NCBI GenBank assembly: GCA_030295235.1
Contig: AP026146.1
Coordinates: 124,001-188,000, forward strand
DNA: 64,000 bases
Direction of reading: 5' to 3'
Source: Fistulifera solaris
Lineage: Eukaryota
Shown: positions 1 through 64,000 of the stretch, in pieces
Layout: each line of letters begins with the position of its first letter
How positions within the stretch are numbered: position 1 is the first letter of the stretch
Made by a program: the position numbers and the translations under genes
The notes under the pieces: generated by a model
The model's database searches: none
Told to the model about the DNA's origin: nothing
The model's input: the letters and a program-made list of their open reading frames with translations, nothing else

Positions 1-158
1 AGCCGTTGCACGCTTCACAAGGTCCACTTTTTTCTCTTTTTTGACATCTTCGTTCCGTCATTATCTCCGAGAAGCTTTGATTCCAAAAGAGAAACACAGA
101 AAATTCTCCATCGCTTGCCTTTCACCGACTATTTGATTAGCAAAGATCAAAATTGAAA

Positions 159-1332
159 ATGGCCCCAGACGATAAGAAGAAACACCCACTCCAGCACTTG
201 CTCGCGGGGGGTGCCGCCGGCTTGGTCGAGTCATCGGTTTGTCATCCATTGGACACCATTAAGACGCGGATGCAACTCCGACGACAAAGTGCGACTGTCG
301 AAAAAGTCGTCGTGAAGATGAGAGATTCCATGATGGAACCTGCGCTTCGTTTGCAGCATTCTCTTCAGGATCCTGTGCTCCGAACGGCCGGTGGTCTCGA
401 ACCGGGCATCCGAATGAGCGGTCCGACGAAACTGGCGCATGTGACCATGCATCCACACACGGTGCAAGCTCCACTTGGACCTATTGGAACTGCTCGGCGT
501 ATCGTGGAAAGAGAAGGTTTCTTTGCGCTATATAAGGTAAGAAGACATTATTTTTGTTATTCGCAATCCCATGATCTCCTCTCAATTTGTTCTATAAAAC
601 AAGGGATTGACAGCTGTATGGACTGGTATTATTCCCAAGATGGCCATTCGGTTTGTGTCGTTTGAGCAGTACCGAGAGTGGATGGGTCCTCCTGCGCAGC
701 AGTACGGTGTTTCTGCGGGCATGGTAACCTTTACGGCTGGTCTAGCATCTGGTCTCACGGAAGCGATTCTCGTCGTCACTCCCGCGGAAGTATGTAAGAT
801 AAGGATGCAATCCCAGTTCCACTCGATGATGGACCCTTCACAGCTGCAGAAGCGGAAATACACGAATGTCATCCAGACGGCGTTTCTCATTGTAAAGGAA
901 GAAGGTTTGGGTGCTCTTTACAAAGGTGTTATCCCAACGATGCTACGACAAGGTTGCAATCAGGCTGTTAACTTCACGGCTTATAACTACATAAAGAGGG
1001 AAGTCATGGCTCGGCAAGGAACTGATAGTCTCGATTCATGGCAGTCCCTGCTCATTGGTGGCTTGTCGGGCGGCATGGGCCCCTTGGTGAATAACCCTCT
1101 TGATGTGGTGAAAACACGATTACAGAAGCAAGTGATCACTCCAGGAAAAACGCCTAAATATACAGGACTTGGCCAAGCTTGTTTGAAAATTGGACGAGAG
1201 GAAGGAGTTCTCGCACTCTGGAAGGGTATTACACCGCGTCTTTTGAGAATCATGCCAGGGCAGGCGATCACATTCATGACATACGAGGCTGTGTCTGCCC
1301 AGATGACAAAAATGGGTTGGTTCAATGTTTAG
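159..1332 (+). CDS. SFC1: Mitochondrial carrier, succinate/fumarate antiporter-like (exons 159-536, 604-1332)
   Basis: Three carrier repeats (HPLDTIKTRMQ, TPAEVCKIRMQ, NPLDVVKTRLQ); GIIPKMAIRF resembles yeast Sfc1; GT-AG intron 537-603 joins ORFs 153 and 607 in frame. Confidence 0.85.
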
Positions 1333-1725
1333 AGAGACGGGATGTTTGTGGCTGCTTGCTTATCGATTCAGTCAATAGTTAGACTTAACTTCTTCACAGT
1401 TAGATCGTGTAATATGCGAGATAGTTAGCCGGTAATCTTACTCTGTACTGTAACGTCTTAGTTTTAGTCCTTGTACGACACTTTTGTCAACCGAGTATAA
1501 GTTTTGAATCTATATCGTATTACCTGTAAGACAAGTAGTTCCATTCGGCTCACTATACTAAAACCAGTGCAATCGCCTGTATGTCGTTCGCATCTCTCCC
1601 TCGCTTGAACGATACCAGTGTGCGTCGCATACAGCGCAACACTAACGCGACAACAAAAGTCGTTATATGTTCTCAATTATTTGTTGATATAGAAAGCCTT
1701 TTGTTTGAAATCCAAGTCATTTATC

Positions 1726-2173
1726 ATGTCAAGTCGATCCCTTGTTGCTACAGCCTTCCGACGCTCCGGTGTAACGCGCCGTCCGTTTCATGTGACTGCG
1801 CTTCGGCAAGGCGGCGGTCACTCGCCTCCTCTGGCGCCTTTTGCGCGTGTTACACCGCAGTCCGAGTCGGTACGTTCAAAGATCTCTCTACCTACATCTT
1901 CTTTTCAATCTGTTTTTAAAAATCCCTTTTTCCCCGCAGATGACGGAAAACTTGGATGCTGTTTGGAACGACGGAGTCGCCCCGGAATTAGCACTCGACT
2001 TTGACATGCCCAACACCAGTTCCAAGGAAGCTCTTTTCACATGGATGGGGACGCTTACTGGTTTCTTCGTACTTTATCAAGGCATTTCTTTGGTAACAAA
2101 TGGTGCTAAAGATAACAATCCGGCCCTATCGCATGCAACAGATGTAGTTGTTCCGGATTACTCGAAGCACTAA
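1726..2173 (+). CDS. NDUFB8: Complex I subunit NDUFB8-like (exons 1726-1869, 1940-2173)
   Basis: Arg-rich mitochondrial presequence; WNDGVAPELALD..KEAL followed by one TM helix resembles plant NDUFB8; in-frame GT-AG intron 1870-1939. Confidence 0.65.
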
Positions 2174-4178
2174 TTTTCCAGAATGTCTTCAACACCCGCC
2201 TATAACGATAAGACCTAACTTGCGCACCTTCCATTTTAGCATCATCAACGTGTATTCGTTCTTGTATTGATGATTGTGAAAGAAGTGGCACAAGAGACTA
2301 AACTCGCCGTTGTCGGTCGACAAGAACTAGGCACGTAGACACGATCTATTTCATCGATTACAAGTGCCTGTTGATAAATCGCCACACGTGATTTTCGTTT
2401 CTTGTATCGATACCTGGTAGTGACCTCAAAGCAGATTTCGATTGCTACGCTTTTCATAAAAACCTGTCAAAGTGCTACAACAGAATAAGCTACGATGAAG
2501 CTATTCTACAATATTTTAAACATTTTTAAGCTATCAATCGAAGGCATTTTGTAGAGCATTGGGGATAAACGGAAGACGATGTTTGATTGCGGGATAGCAT
2601 GGAGAAGCTAATGCAACAAATAACGATAATGAACAAACTTTAAAAACAGAGGTGACAGAGAGATGTAACACGATCCAATATCACAGAGACCATCATGATT
2701 TAGGAAGGAGCTGATCAATCACGAGGAAGCCAGAACAAATCAGCAATCATTCAAGCAGGGCAAACAAATTTTCCAACGAATTGGACCTAAAACGATTTGA
2801 TGATGGGGATAACCCTCGCATTTGTAACGCCGTCAGCATCCAGTGGCGACAAAAGATCTATGAAAAGTTCATCCTCTTCAAGGTTGTCGTCAAACCCTCG
2901 TATCAGGCATTCGAGCTCAGAATAGACCTCCCAGCTTGAAGGCTATGAAACGAACCCGAGCGTCCAAACTCAAATCCAAATGCTCGCAGGAAGACGCTGC
3001 TTCGATTTCCAGGAAAGCCCGTGATTCACACAAATTTTTTCTTTAATATTCATCACTTCACTAGCCAAATGCACCAAGGCCGGCATAGCTTCGTGACGAA
3101 AGGTAGAATCTGTGCTTGCTGACATGATCTTTGCTGTTGTTGGTTTGCTTACTTGCTGCGGACGTTCCAAACTTGCAATGAATTGAGCATTTGTATACTT
3201 GAAAAGCACCAAAACAGACACCAGTTTAAGTAAACGCTACATAAGCAACAAACAGAAGGCCTGCGAGCTTCGAAGGGACCCAGCATTGACCTCCATGGTG
3301 ACTTATCTTTCAACGCAGCGATTTCTTCACACAGTCTGCGAGTAAAACAACAATATACAGTACCCATACGTTGGAATACACTTTGTATCGTATATCGTAT
3401 AAGAAATCGAATAAAGAAAATAAAGGAACGTACCTGTCAGTACAAAAGCTACATACATGATTCTCGGTACTCAAAATCACGTACAAAATTGTACCGCAGC
3501 AAGTGTTTTCGCACAATTTTTGCTTTGAACCAATTATCACACCATGGTGTCTTCTTGCTTTCAAAACAACGTTATATCCTCTGATATGCTTTTGCATCAT
3601 CACCAAATGACTCTTGATCGTCCTGGTTATCGTGGGATGGCGCAGACAGCCGCGCCTCACCCTCCTAGTACGATCAAAACTCCAGTTCCCTCGCATGCTT
3701 CGAGTGCTTATCATCGTCGTCGTTTCTTGACGCCTCAAAGTGGCTTTCGTGAAGATCTGGATCGCTTCATTCCGTGTCGTGGTCGCATGCACATGGACTT
3801 GTGTCGTCGAAAGCTGAGTTCTGCGTCGAAACCTCGTGAATCATCGTCAAGTGATGCTTGCGCAAGTCCTCCTTCCGCAGCCCGTTCGACAAAACTTGCT
3901 TACGATAAGCATTTGCTGAGTACGATATGCAATGTTCCGACGAGTGATCTTGATGATGAACTGCAAATGAAGTCCATGTTACAATATGGTAACGTTTCGT
4001 CCTCCAAGACTCACAATCGTCGTCCTATCGTTGCTGCGGACCCTTTCGCACTGGACTTTTGCATTCCTCCACATTGTTGACGGCGGAAAAAGTCAACACA
4101 ACTCCCGCTCGCGTTATCCATTGTCGTCCTGAGGTAGTCCTTGATGCACCAGATATTGTGAATAATTTCTACTCTCAT

Positions 4179-4696
4179 TGACAAATTGTGTTTAGTTTTG
4201 GATCGTGAGCATTCGGGACTTCTAGTGTGGACGGAGTGTAGTCACTGTCTGAATGATAGTGAGTTTGTGGATTCGGTACTCCAGGTATCTTTTGGAGTTT
4301 GCTTCCGCCCACGTCATCGGAAGTTTGGGTACAAATACAAGTTCTTCTCTTGACACGTCGCAGAGGTGTGTGTAGTGTGTGGTATATTGTTCTACGTGAC
4401 GTACAAGGTGGTACGAGAGCTATGGAAGTTATGTTAAAGTCTACGGCGGCTTAGTACTTGGTAAATGGCGACGTCGACAAAATCAGGTTCAAGTTCACAA
4501 GATCTTGACTTCATTTTACCTTCGCTTTTTGCAGTCTCACATGAATAACAATAGTGAATTTGGTTTGCCTCGACTTTCCTTGTTCGCTTTATTCTATCGC
4601 ATCCTGTCTCCTGAAGACAAGCTTTCTTTCGTTCTCAGCTTCCTGTTTTGAAGATTCGTTTCGGGTGAGCTATCTGTGCGCTCCCGGAATTTGTCA
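4179..4696 (+). repeat. 5' LTR of element 1 (518 bp)
   Basis: Direct repeat of 11256-11768; TG...CA ends with a 9-bp terminal inverted repeat. Confidence 0.95.
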
Positions 4697-4710
4697 GATT
4701 AACAGTCGCA
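4697..4710 (+). promoter_or_regulatory. Primer-binding site complementary to the tRNA-Asn(GTT) anticodon arm
   Basis: GATTAACAGTCGCA directly after the 5' LTR; reverse complement TGCGA-CTGTTAA-TC is an anticodon stem strand plus GTT loop. Confidence 0.7.
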
Positions 4711-4744
4711 GTTTCGCTTTCAAGTTTTCGCTTTCGGCTTCGCC

Positions 4745-7700
4745 ATGATTCTCTCGGGCTCAATCGCGTGCCGCCTTTGACCACGTGATGGACAATGTCC
4801 TCGGTCGTGGTGATGACTCTGCTCTCAAACGAGCGTTGGTGTCCACCGGATACGTGGACATCTACTTGCTTCTCGAGTTGCGCCCTTTGGACATCGGAGG
4901 TCTTGAGTTCCGTGACGATACAGGGGGAAACCATGCACGTCACCCGTGGTGATAAGACCTTGGTCTATGCATTTCTCGAGTATGTGGCTCATCGTGGCCG
5001 CTCTGGTGACCATATTGAAGATTGGTTGACGGTCACCGAAGACGATTTCAACGAAGTTCCGCCTCAGTCCTGAACGGGTGTTCGATCGTAGCAATCCCGA
5101 GGTTCCCGTTGTCCCCGTCCCCCCACCTGTTGCACCTCGTGCGCCAGGAATGTCCCTCGCAGCTCTTTTCAAGCGAGGAATCAAACGTGATCCTTCCCTC
5201 TTCCCTACTCTCAAGGACGAGAGTTACAATGACGCCTGGCATCGTTCTTTTGTCAATCAGGCCCGTGCTCAGGATGTCGAGGGAGGTGCTTAATGAGGAT
5301 TATGTCCCTACTACTGAGGAAGAAAAGGAGTTGTTCGATGAAAAGCAGAAGTTCCTCTACGCAGTTTTGGAAAGTAAGGTGCTTACTGACCAAGGAAAAG
5401 CCCTTATTCGTGACTACGAAGATACCTACGATGCTCAGAAGGTCTATGCGGCGTTGAAGCGTCATCATCTACAGTCTACAAAGGCTCAGATGACTTCTGC
5501 AACTATTCTTTCTTACATTACTTCAGTTCGTTATGGAGAAGGTCATCGTGGTGGTACTGCTGCAGGCTTCGTGCATGATTGGATTGATCAAGTCCGTCAG
5601 TACGAGCGAATGTCCGGTGACCCCTTCCCGATAAACACAAGAGAATTCTACTTGAGAATGCGGTCAGCACTGTTGCCGAATTTCGTCAAGTCAAGACTAG
5701 TGCCGATTTGGAATTAACCAAGACTGGCAAAGACCTGACTTTCGATCAGTACTGCTCTCTGTTGATTTCGGGCGTTGTGTTGCAGTCGATGAACAGGCCA
5801 AACGCAAATCTCGTAACAGTTCCGTTAACTTCCATGATACCATGGCCTTCGGTTCGTTGAATGAGTTTGGTACTGAGGAGTTAGACCTTTCTGGATATGC
5901 CCTGGATTCCGACGTTCCTACTTCTGATTGGCAGATTAATGCTACCAGTACTGAAAGACGTTCTGTTGGGTTCCGTGGTTCCCCTTCACCTGGTTCTGCT
6001 CCTATGACGCTGTATGCCGCGCGACCGTTGGTTTCAGCTGAGTGCTGACGCGCCAAATTTGGGATACTTTGGCTGATCGTGACAAGGCCGTCATCCTTGG
6101 ATTGCTTACTATTCCCGGACGTGATGTCAGCGCTGGACCTAACCGTGACTCGAATCCGACGTCACAGTCTGGTCGTCCGTCCAACCTCCGTCGTTCGGTT
6201 CACTTCCATGACTTTGACCCTAATGCATCTCAGGATACTCTCACTTCGGAACCTACTGAAGAGTTCCATGATGCAGCTCAAGAACCTACTAAGCCTGATG
6301 GCGAATCTACCGTGCTTGTGAACTCCGCTTCGCTCTAGTTCTACAATGGCTCCACACGATATACGCCGCCTTCTCGCGTTCTTCCCAGAGCAACACAAGT
6401 CGCCAAGTCAACACTTTGATAATTTATCGCGTGTCCCTTCAACACGGTCTCATGTAGATTCCCTACTTGATCGTGGTGCTAACGGTGGGGTTGCCGGATG
6501 TGACGTCCGAGTCATCCACAAGGACTTTCCCCATCGGCGTGTCAACATCCAAGGTATCGACAACCATCAGATGACTGATCTTGAGCTTGGTACTGTTGGG
6601 GGCGAGTAATGCGACGCAAAACGGACCGGTCATAGCCGTTTTCAACCAGTACGCGTTATATGGAAAAGGCCCTACCATTCACGCTTCTGGACAGTTGGAG
6701 CACTTCAAGAACCTCGTTGACGACAAGTCTATCCACGTGGGCGGTCGTCAATGCATCGTGACTCTTGATGGGTATGTGGTGCCTCTTAAGGTTCAACAGG
6801 GACTCGCTTCGCCTTCCTATTCGTCCATTTACTGACGAAGAATGGCGTTCTCTACCTCACGTCATTATGACGAGCAATCTTGACTGGGACCCCTCTGTAC
6901 TTGATCATGCAAATGATCAAGCTGATTGGTTCAATCGCATCAGCGATACACTAGAGTTGGAAGATCCCCGTCCACTCTTTGATGCATTCGGTGACTATCA
7001 TCACGGAGATAGTATAGACATTGAAGATCGCTTTGTCTTTACCCGATTGACTTCTCCTACTTTTCTGGCTACTGACAATATCATTGAAGTACGCTAACCT
7101 TACGGTATTGACCTCGCTGCTTTTCAGGCCATTGCCCGTCACTACGAGGTCTTTAACAACGAACTCGGCGCTTACGATAACGGTGATGATGTTGACGACG
7201 TGGCTGATACTCCCAGACCAGTTCTACCAGTCACGCCACGTACTATCCAGCGTCAAGACCCAGATCTAGGCCGACTTCGTCCTTACTTCGGTTGGATTTC
7301 CCATGACTTAATCAAGAAGACGCTCGAAAATACCACCCAGTATGGCCGCCTCCCACTTCCTGGAAGCACCCTCCTCAAGCGCTTCAAGTCATCAAATCCT
7401 GCTTTGAATGTTCATCGCCGTTCTGAAGACGTCGCGTGTGATATTGTCTACGCCAACACCCGGCTGTTGACAATGGGTCCACGTCTGCAGTCATTTTTGT
7501 TGGTCATGATACCATGGTTACAGATGTTTATGGTATCAAAACCGATAGCCAATTCCTCCGGACCTTAGAAGACAATATTCGCGAATGGGGAGCCCCTACT
7601 GCGTCTCCTTAGTGACCGCGCCCAAGTTCTCATCAGCAACGCGGTTCAAGATGTTCTTCGTACTTTTGCATCGGAGCATGGCAAAGTGAACCTCATCAAC

Positions 7701-10700
7701 AACAACAAAACCCTGCCGAACGCCGTTTCCAAACGATCAAGAATACTGCCAATCGCATCTTAGATCGTACCGGTGCACCACCTTCTCACGTGGCTTCTTT
7801 GTCTTCAATACGTGTGTTTTTCTACTCAACCACACGTACAACCAAACCTTGAAGACAGTTCCGTTGTTGGCACTGACGGGTTCGACTCACGATGTTAGTG
7901 TTCTCTTGGCGCTTCTATTTTTGGCAACGTGTGTTGTATTTGAAACACGACTATGGCTTCCCTTCTGATTCTTCCGAAGGGCTTGGAAATATTGTTGGTA
8001 TTTCTGAACATGTTGGACCCGCTCTTTGCTGGAAGATTCTGTCCGCTGATACTCAGAAAGTCATTTGTCGCTCTTCCGTTCGTCCGTACACTGCTGACGA
8101 CCCTAATTTGCGCGCCGCTCGGACTGCCGGGGAGATGTCTACTACTTCTGCTCCTGTCGTTCTGTCCCGTGAACGATTCAGTCACCGAGAACAGTCCGTT
8201 TTCTCTCAGCCCTCCCGACGACGCAGCGACCATGCCTCCTCCGCCACCACTTGTTGATGTCAGTGATTTGATTGGTCGCACGTTTCTGACGGACGTGGCT
8301 TCTGATGGGCAGAAACACCGCTTAAGGATTGCACGTCTTGTCGACGATTTCGATTCTTCCATCAAACGAGTACCAGAACGAATCAAGTTTGTATGTAAGG
8401 TTGGTGAAGACGAGGCCGAAGAAGTTTTTAGCTATGCCCAGATCATGGCATACCTAGATCAAGACGCCGGATGCTCCGGTTTGGAAGTTCAAGCGCATCA
8501 TTTCGCATCAAGGCCCATTTTGCGATGGAGATCCCGAATACAAAGGCTCTTCCTACAATGTTTTGATCGAATGGGAGAACGGGAGATCACAGCTGAACCT
8601 CTAAATGTTATTGCTTCCGACGACCCCGTGACCTGCGCTATATATGCCAAGGAAAATAACCTCTTGGATGTTCAGGGTTGGAAGAGATTCAAAGGCATCG
8701 CAAAAGACACAAGAAATTCACCCGACTGGTGAACCATGCGAAGCTTCGCTCCTACAACACTGCTCCGCGCTACAAGTATGGTTTCGAAATTCCCCGAGAC
8801 TATGCACATGCGATGCGTTTAGACGAGAAAAATAAGAACACCAAGTGGAAAGAGGCAGTTGCTCTAGAGTTGTTACAAATTCAAGAGTACGAGACCTTCA
8901 AGGACTTAGGTCACAAGTCTGTTGGGAGGCCTCCTCAAGGGTACAAGAAGATTCGTGTCCACTTAGTTTTCGACGTCAAGCATGACGGACGTCACAAAGC
9001 ACGACTGGTGGCAGACGGACATTTAACCGATATCCCTACTGAGTCTGTCTACTCCGGTGTCGTCAGTTTACGGAGTTTCCGTCTGGTTGTTTTTCTTGCT
9101 GAGCTTAATTCTCTCAAGTTCTGGGCTACTGACATTGGCAATGCCTATCTTGAGGCGTTTACTTCCGAACGCGTCTACATCGAGGCTGGACCTGAGTTCG
9201 GAGAATTAGCAGGCCATATTCTCCTTATCAGCAAGGCCCTCTCACGGACTACGTACTAGTAGCGCAATGGGCGGATCGATTGGCCGGCGTCATGCGTGAA
9301 TTGGGTTTTCAACAATGCAAGGCTGACCCCTATATTTGGCTACGACGTAACGGAGACGTCCTACGAGTATGTTGCTGTCTATGTCGATGATTTAGCTTTA
9401 GCGATGAAGGATCCCCAAGGGTTTGTCAACCTGCTTATGAAACAGTACGGGTTCAAGTTGAAGGGAACCGGCCCAGTCAGCTTTCACCTTGGTATGGATT
9501 TCACTCGTGACAAGGATGGTACTCTCTGCATGTCTCCCAAGAAATACACCGAGAAGATCATTGCGAATTATGAACGGATGTACGGGGAGTCGCCGAAACA
9601 GAATGTCACTTCACCGCTAGAGAAAGGCGATCATCCAGAATTGGACACTTCGGAGTTTCTGGATGAGAAAAGCACTCGAGACTACCAGTCTTTGATCGGT
9701 TCGTTACAGTGGTTAATCAGTATCGGACGTTTCGACATCATGACTGCTGTTATGACGATGTCCGCGTTTCGTTCCGGCTCAGCGCAAGGGTCATTTGGAT
9801 CGAGTTAAGAGAATCTTCGGATACATTTCGAAGATGCGGAACGCCGCCATCCGTTTTCGTACAGGACTTCCGGATCTGTCCGATCTACCTAATTTCGAGT
9901 ACGATTGGTCCAAGTCAGTCTACGGTGATGTGAAAGAGATTCTTCCCCATGATGCTCCGGAACCTCTCGGTATGCCAGTTGTTTCTACACATTACGTCGA
10001 TGCAAACTTAATGCATTGCATGGCTACGGGGAGATCTGTGACTGGCATTCTGCATTTTCTTAATCAGACGCCCGATTGATTGGTATTCCAAGAAGCAAGC
10101 TACCGTCGAAACTGCCACCTATGGATCCGAATTTGTCGCCGCAAGGACGTGTGTCGAACAGATCATCGATATCCGAAACACACTTCGCTACCTGGGAGTT
10201 CCTATTCGTGACAAGGCTTATATGTTTGGTGACAACCAATCGGTTGTCAATAGTGCGACTCAAGTTCATGCCAAGCTACACAAGCGTCACACGATGCTTT
10301 CGTTTCATCGAGTTCGCGAGGCAATTGCATCTGGTATGATTGCTTTCCTTCACATTCCTGGCGAAATGAACCCGGCCGATATTCTCAGTAAGCATTGGGG
10401 TTAGATGGGCAGAAACACCGGCAAGGATTGCACGTCTTGTCGACGATTTCGATTCTTCCATCAAACGAGTACCAGAACGAATCAAGTTTGTATGTAAGGT
10501 TGGTGAAGACGAGGCCGAAGAAGTTTTTAGCTATGCCCAGATCATGGCATACCTAGATCAAGACGCCGGATGCTCCGGTTTGGAAGTTCAAGCGCATCAT
10601 TTCGCATCAAGGCCCATTTTGCGATGGAGATCCCGAATACAAAGGCTCTTCCTACAATGTTTTGATCGAATGGGAGAACGGGAGATCACAGCTGAACCTC

Positions 10701-11106
10701 TAAATGTTATTGCTTCCGACGACCCCGTGACCTGCGCTATATATGCCAAGGAAAATAACCTCTTGGATGTTCAGGGTTGGAAGAGATTCAAAGGCATCGC
10801 AAAAGACACAAGAAATTCACCCGACTGGTGAACCATGCGAAGCTTCGCTCCTACAACACTGCTCCGCGCTACAAGTATGGTTTCGAAATTCCCCGAGACT
10901 ATGCACATGCGATGCGTTTAGACGAGAAAAATAAGAACACCAAGTGGAAAGAGGCAATTGCATCTGGTATGATTGCTTTCCTTCACATTCCTGGCGAAAT
11001 GAACCCGGCCGATATTCTCAGTAAGCATTGGGGATATTCGCAGATCTGGCCGCGTTTAAAGGCAGTACTGTTTTGGATGGGTGACACCTCGGAGATCGGA
11101 GACTAG
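4745..11106 (+). CDS. gag-pol polyprotein of element 1 (many frameshifts, internal duplication)
   Basis: gag (FKRGIKRDPSLFP), protease LLDRGANGG, integrase region (SEPHQQQQNPAER), RT (KARLVADGH, TDIGNAYL, YVDDL), RNase H (YVDANL, FGDNQS, NPADILSK). Confidence 0.9.
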
Positions 11107-11255
11107 CTTACGGTTTCAAGGAGTCGGCTCATATGTGTGATTTTGTGCTGAGTGGTTTTATATGTTTATGTGTCAGAGCGAGGCAAACAGTTATGGAGTT
11201 TGGTGGAATTGGTTCGGATTTAAATTTGAGATCGTGTCTACGAGAAGACGGGGAG

Positions 11256-11768
11256 TGACAAATTGTGTTTAGTTTTGGATCGTGAGCATTCGGGACTTCT
11301 AGTGTGGACGGAGTGTAGTCACTGTCTGAATGATAGTGAGTTTGTGGATTCGGTACTCCAGGTATCTTTTGGAGTTTGCTTCCGCCCACGTCATCGGAAG
11401 TTTGGGTACAAATACAAGTTCTTCTCTTGACACGTCGCAGAGGTGTGTGTAGTGTGTGGTATATTGTTCTACGTGACGTACAAGGTGGTACGAGAGCTAT
11501 GGAAGTTATGTTAAAGTCTACGGCGGCTTAGTACTTGGTAAATGGCGACGTCGACAAAATCAGGTTCAAGTTCACAAGATCTTGACTTCATTTTACCTTC
11601 GCTTTTTGCAGTCTCACATGAATAACAATAGTGAATTTGGTTTGCCTCGACTTTCCTTGTTCGCTTTATTCTATCGCATCCTGTCTCCTGAAGACAAGCT
11701 TTCGTTCTCGCTTCCTGTTTTGAAGATTCGTTTCGGGTGAGCTATCTGTGCGCTCCCGGAATTTGTCA
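11256..11768 (+). repeat. 3' LTR of element 1 (513 bp)
   Basis: Matches 4179-4696 except for small indels near the 3' end. Confidence 0.95.
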
Positions 11769-13039
11769 CTCATCCGCTCAGTTGGAGCAAGGACAATGTC
11801 CTCGCAATAGGGCTGGGGTCGGTCGTGTACCTCATGAACATGTCTACCGATACAGTGCACGCAGTTAGTGGATTTGAAAACGGTGTCTCACAGCCGAAGT
11901 GAGAATTCGAACCACGTTCGGGCAGTGAAGTGGTGCACAATTAAAGGATTGACGCACTACCTGGCTGTGGGAACCGACTCGGGCGTTCGAATGTACGACA
12001 CAGTTTGCAAGAAGGAAGTGCACACGTCTCTCAAAGTTGGAGGAGGTACAGTTCATGCGCTTTGCTGGAATGATTCCTTGCTATGGTTGACAGTTGGCTA
12101 CGATACGGGGAAGCTGGTGAGTCTTGATTGGCGTAGCCGCTCAATGACAGGAATGACTCGGCGTGGATCACCATCACAGTCATCGTCGTCTTCGGTTTGC
12201 AATATTGCATGGAATCCTGCAGGCACGTGTCTCGCGAGTGGACGAAGTGATAACACAATTCACCTGTGGGATGCATCTATGATGAGGAGTCTCCAAGTAG
12301 GTGGTGGTCCCCGTCTTGTATTGGAATCGCACTCGGCAGCTGTCAAGGGACTGGCTTGGTGTCCCTATCGTAGTGACATGCTTGCCAGTGGGGGCGGAAC
12401 TGCAGATCGTTGCATCAAGCTGTGGGATACATGCTCAGGACGTATGATGCACAGTGTATGTACTGGAAGTCAAGTTTCCTCGTTGATCTGGGGCCAGCAT
12501 CACCAGGAGCTGTATTCTGGCCATGGCTTCACGGACAACGAAGTCGTGGTCTGGAGCTACCCTAAGATGGAACGCATTCAATCCCTGTCGTATCACCAGG
12601 ATCGCATCTTGTCAATGGATTTGAGTCCTGATGGCAACCAGTTGGCATCGATTGGAGCCGATGAAAATTTGTGCCTCTGGAAAATTGATGCCGCTTCACC
12701 TCGCCATCGTACAGCCGTTGCAGCCTCCCCATCCTTCGGTTCTCGTTTCAACATCCGCTGAGGATTACTATGTGCTTTCCGAAATTATTGATTGATTGAT
12801 TGTTTCCGACCGTGTTTTGCTCTCCTTGTCGTCTGTCGTTACTATGTGTTTGTGTCTGTGTCTTTTGGCGGTCCGATGATCCTAGCTTTGAATTCTGTAC
12901 GGAATATATTTATTTATTAAAAGAATGTGTTTTGTCGTTAACCTACTACTATTTCTCTATTCCTTGCATAGTTTGTTGAACATTTTAGCTATCCATGAAA
13001 CAATAGTCTCATTCCGACTTGTACAAAGAATTTGAGTTA

Positions 13040-14615
13040 TCATACCGATTCATCTTTGGCCACCAAAGGTCGCGTATCCTCTAATTTACTTGGTGGCGAT
13101 GCCTGATGTGAGGCACCCAGATGCAATTCCCTTCGTTTCATTAAAACGATTTGTAGAACTGCCGCAGCCGCCAGCATCGTGGCGTTCAAGCAAAATGATG
13201 TTGTAGGTGTCAGATCCGTCAACAGACTAAACAAGACGATGAAGTTCAGCGGAATACGGTAAAGATTATAAATCGCCGCCCGCATCGATTCAGGAACAAT
13301 GGACCCTTTCATGGTACCCATGATGGGCCAATACATGCCCACGGTCGTTTCGAAGACATTCATGGCCAAGAATTTCAAAGTATTGCTAGGACTGATCGCC
13401 ACTAGTGCCATGGAGACCGACGCGACGGCGAAGCAAAGTACACCAAGCTGTTCTCCTTTGATTTTATCGCTCAAGATACTGTAAATGCTGGATCCTGCCA
13501 TACAACAAACCATGAACGTACTAAAGATGAGTCCAAAAGGCAATTCCGTGTCATCGTCATCACCGGATGTCAACGCAGGAGTCCACATGAAGACAAAAAC
13601 CTGTAGAAATGCACCCGCAAGCACGTTAAGTGACAACCGTACGTTTCGCACCGAGTCTACCTTTTGCGAAAGCACTTACATACATGCTTCCCTCAAAGAG
13701 ACTGCTGATAATTCCACACAACAAAATGTCGGTACTTCGAATCGTAGTGGTAAGTGCATTTTTCAATCCGTCGTGCCATTGTGCTTTCTCCGTGACTTCT
13801 CCTCCTTCCTTGGCACTATCCGTGTCGCCATAGTTTTCTTCCCACGTCGTAGCCGCCAAAGAGCCACATCCGACCAAAGCAGCCAAAGCTAAATCGAACG
13901 GAGTCAAGTAACCACCAATAAAGACACCTTCTCGGAATCCGACCATGGGCATGGTCGCCGAGGCCGCTTTGTTGGCCAGTAAGCCCGCCATAATGGCCAC
14001 CAAAGAGTTACCAAAGACGGCCCAACTAAACGACTTTCCCAAATACTGCTTTAGCTGCGAATCACTATGCGCACGAATCAGCCATGCATCAAAGACGGAA
14101 AAGAGCAAGCTTGTGGCGACACCTCCCAGCAATCGTCCTAACATGAGTATATAAAAGCTTTTAAAGTCTGTAATGATGATGTCAGTGTCGGGCTCTCCAG
14201 TCTCTTTCTCTCTCTCTCGCAGACACAACTTACGCTTGGTAAAACAGGAAGCCGCATATACGAGTGCAAAAATGACGACAAAAGCTCGGCGACCACCCCA
14301 GTCGGCCATCCCCCCAATGAAACTCCCAAAAACCATGGAAGACCCAAAGCCCGCCACAAAGAGAATCGCAATACTGTGTTGCGAATACCCATAGTCGGCG
14401 TACAAGGCATACACGTACGGTCCTTGTAACCAATCTGACAACGTCGCTAACAAATAGACGGGCAAGTATTTGCGCAAGAGCGTCTTCCATTTCGCGAGTT
14501 CCGCCGGGTCGGTCGAAGGGGCGCTCGTGCTTGATTTCCACAGGCCGCTCGATCGCAACGTGATAGCCGCGTTCCACAGCACAAAAACAATGAAAATGAG
14601 CGTAAAGTTCGTCAT
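13040..14615 (-). CDS. MFSD5: MFS molybdate-anion transporter MOT2/MFSD5-like (introns 14168-14233, 13601-13679)
   Basis: SDWLQGPYVYALY, GRLLGGVATSLLFSVF, SLFEGSMY-VFVFMWTP and IYNLYRIPLN motifs; about 12 TM helices. Confidence 0.9.
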
Positions 14616-15025
14616 TCTGAAAGGCGATCAACAAAGGGCATCCACAAATAGAGAATGGCAATGATATTATATCTTTGGGGTGTTTTTCTCTTTGTCGAAA
14701 ACGGATGAGAGACATTTTGTTGCGTGACAAACCGGCTTTAATGTCGTTACGGTTTTCCTAATGACCGTAGCGGTGCCTTTCGTCACTGGGACACGTCAGG
14801 AAGGCTGCACTGAAGACCTTGAAGTAGGTTGCAAACACGTTGCGACATTATGGGAAAGTCGACCACGTTTGCACGCGAAGACTGACGATTTTCTTGACGT
14901 GTTATTGCTCGCATTATTTCTCATTCCGATGCATCTCATTGCAAAGAAAGGAGAAAGAGACACTACAAAAATCATTTGTGTCATCGTGTTAAACAGCCTT
15001 CTTATTCATCATTAAGTTAGCCATC

Positions 15026-16161
15026 ATGAAACCGCAGGCCTTCATCTTGTCTCTCTTACTTTCGAGCCATGAGGCTTTCATCGTTCCCATGACGAAAACG
15101 ACGAAAACGACGAAATCCGTTCTTTCGTTAGCGTCTCAAGAGCCAAGTATTGAAGCCTTGCGCGAAGCTGCCGCGAAAGCTCGACAAGAAGCGGAACGGT
15201 TGCGTCAGGTAAATCTTTCTTTGGAGATGGAGCACGTTTTAGTGGCTCCGTTCACTGACCCGGTCGTTTTCTTTAGGAACTAGGGCAATCGACACCAACC
15301 AGTAAACCAGCCGCACCCAAAATTGTACCCAAACCTACCGTCATGGATGTAGCCTTTGCGGAAGATCAAACTTTTGAAAAATATGGTTCGGCAAACTTAA
15401 GAACATTCCCCGTCGGGTTACCCATGTTGCAATCGCGTCTCAACATTACTGCCGCACAATTGGGGTTGGCCGAATCCGACGAAGATGTCAATTTGGATGA
15501 TTTTAAGTACGCCACCCTGTTTGTGACGGGTGGTTGCACCCTGACCGGGATTGCCAGTTTGGCGTTTTTGCCTCCGAATGTGGGAGCGACCGTCTGTTAC
15601 CTGGTGGCATTGATTCCTGTATTGTTCTTGGCCGTCGGGTCGACCGCGCCCGCGGCAATTGCCGGTGCCATAAAGACGGTCAAAGGACAAGGAGGAGATC
15701 GTGACAGTATATCGGCACAAGAGCGTATGCTACGACACGAAGCGGCTCATTTCTGTTGTGGATATTGGTGTGGGTTGCCGGTGCAAGAGTACCGTGTGGA
15801 TGACGGGGACATGTGTGTGGAATTCAGTGTGGCTCCGGGAACGGAACGAGGTGAATACACGCCCACCCAAGTCGCTGCCTTGACCGTTACAGCACTTTCG
15901 GGTGTCCTTGGAGAGGCCTTGACGTTTGGTTCGGTCATTCCCGGCAGTGCCACACAGGATTTGTTGCAACTGGAACAACAGGTTTTTCGTCGGTCGGAGA
16001 ACTTTTTGGGTGCCGTGGCGCAACAAGATTTGACGCGGTGGGGGGCTTTGACGGCGGGGTTGTTGTTGCGGCAAAACAAGGAGGCGTACGAGAAGATCGT
16101 CCGGGCGATGGAACGAAAAGCTTCACTGCGAGAGTGTATAGAATTGTTGGAGAGCTCTTAG
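15026..16161 (+). CDS. Plastid-targeted membrane protein with an FtsH/M41-like HEAxH domain (intron 15209-15276)
   Basis: Signal peptide plus AF cleavage motif, two TM helices, RHEAAHFCCGY; no AAA domain. Confidence 0.7.
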
Positions 16162-16516
16162 ACAGATGATTGTGTCGAACGTAATAACAGATAGAATTTA
16201 CTTGTACTCGTTCAAAGCGAACGGGAACCAGGCCGCTATCTTGTGGTAAAGCAACTGTGACAACCAACTCAAATAGGACTACTTGGCTCATTTCCCATCT
16301 TTGCCATTTGTCTAAGCTCGTCTAAAATAACGTACAAAATAGAGACTAGAGTCTAGACTTTTGAGAAACACATTTTATAATTTCACGACGACAGTTAAGA
16401 TCATTTATTGGTGGAAGACGTTGTAGCAACACAAATAAAAGAAACCAAACAAGAATAAAAAGAAACAATTCATACGATAATGGACGAGTTGTGCTAAGTA
16501 TGGGTGTTCCATGTAC

Positions 16517-18185
16517 TTAGCGGATGGAGAAGCGAGAACTGAACGAAGGGGGAAGGAAGGAAGGGTCCCACAATAGAACGCGGCCGAGAAGGATCTGGGA
16601 CTATATCGACTTTCCAAGTGCACAACAATTCATCAGCCAAGCGATGCGAGCAGTGTACCGTCGGGGCTCATTTCCATTGACAAAATACGGCTTTTGTGAC
16701 GGCGCATAGTTTGCATCTGATCCATTTTGGGAAAGCTCCAAGCGACAATAGCGTTCATTGAGGTATTCGTTGCGCTCGCATAGCCATGACCGGAATACAA
16801 CTCTTGATGGTGCTGACCCCATATCAACGAGCACACTTGACTTCCGGTTGACACACTCTTTAACAGACTACCCGAGCATGTATTCCAGAGTTTGATACAT
16901 CCATCTGCCGTCCCTCCGCCACTGGCGAGCACATCGCGTCGATAGGGACACCACGCCAATCCCTTGACAGCACCTGTGTGTGACTGCAGAACACGCCGAG
17001 GACCACGGCCAAAATCCACGCTCCGGCCGTCATGGATGCATCCCAAAGATGTACCATATTGTCGTTCGACCGCTGGCAAGACACGTGCCGTCGTGGTTCC
17101 ATGCTAGATTGCAAACAGACGACGCATGACCTACTCCAGACTGTTCCATCGTCAGCACGGTCTCGCATCCACTCGCGCAAGTCCAGATTCCCAATCTTAC
17201 CATTCGCATAACCCGCAGTCAACCACTGCCGAGAATCATTCCAGCACACGGTGCGCATTGTAGTGTTTCGACAGCCCATGTTGGTCCGCTAACACCTCTT
17301 TGTCGCAAGTCGTGTCGAACACTCTAACGTATCCGACGCCGTTCGCGACAGCAAGGTGATGTGCGTTACCGTCGAAAGTGCACCATTTCACGGAACGGAT
17401 GTGGTTTGAAAGGCCTCTTTGGTCTATAGGTGTAGTACCAGCACCTTTTAGTTCGTGCACAGCACGGGTAGACATGTTGACGAGGTACACGGACGCCTTC
17501 GCCACAGCAAGAACGTTGTCCTTGCTCCAGCTGATATGGTGGGTGTAATAATCATTCACAATACCCGGAGCTTGGAAAGTCTTCTCCGGATGGCAGCTTA
17601 TCGTTCGCTTGCTCGGGGCAACGCTGATCTTTCGATCAAAAGTATCAACGCCGCAGCTGGATGCGCGCAAAAAGTCCATGGCGAAGGGTCCGCAGCAACG
17701 ATAGGACGGCGATTGTGAGTCTTGGAGGACGAAACGCTACCATATTGTAACATGGACTTCATTTGCACCTCATCATCAAGATCACTTGTCGGAACATTGC
17801 ATAACGTACTCAGCAAATGCCTATCGTAAGCAAGTTTTGTCGAACGGGCTGCGGAAGGAGGACCAGCGCAAGCATCACTTGACGATGATTCACGAGGTTT
17901 CGACGCAGAACTCAGCTTTCGACGACACAAGTCCATGTGCATGCGACCACGACACGGAATGAAGCGATCCAGATCTTCACGAACGCCACTTTGAGGCGTC
18001 AACAAACGGCGACGATGATGAGCACTCGAGCGCATGCGAGGAACTGGAGTTTTGATCGTACTAGGAGGGTGAGGCGCGGCTGTCTGCGCCATTCCACGAT
18101 AACCAGGATGATCAGGAGTCATTTGGTGATGATGCAAAAGCATATCAGAGGAGATAACGTTGTTTTGAAAGCAAGAAGACACCAT
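16517..18185 (-). CDS. CDC20: CDC20-like copy B with a divergent WD40 domain (several frameshifts)
   Basis: C-box DRFIPCR; FQAPGIVNDYY, HTGAVKGLAWCP, ASGGGTAD and SQVCSL; ends SRFSIR-stop at 16517. Confidence 0.85.
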
Positions 18186-18559
18186 GGTGTGATAATTGGT
18201 TCAAAGCAAAAATTGTGCGAAAACACTTGCTGCGGTACAATTTTGTACGTGATTCTGAGTACCGAGAATCATGTATGTAGCTTTTGTACTGACAGGTACG
18301 TGCCTTTATTCGATTTCTTATACGATATACGATACAAAGTGTATTCCAACGTATGGGTACTGTATATTGTTGTTTTACTCGCAGACTGTGTGAAGAAATC
18401 GCTGCGTTGAAAGATAAGTCACCATGGAGGTCAATTCTGGGTCCCTTCGAAGCTCGCAGGCCTCCTATTTGTTGCTTATGTAGCGTTTACTTACACTGGT
18501 GTCTGTTTTGGTGCTTTTCAGGTATACAAAAGCACAATTCATTGCAAGTTTTGAACGTC

Positions 18560-19760
18560 CGCAACAAGTAAGCAAACCAACAACAGCAAAGATCAAGTAG
18601 TCAGAAAGCACAGATTCTACGTTTCGTCATGAAGCTATGTCGGCATTGGTTTATCTAGCTAGTGAAGTGATGAAAATAAAAGAGAAAATTTGTGTGAATC
18701 ACGGGCTTTTCTGGAAATCGAAACAGCGTCTTCTTACGAGCATCCTGTTTCCTTGCGTTTGGCGAGAAATGAAAGTCATTGCAGGTTCAGGATCTTTCCA
18801 GCGTCCGTTGCGGTGACTTTCCTATCACTGACTCGCTCATAGACGTTTGTGAGAAGATCTTACGAGAGCAGTGGATCGACGTGAGTGGCTTTCTAAGAGG
18901 CGTCGCAATTCCACGTGCACCTGCTTGTCGTCATCATCGTCGCGGTACCGGTACCCACGCTGCTGCAGCTTCAGTTGGCACACTTGAAACTGCAGCAATT
19001 GCTGATGCTACGGCTATGACTAAGGCGTTTCGCAAACGTTTGTATTCGGTTGTAAATGAGTACGATACTGCTGCAAAGAGGAGCCGGAAAAGGGTCGAAG
19101 GGAGCTCAAGTCATAACAAATCATCCGCAGCCACTTTGTGCATTACCAGCCCGCGATTCTCGCCATTTCTTTTTTGATCAGATACCGGTATTTTTGCTGC
19201 AAATGGCGGTAAGGGTGTACAGTTGCAGAAATGGCAGATTGACAAGCTGGTGGATTGGATGAAGTACAACGATTCCAGTTCCTCTCCCAGTTGGGCTGCG
19301 CTTGATGAGCTAGTCAAGAGCATTGACATAAATCCCTCTCAGATAGTCACCTGTACCTCAGAACTAGGAGGACGCATTGCGAAGCTTCGAAATGTTGGTC
19401 TTGATGCTAGAGTTACTAAGGAAGTCATTTGTATTGACAAGGATGAGGACGAGGACCGTGTTCCGGAGTTCGCTGATGACGTCGATGCTTATGACGACGG
19501 TCTCAATGCAAATGCCAATGCTGGACAGGTTGCTCTAAAAACTCAGAGCACGGAACAAGAGGAAACAGAAGCTCATCTATTGCAAGGTGAAAACAGCTCC
19601 TTGGAATCGTTGGTTCTTGAGTATGGACGTTCGGGTTCGTCTCACAGCCTCCAAGCGTGGTGCCTAGCTCAAGGTTTTGATGACAAACTTCGAAGAGGAT
19701 GAGCTGTTTGCAGAGCTTTTGCCACCACTGGATGGTGAAAACGTTAAAGAACGCGAAGGT
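18560..19760 (+). pseudogene. Broken unknown ORF divergent from CDC20 copy B; deleted homologues lie upstream of copies A and C
   Basis: ORFs 18779-19177 and 19223-19702 look protein-like; about 19610-19760 aligns by eye with the reverse complement of about 2810-2980. Confidence 0.35.
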
Positions 19761-20295
19761 CATTGTGGGATTCCATTGAACCGTGTCAGATCCGTTTGTT
19801 TGCTCTCCTTGACTAGTTGCAATCTTCTCTCTGCGCTGGTTGTTGGCGCCCTTTATTTCTCTGAATCCCGTTCTATATTAAGCTGAAGCTTCTGGGTTTT
19901 GTTTGTTGTTGCCTTTCATGGTTTGCCGCGTCTTGGGGTTTGAATCGTTTTCCATTTTCTCATTAGCAAATTGTTCCATTCTGATCCCGACTATTGTGAA
20001 TTCCTGCTTCCTCAATTTTTTTCTTTCATCATCTCCAAGCAATTGAATCAAAATGTGTTTCGTTTGTACACTACTATTAGTGTAAATTTTTATTCTAGAG
20101 GTGACACTTACTTTTCTGCGTTGGCCAATCTGAACAGATAGCGCAAAGCTTTCGATCTACAACGGATTGTACTTGTCGTGCCAAAATTCATCGACTAGTC
20201 CCTATTGACTAATAGGTTATTTGAATGTATTCGATTCAGTAGTTTCATTTTCTTTAATTCTGTATGTTTACGACGCAAAGCCGACGAGCTACAAC

Positions 20296-21554
20296 TCAAT
20301 CTTCCTGCATGGCCTGCAACAGCGTTTCGTAATCGGCAACACATTGATCGTAGGCATGCGCACAAAAGTCTTTACGGGATTCCAATCCACCGACACTTTC
20401 AAGTTCTTGACCCATATGGATACCGACGGGCACATAGCGCACATTGCGCTGTTCCCCGGTACCGGCCTCAACGTAATCCGGAGGTGGACACAAGTCGTAG
20501 GAAACCATGGCCAGGGTATAGTAATGTGTGGGTACACCCGATTTATTGCCCATCAATCGGAACATATCAATGGTTTTACTATCAAAGGGCGCGCACGGCA
20601 CTTCTCCCGTCGAAGTGTCCCGACGATCCCGGCCTCCCGAAGGTGCTACCCACAACAGAGTTCCTCCTTCCTTGAAGGATTTGAGCATGGCACTCATGGC
20701 TTTCAAGTTTTGTTTCTGTTTCAACGGCTTTGTTTCCGCATCAGCATTGATGTGTTTTTTGGAATGAATGCAAATGAGATTGCGTCCCATGGAAAAGGGA
20801 ATGGCCAAAGCATCGGTCGTGACCTTGTGTCCCGCAACGTAGACCATGTCGGCCGCCTGTTTAGCATATCCGGCCAATTCCAAACACACCGACACGACTT
20901 GTGGATCTGCTTCCGATTGATGATTCGCCAGCAGTACTACATTTTCACCGCGTTCCAATTGCTCCATGGCTTGCTGTAAATTGTCTTTTCCCAAAACTTG
21001 CGATTTCTTCAAATTCATGACGGGCCGAAAGAAATCACAACCAAACGCGTAATAATCTACCGTATTCCCATTTTCGAGCTCCGGATCTTGACCTCGCAAT
21101 GCCGTATGTGACACATCAAATTGGTACTTGTTGGGACCCATACCAAATTGGAAGCCGTATTGAATGGCGGTCAAAATGCGCTGTACGACTTGTTGCGGAT
21201 GACAAACTTCGGTTTGTCCATCGAGAAATGCTTTTGACTGGCCGTCATGTATTCTTGCAAAAAATGTTGCAATAAGGGAAGCATTTGACTCGAAGAAGAA
21301 GAAGACGATAATTTGGCCTTCATTTCGGGAGAAATGCTTTGCATCAATTTCGTTTGTGCCATTTCCAGAGCTTGTGCAAATTCGGGGAGTAAGGCTTCTT
21401 CTGCTGTTGTAGCAGTAGTCGAGATATCTTCTTCGACGGAAGCCATGTGGCGGTAGGAAGTGGCCATGCGTGATGACGAGGGGACCCAAGCCAAGGCGGA
21501 AGGGAATAGGAGTGTCATGACGAGGACGACGAAGAAGTAGCGAAAGGCAATCAT
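20296..21554 (-). CDS. ATS1: Plastid glycerol-3-phosphate acyltransferase (one frameshift near 21230)
   Basis: Bipartite leader (ALAWVP); NVVLLANHQSEADP (HX4D), PFSMGRNLICIHSKKH, WVAPSGGRDR. Confidence 0.93.
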
Positions 21555-21946
21555 GTTTCAATGATATTGTTGGGTGAATACTTTGGATTCCGAAAGAACG
21601 AATGAATAGTGCCGTTGACAAGTAGATTGTCTAGTCTATCTATTCTAATGGTTTGTTTCCGTTTGATTTCGTTCTCTTCTTCTGAATGAGAAATGAAGAA
21701 AACGACGGAGAAGGAGAAGGAGGAAAAAAAAAAGGTCGATGGACGCCATCATTCGCACGACGTAAGCAAAAAAAAGGACGATTGCGTGTCTCGGTGGTGA
21801 ATGTCGTTTCGATATCCTGTACTGGTCGAAGAGTACTAGGGACAAAAGTACGTATTCACGTCCGTCCGTCTATACCATTCGTCTGTCAGTTCGTCGCAAG
21901 ACCGAACGTCATTCGTCCTATTTTGTTGGTTTGTTCAAATTGTTTG

Positions 21947-22338
21947 TGTTGAAACCACAATTTCAGCAACGATAATCACGTCCAATCAAGACAGCAATAG
22001 ATATCGTTCAAAAAACCGAGTAAAGATAACTTTCGTTTTACTTTAGATTCGCGAAACAACAATGAGCATTTCATCCTCGTCTCGTGCGATGGCCGCTTGC
22101 ATCTGCACACGGCGAGACTGACGTATTCCTCATCGTGTGGTTCCGAATCGCTATATTAACTAGTTCCCCTTCATGTCCCTTACGTTTGCCAAATTCGTGG
22201 TCACGACGGTTCAATTTCTTTTCGTATCGATGGCTGAGACGGAATTCTTTCAAAGTTCCGTGCGTCATCCGTGGGTGCACGTTTCGTCCGTCATGTCTCC
22301 GACGCCGGACGACTTTCCAGCCGTCTTCATTTCCAACA
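21947..22338 (-). repeat. 3' LTR of element 2
   Basis: TGTTG...CAACA ends; direct repeat of 27363-27754. Confidence 0.95.
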
Positions 22339-22422
22339 CACTCCTGTGAACCGTCGAGACAAAGAATCGTATCTTTCGTGTCACCTTTCGGCGGTGTCAC
22401 CGACGCCGGCAAATCCTCCTCT

Positions 22423-25400
22423 TCAAGACCGACGTTTGGTAAATTCATTACGCGCTGTCTCATCTTTCGGAACAAGCTTCCCTGCAACGGCTTCGTAAAA
22501 AAAATCCGCAAGCATTTCAGTTGTAGGGCAATACTCGACGCGAAGCTCCTTTCTCTTGATTCTGTCTGTCACAAAGAAATAGCGAATGTCGATGTGTCGA
22601 CTTCTTCTTCCGCTCGATGCCCTTCCGTTCCTTTCAAGCAAAATGGCGCTCTGGTTGTCCTGATAGACAACGTTGTCTGTCAGCCTCATACCCTGTGCTT
22701 CCAAAAAATTCCGAGTCCAAGTGATCAAGTGCATTCCGTCGTCAACGCCAACAAGCTCTGCTTCAGTCGAACTCTTCGTGTTAATTTTCTGTCGTGTCGA
22801 TCCGGAGATCGCGGACCCCTTCCCAAGTGACATGGTTACTCCAGTGTGACTTCGCATGTCATGGTGGACGGCAAAAGATGCATCAATCCACCATTGAATT
22901 CTGCAACAATCAGCCATTTCGAGGGTCAAAGGGAGTTTTGGTTCGCTCCGCAAATACCGAATGCATCGTGCCAATTTCTTCCAGTCGTCCACGTCCGGTT
23001 GTTTCACTCGTGTGGTCAAAAAGGCAACCGCTGTTTGTATGTCGATTCGCACCCGCTTGCAAAGATAAAGAAGTTTTGCAGTGAACCGATGAAACAGGTC
23101 CGCCTTCTCTGGTGGTAATTTCTCGGCCTCCGCATTGATTGTGAACAAATTTGCTGTTGCAGGGGTCACTGATATTCCATCAAAGTCGCTGGGAGCCTCG
23201 TTCAGCAGGTTTTCCACGTAATCATCCATTTTGAACTGCACCTTTCCGTCTTGTGAAAAATCCAGTGTCATGCCCAAATAATCATGAACATCTCCGCGTG
23301 TGGCGGTAACTGGTGCTTCGAGAGTCCCATACTTGTCATTGAACTTCGCTGCAATGTTGTCAAGCACTTCTTGGTCAGCGTGGGATATTTTCAAATCATC
23401 TACGTGCCAGCATATTGTGCATTGTTTTCCGTTTATCACTTTGTTCGCCACGCAACTGTCGTACTGGTTAATGACAAACCCCAGCTCATCAACCAGGAAT
23501 GATGAAATGTTTTTATAAAACAACAAAGCTGCTTGAAGCGTACCATACAGTGCCTTGGTCAGCTCCACATAAATCACGGGCTTTCCATTTTCAGTCACGA
23601 TGAATTTGCGGTACTTTTCCGGGTTCACTCGGGCAAGCAGTTCTGCCAAGGCTCCTTCCATCTTCATGTGTATCAATTCATCCATCTTGGAGTGCATGAA
23701 CGCACCCGGAATGTCAAGGGTCATTATTCGGCGTCTCTCAGAAGCATCAATCAGTGCCGTAAGGAACACTGACTCTGTTATTACAGTTGGCGAAGTTGTT
23801 TCTTGCTTGCTCTTGTAAAGTCGTTGGGGACGTCCATCAGCACATCCACGAGCCTTGATGCGACCACAGCGTTTCTGTTTCAGGTACATTAAGTATCGGA
23901 GCGCTTTTTTTAGTTGCTCTCTGCTTAAAGATTTCTTCTCTCGTGGTGCAATTGCATCCATGCGATCCAGTTGTCTCATTTCATCAACCACAGAGTCGGC
24001 GCCTTTCTTCCCAAAAACCTTGAGCCCGCGGTTGAGGGGCATCTGTTCAGTCAGAAACAATGATTCTGTCACAGCATCCATACTCTCTTTTAACGCGACT
24101 GGGTCTTGATCAGCCAGATATGCGTGGAGATGATCATAGCTCCAGCGGTTTTCTCGGTCGAAGGTTGATCCCATGGTTCCGCGGACCATATCTTACGTCC
24201 ATTCCAGCGATGATTCGTTCAGCTTCACTCATGTCTGGCCCTTCACCTACTGATTTGGCTTGGGACTCGTCCTCTCCCACTCCTGTGCTTCCGTGAGAGT
24301 CATGGTCGTCCCCCACTCCTGTAATTTCGGGCGGTTCATACTCCACTCCTGTATTTTCGACAGAGTCGTCTTCTGCTTGATCCATATCATCAGCGTTTTC
24401 TGCGGGATCTATGTCTGCAGGCTCAAAGTCTTGTGCGCCATCGATCTCTTCATCATTGTCTGGTTCGCTTTGATCGCTTTGATAACCATCGTTGGGCACT
24501 CCTGCGATGGCAAAAGGCTGAGCAAACGGTGCAGGATCATCATCAGGAGCAAAATCATCGGACGCGTAAGAGGCAGATGAATCGGATGCCGAGGAGGAGT
24601 CATCGTTGTCAGGTGAGTAATCGGAGTCGTGATCATCATCAATTTCGTCAGGGTGATCAGGAAATTCGATACCGAGGCGGTTTGCAAATGTGAGTGTCTT
24701 GGGCATTTTTTGTTTGGCACCGAGCTTGTTTACCCGGTCAATCACATCATTGGGCATGTTAAGTGGTGTCCAGTATTGTCGGTGAAGTCTGCGGCCAGTG
24801 GTCAGGGATAGAAAATAGTGTCCGCCTTGCTCATTCCCAGTAGGACCAAGGCAGATGGCCCCGGTGGTGCGAGGGCGCATGTCCGGGCGTATGGGCCTCA
24901 TGTGTTTGGACGTAACTGCCAAACTCGCATTGAATATGCTTTTTGGCCGCCGAGGTGTTTGCCAGTGAGTAGATACCGTGGTGATAGTGTGTTTGACACC
25001 CCGTCCTTGTGCGGGAAAGCGTTTAGCCAGAAGACAGCATTACCAACTAGACGTGCAAGCATGAGCCTCGTGGGATACGGGTAAATGGCAAGAGATTGTA
25101 TCCACATCGCGACGCGATCTTTTACAGTTCGAATGAACCTCTCAATTTCCGGTACGTGTTCATCGCGTGATGTGAGGTTGAACGTTATTTTAGGAAAGTC
25201 CACCTCCAGAGGAGCAAATTCAAGGTCGGCATTAATGACGGTGACTCTGAAGCCACGCCGTTCATACAGTTTGATGACATGAGAGAGTGCATTCGATACT
25301 GTGGGAATCTCTCGGTTGTCAAGATCTTCGGCCGTCCCAAAATGTAAGTTCGCGCGAGGTGGTCACAAGAAAAGGCACTTTGTTGATGTGTAAGATGTCG

Positions 25401-27153
25401 ATGCCCAGCACCACGTCTCTATACTGATCAATAATATCAGATGGGACTCCATTAATCTCACTCGAACTTCGTGGTGGTGTGCGTGAATGGTCTTTCCATA
25501 CAGTGATCCCAGATTTGGACCAAAGATGTCATTGGCTGCACGGATGTCATCTCTGGATACGTCAAGATTTTTTATGAGGTTGTGATCCACTATTTCTTCG
25601 TATTGGCGGTCGGCTTGGGTACATCATGATGTTCTGAATCTGGCGTGCACGGACGGCAGCATTGTATGCTCGCTCGTTGTATCCCCGACATCTTTTGGCG
25701 CCACTGTCGTCACCATTGCCCAATCGTAACCTCTGTCTGCAGAACTATCTACCGCGTATAGCCCTTTTGCTGTCGGTTTGAAGAGAAGGGTCCCATGTCC
25801 AAGTTTCACGTGGAAAGCATTGTCAACAGCACTGTCGTAGCTCACATGATAGTATTTTTGGACTACGAACAGGGATAAGATGTTTGCAATCCCGCTGAGG
25901 ATCATACCACACAGGCTCAGGGAACGAACCCAGATAGCCCTTTTGATTTGTCACACGGACTCCAGCATTACACCTTACTCGCATTGGCTGGTCCACTCTG
26001 TGAATACCATGCAACAGCTCCCCGCTGGAAATGAGGCACACTGTGGAGCAACTATCGAGAAGGAGCTGCGTCTTCGTTCCATTCCGTTGTGGTCAAGAAC
26101 TTGAAAGCATGAATCCAGCCTACCTACATAATCCATTGTATAGGCGGCAACTTCCTCACTATCATTATCCGCGCATTGTCTAGTAGGAACTGGGCATCAT
26201 CAGCTGACTCATCAGGTGCAGCGGGACCATTTCCACTGCTCCCATTGCTTTTACCTCCACTGCGACGCGACCGCGTCCACGTCCACCATTTGTTGCTGCT
26301 CGGTCACCACGTCCACGTCCGGTATTGCCCTCATTGTAGAAAGCAAGGCCACCTCCATCCTGCCGTCCGCGGTCTCTAGTACCCGATCGGTAGTTGACCA
26401 AGCAGTCGTAGGCAGCTCCGAGTGTCTGGGGGTACATTTGGGTCCCAAGCGTGAAGTTGTTCTCGATGCTGCGGAGTAGCTCACCATAGCGGTCTTGATC
26501 GCTGTTTACTAGGAAGCGGACAGCTAGGAACCGTTGTCGGATCTTACTCTTCGCTGCTGACAGTTCGGTTTCAGTTGGGTTTCCACCATCAGCTGCAGTC
26601 TCATCTAGCTCATCCTGAACCTTAGTCTGAGAATAGCCAACCTCTGTCCCTAGTCTCTCCAGGTTTGCCACGCACTCTCGGAATCTCTCATAGTATTCAT
26701 TGTTGGACATGTACCGGGTCTGCTTGCATTCCAATAGGCTGTTCTCGGCATTCACCCAGGAGTGGAATTCATACTGACGCGTCTGCCCGATTGTCATGCA
26801 GCTCCGAATGAGCTTCAGCAACTCAATCACATCGCTCATAGCACTAATTCTGTCCCAGCTCTCATGCGCCTCCATCCTGTTCCGCAGTGCTTGCGAACAT
26901 TGTCCTAACACCGCAGGAAACACCCGACTTGCGGCAGCCTCGCGCCGATTAAGCTTTTCAAGGTATGCATTCCGTGCCGTGCGCCATAACTCAAATTGGA
27001 CTCGATTATCAGAATCTATAGGCGGCTCAGGTTCAACCAGATCATCGGTAAGTTCTACCATTGCCACGCCGGTATTCTCCGGCATGAGGGTACTCCCTGC
27101 TGACAAATATGGCAAGTCGACGAGTTGTCTCTGTGTAAGTCTCTCTTCCTGAT
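22423..27153 (-). CDS. gag-pol of element 2 (frameshifted)
   Basis: gag (LGQCSQALR), protease LLDSCST, integrase HVPEIERFIRTVK, RT (KARGCADG, DIPGAF, WHVDDL), RNase H (IDASF, SSTEAEL, QDNQS, HIDIRY). Confidence 0.9.
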
Positions 27154-27362
27154 GTGACATCATACACGGCGCCCTCAAGTCCTTCGATTTAGCCTGTGAA
27201 TGTCCCTCCACGTCTGTTGGCCCGATTGCGGTTTCGATTGCGACGACCTTGGCCAGGCGGATTTTCATTTCCATCGCTTCGCGACTCGGTCTGGGGCTGC
27301 AGGCCCACCGCTGTTGCTCGACATGATTTTTTTTTAACAAAAAAGCTTTGTTGTTTCGCGAA

Positions 27363-27754
27363 TGTTGAAACCACAATTTCAGCAACGATAATCACGTCCA
27401 ATCAAGACAGCAATAGATATCGTTCAAAAAACCGAGTAAAGATAACTTTCGTTTTACTTTAGATTCGCGAAACAACAATGAGCATTTCATCCTCGTCTCG
27501 TGCGATGGCCGCTTGCATCTGCACACGGCGAGACTGACGTATTCCTCATCGTGTGGTTCCGAATCGCTATATTAACTAGTTCCCCTTCATGTCCCTTACG
27601 TTTGCCAAATTCGTGGTCACGACGGTTCAATTTCTTTTCGTATCGATGGCTGAGACGGAATTCTTTCAAAGTTCCGTGCGTCATCCGTGGGTGCACGTTT
27701 CGTCCGTCATGTCTCCGACGCCGGACGACTTTCCAGCCGTCTTCATTTCCAACA
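27363..27754 (-). repeat. 5' LTR of element 2
   Basis: Direct repeat of 21947-22338. Confidence 0.95.
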
Positions 27755-27892
27755 GTTTGCCCTCATTCTCATCGGCAACTCATCGTTCGTGTCGTCCAGC
27801 GTTTCTCATTCTTTCATCATCGAGTTGCAAAAGTGCCACTTGCTCTCCTATCTCTCTTTTCCACGCGCTATACGATTCCATTCTATCCAAAA

Positions 27893-28795
27893 ATGGCTGC
27901 ATGGATAGGAATTCTCGTGGCGACTACCATTCTTCTCATTACTGTCTATCTCTATCAACTCGTCTCTCGACCATCCAAGATATTACCACTCGAAGATTTT
28001 GTGCAAGTTCCTTTGATTCGAAAAGAGATTTTATCGCATGATACACGTCGTTTTACCTTTGCCTTGCCCCGACCGGATGCTGTCCTAGGATTGCCAGTGG
28101 GTCAACATGTCGCCTTGCGCTTTCAACAAGCCGACGAAACATGGGTCCAACGCAGTTATACACCGACCCAACAATCGGTGCCGGGCGAATTTTCCCTCGT
28201 CATAAAAGTGTATTCACCGGCACCTCCTAAATTCCCCACCGGAGGAGCCTTGTCGCAACATTTGGATTCCTTGGCCATCGGAGATACTATTGGGATGAAA
28301 GGACCGAAAGGTCATATTGAGTGGTTGTCCTCCTCGAAAGGACAATTCTCGGTCAAGCCTTTGGGAAAACCACTCGAACAACGAACTTGTCAATATGTGG
28401 GCATGATGGCAGGAGGGACGGGAATTACTCCCATGCTGCAACTCTTGCATGCCATCTTTGCCGATCCGGACCCATCTTTGAAGGTTAAACTGATTTATGC
28501 GAATCAAACGGAAGATGATATTCTGGTACGACAGGAATTGGAGCATTTGCAACAGCAATATCCACAACATTTTTCATTGTGGTATACCTTGGATCGTCCA
28601 CCGACCCAGGGATGGAAGTACAGTACCGGATTTATTTCACCCGAAATGGTACAACAGCATTTGGTGTTTGCCGAGGATACCAACAAAACACAGACTCAAT
28701 TCTTCCTATGTGGCCCAGCACCCATGATCAAATTTGCTTGCTTACCAGCGTTGGAGCAAGCAGGCTACAACAAGGACAACTGGGTTATCTTTTAA
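27893..28795 (+). CDS. CBR1: NADH-cytochrome b5 reductase with N-terminal membrane anchor
   Basis: SHDTRRFTFAL, LGLPVGQH, RSYTP, MAGGTGITPM, LIYANQTE, CGPAPM. Confidence 0.93.
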   Translation: MAAWIGILVATTILLITVYLYQLVSRPSKILPLEDFVQVPLIRKEILSHDTRRFTFALPRPDAVLGLPVGQHVALRFQQADETWVQRSYTPTQQSVPGEFSLVIKVYSPAPPKFPTGGALSQHLDSLAIGDTIGMKGPKGHIEWLSSSKGQFSVKPLGKPLEQRTCQYVGMMAGGTGITPMLQLLHAIFADPDPSLKVKLIYANQTEDDILVRQELEHLQQQYPQHFSLWYTLDRPPTQGWKYSTGFISPEMVQQHLVFAEDTNKTQTQFFLCGPAPMIKFACLPALEQAGYNKDNWVIF

Positions 28796-28918
28796 CACCA
28801 GAACAAGCAAAAGAAAAGACCTCTACAAACGTGATTACGGTGCAGCGAGATGTCCTTCCATGGACATTTGCGAATGAAGATTACTGTAACTATTTGTTTC
28901 TAATATACCCTCTACTGT

Positions 28919-31069
28919 TTACACACCCATTCGTTTGTCATCGGTCAATCGACTTTCGACACTCTCCTCTTCTTCACTACCACTGGCTGTATCAGGTATC
29001 CGTATATGCCACATGGGCTTCCGGGGACCGTACCATCGTATCAGTAACCCACTCATCAAAAGGGTTCCACCCACAAAAGTAGCCAAGATAACCCATGCAT
29101 GGATCATTAATTTGCGGTGTCGCTTGCTGTTAGCCGCTCTTGTCCCCGTTGTGTTGACCATACTGGAACGATCCTCCAACGTCATGTTGGCGCGCTCCAA
29201 TACGAGATCATCGAAAGAGTCGGTCACATTGGTTGGACTCGCGGAAGGAATCATGATGGCTGATGTTGGGGCTGTGGTAGATTCGGTATCGGGCGAAGAC
29301 GCGTGGAGGGTCGGTAGCGGTGAAACAATAGGAGAAACGGATGCAGGAGCAATGGAAGACAAATTGGGCTTATCCGGGCTGGGAATCTTTGCGCCTGGAG
29401 AAAAAGCTGGGGCCAACCCATCTGACTCGACATCAATCTCATAACATTCCACGTCTTTAAAGACTTCTTTGTAGATTGCAACATATTCTGCTTCCTCGAG
29501 AACGCCTGGAGGAGTCGTCGAGATAGAGTTGTTCGTAGAAACATCCACCATTCTTTCTCGAAATACATCGCCATGCACTCGAAAGTAAATTTCACGTTTC
29601 TCCATCTCATTCAGTAATCGCCGTTTGCCGCTTCTCGACCAAATATTTCCCCACTCATTTTCATTCGTTTTGTTCTTCTTCTTCTTCTTCCTTTTCCGCT
29701 TGTCTCTTCTCTTTTTGTCTTTTTTTGCCGCTGTTGCTGCTGCTACTTTTACTTCCTTTGCCGCTCTCACTGACATGGTCGCTCATTTCACTGCCCTTAC
29801 CACCCTTGCCACTTTTGCTGACTTTCTTGCTTTTCTTACTTGGACTATCTTTTTGATATGCTTGCATATCATTTTCTTATTTCCCGGTGTCGGCGTCGAT
29901 TCCTTGACCGGAGCCATTGTTGGGATCTGTGTCCGTGTCATCGTAGGTCTAATTGTTTGTGAAAGTTGGGTAGGAATCAAAGTGTCCGTTATTGTGGTAG
30001 GAGCCGCTGTCTTTTGGGACAACTGCGTCGGAATTAAGGTGCCCGGTGTGGTAGTAGGATTTGGCGTCTCCTGTAACGATGGCGTCGGAATCAAGGTGCC
30101 CGATGTGGTGGTAGGAGCTGGCGTTTCCTGTGACATTGGCATTGACGTTTCCGTCGTAGTGGTAGGAGCTGGAGTCCTCGACATTACGGGCATAGGAGTG
30201 GGACTCTCTGGGATGGCTGTGGACGGACTCGGAGCTGCTATGGGTGCTACGGTTGGACTAGGCGTTCCCGTATTGGGTGTTCTTGTTACAGCTGGTGCAA
30301 TCGATGGCGTCAATGTTGTCTCTGACGGGCTGCTAATTGGTGCTATTGTGGGGATGCCGGTTGTACCCGAGATTGGAGGCAATGATAAAGCAATGGAGGG
30401 TGATGGTGAAGAGGAACCTGTACTGTCAGCTGCGGGACAAAGATCGGCATGGGGGCCGACTTGTTCCGTCTTTTACAAAGCGTTGAGTACAGTAAAATGA
30501 GTGCGAATAGTGTTTAAACATCAAAACATTTAGACACTCACCAGCAAGGCCCACCCATTCGATGTACCGAAGAGGAGCACCGGATAATCCTCACAACTGC
30601 CAGTGTAAATAATGAGAGCAGAAAAAACAATAGTGCCTCCGTTCGCATTGACACCGATCATGCTCATCTGAAATGCCTTTGGTAGATCATTCATGTCCAA
30701 ATCATCCTGTTTATCGCTCACCGATGATATTGAAATGGTGGCTCCATTTTCATACCTCCCGGTCATCCGCTGTGAACCTACCACAGATTGTAAATTCTGT
30801 CCCAGTTCCGACACATCAATCAGAGTGACAAGTTCGGGGACCAAATCGGTGTCACTCGGATCATCAAATGGCACAATATTACATCGCGTCTCTTGTACTC
30901 CAGTGCCGTATCCACTATTGTCGTTGCATGTTCTGGAAAAGTCGAGCGTGATATCGTAGACGCGCGGAGAACAAACACAGGTAGAATTTTCAGATTGAGC
31001 TCGCGTCGGCTGAACCAAGAATACTGCGAACGCAACCCGCAGTCGAGATAGCCAATAGCGCGATCTCAT
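28919..31069 (-). CDS. Type-I membrane protein with Cys-containing N-domain, Thr/Pro mucin repeats, Lys-rich block and C-terminal TM (intron 30470-30541; frameshifts near 29870 and 29720)
   Basis: Signal peptide; CVCSPRVY...DFSRTC; PTxxxxTPAPTTT repeats; TM helix near the end; spliced frame continues into ORF 30382. Confidence 0.65.
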
Positions 31070-31794
31070 GTTGCCTGTTGCATGAATGACGGTGAAATGC
31101 CTTTTCACGCACTAAGGGATCATTTATGTGGTATGGGGGCGAACATGGAAGCAGTCCGGCGTTTTTGGTGGCCAAGTTGCGTGTTGTCGTTGCAACAGAC
31201 AAATTTTGTGAAGGTGAAAAAGTGCGGAAGTCTTGTGATGTGGAAAGTCTCGATTCTCGATCCTAACTATCGTAAGGAGAGTCGTAAGAGGAGTCATTCG
31301 ACGTCAGAAGACGTTTTGAAACTAATTGCGACATTTTATTGCAAATAGTAGCCTCCAAGAAGAACGGCACTACCAGGTACAGAAACTATCCTTCGTACTG
31401 TACATGGTTTTGAGTGTGCTTTGAATTGTTTGTTGACCTTGGTTTGTCGCCAGTCCGCCACCACCGCTCTCGCTCTTACAGTACTACGTAGTACGAGAGG
31501 CCAACGTAGAACGGAGATGCGAACGAAGAAGCAAGGGGCAAAAAGCATCGATGGCCTTCGTAGTCTTTTTCCGGTCACATGGATACGGATGCGAGTGTTG
31601 CTGCGGTGTTTTATATACTCCGCTATTTTAATTTTGAATTGAATTCAAACAAAAGTACGTTTCATCAAACGATCGACGTGCATCGGAACGATCTCTATAA
31701 ATACATTGCTGTGATTGGACCCCTAGAATCGAAGCGTGTTTCTGATACAAAGCGATAAATAGTTCCGGACACGAAACATTTTTGTTTGAGAATC

Positions 31795-34169
31795 ATGGAC
31801 GATCTTAACAAGCAGCAAGAAGATGAAAAGCTATGCGCGAGTTGTGATCGCTGTCGGTCGCGAAAAACGAAATGCGACGGTAAACGCCCCTGTGGGAACT
31901 GTGTGGCGAAGTATATGAAAAAGTACAAAGTCGCGAGGTAAATACAGCCATTGTAAATCATGTTGAGAAGCGTATCTTCCCCGTTCTCGACACAATAATG
32001 TATCTTCTTATTCTCATTTTTCCTTTTCTTGCGATCCAAACACTCAATAGTGTCGAAGGTGTACCCGAGGCTGCGTTTGAATGCGTCTATTCTCCGGCGA
32101 AGCGTCGAGGCCCGGTCCCTGGGCGTACTCCTTCTCACGCACGTTCTTTGAACGATGTGAACGGTGGGAATCACAACAATGTCAGCATGACCGGTGGTAG
32201 CAACTTTGATTGGAATACAGACCTCATGTCGCAACAGCAGCAACCGATCATGTCGTCTTTCACGAGTGGTTTGGATGGCAATATCTTGAATCAGTTCAAT
32301 CTGATGAGACAAATGCAGCTCCAGCAGCAATTGCCATTACAACAACCGCCGATGTCGTTGCAGCATCACCAACAGCAACAGCAACAGCAACAACAGCACA
32401 TGATGGACACTTCGGAAATAAGCGAACGATCGGCGCGCCGGATGAAGATGGAAGATGTTCCGAGTGCACAGGGTGGAGTTCCTCGCACCGTGAGCGATCA
32501 CACGCATTTGTTGGATCGGAACGATCCAGATGGATCGCGTTTGTTCTCCTACTTTAAACTATCCATTGATGAGCTCTTTCGTTTGCCTTCGACACCGACC
32601 GATGAAGAGTATTGCTTGCGTTTGAATATACCTGGAATGACGCCTCGCATGATTCCGGGCACACATTTAGCCGCCCTGTCAGCGGCGCGCTTTGCCGAAA
32701 TCGCCTTGGGGGCCATGGTGCACAATGAGATTAGTCTGGCTATGGAATTGTGCAATGCGGTGGTGCACTGTTTGCGCGAGTCTGTGAAGGAACCTGTACA
32801 AACACCTATCATGTTGGAGGTGTCCAAAGCGTACTTCCTTTTGGGAGTCTTTCGAGCTTGTCGTGGGGATATGGCTCGTTACTTCAAGTATCGTCGGGTT
32901 TGCATGACTTACTTGGGGAAGCTGGAAGTAAGTTGTGCTTGATTACTCAGTGTGAATGTGCGCGATTCTTTATACTTTTTCTGACGCTTCGCGATGTGTC
33001 ACAGAATAGCAGCAGAACAGCAACTTTGACATCTGCCATATCTTATCTGGATGCCTGGGCGTACATGATTTATAACGGCAATGAAACACAGGTACCGAAT
33101 GTGGACCGCACCTTACCTCCGCCTTCTGGATGTGCTAGCAACGGGATGGTAAACCCAATTGAGGTGAAATACAACACAAATACTAGTGTTCCAGCGGTCG
33201 TATCTGATCCCAAGAACAAAAACTGGATTCAAGGAGCTCCTCCGGTTTATCTTAACAATGAGGCACCGCCCCATGCGCGTTCTTTAGATGCTTTGGCGTG
33301 CGCTGTGCGTTCTTGTTGTGATCAAGCCAATAGTCGCTTCGCCCAGATGATGAAATCTGAAGGTACTCAGTCGGACAACATGATTCCACAATCGACGATC
33401 CTCACCCCGACAGCCACCGCCGTCATGCATCACGAGAATGAACTTTGCAGCCGTAACATGGTCCTTTCTGCATACACCTTGATGCAGCAGCAAGAGTCAT
33501 CCACGAGAGGGCGGCATCATAGTGAGGGGCATCAGATGGTAATTTCGGCAATGGATGCTTTTTTTGGAAAATAGCGACGAAGATGGAGGTACTGGTTTTA
33601 CCGACAGCCAAATTCAAAGTTTACTTTCTGTCTGTAATACAGCTGTTGCGAACCCGTTCTTGTTACACCATGCCGGACCTACGTATCACATGGTAACGAA
33701 CGCAACCATTTTACTCTGCCACTTACTGAACGCGATGCATGCCATGAAGCAATCGGGCCAGGTAGAAGACATGGAAGTTGCTATGTTTGAGGAAGTGTTG
33801 GATACCCTTATCGCCATCCGTAAATTGCTTACGATCCATCGACGAAAGTTGCCAGTAAAACTCCGGTGCCATGGAATTCCCCGGCCCAATCTAACCGGTA
33901 CAGACGCCTCTGCACCTATTGTTGACTTGGGAGAGACTCTTTTGTGTGCTTGCCGAGGATGTCAAGGGTTTGTTCTAATGGCATGTAGCCCTTGTGTGGC
34001 GGCCGAGAGGGCAAGAGACGCGACCAAAAGAATGGAAATTGAGTTGCAACATGAGGCCCAGGCGATTGAGATGGGAGAGCTTGACACCGATATCGACAAT
34101 ATCGGGGCAGAATTTGATCTTGATGATGATGCATTGCTCGGAATGATTAGCAGTCTCATTCAAAATTAG
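31795..34169 (+). CDS. Zn(II)2Cys6 binuclear-cluster transcription factor (introns 31938-32050, 32928-33004; frameshift near 33560)
   Basis: Exon 1 (absent from ORF track) encodes CASCDRCRSRKTKCDGKRPCGNC, spliced to ECVYSPAKRRGP; polyQ region. Confidence 0.85.
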
Positions 34170-34342
34170 ATGGCTCAATCTCTTCTGAGCATTAAGGCGA
34201 AACATGAGGCGAGATGCTTTAGAATGTAAATTGGAAAATGCGTTAAAATAAAAAGATGTATGGGGAATCTTTGAAAATGGGTTATACCGCGTTGGCAATG
34301 ATGCTGTCAAGGTATGGTACTAGTGTGGATCGCGCAAAATAC

Positions 34343-34809
34343 GTTGTATGGCAGGATCCAGCATTTACAGTATCTCGAGCGATAAAATCAAAGGAGAACA
34401 ACTTGGTGTACTTTGCTTCGCCGTCGCGTCGGTCTCCATGGCACTAGTGGCCATCAGTCCTAGCAATACTTTGAAATTCTTGGCCATGAATGTCTTCGAA
34501 ATGACCGTGGGTATGTATTGGCCCATCATGGGTACCATGAAAGGGTCCATTGTTCCTGAATCGATGCGGGCGGCGATTTATAATCTTTACCGTATTCCGC
34601 TGAACTTCATCGTCTTGTTTAGTCTGTTGACGGATCTGACACCTACAACATCATTTTGCTTGAACGCCACGATGCTAGCGGCTGCGGCAGTTCTACAAAT
34701 CGTTTTAATGAAACGAAGGGAATTGCATCTGGGTGCCTCACATCAGGCATCGCCACCAAGTAAATTAGAGGATACGCGACCTTTGGTGGCCAAAGATGAA
34801 TCGGTATGA
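34343..34809 (+). pseudogene. 5'-truncated MFSD5 fragment
   Basis: Near-identical to the last 153 aa of 13040-14615; homology starts abruptly at 34343. Confidence 0.9.
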
Positions 34810-35123
34810 TAACTCAAATTCTGTTGACGAGTCGGAATGAGACTATTGTTTCATGGATAGCAAAAATGGAGCACAAAGTATATTCCCTTCTGATACCATA
34901 ATTTTCAACAAACTACGCAAGGAATAGAGAAATAGTAGTAGGTTAACGACAAAACAAATTCTTTTAATAAATTAAAATATTCCATACAGAATTCAAAGCT
35001 AGGATCATCGGACCGCCAAAAGACACAGACACAAACACATAGTAACGACCAGGCGACAAGGAGAGCAAAACACGGTCGGAAACAATCAATCAATCAATAA
35101 TTTTGGAAAGCACATGGTAATAC

Positions 35124-36734
35124 TCAGCGGATAATAAAACGGGAACCGAAGGACGGGGGAGGCTGCAACGGCTGTACGATGGCGAGGTGAAGCGGCATCA
35201 ATTTTCCAGAGGCACAAATTTTCATCGGCTCCAATCGATGCCAACTGGTTGCCATCGGGCTCAGATCCATTGACAAGATGCGATCCTGGTGATACGACAG
35301 GGATTGAATGCGTTCCATCTTAGGGTAGCTCCAGACCACGACTTCGTTGTCCGTGAAGCCATGGCCGGAATACAGCTCCTGGTGATGCTGGCCCCAGATC
35401 AACGAGGAAACTTGACTTCCAGTACATACACTGTGCATCATACTTCCTGAGCATGTATCCCACAGCTTGATGCAATGATCTGCAGTTCCGCCCCCACTGG
35501 CAAGCATGTCACTACGATAGGGACACCAAGCCAGTCCCTTGACAGCAGCCGAGTGCGATTCCAATACAAGGCGGGGACCACCACCTACTTGGAGACTCCT
35601 CATCATAGATGCATCCCACAGGTGAATTGTGTTATCACTTCGTCCACTCGAGACCGTGCCTGCAGGATTCCATGCAATGTTGCAAACCGAAGACGACGAT
35701 GACTGTGATGGTGATCCGCGCCGAGTCATTCCTGTCATCGAATGGCTACGCCAATCAAGACTCACAAGCTTCCCTGTATCGTAGCCAACTGTCAACCATT
35801 GCAAGGAATCATTCCAGCAAAGCGCGTGAACTGTACCTCCTCCAACTTTGAGAGACGTGTGCACTTCCTTCTTGCAAACTGTGTCGTACATTCGAGCGCC
35901 AGTCGGTTCCCACAGCCAGGTAGTGCGTCGATCCTTTAACTGAGCACCACTTCACTGCCCGAACGTGGTTCGAATTCTCACTTCGGCTGTGAGACACCGT
36001 TTTCAAATCCACTAACTCGCGTGCACTGTATCGGTAGACATGTTCATGAGGTGACCGACCCCAGCCCTATTGCGAGGACATTGTCCTTGCTCCAACTGAG
36101 CCGGATGTGAGTAGAAATCATTCACAATATCTGGTGCATCAAGGACTACCTCAGGACGACAATGGATAACGCGAGCGGGAGTTGTGTTGACTTTTTCCGC
36201 CGTCAACAATGTGGAGGAACGCAAAAGTCCATTGCGAAGGGTCCGCAGCAACGATAGGACGACGATTGTGAGTCTTGGAAGACAAAACGTTACCATATTG
36301 TAACATGGACTTCATTTGCACCTCATCATCAAGATCACTCGTCGGAACATTGCATAACGTACTCAGCAAATGCCTATCGTAAGCAAGTTTTGTCGAACGG
36401 GCTGCGGAAGGAGGACCGGCAAGCATCACTTGACGATGATTCACGAGGTTTCGACGCAGAACTCAGCTTTCGACGACACAAGTCCATGTGCATGCGACCA
36501 CGACACGGAATGAAGCGATCCAGATCTTCACGAAAGCCACTTTGAGGCGTCAACAAACGACGACGATGATGAGCACTCGAGCGCATGCGAGGAACTGGAG
36601 TTTTGATCGTACTAGGAGGGTGAGGCGGCTGTCTGCGCCATTCCACGATAACCAGGATGATCAGGAGTCATTTGGTGATGATGCAAAAGCATATCAGAGG
36701 AGATAACGTTGTTTTGAAAGCAAGAAGACACCAT
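35124..36734 (-). CDS. CDC20: CDC20-like copy C (empty-site relative of copy A; frameshifts)
   Basis: C-box DRFIPCR; uninterrupted VLDAPDIVNDFYSHP; WD40 nearly identical to copy A; ends RFIIR. Confidence 0.85.
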
Positions 36735-37516
36735 GGTGTGATAATTGGTTCAAAGCAAAAATTGTGCGAAAACACTTGCTGCGGTACAATTTTGTACGTG
36801 ATTTTGAGTACCGAGAATCATGTATGTAGCTTTTGTACTGACAGGTACGTGCCTTTATTCGATTTCTTCTACGATATACGATACAAAGTGTATTCCAACG
36901 TATGGGTACTGTATATTGTTGTTTTACTCGCAGACTGTGTGAAGAAATCGCTGCGTTGAAAGATAAGTCACCATGGAGGTCAATTCTGGGTCCCTTCGAA
37001 GCTCGCAGGCCTCCTATTTGTTGCTTATGTAGCGTTTACTTACACTGGTGTCTGTTTTGGTGCTTTTCAGGTATACAAAAGCACAATTCATTGCAAGTTT
37101 TGAACGTCCGCAACAAGTAAGCAAACCAACAACAGCAAAGATCAAGTAGTCAGAAAGCACAGATTCTACGTTTCGTCATGAAGCTATGTCGGCATTGGTT
37201 TATTTAGCTAGTGAAGTGATGAAAATAAAAGAGGAAATTCGTGTGAATCACGGGCTTTCCTGGAAATCGAAGCAGCGTCTTCCTGCGAGCATTTGGATTT
37301 GAGTTTAGACGCTCGGTTCGTTTCATAGCCTTCAAGCTGGGAAGTCTATTCTGAGCTCGAATGCTTGATACGACTTAATGTTTGCTGAGATTTCAAGAAA
37401 AATGCTTGTTATGCTTTGATGAAGTCGAATTAAATATTTCTATTCTATATGAAAAGGCTGAAGCAACGGTTGAATTTAAAGTTATTCCGTTTATGTTTTT
37501 GTCCCCTATACTATCT

Positions 37517-39949
37517 CTACATCGAACAGGGAAGGCAGGTGGACAGTTCTTTACGGACCACCGCAGTAGCGTCGACCATGTTACGCAGGGCTGCAATTGT
37601 TTCAGGCCATCCTCTTGTTTTTAAACCGCAATCAGGATTTACAACCGTCTGATCCAAATCAAGCACCGTCAGAAAGCTCCTAAGTTTTGCCTCAATCTCC
37701 TCTTTGGAAGGTACGACTGGGGAATGAATATCATACAATCCAGGACCAAAGCCTTTCGTGTACCCAATGCTTTTGAATGCCTTGAGCGTTGCATTGTCGC
37801 TGCGAGCATTTTCAATCGAGTTCACATCCGTGTCCATGCGATCGATTGCTATTGAAGAAAAAGACAAGAAATTAGTCCGTAGTATCCGCATTCTCTGAGA
37901 AAAGTGTACGCACCATGCATGCAATCCTGGAATTCACAGTAGCACATGTGGGTATGAATCTGAGTCTCGCTCTTCGCGCCGGCGGTTGATAGACGAAATG
38001 CATCCACTGCCCAACCTAAGTACTCATTTCTTTCTGTTTCACGAAAAGGCATCCCTTCTCGCAATGCAGGCTCGTCGACTTGAATGACAATGCATCCCGC
38101 CTCTTCCAAGTCCCGAATTTCGTCGCGAATGCAAAGGGCAACTTGGAACGCTTGTTCCCTGCGAGAAATGTCGATCCGCGGGAAGGACCAATTGAGAATA
38201 GTGATGGGACCGGTTAACATTCCCTTGACTGGTTTCTCGGTGAGAGACTGCGCCACTTTATACTCACGCGTCGTCATGGGAAAAGGACGCGAGATGTCAT
38301 TCCAAAAGACCGGGGGCCTCACGCAACGACTTCCAAACGACTGTACCCATCCGTGCTGCGTAAAGACAATACCTTCCAATTGTTCTCCAAAAATTCCACC
38401 ATGTCCGTGCGCTCCGGTTCTCCATGCACCAAAATGTCCAAGCCCAACGTCTCCTGGACACCAATGCAATAAGCAATTTGCTGATCCATGGCAGCCTGGT
38501 ACTCGGAATCATTTAACAAACCTTTCTTCCACGCAGCGCGAACACGACGAATCGCAGAAGTTTGCGGAAAGGAACCGATCGTGGTCGTCGGTAGAGGTGG
38601 CAATCCTTTCAGTTGCTCCTTTCGACGCTCAAGGTAGTCGCTACTGCGACGAAAGTCACTCAGCTGAACTGCTTGGAGACGATCTCGAACAGACAAACTT
38701 TGTGATGTCACTCGAGAATCGACAAAGCTTTTCCATGCGCTTTCGTAATCTGCGAGCAAATGATTGCTGTCTTCGCCATCCAACATGCACCCGGCAATTT
38801 TGGCAAGTCGAACTACTTCATCCAGCTTCTCTTTGGCGAATGCCATGACCTGAACAGCGGGGTGATTCTCCGCAATCAATTTCTCTTCGCGTTCCACTGT
38901 CCAGGGAAGAAATTGCAAGGTGCTGGATGGCTGGATGCGGAACGCAATTCCCTTGCTTACCAAACTCTTTAGAACGGGCAAAACCTTTGCAGGATCAAAT
39001 TTCCAAACATTTCTCGCGTCCACCAGTCCACAGCCAATCGCCTTGGTAGCACCATACTTGTCCACCAGTGCGAGCGTGTCACCTCGAGTGAAATCCAGAG
39101 ACACCACATGGATGCCGTTGGTGGCGGACATGAGCCACTGGTAGTTGGCATCCCCCACATCGTCCATGTACGAGACCATGTTGATCGTTACATCCGGCGC
39201 AAGGATCGCGGGATACGCCGCATCCAGAAGGGGAGTAATGCTGGGATCATTGAATACCAGACAAGGCTCATGGATCTGTATTTCCTTCACACCCAAACCC
39301 ACCAGCTCCTGCATCAACGCCTGATATACCGGAAGCAACAAAACGACCAGCGTACTTTTCGACATACCGGGAGCGGATATCTTGGTCAAGTAAGCAAACG
39401 AAACTGGGCCCAGAAGAACAGGAGTCGCACAGTCCGCTCCCAACGCTGTGACACCGCGACGGCAGTCTTCAAGGAAGCGAGAGAAATCTGCGTGGATCTG
39501 GGAGGTTTCATCGTACTCGGGGACCATGTAATGATAGTTACTTGTAATCCACTTCTTCATGCCTGATTTGTGTATGTGTGTGAGAGAGAGAGTGCCGGTG
39601 ATCGAAAGAGAAAAATACAAGTCAACTTACTCAACGCTGGAGCACCATCGATGCCGCGTGCCATGGCAAAGAGACGATCGATTCCAGGAGGCTGGTTTGC
39701 AAAGCGTTTGGGGACAATCCCCAAGCTCTCTGTCATCATGAGAACAAAGTCGTAAAGATACTGATCACCTACAGTGATTTTAGTAAGTCCAGCGTGCAAC
39801 GCCCAAGCCGCGTCTTCCACTGAACGAGCCACGTGCAACAAATCATCCTGAGAAATGGATCCTTTCCAGTACTTTTCCAAGGCAAACTTGAGTTCGCGGT
39901 TCGGTCCCATGCGGGGGAAGCCGAGCGAAGAAGTGGTAACAAATTTCAT
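37517..39949 (-). CDS. METE: Cobalamin-independent methionine synthase (introns 39563-39630, 37849-37913; frameshift near 38390)
   Basis: [77 protein letters not shown]. Confidence 0.97.
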
Positions 39950-40084
39950 GGTGCGACGATACGGTAGGAAGTAAGCGAAAATGCGAAGTCTGAATCAAGT
40001 CAGATCTCTGTTTTTGTGAGCCAATGCGAAAGACCGATTTGTTGTTGATGGAAGTCGAAAGATCGATGCTTGTTTATATAGTAC

Positions 40085-40378
40085 AAAGAACGTGTCGGAA
40101 TATCAACTTTCCAAAGAGCCATCAATGTTTCATTTGTCGGATCAAAAGCATCGGCAATCTGAAACACGTTCTTCGACTTCGATCTCTAGGTTGCAGGCAA
40201 TAGCAGATGACGTTCTTCTCGAAGAACGTGTCACACGAATGAGACATCATATCTCGCATCGTTTGGCGGTCGACTTTCTTTGCACTCATTAACGGGAAAG
40301 CACATGGAGGACTCGATGGCAATGGGAAGCACGTTCTTTGTGTCGAAAGCTTCGCTATCCGGAAGAACGTGCTTCCGG
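40085..40378. promoter_or_regulatory. Cluster of GAAGCACGTTCTTC-like motifs upstream of METE
   Basis: Six copies in both orientations at 40085, 40161, 40205, 40221, 40326 and 40362. Confidence 0.7.
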
Positions 40379-41043
40379 TGCAACGAAAAATGAAGGAAAA
40401 ACGTTTCACATTACTACGTATTTATACGTAGTATTATCAGCTACCCCAGAAACATCTATATTTGATATTGTAGGCAATTAGTACCACATTCGCTCCTGCA
40501 TTGACACGGAAGGAACGTTAAAATTCTGCCTCCCAGTACAAGATTCTACGTAGCGTCTACGACGAGGCAGAATTTTAACGCCGTTCCCATACCTGGTATT
40601 CGTATTTTCGCATTTTGCGTTCGTATCCAACGTTTTACGGAGAAAGTGAGAGACGATAACTTCTCTATTTTTCATTTCTCTCCCGTTTAGGCGTATTGGG
40701 CAAGTGTGGGAGAACGCGAAATACGAAATACGAAACTTCCGGTTAGAAATGGCCCTGATGCTTACTCATCGTTCACGCGCAATGGGTCATGAGAAAGTCG
40801 TCATTATTTCCACGTTATTGGACGAATGACAGACACACGTCACACCGTCACACCGTCACACCGCGTCGCGATCATCGTGGATCGCATTTTAGTTAAGGAC
40901 GTACTTAATTTTAGTGACTTTAAAAATTCTATTGCATGCAACATTAATGTCATAATTCTATCCTGATTCATTCTTTGTATTACCTTTTATTCACTCATCT
41001 CATCTTGAACCCCCTTCTTTATTTATTTGCAACAACACACGAA

Positions 41044-41370
41044 ATGGCGTCTCTGCAACAAATCACCGATGCCATGACCCTTGCTGTCGAACAAGACGGA
41101 ACGATCCGCACCAAGTTCCCAACGAATGTGCAATTCAATGTCGACGGAGAGACGTATATTTTGCAAATTGTAAACGACGGTCCAGTCGATTTGCACGTCA
41201 AGACCTCGATCGAAACATTACGCGATTTACTGGAGAAGAAAATATCACCGCAACAAGCTTTCATGAAAGGGAAGTTGAAAATAAAGGGTAAAATGGCCCT
41301 GGCGATGAAATTGTCGTTGGTCCTCGACGTGACCCGCAAACAACTGGCCCTGCAAACGTCTCGACTCTAA
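41044..41370 (+). CDS. SCP2 sterol-carrier domain protein, probably peroxisomal
   Basis: PQQAFMKGKLKIKGKMALAMKL; C-terminal SRL (PTS1). Confidence 0.85.
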   Translation: MASLQQITDAMTLAVEQDGTIRTKFPTNVQFNVDGETYILQIVNDGPVDLHVKTSIETLRDLLEKKISPQQAFMKGKLKIKGKMALAMKLSLVLDVTRKQLALQTSRL

Positions 41371-41441
41371 ACTATTTACGAGTTGAGCAATGTGTCTGAT
41401 TATTCATGCCATGCAATTAGCCAATATACTATCCAGTACCT

Positions 41442-42479
41442 TTAGGATTTCCCAAATATTTTGTTCAATCGATCTAAATCTTCATCGCTGGGCTTTCCGT
41501 AACCAGGATCTTTCTTATCGTCCGTGCTACCACCGCCACTCGAAGAAGGACTACCACCATCGCCGCTCGGTTTTCGTGGAGTATCCCTTCTTCGTCGGGG
41601 AGGTTGATCTTCTTCTTCGTCATCATCATCATCATCATCATCGTCGTCGTCGTCGTCGTCGTCCTCCGCATTCGTTTCATTGTTCTTTAATTTCTTCAAT
41701 TCATCCGAGACATCCGAATCTTGTGTCGAACTGGAAATATTGAAATATTCCGCTTTTTGTGCTTCCAATATTTCCAAACCTTTTTGAACGTACGCTTCCT
41801 CTCTCCGACGACGGTACCATTCCCGCACAATCAGTGTACCGTACGTGGGCAGAAAGAAGGCGACACCCACTTTGAGTGTCAATCCCTTGTGTTGGTTGGG
41901 TTGATGATGATGATGATAGGCGGCGAATTGACGTTTTGTGGAAGCGACGTTCGGAGCGATCGTGGTTGTCGTTGTTTGGTCGAGAAGGAAATCATCATCA
42001 TCATGGTCGTCATCGTCATCCTCTTCGATATCACCGTAATCCAAGGACGATTTCGTTGTTTTGGTAGTCGTCGTGGAAGGCGACGACGTTGTGTGTTCGG
42101 GTAATACAGTCGGCAGGTCACTCGCTTTCCAGGAACCTTCTTCCAACATTTGCGCTTGGGTTTGTGTCATACCCGGTCGCAACGAATGGGTCGGTTCATT
42201 GGTACGAGCCTGTACCGGACGTGTGGTCGCGAACATCATGGCGACCGCGAGTGGTCCTACTTTGCGTTGGCACCATTGCCAAACGCGTCGACGTCGACTC
42301 GGAGGTGATTGTGGTGGTGTCGCTCGTAATGCTGAACAGGTATACGATTTCTTCGCAAGACTATAATGATTAGTAAACGGAATGTTTCGATGACATACGG
42401 GCAGTTGAAAACTGTGTGCAAAATGGAATACTAGGCACGAGAGTAGTAATGTGATGGTCGGCCAGTGACGAATCATCAT
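41442..42479 (-). CDS. Hypothetical plastid-targeted single-TM protein with acidic tracts
   Basis: 345-aa ORF; signal peptide plus HSF; RRRR...PVQA resembles a Tat/lumen signal; poly-D. Confidence 0.6.
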   Translation of the reverse strand: MMIRHWPTITLLLSCLVFHFAHSFQLPVCHRNIPFTNHYSLAKKSYTCSALRATPPQSPPSRRRRVWQWCQRKVGPLAVAMMFATTRPVQARTNEPTHSLRPGMTQTQAQMLEEGSWKASDLPTVLPEHTTSSPSTTTTKTTKSSLDYGDIEEDDDDDHDDDDFLLDQTTTTTIAPNVASTKRQFAAYHHHHQPNQHKGLTLKVGVAFFLPTYGTLIVREWYRRRREEAYVQKGLEILEAQKAEYFNISSSTQDSDVSDELKKLKNNETNAEDDDDDDDDDDDDDDDEEEDQPPRRRRDTPRKPSGDGGSPSSSGGGSTDDKKDPGYGKPSDEDLDRLNKIFGKS

Positions 42480-43060
42480 GATGGTGAATTGTGTTTTATT
42501 ACGGTCGGTCGCGGTGTAGACGCTCTTTTCTTTTTTCTTTTTTGTCGAGTATTTGGGACGTTTCTGACAATGTTACGGCTATTGTTTGTGTTGAGTGTTG
42601 AGTTGATTATTGTGCGAAGTGATATGTCTTTCTCGTCGTCAGCGTCGTCGACTGTGGAAGGAAAAAGGAAAAAATAATAATAACGAGTGTTGTTTGTTTG
42701 TGGAGGTTTGCGCTTCGTCGGCATGTTCGCTCCACGTGTCAGTGTGTCACGGACGGGGTTTTGTCGCAGTGAAAACCGCTTTGACAGAATGACCTTTACC
42801 AACGACTATTGCTTACAAACTGACTTTCCCGGCACCGGGTGCTACAAGTTCGAGAATACTCATAAAACAGTTCTTGTTTTTTTCTAGGATGATTACTATA
42901 CCGGTACGTACCAACCGTGTACTTAGGTAAGTACAAATAGTAATAGCGCAACCAAACGCCAACACAACATGACCGTTTTCACAATCATTTTGTTGTTGTT
43001 CTCTTTCCTATTGATTCATTTTCATTTATTCATTTCGTATTTCAAAAACACAACATAGCA

Positions 43061-45369
43061 ATGGGCAACGCAGCAACTTCACTGCCCTACGCCATTGGTA
43101 ATCCAGTATCTACCAAAGACGGCTGGGCTTTGCACGTTGGGTCGCGCAAATCGGACAATGCCGCCGTCTCGGTCTTTGTGGCCAAAAAGCCGGCACTACA
43201 AAAAGCGTCACAATTCGCACCCGCCTTGCATCATTTTCATCATTGCAAACGATTACGACATCCGCATATTTTACAAGTATACGCGACATTAGATACGGAC
43301 AATCCGAATGAACAAGGTGGTGTGACAGCACCTCCAACGAAAACAGCCGAAACCGGTGATTTCATCGTCGTCACCGAACCGTGTATACCACTGGAAGCGT
43401 GGTTACAAACACGTCCACCACCGGAACAAGTCGCGTGGGGATTGGAGTCGGTGGTAAGGGCGTTGCACTTCTTGCATGCTTCCGCCAATTTGGCCCACGG
43501 CAATGTGTCACCGCAATCCTTTTATGTTACGCCCGCGGGGGATGTCAAATTGTGGAATTTTTCCCTCGTAACTACCATCGAACAGGGACAATTGTCAAAG
43601 CATTTCCAAGAATGGGAAGGACGTCTCACACCGCAACCATACCGGAGTCCGGAACGACAAGAACGTCGGTGGGATGCCTTGGCGGCAACCGGAATCCACA
43701 CCATGGATACGTACAGTGTCGCCGTACTCGTCAGTGACTTTTTTGGTGGAACCATACCAACGCCTTTGGTGAAAGCTTGTCAACGGATGCAAACGCCTAA
43801 CTTGAAAATGCGACCGCGTTTACAACCACTGTTGAAATGTCCCCTCTTTGATACACCCTATCAGAAATTGCAACTCCAATTGGAAGAATTTACCGTCCAA
43901 CCCGTGGAACAAAAAATTGCCTTTTGGCAAAATTTGACGCCATCTATGCAAGCGGGATTGTTGCCACAAGAATTGGCCGTTTACAAATTGTTGCCCATCA
44001 TTCAACAAACAATCACGACACTGTGTCAAAGTGATGCCCTCAAAAGTCAAGACATGTATCGACGAGAAGGTACGTAGGTGGACTTGTTTTTGTTGTTAAA
44101 GTAGTAAGTTGACTTGGAAAAATACATATTTGTGTCTTACCCCCCTTGTGACTCTGATAGTACTCGCCACCATTCCACCTTTATTTTTTTATTGCGGAAG
44201 CGTATTTGGGAAACAAGACCAGTCAGGAACTAGGACCTATGGTCGCCATTTTATTTGAAATGAACGATCGTGCGATTCGTGGGTCATTGTTGCAGAAAAC
44301 CGCGTTTCTGCTGCAGCATTTGGATAACAATATGCTGAATCAATCGGTGTTCGGGCCCGCGTGTGGTGGTTTCTCAGACAGTAGTCCCACCCTGCGCGAA
44401 CTTACCTTAAAGGCAACCGTAGAAATCATGCCCAAATTGACACAACCCAATTTGGAAAAGTTATCGCGCTATTTGGTCCGACTCCAAAGTGACCCAGAAC
44501 AAGGAATTCGAACCAATACCGTCATTGTATTTGGAAAGCTGGCGCCATTTTTGACCGAAGTGTCTCGTCAAAAACTTCTCTTGCCTGCGTTTGCCCGTGC
44601 CTTGAAAGATCCGTTTATCCCGTGTCGGCTGTCGGCGCTGAAATGTTTGTTGAAAGTGAAACAGTTCTTTACCCCGGCAGAGATTGCCGGAAAAGTATTG
44701 CCGACGGTTTCACCGTTCCTGCTCGATGGTTCCAAAGATGTTCGTAAAGAGGCTTTTCTAGTGCTGGATGATTTCCTTTTTCGTTAAAACAAGAAAGTGA
44801 GAAAATGGGGGACGCCAAGCCAATGCCGGTTCCGGGACAGCCAGCACCCCAACCGGGGAGTTCCCCCTCCGCAACCAAAGGCCGCGGCGCCAGTCGCTCC
44901 TGCTCCTAGTTCTGGAGGATATTTATCTGGATTGTCGTCTTGGGTGACATCGTCCGCAAAACCAACAGAACCAGTTCCTGTTGCTGCCCCCCCAACCTGT
45001 GGCTCCACATCAGCCTCCACAATCCGCCCCGCCGCCGCAAACAGTCGCGTCCTTACAAATAAACGATATTGACTTATCGGATGGATGGGGCGATGAAGAT
45101 GATGCATTAGATCAGATCAAAACAGAAATTTCTCCCGTCGCGCAAGCCAAGATTCAATTCGTATCACCACCGCCACTTCCTCCGGCACCGGGAAGCGAGG
45201 ATGACTTTTTGGCAGTTTCAATGCCACTAAGCCAGCGGTCAAGTCGTCTTTGGGAATGCCCAAAGGCAAATTGGTCGTCCCAAAACAATCCATTTCCTTA
45301 GCACCCAAACCGGCTATAAAAAAGCTCTCTGTGGATGATGACATGGAAGACGGATGGGACGATTTTTAA
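43061..45369 (+). CDS. SCYL1: SCY1-like pseudokinase with HEAT repeats (intron about 44070-44160; frameshifts)
   Basis: MGN myristoylation-type start; RLRHPHIL, HGNVSP, GFSDSSPTLRELTLK, IRTNT; ends DGWDDF. Confidence 0.85.
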
Positions 45370-45547
45370 GTAATAATGTATGTGTTACAAATAAAATTCA
45401 TTGACATTTCTGCTTTGACTTCTGAACCCTCTGTATTTGAGTGATCTATTTTCGAGTTCATACAATCACCTGGGGCCAAAGTGTGGGCTGAATCTCGAAA
45501 AAAGCCATCCTTTTTTGAACATTTTCGACAGCTTTTGAAAGGCAGTC

Positions 45548-47038
45548 TCAAACTGTTTCGTGTATTATTCCTTCATGTGAATCAGGCATTCTACTTGCCA
45601 CATCCGGGCAATCGCCTTGCGTGGAATCTATCGTTGCTTCAGGAGTAGCGACTCTTCTTTCATCTTCAGAGAGTAACGGTTCCGTCAACATTTCAGCTAC
45701 AGACTCTTCGACAAGTGGAGGCGGTGATGATCGCGACGAAATGATTCTCCTCCACCAGGAAGGCTGACGTCTGGTTTCAGCCGTGGTCTCATTATCCATC
45801 AAAGCAAATGGCGTATCTGCCACTCCTACTTGCTCAATTGCATCCGTACGACCTGGTACATGAAATAATCGCCCCCACAACCCTTCATTAGAAGTTTCAG
45901 TGGATGTTCTGACAGGATGGCTTGTCTCGACAGATTCTTCATTTTCCTCCTCTTCAGGAAGTAACTCAATTTTACACAATGGACAGGTTGCTGATCGTTC
46001 CGAAAGCCACTTTCCGATGCAATTCGCGTGAAACGCGTGCTTGCAAGGCAGACAACGGAGCTTATTCCCCGTCTCGTAGTCATCGAGACAAATAGCGCAA
46101 CAGTCCATCTCCTGCTGGTCCGGAAGTAAGGGAATTTCGGACTCCAGAATTTGACCTTCTTCCACAATGAGCTCCAAGGAATGCGCCTCGGCATCGTACA
46201 AATACTTGGGCAACAACTCCCGGACTTGCTCTCGCGTGAGCCGACGACGCGTCGGACGCTGTTGCGCCGCGTGATGCGCTTGATCTTCGGCTTCCGCCCA
46301 TCGATTACTGTTCAATATGAGCATAAATGAGCACAGGCAGGCACTGAGTAATGATATGAGAGAAAGGAGGAGGGCACCGGTATCGCCATCCATCGAATTG
46401 GTTCGCGAATCTAACGAAATACGAGGCCCACCCATTTTTCTCATTTCACTGGATTGCTTCTGAATCATTTCGTAGACCATTTCGGATACTGTTCTTTGCG
46501 AGACTCGTACTATATAGAGAGGAATGTCACCCTCTCGTGGATCGCGGCGTCTCGAGATCCATGTATCACCCGAAAATAATGCATTCTTCAAGCTATTCGG
46601 CAACAGCGCAGCGGCTAGATCCGATAGTACCAATTCCTCGTCCTCCATCTCCTCTTCAATCTCCTCATGATCAGCTTCCAGCGCATTGTGTCGGCCGTTC
46701 CCCACAATCAAGTAACGAACGACATGATTGGGTGACACATGCTTCAACGCCATGTCGACTTTTTCTTGCAACGAACAACCTCCTCCACCTTGCACCAAAA
46801 GTGCCACCGGTAAACCATCGGAAGGTGTAATAATGTTATATTCTTGGTCAGCAGTCGGACAAAGATACGGATTCTCTTCGATATACTGCAAACGACCCAT
46901 ATATTCGTAACCGCGCCAGAACTGTTTGCAAGGAAGGTCTTCTTCGGGTTGTGATCGAAAACGTCGTCCGGTTTGCATGTCCGTAATTTCTCCGCGGACC
47001 ACGCCCGGAAGTATGGCCAACCAGATGAAGCTTTTCAT
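45548..47038 (-). CDS. PA-TM-RING-H2 E3 ligase (RNF13/RMR-like)
   Basis: Signal peptide, PA-like region, TM helix, CAICLDDY...LPCKHAFHANCIGKWL...CPLC. Confidence 0.85.
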   Translation of the reverse strand: MKSFIWLAILPGVVRGEITDMQTGRRFRSQPEEDLPCKQFWRGYEYMGRLQYIEENPYLCPTADQEYNIITPSDGLPVALLVQGGGGCSLQEKVDMALKHVSPNHVVRYLIVGNGRHNALEADHEEIEEEMEDEELVLSDLAAALLPNSLKNALFSGDTWISRRRDPREGDIPLYIVRVSQRTVSEMVYEMIQKQSSEMRKMGGPRISLDSRTNSMDGDTGALLLSLISLLSACLCSFMLILNSNRWAEAEDQAHHAAQQRPTRRRLTREQVRELLPKYLYDAEAHSLELIVEEGQILESEIPLLPDQQEMDCCAICLDDYETGNKLRCLPCKHAFHANCIGKWLSERSATCPLCKIELLPEEEENEESVETSHPVRTSTETSNEGLWGRLFHVPGRTDAIEQVGVADTPFALMDNETTAETRRQPSWWRRIISSRSSPPPLVEESVAEMLTEPLLSEDERRVATPEATIDSTQGDCPDVASRMPDSHEGIIHETV

Positions 47039-47358
47039 GTTGATATAAGAGAATCGAGTCAACAAATTGGAACCAAAGAAGCAAAAGTGACTTTCGACGC
47101 AGCAGCTTCAGTCAAACGGAACAACGGTGCGAGTCTTGCGACGCGATGCATAGAGAGAACCGTTTGCCTTTTTTCGATGATGATTCTGGACTCTGTAGCA
47201 AAGTGTATAAGACCAGAACTCCCTCACACAATGACGTCAGCATCGTTACCCAAATCAGCCACGACCATACGACTCAAGGATAATGATGATTTGTTCTATA
47301 AATTAATCGAACATTTTCAACTACAGACGTAACTTATTTCTTATCTGAGAGGATGTGT

Positions 47359-50300
47359 TTATTCATTCTTAGCTTTTTGTTCCACCTGGTCTACAAACTT
47401 CAAATCACTCACTTGAGTTTGTGCGAAGTCCGCCTTGCCACCACCTTTTCCTCCCGTACCTTCGGTGACGGCGGCGACCCACTTCTGGCAGTCGACCACT
47501 CCCTTGGGGGAAAATGCCACGACGGAAAATTTGTCGACATCCACCGCGATTAACATAAGGGCCTTATCGGTGACTTTCTTGCCAAAAGCCTGGGCCACGG
47601 ACTTGGCCGTTTTGCCATCAATCGCAAAATCGACGCGGAGCACCACCTTCGATCCCGCCATCGTCCCCGCCAACGCCACCGCCTGGTTGACAATTTCATC
47701 GGCCATACCCGCCACCTTTTGTTTTTTGTAGGCAACGACGGCTTTTGACAGTTCTTGCAACTTTTCTCGGAATTCAATCTTTCGAATAGCGGATATGTTG
47801 AGACCATCCAATTCGGTCGACAACACTTTCACGGCGGGTTCCAAAGCATCGCCTTCCAACTTTTCGGCGCTGCTCAATTTGTCGGCAAACGAGTCGGCCA
47901 ACGCCATGCATTTCTTAGCATCGTTCATGGTAACACCGACAATGCGTCGCACACCTTTGGCGATACCTTCTTCCGAAAGCAAGACGAATGCCTCCGCCTC
48001 GGATGTGTTGGTCAAGTGGGTGCCGCCGCAAAACTCGACACTGTATTCATTCCAGACAGCATCTTGAGGATTCGCGAGCATGTCCGTGACAGGCTTGTCG
48101 GCGACTGCGACGACTCGAACGGGATCCGGATACTTTTCACCGAAAACAGCGCGTAAAGAAGAAATCTTTTCCGCATCGGGCAAGGGTGCGACGTAACAGT
48201 CCACCGGAACTTTACGGTCGATGAAGCTGACGCAGTGTTCTTCCACTTTCTTGAGCTGCTCCGGTGTCAACCCACCATTCCACGAAAAATCAAAACGCAA
48301 CTTGGTTTCGTCCACCAAACTACCCTTTTGCTCAACCGTCATGCTTTCATCGTTCACCAAGACAGCACGAAGCGCATGATTCAAAACGTGTGTCATAGTA
48401 TGATTGGATGCAATGGGCTGACGACGCACATAATCGACTTCACAAGTGACGGTATCGTTGACTGATACAGTTCCTTGTTCGACCACGCCGATGTGCAACA
48501 CGAACTGCCCATACAGTTGCACGTTCTGCACTCTAACCACGGCACCACTGGTCGTTTTGAGGAAACCCGTGTCATTGATCTGTCCACCCTGTTCGGCATA
48601 GAAACTAGTCTGATTCAAAATGACACCAATAGTACTACTTTCTGGAGTGATGACATCCACAAACCCAATTTTGTCTTCGGTTTCATTGCGACCAAGAAAA
48701 AGAGCCTCCACTTTGCAATTTTCCAAATGTTGATTCCACACGTACTTAGGAGAATCATCGGTCGATGGTACATTCTTGCTGACCAAATGAGCCGTCTGTT
48801 CCGCGACCATTCGCATATCCTTTCCGCTATCGCCGGTCATCTTGGCGAGATGTGCCGCCGCACTCAATTCTTGTTCCTGCTTCATGCGCGCTTCAAAGCC
48901 AGCAACGTCAACTTTCAGCCCACGTTCTTCGGCCATGAGTTCCGTCAAATCAAAGGGGAATCCCATGGTGGTGTACAAGTAGTGCGCGTCTTCACCGGGA
49001 AAGACACCATCCGTGCATTTCTCGGCCAATTCTTGGAATTTCTGCAAACCCTTGTCAATCGTTCGACTGAACGACTCTTCTTCTTCTCGAATGACTTGTG
49101 TCACGCGCAACTCTTTTTCCTTCAGTTCCGGGAATACGTCACCCATCAATTCGATCAATGTGGGGACCAATTTCGAAAAGAATCCCAATTCGGCGTTGAG
49201 ATTCTGTCGACCGTATCGTACAGCGCGACGCAAGACACGGCGGAGAACATAACCACGTCCATCGTTCGAGGGAGTAGCCCCATCCGCAATGGCAAAGCAC
49301 AATGTTCGAATGTGATCGGCCACGACACGGTACGCCATGTCAATGAACTCAGGGTCTTCTTTTCCAATCTTTCCTTGATAGGGCCGAGCTCCCGTTTCTC
49401 GTTGAATGGCAGCAAAGAGGGGCAAGAAGATATCCGTGTCGTAGTTGCTATCGACGTTTTGTAAGATACTAGTGAGTCGTTCAAATCCCATCCCCGTGTC
49501 CACATGCTGTGCCGGAAGAGGACGAAGTGAACCATCCGCCTCTCGATTGTACTGAATGAACACATTGTTCCAAATTTCAATGACATCCGGCAGATCGGCA
49601 TTCACCAGTTTGGCGGCATCACGTCCACCGATGCGATCGTAATGAATTTCCTGTAACGGCAAAGAAACAAAACTTTAGGTCAGCGTCGTGACAAAAAACT
49701 ATTCATGACATAAAGAACACACGTACCGTACAAGGCCCACAGGGTCCCGTCGCCCCCATTTCCCAAAAATTGTCTTTCGCGTCAAAGGGCAACACGCGAT
49801 TCTCGGGCAAGTACTTCAACCAAATATCCCGTGCTTCTGTATCACAGGGTGTCTGTTCATCTCCACCGAAATACGTCGCGTACAAACGATTGGGATCCAA
49901 CTGATAAACTTCCGTCAAACATTTCCACGCCAAATCGATGGCTTCTTCTTTGAAGTAATCACCAAAAGACCAATTGCCCAACATTTCAAAGAAGGTGTGA
50001 TGATAGACATCTTTGCCGACATCATCTAAATCATTGTGCTTTCCTCCGGCGCGGATGCATTTTTGACTGTTAACAGCGCGTTTCAAGGAAGCCATTTCCA
50101 AATTGGGGTCGCACGTTCCTGAAGAACAAAGCGTAAGACGCCGTACTTCCGTACATAAACAAATAGACACACCAAGGACTTACCCAAAAGAGAGGCTTGT
50201 ATTGGTTCATTCCCGCATTCGTAAAGAGCAACGTCGGATCATCGACCGGAACACACGGCGAAGACGGCCAGAAGGTGTGCCCGTTCGCCTGGAAGAATTC

Positions 50301-50363
50301 AAAGAAGGTCGTACGCACTTTGGCCATGGGCCATTTGAATTCTTTCGCTTCTTCGGAAGTCAT
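47359..50363 (-). CDS. AARS: Cytosolic alanyl-tRNA synthetase (introns about 50119-50183, 49651-49726)
   Basis: [48 protein letters not shown], editing motifs NHTMTH and EFCGGTH. Confidence 0.97.
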
Positions 50364-50800
50364 TTTTCATTCAAAAAAAGTAAAGAGAATATACACTAGT
50401 CTACTCGATCGAATGCTTTCACGAATCGCCGATCATGAAGCAGCGACGAAATGAATCGATTTGCGTGTTTTGTTTGCGACTTGCGACGCGAGAAAAAAAA
50501 AGTTCAACCGCATCCACGGAAAAATGTGCGGCGCGGATGGAAGGACCGCGTTGAGTATCAGATGGAGTGTAGTTGAACCGGTTATCAACAAGTTTGCTAC
50601 TTAATATATTGGACATGGTCTTCCAATTCTTCCGCCAACAGGTTATGAGGTCAACCTTTCGACCGTTCATAATAAAAACGACTCCATCTCGTATCTCGTC
50701 GTTTGTTTTACTTTTTGATACCTGGTAACCAAGAGACGGTCAAAATCGTATTCGTCTTGATAATTATCATTGTGCTTGTTTAAAGAACTAGAAAGTCATC

Positions 50801-52402
50801 ATGTCAGATACAGAGGACGACAAAGTAGCGACGGAAGAAGAGAAGGAAGAAGTCACGGATCTTTCCGATAGGTACGTATACAGACAGGATGAGGTTCCCA
50901 TGCTTGCGGTGCGGCTCTCTCATTCTCAATTATTCCAAACCCAGCGATGTTTGCACGAAATACCAAGAAGCCGCCAAGATTGTGAATCTTGCTCTGCAGG
51001 GATTGGTATCGCAATGCGTTCCCGGGGCCAGTGTCCTGGATTTGTGTGAATTCGGACATACCGTCATTCAAACGCAAGCCCAAAAACTCTTTACCAAAAA
51101 AAGTCGATGGACGCAGTATCGATCGTGGTGTCGCGTTCCCAGTTTGCATATCGGTGAATGATGTGGTTTGTAACTTTAGTCCTTTGCCGACGGATGAAAC
51201 GGTACGTTCCTTTTTCGTCAGTCGCTCTCGTCCTGTCTCGGTCACTATCAAGTGCGAAACGAATGTATGCTGCCGTTTCCTTTTTTTGAATGGAAACAGG
51301 TATACTGTGACCCTCGTACAGACCCTTGGCAAAACGGCAGGTATAGAAACGCACAAGTAGTTGATCTCGTTCGAGTTGACTCTCCCAAAGATTGTCCTTG
51401 AATCGACGATCCTGCTTGCATTGGAAGGGCTTTCTCATCCGATACTGGAGTGTTTTTTTCACTCGAGACCCTCTGTTATCATGGTTGCATGCTTTATTGG
51501 AAGGTGCCTCACCCACATTCCTATTACAATTACAGGCCCCTCTTAAAGCGGGCGATGTCGTCAAGATGGATTTGGGATGCCACATCGATGGATACATTGC
51601 GGTGGCAGCGCATACGTGTGTCGTGCCCGCAGCTGCGGATGCTCCTCCAACTGTCGAAAAGGAAGAAACGGGAAAGGTCGCAGTCGCGGCCTACAATGCC
51701 ATGTTGGTGGCAGCGGCCGCCATTTCAGCCGGTGCGAAAAACACGGATGTGACGGCTGCCGTGGAGCGTGTCGCAAAAGCGTACGGAGTCACTCCCATTC
51801 ATTCCGTGCGCATGCACCAAATGAAACGTTATGTTCTCGATGGCGTCAAGGAAGTGGCTTTGAAGGCACCTAGTCCGGACGATGACATGGAAGAGAAGTT
51901 GCCGGAATGCACGTTTGAACAGTTTGAAGTGTATGCGGTAGATGTGGCGATGAGTACGGGAGATGGCAATGCTCGTCCGGGGGACTTGCGCACGACCATC
52001 TACAAGCGCAACGTGGAGCAGCAGTATTCGCTCAAGGTACAAGCGAGTCGTGGTCTGCTGGCGGATGTGGACAAAAACTTTCCCACATTACCCTTTACAA
52101 TGAGACATTTACAAGACTTGCGCCGGGCTCGCTTGGGATTGCCGGAATGTGTGTCACACGGTCTTTTGACACCCTATCCCGCCTTGCACGATCATTCCGG
52201 TGTCGTCGCCCATTTCAAATGCACTGTCCTATTGTTGCCTTCCGGAAATACCCGAGTGACTGGATTGGATCTACCCGGATATTTCACAACTACTGTGGAA
52301 CCAGATGCTGACACTGCCGCAGTTCTCAAGCAACTCGAGGAGGAAGCTGCCAAGAAGGCCGCGCGAAAGGCTGCTAAGAAGAATAAGAAGTCGAAAAAAT
52401 AA
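50801..52402 (+). CDS. PA2G4: Proliferation-associated 2G4 / EBP1 (introns 50871-50944, 51202-51535; frameshift near 51100)
   Basis: GVAFPVCISVND, GDVVKMDLGCHIDGYIA, FEVYAVDV, VAHFKCTVLL; Lys-rich tail. Confidence 0.92.
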
Positions 52403-53009
52403 GCTGAGTGAGAAGTATTTTCACAATCTTCATTTTTACAACGAATGGCGGATAGAAAATTATAAAGGCAACTAACAATGAAGACGTTACAAGCTTATGT
52501 CGAAGACACAGTTTGGTAGTTAAAATGAATGCGCGTATGAATGAATTGCAGAAGAAATACTACGTAATTACAGAAGAAATAATTACAGTGGAACGTCAAG
52601 CTATGCGAGATCACGGAGAGGATAAATCAGTGCGACAAGGGATTGTCGGACTCAAAGTCCCAAGTCCTGAACCTTATTGATCATATCCGCGTTTGTGGGA
52701 GATGTACTCTTTCACTATCCACATTTCGCCTTCTTTGACGTTGTAGGGACAACATCGTTTTCTAGATTCTGATTGGCTCAAAAAATCCAAGTGTCCGTTT
52801 CTACTTATTTCTGATTGGCTCAAAAACTGAGCTACCACTTCAGTACAGTTTGTACGATACTATTTAATCGAAAGGCCAATGGGCCAGACAGAGAATGGAA
52901 AGACCCGCGAAATAAAGGCCTCGTGTTTTGCGTTTTCGCTCGATGAGGATGATCATGATTCTCGTTTGTCACCGCGTTGGCAGATTGTGGCCATCGTCTT
53001 CGAACGACC

Positions 53010-54269
53010 ATGGCCACCACCATGAAAAAAGCATTTGTCGGAAAAAGCACAGATGCATGGCTTGAAAGAACTCGTAGCGCATGTGGCAAACGAAAGTCGG
53101 ATACAAGTCGGTGACGAAGGGAGGTACGTTTCAGAAATAATAGTTTTGGCCACTGTATGGCACCAATCCGAACACTTCGCCACAATACGAATTTCGTGGT
53201 TTGGTTTGACACGTGCTGTTGTTTGCGTCTCGGTAAATTGATTACCCGGACCCGTTTTTTTGTATCTTGGTGGAGCCAACCAAGCACATCACTTGTACAT
53301 ACACACAATTGCAAATATTGACCCACTTGTTTTCTTTCATAATCAACAAAAATGGATTCACAAATGGACGGCAACCCCTTGATGGAAAATCCTTTTTCCC
53401 TGTACCCATTAGATGGAATATCCCTGAAATAGCGAAGCATTCCGAATGTGGACTCAGCTCAGTATCCGTTTCAACATTGCAAAAGTGCTTACAACCGGTC
53501 TTGGAGGGTCTGAGGCAGATTGACGCTACCGAATTGCTTGGTTTGGAACAAGTGGCTGCTGGTATGGGTCCACAAATCAAAGAAGGGTACGTGTGATGTG
53601 TTTTTTTCTGTCACGTTCGTTGAGAAACGTTGAACGCTCATATTATCATAACTGACGTTACGCAAAACCAGTGTCCATGTGCGCCCTATTCACAATCTCA
53701 TTACTCCGACTTGTTATCCTGGGACGGTTCGATACATCCACCTTTCCGAAGTAGAAGGTCAATATAGCATGGGCGTTTTCATTTTCCCTCCCCTGGCGGT
53801 CATCCCTTTGCACGATCATCCGGGTATGTGTGTTCTCAGTCGTGTTCTCTACGGCGATTTGCAACGGAAGAGTCTCGATTTGGCACGCGAACAACCGGAC
53901 GAGGAACCTGAGACGAGATCATGGATTCCTTGGACGAGATCGGGGAAGCGGCGGAGAGACTCGGACGTTCCGAAAGGCTCCAAACTGGCTTACAGGAATC
54001 GTGTCGACAATTTGCGCGCCCCAGATTGTACCATTTTATTCCCGTTCGAAGGAAATTTGCACGAATTCGTCGCCGGCCCTCATGGTGCGGCAGTATTGGA
54101 CGTACTGCTTCCTCCGTACGATCATCAACACCACCGGGACTGTACATTTTTCGAGATCCGTGAGTGTTCCGACAAATTGGACGGCAATCGAGATAAAGTA
54201 TGGATCACGCCCACCGGTCAACCAGAAAACTTTCACTGCATTTCGGGAAGCTACGATCATCTGGAATGA
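53010..54269 (+). CDS. Cysteine/cysteamine dioxygenase, PCO/ADO family (2 introns; 5' end uncertain)
   Basis: YIHL, MGVFIFPP, IPLHDHPGMCVLSRVLYG, GNLHEF, LDVLLPPY. Confidence 0.85.
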
Positions 54270-54776
54270 CCGAGCAATCCGAATGATCTTCTACGCCATG
54301 TACCTAATCGCACACAATTGAACTTTTAACCTCTTTTATAGTTAAGCTACTCCAGTTGACTTTAAGCAAGATGCTCTTGTTCTAGATGTAACTACAGAGT
54401 ACTAGGTAACCATCAAACTGTCGAGCGACAAAGTAATAGGTGTCACTGATCTATAATTAATAGGCCTAGAGACATTGAGGGCCGTAATGAGACCGTCCGG
54501 CAAAAGGCAGGAAATTATGCACGTACGTCACGATGATGTTCATTCACGGTTGCTCCTTGACTCAAGTCCAAGAGGTGACGTACCGCTACTTAAAAATGTA
54601 CTTGCAGCTAGATAGTTTGAAACTTGAAACGACAGTGTCGTCATTTACGGCGCCTCCAACCTCCAACACATCGTTTGATGAGACAGAAATAATAAGCCAT
54701 TCGATCGACCTCTCGTTGAAGTGCAATTCATTGTTCAGTTTCACCCAATTCTCCTTAATACAACAATAATATAATT

Positions 54777-55495
54777 ATGATTCGATCTGCTCTTCTCTTT
54801 TCCTTGCTTTTCACGATGAGCGCCGCTTGGACGATGACGGGGACATCGGTGTCAGGCTTTCACGGAGCAGTCTTGATGAATCGTATGCCTTCTTCTTCTT
54901 CTTCGTCGTCGTCGTCGTCGTCTCTCACCATGAAGAAAGGAAAATCCAACGTCCCCATGCAAATGCGCGGTCAATACAAAAAGGCACAAGAACTATCGCA
55001 AATGCGTAAGGAAATGATCGCGGCGAGTCAAGCGGGAGATGATGGTTTGCCGGTATTCAATTTGTTTGTGCGGACGAAACGTGGGAATGTAAGTGGAAAA
55101 TACTGGTATATGGAATGAATCATCGATGCAACATTTTTGAAATTCTCATTCTTTTTGTTTGTGACAAGATGTGGTACCCGTGCGGAAGCTTCAAAGGCGA
55201 CGACCGATCCGCGGCCTTGACCAAAAGTTGGGCCGACAATGGTTTGTTGGCCGGTATTAGCAAGAAGCAATTGGATGGAGGTATCGCCGGTAGCTTGTAC
55301 CGTGACTTGGACAAACTGAAAGAAACCATCTTGCGAGCGTTTCCGCAACTTCGTAAAAGTAAAGATGAACTGGAATTTGGGTACAAATTGTCCTTCAAGG
55401 GACTAGATGAAGAGAAGGCCAAAGAAATATTTGTTGTCGAACCCAAGGAGAACAAGGGAGTACTTGACAACATCAAAGATATTTTTAGTGGATGA
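54777..55495 (+). CDS. Plastid HHL1-like protein (intron 55089-55148)
   Basis: Bipartite leader SAAW; LFVRT..WYPCGS, LYRD and LEFGYKL resemble plant HHL1. Confidence 0.65.
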
Positions 55496-56000
55496 ATAGT
55501 GGTGAAGGAGTGTGACAGGAAAGAGAAAGACGTTCCATCGATATAGCTGTTCTAATTTAGCTTGCGCAAGTTTTATTCGTTCGTTTTTGCGTTCACCAGG
55601 AATATCTATGATTTATGATGTGAATAGAAGTATTTTAGCATGGCGTTAGACGATGATAACTATTTTTATGGATAGAAAAGAGAGATTAGATGAATCTGTA
55701 GCCTGCAAGATGTCGAGAAGCAGGTACCAGGTAGGACGCAATAGGCTCCTACAATCAGTAACAGTGCGACGCAGACTTCAAACTACAGTAGGGTTCGAAG
55801 TGAGCTTGACAACCCAGCATTTTCTCCAAGGTTCGGAGCGGATCGACGACCATGATACACAATCAAACTGCCCCGCTGGCGTTGTTTCTCTCATCTTTGC
55901 AATACTTTCCTCGCGCGAAATCATACAGTGTACGAGCCATTGTTGAGGTATTCTATTACCAGTTCATCACAATAGCAAAAAATATATTATAGTATAAATT

Positions 56001-56797
56001 ATGGCATCTTCCGGAGCCGGATACGATTTATCGGCGTCGACGTTCAGCCCCGACGGACGCATCTTCCAAGTCGAGTACGCCTCGAAAGCCGTCGAGAATG
56101 CCGGAACGGTTATTGGCATTAAGGCCTCAAACGGCATTGTCTTGGGCGTCAGCAAACCGTTGTTGCACAAAATGGTGGTACCCAGCACGTGCAGTTACAA
56201 ACGCATTCACTCCGTCGATGAACACGCGGGGATCGCCAGTACCGGCTTTTTGCCCGACGCCCGTCAACTGGTCGGTCGGGCCATCGATGAAGCCGCAAAT
56301 TGGGAAGATCAGTATGGTGTCAAAGTACCACCCGATGTGTTGGCGGATCGATTGGGTTATTTCATGCATTATTACACACTCTCGGGGGGATTGCGTCCTT
56401 TGGGGCTTCGTGCGTGATTGGCGCGTACGATCAAGACACGAAGCAATACAAATTGCACATGGTCGAACCCAATGGCTCGGCGGCGAGTTATTACGGAGTG
56501 GCCACGGGCAAAGGGAAACAAGCGGCGAAAACGGAACTAGAAAAGTTGAATCTGCACAAGGAACCGTGTACGGTAGACGAAGCCGTTCAACATATTGCCA
56601 AGATTCTCACCATGTTGCATCAAGAAAACAAGGACAATGAGGGGAAGCCGTTGGAAATGGAACTCAGTTGGATCTGCGAAGCAAGTAAATACAAACATGT
56701 TGGTGTACCGAAAGCACGAATCGCTGAGGTAAAAGCTTGGGTGCAGGAACAGCTGGAAGAAGAGGATGACGACGAGGAAGAAGCCATGGAAGAATAA
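56001..56797 (+). CDS. PSMA3: 20S proteasome subunit alpha-7 (frameshift near 56400)
   Basis: GAGYDLSASTFSPDGRIFQVEYASKAVE, GKGKQAAKTELEKL, ELSW; acidic tail. Confidence 0.95.
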
Positions 56798-56948
56798 CAG
56801 CTTTACCAACTCATATTACCCATGGATATATTTGGTATATTACTTTAATTTCATGTCTTTGCTGGTATGAAACGTAATACTAGAAATAGCAATGTAAATC
56901 ATGTTTAGTGCACACTTTCGTGTAGATGAGTGCAATACAACACAAAAG

Positions 56949-58448
56949 CTATTCTGTTTTCTTTTCTTCTACGGCAGCCGAAGGTGTGAATTTGCTTTTC
57001 AAACATCCTTGCTGTAGTGCCAGGTCTTCAAAGGTTGTCAATAAGCTGGGTGCCATCGGAACATCCAACGTCAAATCAGGCAAGATTGTATGAAGTCGAT
57101 CGATTCCTTTCTTCACTTGATACTCTGACACGATGGCGTTGCGCACGAGGAAGCCAAATAAGGCCGCCATGGCATCCAGATTCGAATGGGCATCGGGGTC
57201 CCCATCTGCCTTCATGCCGTCTTTTTCCATGGCAGCGAAAACGCCTCGCTTGACCAATTCGTGATGAAAGTGAGCTGCTTCCAGCTCTTTCACACAACGA
57301 GCCGCCTCGTCGAGCTCACAACTGAGCAAGTACTCTTGCAAGAGCTGGTCCATATCCTTCTTGAGATCTTCCACCGGACGGCCGTCACCGGGTCCCCAAA
57401 CTTTCTCTAAACGAGCCGTGCAATGTTCTCGGCTGAGCAAAGTCAAAGCTTTCTCAATTACCAGATCTCCGGGACGATTGTTGTTCTGGTCGGACATGAA
57501 TGCCGGAGGGAGTACCTCGTCCACTACAGCTCGTGCAAGGAACGAAGCTACAATTGTCTGTTTCCCCAACACTATATGAGCTACGAAAATAAAATAATTC
57601 GAACAACCAATACCCTTTTTCCGCCACTTACCGCCGCATCCGGTACATCTGTCTGCAAATCCTCCATGGAATCCAAAAGTTTCTCAAATCCGGTCGTCAT
57701 ATCGGACATGGTCATCGGGGTGGGATGTAAGCAGGTGAGCAAGCGACTGGTCAACTCGCGAGACCGCGAACTCTTGTCGAGCGCCAAACTGACGGCCTTT
57801 TGACAATTTCCGAATGATATTCTTGACAGCCTAGTTCCTCTAAAGTTCGAATCACTTCATCGGTATCGGCGGAATCGTAATACTCGTGAAGACACTCGGT
57901 CAACTGGAGTTTAAATTCACTCAAGGTGAGCAGGGGGCCGTAGACAGCTTTCGACGTTCCCGGATCGTATCCACGTTTCTCGGCAACGTCGGACTCCATG
58001 CTGCTCAGAATGTACCGAGACGAATCCTCGGCTTCATCGTAAATCGGATCCTTCTCGTCAATGGGGTCTTTCTCGGCGTAAGAAGGATCCATCAATTCTT
58101 TCCATTGGCCCTTCCCGTGACCGCCTTGTTTCTTGAAGGCGCTGTTGTAATTACCCGAGTCTTTGTCGGCGGTCTTTTTACGGGTAATGTTTCGTTTCGC
58201 TGTGCCTTCGACGACCTTCGTCTCGTGTTCGCCTTCTTTGGGTTCGGTTGTCTTGGCGATAATCTTGGCGGCCTTGGCTTGAACTTCCGTGGAAATGGCT
58301 CGAATACCTTCACCCGTCGGATTGTGGACTTTTCCCTAGAAACAAGGCACGTGTCAGTGTTTGTTACGGCCGAATTCACGCAAAGGGGGCCAGAGTGACG
58401 TACCATGGTGCTTACAGTAATTTCTGGACGCTTCGCGAATTCGGCCAT
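56949..58448 (-). CDS. PDCD4: PDCD4-like MA3-domain translation repressor (introns about 58335-58403, 57573-57631)
   Basis: KKQGGHGKGQW motif and two MA3 domains (EYYDSAD, FLARAVVDEVLPP, FHHELVKR, DLTLDVP). Confidence 0.88.
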
Positions 58449-58632
58449 GACAAGTAATGATATATTGTGATAATAGCAATTTGAAATGATAAGGGATGCT
58501 TTGAAAATTAATTCTCTTTCTTGTTTCGGTTAGTAGGAGAAGGTAGGATGGTTGATGATGACAATCCACTCACGATCACTCTCGACTTGCGTGTCAAATG
58601 GATCTTGGATCCTCACAAAACTATAAAATTAA

Positions 58633-61600
58633 CCCATATCCGGTCATGATATCCCATTTGGGATATCATACCCCATTTTAGCGAAGATTTCGTTACCTAA
58701 CTTAATCTCTGTTTAACTTTCGAAATCCCCATTTTGATATTGTAATCCTTGTTATTTAAGTAAATTGGTTCTGAAATTTGTTTTTAAATTAGGCAGACAT
58801 TGCAAATCCTATTATCTGCTATATCGAGCACCTCGTCGGCACTTTTTGCTCTGTCTGTCACCCACACAAGGCCCTTTTTCTCATTCCAATATCTCGATCA
58901 CCATGGCGTCTCCTGCAAATCTGGTTGATAATGATCAACAACAACAACCAAAAAAAACGAAAGTGTGGCCTTTGCAAAAGCGAAGGTCATGACAAACGGA
59001 ATTGTCCTGCGCGAAACCGTTTACCAGCCCAAAATTCAGTGCCTGACACGACCGTACATCAAAATGATGTTATTGTGGCACCACCAACACCTCCCATGCC
59101 TGCTTTTGTTCCTCGATTCCCTCCTATACTTAACTGGCAACATATTCTTTATGTTGTATTTGATTTGGAGACCACTGGATTTTCAAAAAAGTTTCACGAA
59201 ATCATTGAATTGTCGGCACAGATTTTGAATCCATCCGGTATTCAAGTCGAAGATGGCCAATTCAGCGAACTTATCCATCCAAGCAAGATGATTTCGGATG
59301 AAATCATTGCATTGACTGGAATAACCAATGATATGGTTAAGAATTCTCCATTGTTCCCAGTTGTTGCAAGAGATTTCATCCATTTCATGCAAAAATGTGC
59401 ATCAGAATCCGACATTCGTGTTGATCACATCGTCCTCGTTAAGCACAATGGGAAACGGTTTGATGTTCCTTTCTTGCTTTCTGAATTGAAAAGATACAAT
59501 CTTGAACATCATATCCTTGAAGATCATAGGTTTGGGTTTGCTATCGACCACGATAGAAATGGCAAAAAAACTGTCTCTCAAAGAAATTTGGCAGCACCGC
59601 CAGCTTACAACCTTGGTTCTCTTTTTCAATATGTCACTGGTGAAAACCCTGACCAAGCGCATCGTGCTTGGTCAGATGTGCAGTCAACAGTCCGTGTATT
59701 TCGCTTTCAGCACTTTTGGTCAATTCGTCTGAGTTGCTTGTTCTTGTTACATCCGAATGCATTGGAAGCTCCCACCACATTGACACTGGATCTGCCTGAC
59801 GACTGGAGGAGGAGGAAGTTTCTTCTGATGAAGAAAGCAAAGTCGGGAAGAATTCACTGATGAATTGATTGATGAAGTCAATAATCAAACGCAGCCTCTT
59901 GGGGATTCTTGGGAAAAGGATGTCATCTTCCAGGCTATGGAGCCGAATCCAATGGAAAGTTTCCGGATCCACCACACAACAGTTGGCAGGAGCGAACGAG
60001 TTATAACGGGTCTGTTGTGCAGTCCCATTGATGTCAACACACCGATTCGTGCCTGGAGGGAAATTTTCAAGAAAACACTACTTGATAGAATAGTGTTTCA
60101 TACGAACGAATACGGAAAGCTACGATCAAAAGATTGGAAGGATGTTACACGGCATGATCTGGAGCAATTCATTGCGGTGTTATTCCTTATGAGTATCCAA
60201 AAGCGAAAAGACAAGCCATCAAACTGGTTCTCAGACGATCCATACCTTGAATGTCAGGCTGCAAAAAACATTATGAGTGGGCGAAAATTCCACAAGATGC
60301 TTCGATTTCTTCACTGTTGCTCTGTAACCAATCAACCAACAGGAGACAATTATGATCCAGCCTATAAGATAGCAGAAGTACGGGACTACCTGGAAGACCG
60401 CTTTTCCAGATTATTTTCACCTGGCCAACAATTGTCACTTGATGAGACTCTCATTCGTGCATTTGGAAGGATGAAGTTCAAAGTGCGCATCATTTCTAAG
60501 TCAGCACGGTACGGGATCAAAGTATATGTGTTGACTGATGCTGAAACAGCATATGTCCTTCGTGTTCTTGTTTACACCGGAAAAGCGACCTAAAAGAACA
60601 TGAATCAGATGAAGTCAACAAAAAGAAAACTGTTCAGGTAGTTGAGAAGCTGGTGAGCCCATTCTTTGGTACTCACAGAACTGTTTATGTGGATCGGTTC
60701 TATACATCAGTTGATCTGATGAAGGCGCTGAAAAAAAATGATATCTATGTGACGGGGACCGTTGTTGCAAACAGACTACCAAAAGATGTGCGACTAGCCA
60801 AGAATTCACCGGTGTTTAAGTCCATGAAAAGAGGAGATGCTATTAAGTTTCGCTTAAAGATGAATGATGGAAGTGGTGGGGTCTTCTATGCTGGTCTGGT
60901 GTGTTGGAAAGACAGTAAAATGGTTTACTGCCTTTCGAATGACAGCAATAATCATGACTTCGATGAGTGTCGGCCGAAGAGTGCAAGGTGGGATTGTTAC
61001 AGTCCCAAGACCAATCTCAATTGCACACTACAACAAATACATGGGGGTGTTGACTTGGCGGATATGCGCCGGTTGCACTGTAACTCGACGGTGATGGGAC
61101 TAAGTCGTTGGTGGTTAAAACTCTTCTTCTATTTGCTGGATGTTGGGACTTCTAATGCTCTTGTCTTGTACAACGAGTCACAGAAGCAAAGAGTCAATGA
61201 TTATAAGCCAACAAATATTGTGGAGTTCAAAGGAAAACTAATCTCCAGTCTTGCAGGAGAGATGTCTGGAAATGAACCGAATGTGGCAATGGCAGGACAT
61301 AGGGCTGAGAAGATTCCTAATGACCAGAGATCCAAATGTGCCTATTGTTCCATTCAAGGAAAGGACAGTAGGTCAAGGTACAGATGTGAAACTTGTGGAA
61401 TTCCCCTTTGTTCTGTTTTCAATGGTAAGAGTGATCACGATTGCTTCAGTGAGGCTCATAAAAATGAGGATGTGAGACAGTTGACACTTGCCCATTACAA
61501 GAAGATGCAGACAACAACAAACAACAGAGGAAAGAAAAAAAATTAAAATTAGTAATCTATATATAGTCAACTCACTATTCGGTGACTTTCAATGGAAACA

Positions 61601-61758
61601 ACCAATGATATGTTAGTTTTGCAAAGGTTTATAACTTAAGATCCATGATTTCATAGCATCATTAGTACATTTGCGTAGAAACAGTACCAGGTATAATTAC
61701 AGTTTCTGACCGGTACTGATATCCCATATGGGATATCAGGGGGGTGATCGGATATCGG
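58633..61758 (+). mobile_element. piggyBac-superfamily DNA transposon
   Basis: TTAA at 58629-58632 and 61759-61762; TIRs CCCATATCCGGTCA / CCGATATCCGATCA (12 of 14); subterminal palindromes; transposase inside. Confidence 0.95.
58903..61546 (+). CDS. Zn-knuckle + DEDDh exonuclease + piggyBac DDD transposase + Cys-rich domain (frameshifted, probably one protein)
   Basis: CGLCKSEGHDKRNC; VFDLETTG, HNGKRFD, HRAWSD; SLDET, YVDRFY, GGVDLAD; CAYC...CETC...C...CF...H. Confidence 0.85.
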
Positions 61759-62327
61759 TTAATACAAATTCGCTCTTCGCATAAAACGCTCGATCGTTTT
61801 GCGCTTCGTTGTGACCGAATGTCATGTTCTGTTGCGGTGACACTTTTCTATCTCCTTTTGAGTAGAATTGGAGTCGTAGTACGACTTTCTGACGTAATAC
61901 GAAGGCTTCGACCGAAATTCGCCTTCGTGCGCGGCATGAGCGCGGCACGTTAAAGCTTATAGAATATAGGATCCGAACACCGCACCCTGACTTTGTCAAA
62001 TTCGAGTGAATTGAGCGAGATTAGGGTCACTTTAGACTAGTTAAAGCGATAAATTGTATAAGTCTACCGAATGCATGTGTTAGTCGAACTTAAAAGCCGC
62101 ACCCACAAGAGATAAAACAAAAAGCGATTCATTCAGATGTCACCGACGAGGAGAAAGTCGAAGTAACACCCTGTCCATCCAAAGTGCAAAGCATTATGCG
62201 CACTATCAATGTTTGCCGATGAGACTAGTAACACAGAAAAGAATAAAAAGGTGGAGAGAAACGTATCGCATTAAATAATCCGATAGGAAAAAAGTCTCCT
62301 CGCTCTTCGCTTTGTATATACGACTCC

Positions 62328-62846
62328 TTACTCGTCCGTCGAACCGTCATCCAACTCGTTCCATTTGCCTTTGCCTCCGCCTCCTCCGCCTTGTTTCTTG
62401 TCTTTGCGGTTGGGATCATGATCATGCTTTCGTTGAATGTTTCGCTTGGCGGAGCCTTCTTCTCCGACCACGGTTTCGGGAATGTCGAGTTTGCCCTTGT
62501 GGTGCTCTTCTCTGCAAGAAATTGCGAAGGAAACATAAAATGAGCTAGTGAGAATATAAGGAATCGAATAAGGAGAAACATAAGCAACGGCTTTCACACG
62601 AAGGTGATATTGAAATTGACTTAAAAATCATGTACCCCCGTTCTCAGAAAAGATCCAATTGCAAAACCTGCACCCGAAATTTGTGATTGCTCTCTTAACA
62701 AGCTGCTGCAACATCAGTCGTGAACATTCGAAAATGTCCACCCCCTGTCGTGTACAATCTTTCGGCCGCATCGTGTCATCCGTGCGAAACAGGAACCCAT
62801 TGTTGCATCCAAGTGCACCGCCGACTTACTCTTTAGGGTGTACCAT
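62328..62846 (-). CDS. Spliced 66-aa protein resembling the PDCD4 N-terminal motif (exons 62846-62830, 62511-62328)
   Basis: ATGGTACACCCTAAAGA|GTAAGT ... TTGCAG|AGAAGAG is phase compatible; similar to neighbouring PDCD4 N-terminus. Confidence 0.6.
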
Positions 62847-63400
62847 ATTGATGAATTTTAACTTTTTATACAGCAGGTGATGATTTGGTTAGGGTTGTAA
62901 AAAACTTGGGTTGTTTTCGAGAATTATGGATCTTGATGATAGAGATGTATGTCATCCAGCGCCTCTCCCACAACAAGATCGCCGTCGCGTGATGGTCTCG
63001 TTCGAAGCGAACTGTTCTTTCTCACGTGTACCTACACAATGGTAAATTTTGTACGTACGCGTGGAAGCCGAGAGAAAAATGCGAAGCTTCTACGGACGAA
63101 CGAACGATCCATTTTCAGTCATGCGTCAGCTGGTCTTGGCGACGCACAGACCGAAAACCCGCTGTACCGATTGTTCGTCGACCGACGACGACGACCATGG
63201 AGAAAACAAAGCTGTAATGCCCGTCGTGATCTCTTTCTTATGGCTTTGTTTGAGGTTCGTAAAAGCGTCAAAAGCTTTGGTTGAGATTTACAAGCCTCTG
63301 TAAGAAATACTAGCATTCACCCGAGCCACGCAATCCAGGAAAGGGTTTTTTATTAATCCATTGCAACAACAACACTCGTGGTTGTCCGAATTGTTTCATC

Positions 63401-63989
63401 ATGAGTCAAACGAATCAAAACAGCCATAATACACCACCACGACCGGGAAGAAACAGCAATACAGCACCTCGCAATACTCCTGTACAACTGCATGCCGATT
63501 CGGGTGTCCCTCATGGTCATGTGCCGGCTTATTTACCCGGATCCGCTAGTTTAGTCGAAGAACTCGATCAACCCGTTTTGGTGGTATTGAGAGACGGAAA
63601 GCATCTCGTTGGGGTGAGTTTTAAATGAAGAATAGCTATCTCTTGAACAAAATCCATTTCGTCTGGACCGCATGGCTCAAACCCGCTTTCGCTTTTTTTC
63701 TCTTTCCCCTGTTGCCTGAAAGACACTTTGTTCCTACGATCAATACAGCAATCTTGTATTGGGGGATGCCGTCGAACGAAGAATTGTGGTAGAAGATGGA
63801 AGAACGCTCTATACCGACATTCCTCTGGGGTTGTATGTCGTGCGGGGAGATACAGTGGTGATACTAGGACAGATTCCCTCGACGGCCAATCCACAATGGA
63901 TGCAACCGGTCACGGTCGAAGAGATCAACGAACGAATGGAACAAACGACGTCGTTGCAGTGGGACTTTGACAATGATCTGATAGCGTAA
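63401..63989 (+). CDS. LSM1: Sm-like protein LSM1 (intron 63614-63722)
   Basis: ASLVEELDQPVLVVLRDGKHLVG-TLCSYDQYSNLVL...GLYVVRGDTVVILG. Confidence 0.9.
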
Positions 63990-64000
63990 TTGATAATGAA

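Follow-up and report, generated by a model that had tools for sequence, protein, structure and literature searches.

A Copia-type LTR retrotransposon of Fistulifera solaris with a primer-binding site complementary to its own LTR: probable Tf1-like self-priming

In the standard model of reverse transcription in LTR elements, the primer-binding site (PBS) is regenerated from the primer when the plus strand is made. To our knowledge, self-priming, wherein an element uses its own RNA as the primer, has been established experimentally only for Tf1, and elsewhere it has been predicted from sequence. In the sections of PMC7175516 that describe Tf1 of S. pombe, the RNA's initial 11 bases anneal to the PBS, and RNase H cleaves between bases 11 and 12. 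Self-priming is predicted for 12% of plant elements in the parts of Neumann 2019 (PMC6317226) that deal with primer sites, and among Copia elements this prediction concerns the TAR lineage. The same parts of the study cite an earlier self-priming proposal for Houba and Osr-1. Its Methods recognize a self-primer where the 5' LTR is complementary, over 10 bp or more, to a region that starts 0-5 bp past the LTR. Self-priming is therefore not new for Copia elements, and the novelty for this order that the original prediction implied was overstated, as far as the cited sections on TAR reach (PMC6317226).

We describe here an element located in a 64-kb stretch of DNA from Fistulifera solaris (the window). 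It is like Tf1, Tf2 and the other members of the Tf1/sushi group (Ty3/gypsy chromoviruses) in that its PBS is complementary to its own sequence and the resulting fold-back would direct the primer 3' end into U5. In contrast to Tf1, the duplex comprises 15-16 bp rather than 11, and the transcription start and the cleavage site are predicted. Members of the Tf1/sushi group carry a Gypsy-type reverse transcriptase (RT) in a PR-RT-RH-IN order. The RT found here is of the Copia type (RVT_2), which places the element outside that group, and an integrase-like region preceding the RT is a lead only. The element shares its superfamily and the operational signature with plant TAR elements, including Houba and Osr-1. 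It differs from them in host group, and the likeness is one of signature; TAR priming is itself a prediction in the sections cited (PMC6317226).

Other Copia elements also depart from the usual tRNA primer. The half-tRNA-primed elements Osser, Bryco and Bianca likewise have a PBS without a match to a tRNA 3' end. Theirs is conserved and corresponds to a stretch inside tRNA-Met or tRNA-Ile, according to the pertinent sections of PMC6317226, whereas the PBS examined here varies together with the element's own LTR. Fungal GalEa elements, as covered by the priming-related passages of PMC5445492, are also without a tRNA-type PBS and have a conserved structured sequence (the Conserved Hairpin Site) at the PBS position. 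In those passages the authors never detected a U5 inverted repeat complementary to that site, whereas a complement within the LTR is the central feature of our element. Like the CoDi elements, the Ty1/copia-like retrotransposons that diatoms carry (Maumus et al. 2009, PMC2806351), it is a diatom-type Copia element whose relatives are mainly metagenome and diatom proteins. In the main text of that study the terms 'primer binding', 'tRNA', 'PPT' and 'priming' do not occur, and our literature search found no report of self-priming in diatom elements.

The element and its genomic setting

The features of the element are listed in Table 1. Its RVT_2 RT, TG...CA LTRs and 5-bp target site duplication (TSD) identify it as a Ty1/copia-type element, in agreement with the Copia-order assignment made originally. 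A 5-bp TSD is the rule among plant elements (93.4% in the corresponding section of PMC6317226). The 392-nt LTR ends were established by reading both ends and by a scripted comparison; the automated repeat search alone gave 300 nt. Because the two LTRs are identical and the target duplication is present, the evidence suggests a recent insertion. Given such an insertion the family may still be active and amenable to experiment. Self-comparison of the 64-kb window revealed no further copies.

Table 1. Features of the element and its primer site, in window coordinates
Feature	Position	Strand	Basis or remark
Whole LTR retrotransposon, Ty1/copia type, 5808 bp	21947..27754	-	LTR pair and self-BLAST
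5' LTR, 392 nt, TG...CA	27363..27754	-	0/392 differences from 3' LTR
3' LTR, 392 nt	21947..22338	-	both element ends read and compared
TSD CAAAC, upstream copy	27755..27759	-	sequence reading
TSD CAAAC, downstream copy	21942..21946	-	sequence reading
TCA, initiator-like, abuts arm	27479..27481	-	putative +1 A at 27479
LTR-internal arm, candidate self-primer, TTGTTGTTTCGCGAA(T)	27463..27478	-	inverted-repeat search; presumed first bases of R
Small hairpin AAC-GAAA-GUU	27444..27453	-	predicted; 10 nt past LTR arm
Candidate PBS, TTCGCGAAACAACAA	27348..27362	-	complementary to LTR arm; non-TGG
Probable gag ATG	27322..27324	-	23 nt past PBS; opens short frame only in window
Gag-like open frame, 364 aa in window	26183..27274	-	24 homologues, E <= 1e-3
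RVT_2 domain (PF07727, Copia-type RT)	23197..23880	-	Pfam E 2e-15, residues 105-332 of frame 24192-22426
Candidate polypurine tract, AGGAGTG	22339..22345	-	putative, from reading; weakly purine-rich, abuts 3' LTR
Arm copy within 3' LTR	22047..22062	-	sequence reading

Searches with Pfam matched no family to the gag-like frame or to the fragments between gag and RT, and they gave no integrase domain even at an E of 10. For the 700 amino acids that precede the RT of a related metagenome locus (L001, see below), the nearest ESM Atlas clusters carry gag_pre-integrs, Pol_BBD, SH3_retrovirus and rve, and this integrase-like match (best score 0.94, 175 shared features) is to be read as a lead only. 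The RT of L001 (RVT_2, E 2.3e-15) occupies residues 1115-1344 of 1650. Among named sources, the diatom Nitzschia inconspicua supplies the closest RT relatives (58% identity), and metagenome proteins reach up to 70%. Among the best 120 matches, the only organism names are those of diatoms, given for three Nitzschia inconspicua proteins.

The neighbours of the element are ordinary eukaryotic genes, including those for an acyltransferase (20299-21621) and an alanyl-tRNA synthetase. A gene for a FAD/NAD-binding oxidoreductase, which ends at 28792, adjoins the 5' LTR across the interval 27755-28010, and the LTR points away from it. Because the 5' LTR adjoins this gene and its first conserved domain begins near 28010, the insertion lies in the gene's upstream region.

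The coding region of the element is split into several frames in the window. There is only one public run that contains this DNA (X1, with 0.85 of sampled words), which was available as Logan contigs; the contigs of two further runs, X2 and X3, hold next to nothing of it. Depth in X1 is even over the element and its flanks, and the signal is hence DNA-like. A 3876-nt X1 contig differs from the window (22423-27391) by 9 substitutions and 26 gaps, which are mostly of a single letter. Letters left out in X1, such as those at 24144 and 24947, coincide with the overlaps where the pol frames switch. Thus, most of the frame breaks are probably indel differences between assemblies, and probably errors, rather than signs of element decay. 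Indel errors of the window may split other genes as well, as a methionine synthase frame (38322-39620) has only parts of two domains.

Complementarity between the LTR and the primer-binding site

The observation that drew attention to this locus was a perfect complement between the LTR and the nucleotides immediately following it, and both rereading and an inverted-repeat search agree with it. Over 15 nt, positions 27362-27348 (TTCGCGAAACAACAA) are perfectly complementary in antiparallel orientation to 27478-27464 (TTGTTGTTTCGCGAA). Inclusion of the last LTR base (27363) extends the duplex to 16 bp, with arms at 27348-27363 and 27463-27478 that are 100% complementary and 99 nt apart. The complementary stretch begins exactly at the first base past the LTR, which is where the minus-strand primer must end. 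By the operational definition given above, the element thus has a candidate self-primer of 15-16 bp at offset 0. Other details of the original prediction are also borne out: no TGG-type PBS follows the LTR, the sequence TCATT is present at 27481-27477, and the orientation of the pairing between arm and PBS directs the 3' end of the primer into U5.

Such a complement is longer than those generated by shuffling. Among 5000 dinucleotide shuffles of the LTR, none produced a complement of at least 15 nt at offsets 0-5 past the LTR (the longest was 12), and 43 produced one of at least 10 nt. When RNA corresponding to 27479-27330 is folded, the helix is present in both the MFE and the centroid structures. 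The MFE of -41 kcal/mol compares with a shuffle mean of -26.6, which gives a z of -4.16 for this single sequence. Scans for tRNA genes gave none in the window and none in the related loci L001-L007.

These relatives were obtained with a gag profile built from 24 homologues, which led to seven metagenome loci (L001-L007) whose gag proteins are 37-49% identical. The region before gag is readable in six of the seven, and L005 was excluded. We placed the LTR ends of the relatives by a conserved motif, which reads TTTCAACA (TTTTAACA in L001), rather than by LTR pairs. The same profile found no relatives among viral contigs and genome contigs. Five further candidates (L008-L012), found in viral contigs by the DNA pattern of arm plus LTR end, were rejected as chance matches, with no complement after CAACA and no other likeness.

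In five of the six readable relatives a complement persists at the corresponding position, 99-104 nt upstream of the LTR end (Table 2). The arms themselves are diverse, with variants such as CGCGAA, CGCAAA, TACGAA and CTAC and a wholly different arm (TAATTTCTATCAGA) in L004, so that at least five distinct versions exist. No PBS among the sites starts with TGG. The dinucleotide CA directly precedes the arm in all six arm-bearing elements, and its A is unpaired in each. The gap between the PBS and the gag ATG is 2-26 nt in the relatives.

Table 2. Complementary arms of the relatives. Pairs are Watson-Crick pairs in the first 15 nt past the LTR (15 in the window element); shuffles are dinucleotide shuffles that reach the observed arm length, in a test run without L001
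Locus	Arms	Complement	Pairs	Shuffles
L001	TTGTTGTTCGCAAA / TTTGCGAACAACAA	14 nt	14	
L002	TTGTTGTCTAC / GTAGACAACAA	11 nt; 13/15 with one mismatch	13	5/5000
L003	GTTGTTTACGA / TCGTAAACAAC	11 nt	12	7/5000
L004	TAATTTCTATCAGA / TCTGATAGAAATTA	14 nt	14	0/5000
L006	TTGTTGTTTACGAAT / ATTCGTAAACAACAA	15 nt	14	0/5000

The exception is L007, which has kept a PBS (TTCGCAAACAACAA) and the LTR end. Over the 392 nt upstream, nothing complementary to that PBS reaches 6 nt. At about 2185-2200 it reads CTC-GAAT where the others read CTCA, arm, GAAT, which looks like a deletion of approximately 12 nt. We take L007 to be a dead copy, although it counts against the pairing rule. A 9-nt pair noticed in this locus was rejected as a PBS pairing, as it falls off the PBS once the true LTR end is located. 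Thus, the expectation that relatives preserve the pairing between LTR and PBS is borne out by compensatory change in five of the six and fails in L007, where the LTR arm has been lost.

Covariation was evaluated on two sets of sequences. In a set of six with L007 included (A2), 87.4% of the cells are paired and 9 of 16 pairs have changed on both sides, and the best slid control reaches 48.8%. The corresponding values for a set of seven to which L001 was added (A4) are 89.1%, 7 of 16 and 50.5%. On both sets, none of 500 shuffles reaches the observed percentage paired, both double-change counts or the covariation score, where the sample is at most seven related sequences and the shuffle counts are therefore not probabilities. 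The number of further pair types is not significant, as 21 of 500 shuffles attain it on A2 and 213 of 500 on A4. Given five sequences and no input structure, RNAalifold also predicts this 16-pair helix.

How reverse transcription may begin

We consider Tf1-like self-priming to be the most likely way in which reverse transcription of this element starts, with a probability of roughly 0.65. Transcription would start in the 5' LTR, at 27479-27478 or slightly ahead of it, and the first 15-16 nt of the RNA would fold back over some 100 nt of R-U5 to pair with the 15 nt directly past the LTR. The element's RNase H would cleave the RNA on the 3' flank of this duplex, and the freed 3'-OH would be extended through U5 and R to give minus-strand strong-stop DNA. 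Plus-strand synthesis would then copy the attached primer and so remake the PBS. We infer the transcription start, the RNase H cleavage and the priming itself from the anatomy of the element and from the position, orientation, conservation and covariation of the pairing. Since the PBS would be remade from the primer in this way, the two would be expected to co-evolve. The conserved CA with its unpaired A would fit an initiator with +1 at 27479.

Several observations count against this reading: the arm has been lost in L007, uninterrupted pairing in L002 and L003 extends over just 11 nt, and X1 differs by one letter in an arm. Specifically, an X1 LTR contig is without one letter at 22053, within the arm copy of the 3' LTR, and the arm would then read TTGTTGTTTGCGAAT, which matches a PBS like that of L007. 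The Tf1-like mechanism proposed originally retains real pairing, orientation into U5 and compensatory change on its side, and is weakened by the arm loss in L007.

One alternative is that the helix between LTR and PBS has a structural or regulatory role, such as PBS masking, packaging, dimerization or translation control, while a host RNA, for example an internal tRNA fragment, primes at the site. Long-range pairings near the 5' end occur in elements primed by tRNA, and an 8-nt palindrome (TTCGCGAA) in both arms of the window element (27355-27362 and 27464-27471) could pair two RNAs. This palindrome is missing from the arms of the relatives, which are non-palindromic, and we accordingly rejected it as a functional core. 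A conserved host RNA would also be expected to keep the PBS constant, whereas the site varies at many positions, is wholly replaced in L004, and always changes together with the LTR arm. A conserved host tRNA could not keep pace with this joint variation, and none of the sites begins with the TGG of an ordinary tRNA-type PBS. A second PBS would not fit before gag, since the site lies just 23 nt from the probable gag ATG in the window, and the relatives have 2-26 nt there. We regard this alternative as unlikely.

It is also conceivable, although we judge it unlikely, that the element is self-primed by an arm that lies inside the transcript. The transcription start would then be further upstream and the primer would carry a 5' tail, so that only the 3' cut matters, and the mechanism would vary the Tf1 scheme rather than copy it. 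For priming, a 3'-OH where the duplex ends should suffice, and no TATA-like motif is evident by reading approximately 30 nt upstream of 27479. However, conservation among the relatives starts abruptly at CTCA, just before the arm, and the duplex always stops at CA, as expected if the RNA begins there. That the complementarity is a functionless product of chance or of faulty assembly is scarcely credible. The X1 contig does differ from the window by the 9 substitutions and 26 gaps noted above in 3.9 kb, and one difference falls in an arm. Nevertheless, a 15-nt complement is reached by 0 of 5000 shuffles, and the same architecture recurs with different arm sequences in five independent metagenome contigs.

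If self-priming from the start of the RNA, which we prefer, is extended to the relatives, a diatom (stramenopile) Copia clade might have dropped tRNA primers in favour of self-priming, independently of Tf1/sushi and perhaps also of TAR. We offer this broader proposal only tentatively, as a possibility that falls somewhat short of even odds. If true, primer and PBS drift together in these elements, even to complete replacement as in L004, and the elements would be immune to host defences aimed at tRNA-type primer sites. A diatom Copia clade that preserves the signature through compensatory change would mean that the strategy extends over both LTR superfamilies and over distant groups of eukaryotes. 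A practical consequence is an annotation rule for diatom elements, for which LTR finders that seek tRNA-type primer sites will report 'no PBS'. This rule would also mark the copies able to replicate: if self-priming is right, the armless L007 cannot replicate on its own and should be dead.

Further observations on the LTR region and its RNA

Some X1 contigs match the ends of the LTR (5' LTR 27455-27691) at 85-95% and skip either 27470-27644 or both 27456-27518 and 27550-27690. Diverged LTR relatives with another U3/R junction therefore exist in that genome.

The first 141 nucleotides of L001 (1-141) repeat its tail (5271-5411) with 99.3% identity. In this locus the end of pol is followed by a single LTR, then the PBS and the start of gag, and the gag-pol frame is uninterrupted over 1650 amino acids. 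This layout is explained either by two LTRs that were collapsed by the assembler or by a one-LTR circle.

An Rfam search of 27250-27800 returned three matches that were dismissed as hairpin-shape noise, with scores of 27.1, 23.1 and 16.6 against gathering scores of 100, 70 and 100, respectively. The small hairpin predicted downstream of the LTR arm takes the form AAC-GNRA-GUU in the window element, L002, L003, L004 and L006, with loops GAAA, GAAA, GAGA, GUAA and GAAA, respectively, and L001 and L007 differ at this position. Its three pairs are without covariation in the five folded sequences, as two are invariant and one is broken in one of the five.

In L004, and in that locus alone, there is a second inverted repeat of 11 nt (TCCATACGTAA / TTACGTATGGA, 2977-2987 and 3083-3093). 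Its overlap with the PBS arm covers the final 3 nt of that arm, it does not nest with the main helix, and it could represent an alternative conformation.

Follow-up and report, generated by a model that had tools for sequence, protein, structure and literature searches.

piggyBac is a major transgenesis and gene-therapy tool, valued for its scar-free excision. Transposons with an analogous exonuclease have been described in other superfamilies. KolobokD, of the Kolobok superfamily, is described from molluscs, arthropods and cnidarians as a TTAA-specific DDD/E cut-and-paste lineage encoding a DEDDh exonuclease that resembles TREX, ERI1 and exuperantia, and that its authors proposed to degrade DNA intermediates from the 3' end (Kojima and Bao 2022, Mob DNA 13:24, PMC9587614). 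Dada is reported to carry a DnaQ-like 3'-5' exonuclease within its DDE transposase polypeptide, with a proposed role in processing cleaved 3' ends (Kojima and Jurka 2013, PMC3706591). For piggyBac itself, a literature search for such a fusion, with Repbase and Dfam outside its scope, returned one sentence only, in a text to which the name Kapitonov is attached (PMC3627910), naming piggyBac and an exonuclease as a transposon-encoded accessory activity. The sentence as it stands names neither a family nor a host, offers no data and does not say whether the two are fused or separate, and piggyBac is not named in the available portion of the meeting report cited for it (PMC3520738). The initial annotation of the locus described here had left room for an earlier description, and the combination has indeed been in print, in that one sentence, since 2013; the element is real and adds a member to a kind that has hardly been documented.

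The element lies in a 64-kb stretch of Fistulifera solaris DNA (the window, to which all coordinates refer). It is of piggyBac type, 3,126 bp long, and has TTAA on either side (58629-58632 and 61759-61762). The left target-site duplication is evident from the sequence and from contig breakpoints, as contigs with other flanks end at 58628-58633 in sequencing runs X1 and X2/X3, and loose contig ends fall at 61761/61762, within the right duplication, in X1, X3 and X4. Run X1 is from the same organism, and X2 and X3 are soil metagenomes from another study. Immediately inside the duplications are 14-bp terminal inverted repeats, of which the left (58633-58646, plus strand) starts CCC and matches the reverse complement of the right (61745-61758, minus strand), which starts CCG, at 12 of 14 positions; the TTAA and inverted-repeat boundaries that the initial annotation had drawn around the gene are real at both ends. 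A 22-nt palindrome adjoins the repeat on the left (58647-58668) and recurs on the right (61717-61738), these being the only two such sites in the window against a chance expectation of 0. At the right end only, a G6 spacer (C6 on the other strand; 61739-61744) separates palindrome and repeat. No strand is assigned to the duplications, palindromes or spacer.

The single gene of the element (58903-61546, plus strand, as are all features within it) encodes an 881-aa knuckle-exonuclease-transposase protein and is interrupted by eight small indels in the window copy. A basic KKRK stretch stands just before a putative CCHC zinc knuckle of pattern C-x2-C-x4-H-x4-C (58964-59005), whose Pfam scores remain under threshold (AIR2-like ZnK4 PF21759, E 4.4e-4, 20.6 bits vs 27; zf-CCHC PF00098, E 0.25, 12 bits vs 20.8). 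The DEDDh 3'-5' exonuclease domain (59153-59701) is identified by Pfam RNase_T (E 2.7e-22, 80.5 bits vs a cut-off of 24, in the frame-2 ORF 58793-59860), by an AF2 model and Foldseek, and by its invariant residues, which can be read from the sequence as the D and E of Exo I (59162-59164 and 59168-59170), the D of Exo II (59462-59464) and the H and D of Exo III (59660-59662 and 59675-59677; spacing Hx4D). An acidic, Ser-rich linker (59744-59900) with two frame breaks inside it (59804 and 59844) is followed by the piggyBac transposase catalytic region (60039-61159), matched above cut-off by Pfam DDE_Tnp_1_7 in two pieces (profile 1-179, E 2.5e-37, ORF 59832-60593; profile 182-348, E 1.2e-19, ORF 60545-61546), with its likewise legible D/D/D residues at 60441-60443, 60692-60694 and 61052-61054. 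The putative C-terminal Cys-rich domain (61337-61459) is marked by seven conserved columns (C819, C822, C835, C838, C843, C854 and H859 in P0004 numbering) and gave no zf-Tnp_2 match in Pfam, other zinc-finger scores being sub-threshold. The domain placement, the exonuclease motifs, the D/D/D residues and the outer limits of the gene, a true ATG and stop, are all as initially annotated. We consider it very probable that the locus as a whole is a TTAA-inserted transposon of the piggyBac superfamily whose sole gene encodes this fusion protein, and with the same high confidence we read the protein as a basic stretch and CCHC knuckle, a DnaQ/TREX-fold DEDDh exonuclease, a disordered acidic linker of ~50 aa, a DDD transposase and a Cys-rich tail, in that order.

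Canonical piggyBac (Trichoplusia ni, 6x67/6x68; piggyBat, 9c0f) has in common with the element the TTAA target duplication, short inverted ends starting CC(C/G), left/right asymmetric subterminal repeats, a DDE_Tnp_1_7 transposase whose catalytic triad is DDD, and disordered acidic sequence ahead of the catalytic core; a Cys-rich C-terminal domain, putative in the element, may be a further common feature. Both structures are PDB sequence matches of the transposase (piggyBat 9c0f, E 7e-19; piggyBac 6x67, E 8.6e-12). Unlike canonical piggyBac, the element adds an N-terminal module of ~290 aa comprising the putative zinc knuckle and the DEDDh exonuclease, and its subterminal repeats form palindromes that are perfect or nearly so; 54 plain piggyBac loci align with the fused query from residue 307 onward only, at 23-33% identity. 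KolobokD, compared by its published description, differs in superfamily and hosts. Dada, also as described, differs in superfamily and target, and its exonuclease is DEDDy rather than DEDDh and sits between the catalytic residues rather than N-terminally. Cellular DEDDh DNA exonucleases (PolC/DnaQ proofreading, TREX1/2 and plant DPD1) share the fold and the five catalytic residues, but no polymerase accompanies the exonuclease here.

A search for proteins joining RNase_T/DEDDh to DDE_Tnp_1_7, proposed in the initial annotation, found both Pfam domains in one protein in 71 of 91 close database relatives and in 16 of 44 proteins at E <= 0.001; whole ORFs (872-928 aa) were present at 6 of 26 close metagenome loci. 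Across the 15 aligned members none of the DEDDh residues (D, E, D, H, D) and none of the DDD triad varies. Among the 57 fused relatives of at least 800 aa, transposase D1, D2 and D3 are each found in 57, the Exo I, II and III patterns in 55, 56 and 54 (strict motif failures in 2, 1 and 3) and the knuckle pattern in 35, and of the six whole ORFs from metagenomes, three failed the strict pattern for Exo II or Exo III. Judged from these sequences, the fusion is a trait of the family and the design is widespread in public data. Of this lineage, which the initial annotation had suggested may be confined to diatoms, the only full-length member with an organism name is from the diatom Nitzschia inconspicua, and all others are proteins from metagenomes or assemblies. 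The best 80 of 291 matches on viral contigs cover the exonuclease only (query residues 18-308, 25-54% identity); because none of these 80 is fused, they give no sign of viral carriage.

The ends of related elements are alike as well. A strict search for TTAA-anchored inverted ends at related loci returned L016 alone, and a looser one found TTAA with CC[CG]A..ATC..TCA ends at 7 of 15, six of these seven having the palindrome; clear ends were lacking at the other eight, where some contigs stop within the element. The same terminal-repeat type and a C-run at the matching right-end place occur in L001, L005, L009, L013, L016 and L020, TTAA flanks in L001, L009, L013, L016 and L020, and the palindromes occupy the same position in related elements.

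The exonuclease was modeled by AF2 with a pLDDT of 86. Foldseek matched the model best to TREX1 (7tqq, E 3.8e-11, TM 0.60/0.73, probability 1.00), with further matches to PolC (9qpc) and DnaQ (8h2f), also at probability 1.00. In a full-length model of P0004 the linker (residues 293-333) is predicted to be disordered, with a pLDDT of about 30. By sequence, the exonuclease matches proteins named DPD1 (an organelle-DNA exonuclease; E ~1e-12, 33-34% identity) and others with DnaQ-like names, the PolC exonuclease 2p1j (E 1.2e-9) and ERI1 (E 2.4e-6 over ~70 residues). TREX1 is also among the sequence matches, at ~20% identity and a phmmer E of 7e-5 or weaker, and PolC/DnaQ types score better; on these grounds close kinship with TREX1/TREX2 was rejected, and going by the model the resemblance to TREX1 is one of fold only. 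The phylogeny that the initial annotation had called for places the family exonucleases in one clade (support 97/95; 16 of 48 tree rows), separate from both the DPD1/MutS-fused group and the PolC group. The DPD1 rows form a separate well-supported group (98/88), and membership in DPD1 was rejected. Within the 48-row tree the transposon clade has no well-supported sister, a link to a bacterial group reaching 92/86 only.

The frame-relevant indels of the window copy are at 58950, 59548, 59563, 59804, 59844, 60592, 60972 and 61042. Breaks between ORFs had initially been put down to single-base slips, but the count is eight, not two or three. The indels are small, four of the eight fall in runs of at least three identical bases, and the stretch 60972-61042 had been translated out of frame in the third annotated ORF. 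Three intact homologues (887-913 aa) are colinear with every piece of the window copy in tblastn, and X1 provides a form from the same organism. None of the runs listed is on record as RNA, and X1 was treated as DNA because it covers the intergenic flanks; its contigs are a collapsed consensus of several copies, so the intact form exists in the organism while the locus itself may differ. Applying the X1 differences to the window copy gives one 881-aa ORF across 58903-61546, and dropping any single one of the eight corrections gives a shorter ORF; with the fused relatives above, this bears out the fusion of roughly 880 aa that had been proposed. The X1 state at 60972 also occurs in X2 and X3, and that at 61042 in X2. 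Introns and programmed frameshifting were ruled out as sources of the frame changes, since the intact relatives align colinearly across the breaks with no gaps and X1 differs there by single bases.

The eight indels are, in our judgment, probably uncorrected assembly errors in a repeat. A serious competing possibility is that the copy at this locus is genuinely dead, having decayed via eight indels, and that function resides only in other genomic copies. As assembled, the element has no Met-started ORF longer than 309 aa, the difference at 60592-60595 is complex (one indel and three substituted letters), and the state of the window at the eight sites is absent from X1, X2 and X3 contigs at every site. 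This absence proves little, however, because Logan contigs lose rare variants. Inside the element the X1 contigs differ from the window by indels at precisely those eight sites and by no more than seven substituted letters, at four places within the 3,126 bp, which is the opposite of ordinary decay; an indel-heavy pattern is what long-read consensus left uncorrected in repeats typically shows. Besides the four indels in base runs, several are at CG sites. Against decay also stand the flanks, which are identical in X1 and the window throughout the 228 and 713 nt compared (941 nt in total, 0 differences).

For transposition, we predict that the protein would follow the ordinary piggyBac route of a 3' nick, hairpin formation at the transposon end and strand transfer specific to TTAA, with the exonuclease as an accessory activity tethered beside the transposase through the flexible linker. 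In the initial annotation, end trimming or the breakdown of excised DNA or of silencing RNA had been put forward as what the nuclease might do. We tentatively propose that the predicted exonuclease acts on DNA 3' ends that arise as the element excises or integrates, helping to process the donor gap or the joints. Such a role would require a protected or different substrate, because 3'-5' digestion of the transposon's own 3'-OH ends would harm piggyBac chemistry. It is less likely, and on the whole unlikely, that the predicted exonuclease is a counter-defence module directed at host silencing or nucleic-acid sensing. It would then act through ERI1-like decay of small silencing RNAs or TREX1-like removal of stray alerting DNA, and the fusion would serve only to let a one-gene element express the exonuclease. 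In favour of this reading, methylation and small RNAs are directed at transposons in diatoms, ERI1 turns up in the sequence matches, the top fold match is TREX1, and the knuckle is nearest, though below threshold, to the RNA-binding AIR2 type. Yet the nearest kin by sequence, which are the PolC proofreading domain and proteins named DPD1 or DnaQ-like, work on DNA, and the flexible-tether fusion is kept in 57 of 57 full-length members, where a free enzyme would not need a tether. As far as published descriptions go, DEDD exonucleases have also been captured by Kolobok, Dada and P, suggesting a requirement common to cut-and-paste transposition.

A more far-reaching reading, quite improbable, is that the tethered exonuclease alters how piggyBac transposition ends. 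It would chew 3' strands at the excision gap, the seamless TTAA re-ligation characteristic of piggyBac would fail, and sister-chromatid homology-directed repair would restore the element. Were this true, a conservative cut-and-paste piggyBac would become in effect replicative, and P, Kolobok, Dada and piggyBac, each having acquired a DEDD exonuclease independently, would represent convergent answers to one problem.

Other insertion sites are visible in X1 as at least three different left flanks and one different right flank that break exactly at TTAA, and different flanks around the element are also found in X2-X4 contigs. Word depth is 68-93 for element contigs vs 10-15 for flank contigs (depth being no measure of copy number). 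The joint from 59294 to 61069 (depth 30.8) identifies an internally deleted derivative of 1,352 bp, and a joint from 58618 to 61812 in X1 is a possible empty-site allele. In all likelihood the element is a multi-copy, recently active cut-and-paste transposon of the piggyBac superfamily. Although domesticated piggyBac-derived fusions are common, the idea of a host gene domesticated from a piggyBac transposase (PGBD-like) and carrying an exonuclease domain by chance is extremely improbable, being contradicted by the flanks, deletion derivative and possible empty site in the X1 contigs and by the same ends in related elements from unrelated samples, and facing also intact TTAA-flanked inverted ends and an intact DDD triad.

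A diverse natural lineage in which the transposase always comes with a predicted 3'-5' exonuclease would allow the contribution of end-processing to piggyBac chemistry to be tested directly and is a possible source of new algal transposases, a value tempered by the earlier mention of the combination in print and by the analogous exonuclease-bearing transposons described for other superfamilies. The family also bears on public annotation, in which the Nitzschia inconspicua member is labeled "PolC-type DNA polymerase III" and JGI records label family proteins "DNA polymerase III epsilon subunit-like"; these DNA polymerase III labels need correcting.

The gene predicted at 58903-61546 was initially annotated as a zinc knuckle and DEDDh 3'-5' exonuclease, probably fused to a piggyBac transposase, with intact exonuclease motifs, transposase D/D/D and Cys-rich domain. 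Its coding capacity comprises three stop-to-stop frames on the forward strand, namely 58793-59860 with an RNase_T exonuclease domain (Pfam E 2.7e-22), 59832-60593 with the first half of the piggyBac domain DDE_Tnp_1_7 (profile 1-179, E 2.5e-37) and 60545-61546 with its second half (profile 182-348, E 1.2e-19). Direct reading of the sequence agrees with the motif annotation: the CCHC knuckle, the five DEDDh residues, the three transposase Asp residues and the Cys-rich tail are all present. The element has the features of the piggyBac superfamily, bar a Pfam match for the Cys-rich tail, which was not found, and its exonuclease domain has the sequence and fold features of the DEDDh family.

The exonuclease part, queried against longer proteins, matched 44 at E <= 0.001, 16 of which (728-952 aa) contain RNase_T (PF00929) and DDE_Tnp_1_7 (PF13843) in a single chain. 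Three relatives (P0003, P0004, P0006) aligned to the window by tblastn are colinear from the knuckle to the final residues, with frame jumps at the ORF changes, and place 60972-61042 out of frame within the third ORF, the conserved RPISIA.YNKYMG being read in another frame. Contigs of four public sequencing runs were compared with window positions 57800-62600. Run X1 shows no differences from the unique flanks across 228 nt and 713 nt and therefore comes from the same organism as the window. Inside the element it differs by eight single-base indels (58950, 59548, 59563, 59804, 59844, 60592, 60972, 61042) and additionally by seven substituted letters in four places, and these differences coincide exactly with the sites predicted by the protein alignment. 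Agreement with X1 is also seen in two soil metagenomes sequenced in another study: both match it at 60972, and one matches it at 61042 too. Applying the X1 differences to the window with a script gives one 881-aa ORF (ATG at 58903, stop at 61546), which becomes shorter if any of the eight indels is left out. Over its whole length, the 881-aa protein can be aligned with each of the 16 homologues (44-53% identity). The fused ORF is therefore present in this organism, and at the level of sequence we regard the knuckle-exonuclease-transposase fusion as confirmed, as one ORF.

The frame breaks had been described as apparent single-base slips between ORFs; the total is eight, and the out-of-frame stretch lies inside the third ORF. 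We lean toward uncorrected assembly error in a repeat as their source, because there are more indels than substitutions, homopolymer runs hold half of the indels and the flanks are perfect. That the window copy is truly broken at this locus is an alternative that we favor less. In its favor, no contigs with the window's state at the indel sites were seen, but Logan contigs lose rare variants, which bears on this absence.

A full-length member used as query returned 91 proteins at E <= 1e-30, and the RNase_T and DDE_Tnp_1_7 architecture was found in 71 of them, in line with the single protein initially proposed; the other 20, at 488-697 aa, are short and resemble incomplete models. Few members have a name. 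“PolC-type DNA polymerase III [Nitzschia inconspicua]” is the label of one (871 aa, from a contig of 5 Mb), another lies on a contig of 3.9 kb that was assigned to a cyanobacterial (Nodosilinea) MAG, and many have the JGI name “DNA polymerase III epsilon subunit-like” protein; the public names of this transposase (P0054, P0072 and the JGI records) are wrong or misleading. All three transposase Asp motifs occur in each of the 57 fused proteins of at least 800 aa, with Exo I, II and III recovered by pattern match in 55, 56 and 54 and the knuckle in 35. Across 15 aligned full-length proteins (mean column identity 50%), neither the DDD triad nor any of the five DEDDh residues varies.

Searching 1.84 billion representatives with a profile gave 1,823 proteins at E <= 1e-30; most are plain piggyBac transposases, and seven full-length representatives span both modules. 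Among 13 proteins checked against Pfam, seven have RNase_T and DDE_Tnp_1_7, including the distant P0124, P0178 and P0240. An N-terminal RNase_T is found in these more distant piggyBac proteins (897, 835 and 990 aa, respectively) and, below the Pfam cut-off, in P0235 (941 aa); the fusion therefore extends past the tight group of proteins to which the window's element belongs. Of 80 loci kept from JGI metagenome contigs, close relatives (39-64% identity) make up 26, six of them with whole single ORFs of 872-928 aa, and the remaining 54 are plain piggyBacs (23-33% identity) matching only from residue 307 onward. The fused form was not found among the best 80 matches on viral contigs.

By sequence, the solved structure closest to the exonuclease is 2p1j, the proofreading domain of PolC (E 1.2e-9), followed by ERI1 (E 2.4e-6, partial) and TREX1/2 (about 1e-4). 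A model of the knuckle and exonuclease (pLDDT 86) matches TREX1, PolC and a DnaQ domain with similar scores (E about 4e-11), and the modeled fold is a generic DEDDh. In a full-length model of P0004, two folded modules are connected by a disordered stretch (residues 293-333). Among stand-alone proteins that have a name, those closest to the exonuclease are labelled as plant DPD1 organelle-DNA exonucleases (E about 1e-12) or as bacterial epsilon-like exonucleases. In the exonuclease phylogeny that the initial annotation had called for (48 rows), the exonucleases of the transposons group in a single clade (97/95) apart from the DPD1 and PolC groups, with no well-supported sister group in that tree; the sequences fit a single old exonuclease capture within the sampled family. 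Membership of the TREX or DPD1 families was rejected, the DPD1 group being separate in the tree and the TREX1/2 sequence match weak.

The standard piggyBac route runs from a nick at the 3' end through a hairpin on the transposon end and its opening to TTAA-specific strand transfer. The transposase part appears to have all that this chemistry requires and, by analogy, the mechanism is taken as given: the transposase would nick the 3' end, a hairpin would form on the transposon end and then be opened, and TTAA-specific strand transfer into the target would follow. Among possible jobs of the exonuclease, we favor cis-acting processing of DNA 3' ends, at the excision gap or joints, because its catalytic residues are intact although the sequences have diverged by ∼50%, its tether to the transposase is always present and its nearest relatives are DNA enzymes. 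Since trimming the 3'-OH ends of the transposon itself would do harm, this role would call for some other, or a shielded, substrate. A counter-silencing or anti-sensing role is a possible alternative to the 3'-end processing that we prefer. The same kind of processing was proposed by the authors for the exonucleases of KolobokD (PMC9587614) and Dada (PMC3706591). The initial annotation had allowed for prior description, and the exonuclease-piggyBac combination is indeed mentioned in print, in one sentence (PMC3627910); a literature search outside Repbase, Dfam and the Kolobok/Dada supplements, which may contain related sequences, gave no account of the family, its fused architecture, ends or hosts. 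The element is of interest chiefly as an experimentally tractable variant, of a kind barely documented, of an important transposase.

The element is compact (58629-61762), with the TTAA and inverted-repeat boundaries originally reported around both enzymes: TTAA at 58629-32 and 61759-62 and, directly inside, 14-bp repeats (left 58633-46; right 61745-58, reverse complement) identical at 12 of 14 positions. Inward of each repeat is a 22-nt palindrome (58647-68 and 61717-38), a pattern with only two sites in the 64-kb window, both in the element, and a chance expectation of none. Six G (C on the opposite strand) separate repeat and palindrome at the right end (61739-61744), and the left end has no such run. 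Ends like these occur in seven of 15 metagenome loci examined; in six of the seven, the corresponding position holds a 20-28-nt palindrome and the right end alone has a C-run. Read on the reverse strand of the element, a right-end-only run of CCCC to CCCCCC is seen in L001, L005, L009, L013, L016 and L020. The run is retained between elements with proteins of only ∼50% identity and looks like a conserved left/right asymmetry, a likeness to classical piggyBac.

X1 contigs joined to other sequence break at the TTAA, with left break points at 58628, 58629 and 58633 and a right break point at 61761, and the soil runs have additional, different flanks around the element. Word depth is 68-93 in element contigs versus 10-15 in flank contigs, depth not being equal to copy number. 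An X1 joint from 59294 to 61069 (depth 30.8) identifies an internal-deletion derivative of 3,126 - 1,774 = 1,352 bp, and the element's family, judged from such sequences, regularly spawns putative non-autonomous copies. Several relatives from metagenomes (L011, L013, L016, L020) are likewise internally deleted, with 2.3-2.7 kb between intact ends, resembling in this the 1,352-bp derivative. A diverged X1 contig connects 58618 to 61812 and hints at what may be an empty-site allele.

X1 contains a second version of both flanks (57800-58420 and 61812-62470), ∼7-9% diverged and at about half the summed depth, in which the MA3-domain gene has a 6-nt gap that keeps the frame (58232-58240) and a 362-nt stretch (61951-62323) is replaced. 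This is probably the other haplotype which, from the 58618-61812 joint, may be without the element. Element pieces in runs X2-X5, soil metagenomes of two further studies, are mostly 90-99% alike, a few at least 99%, and have their own flanks; the window's flanks are uncovered in these runs. Soil may be a habitat of the host or a close relative, or else the element may be common to several species.

The surroundings are ordinary eukaryotic nuclear DNA, with genes for alanyl-tRNA synthetase, a RING protein and an acyltransferase; no tRNA genes were found in the window. The two-exon MA3-domain (PDCD4/eIF4G-like) gene (56949-58335, reverse strand) adjoins the element, which lies ∼300 bp past the upstream end of its open frame. 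A 589-aa frame at 22423-24192 on the reverse strand encodes a copia-type reverse transcriptase (RVT_2, E 2e-15) of a retrotransposon.
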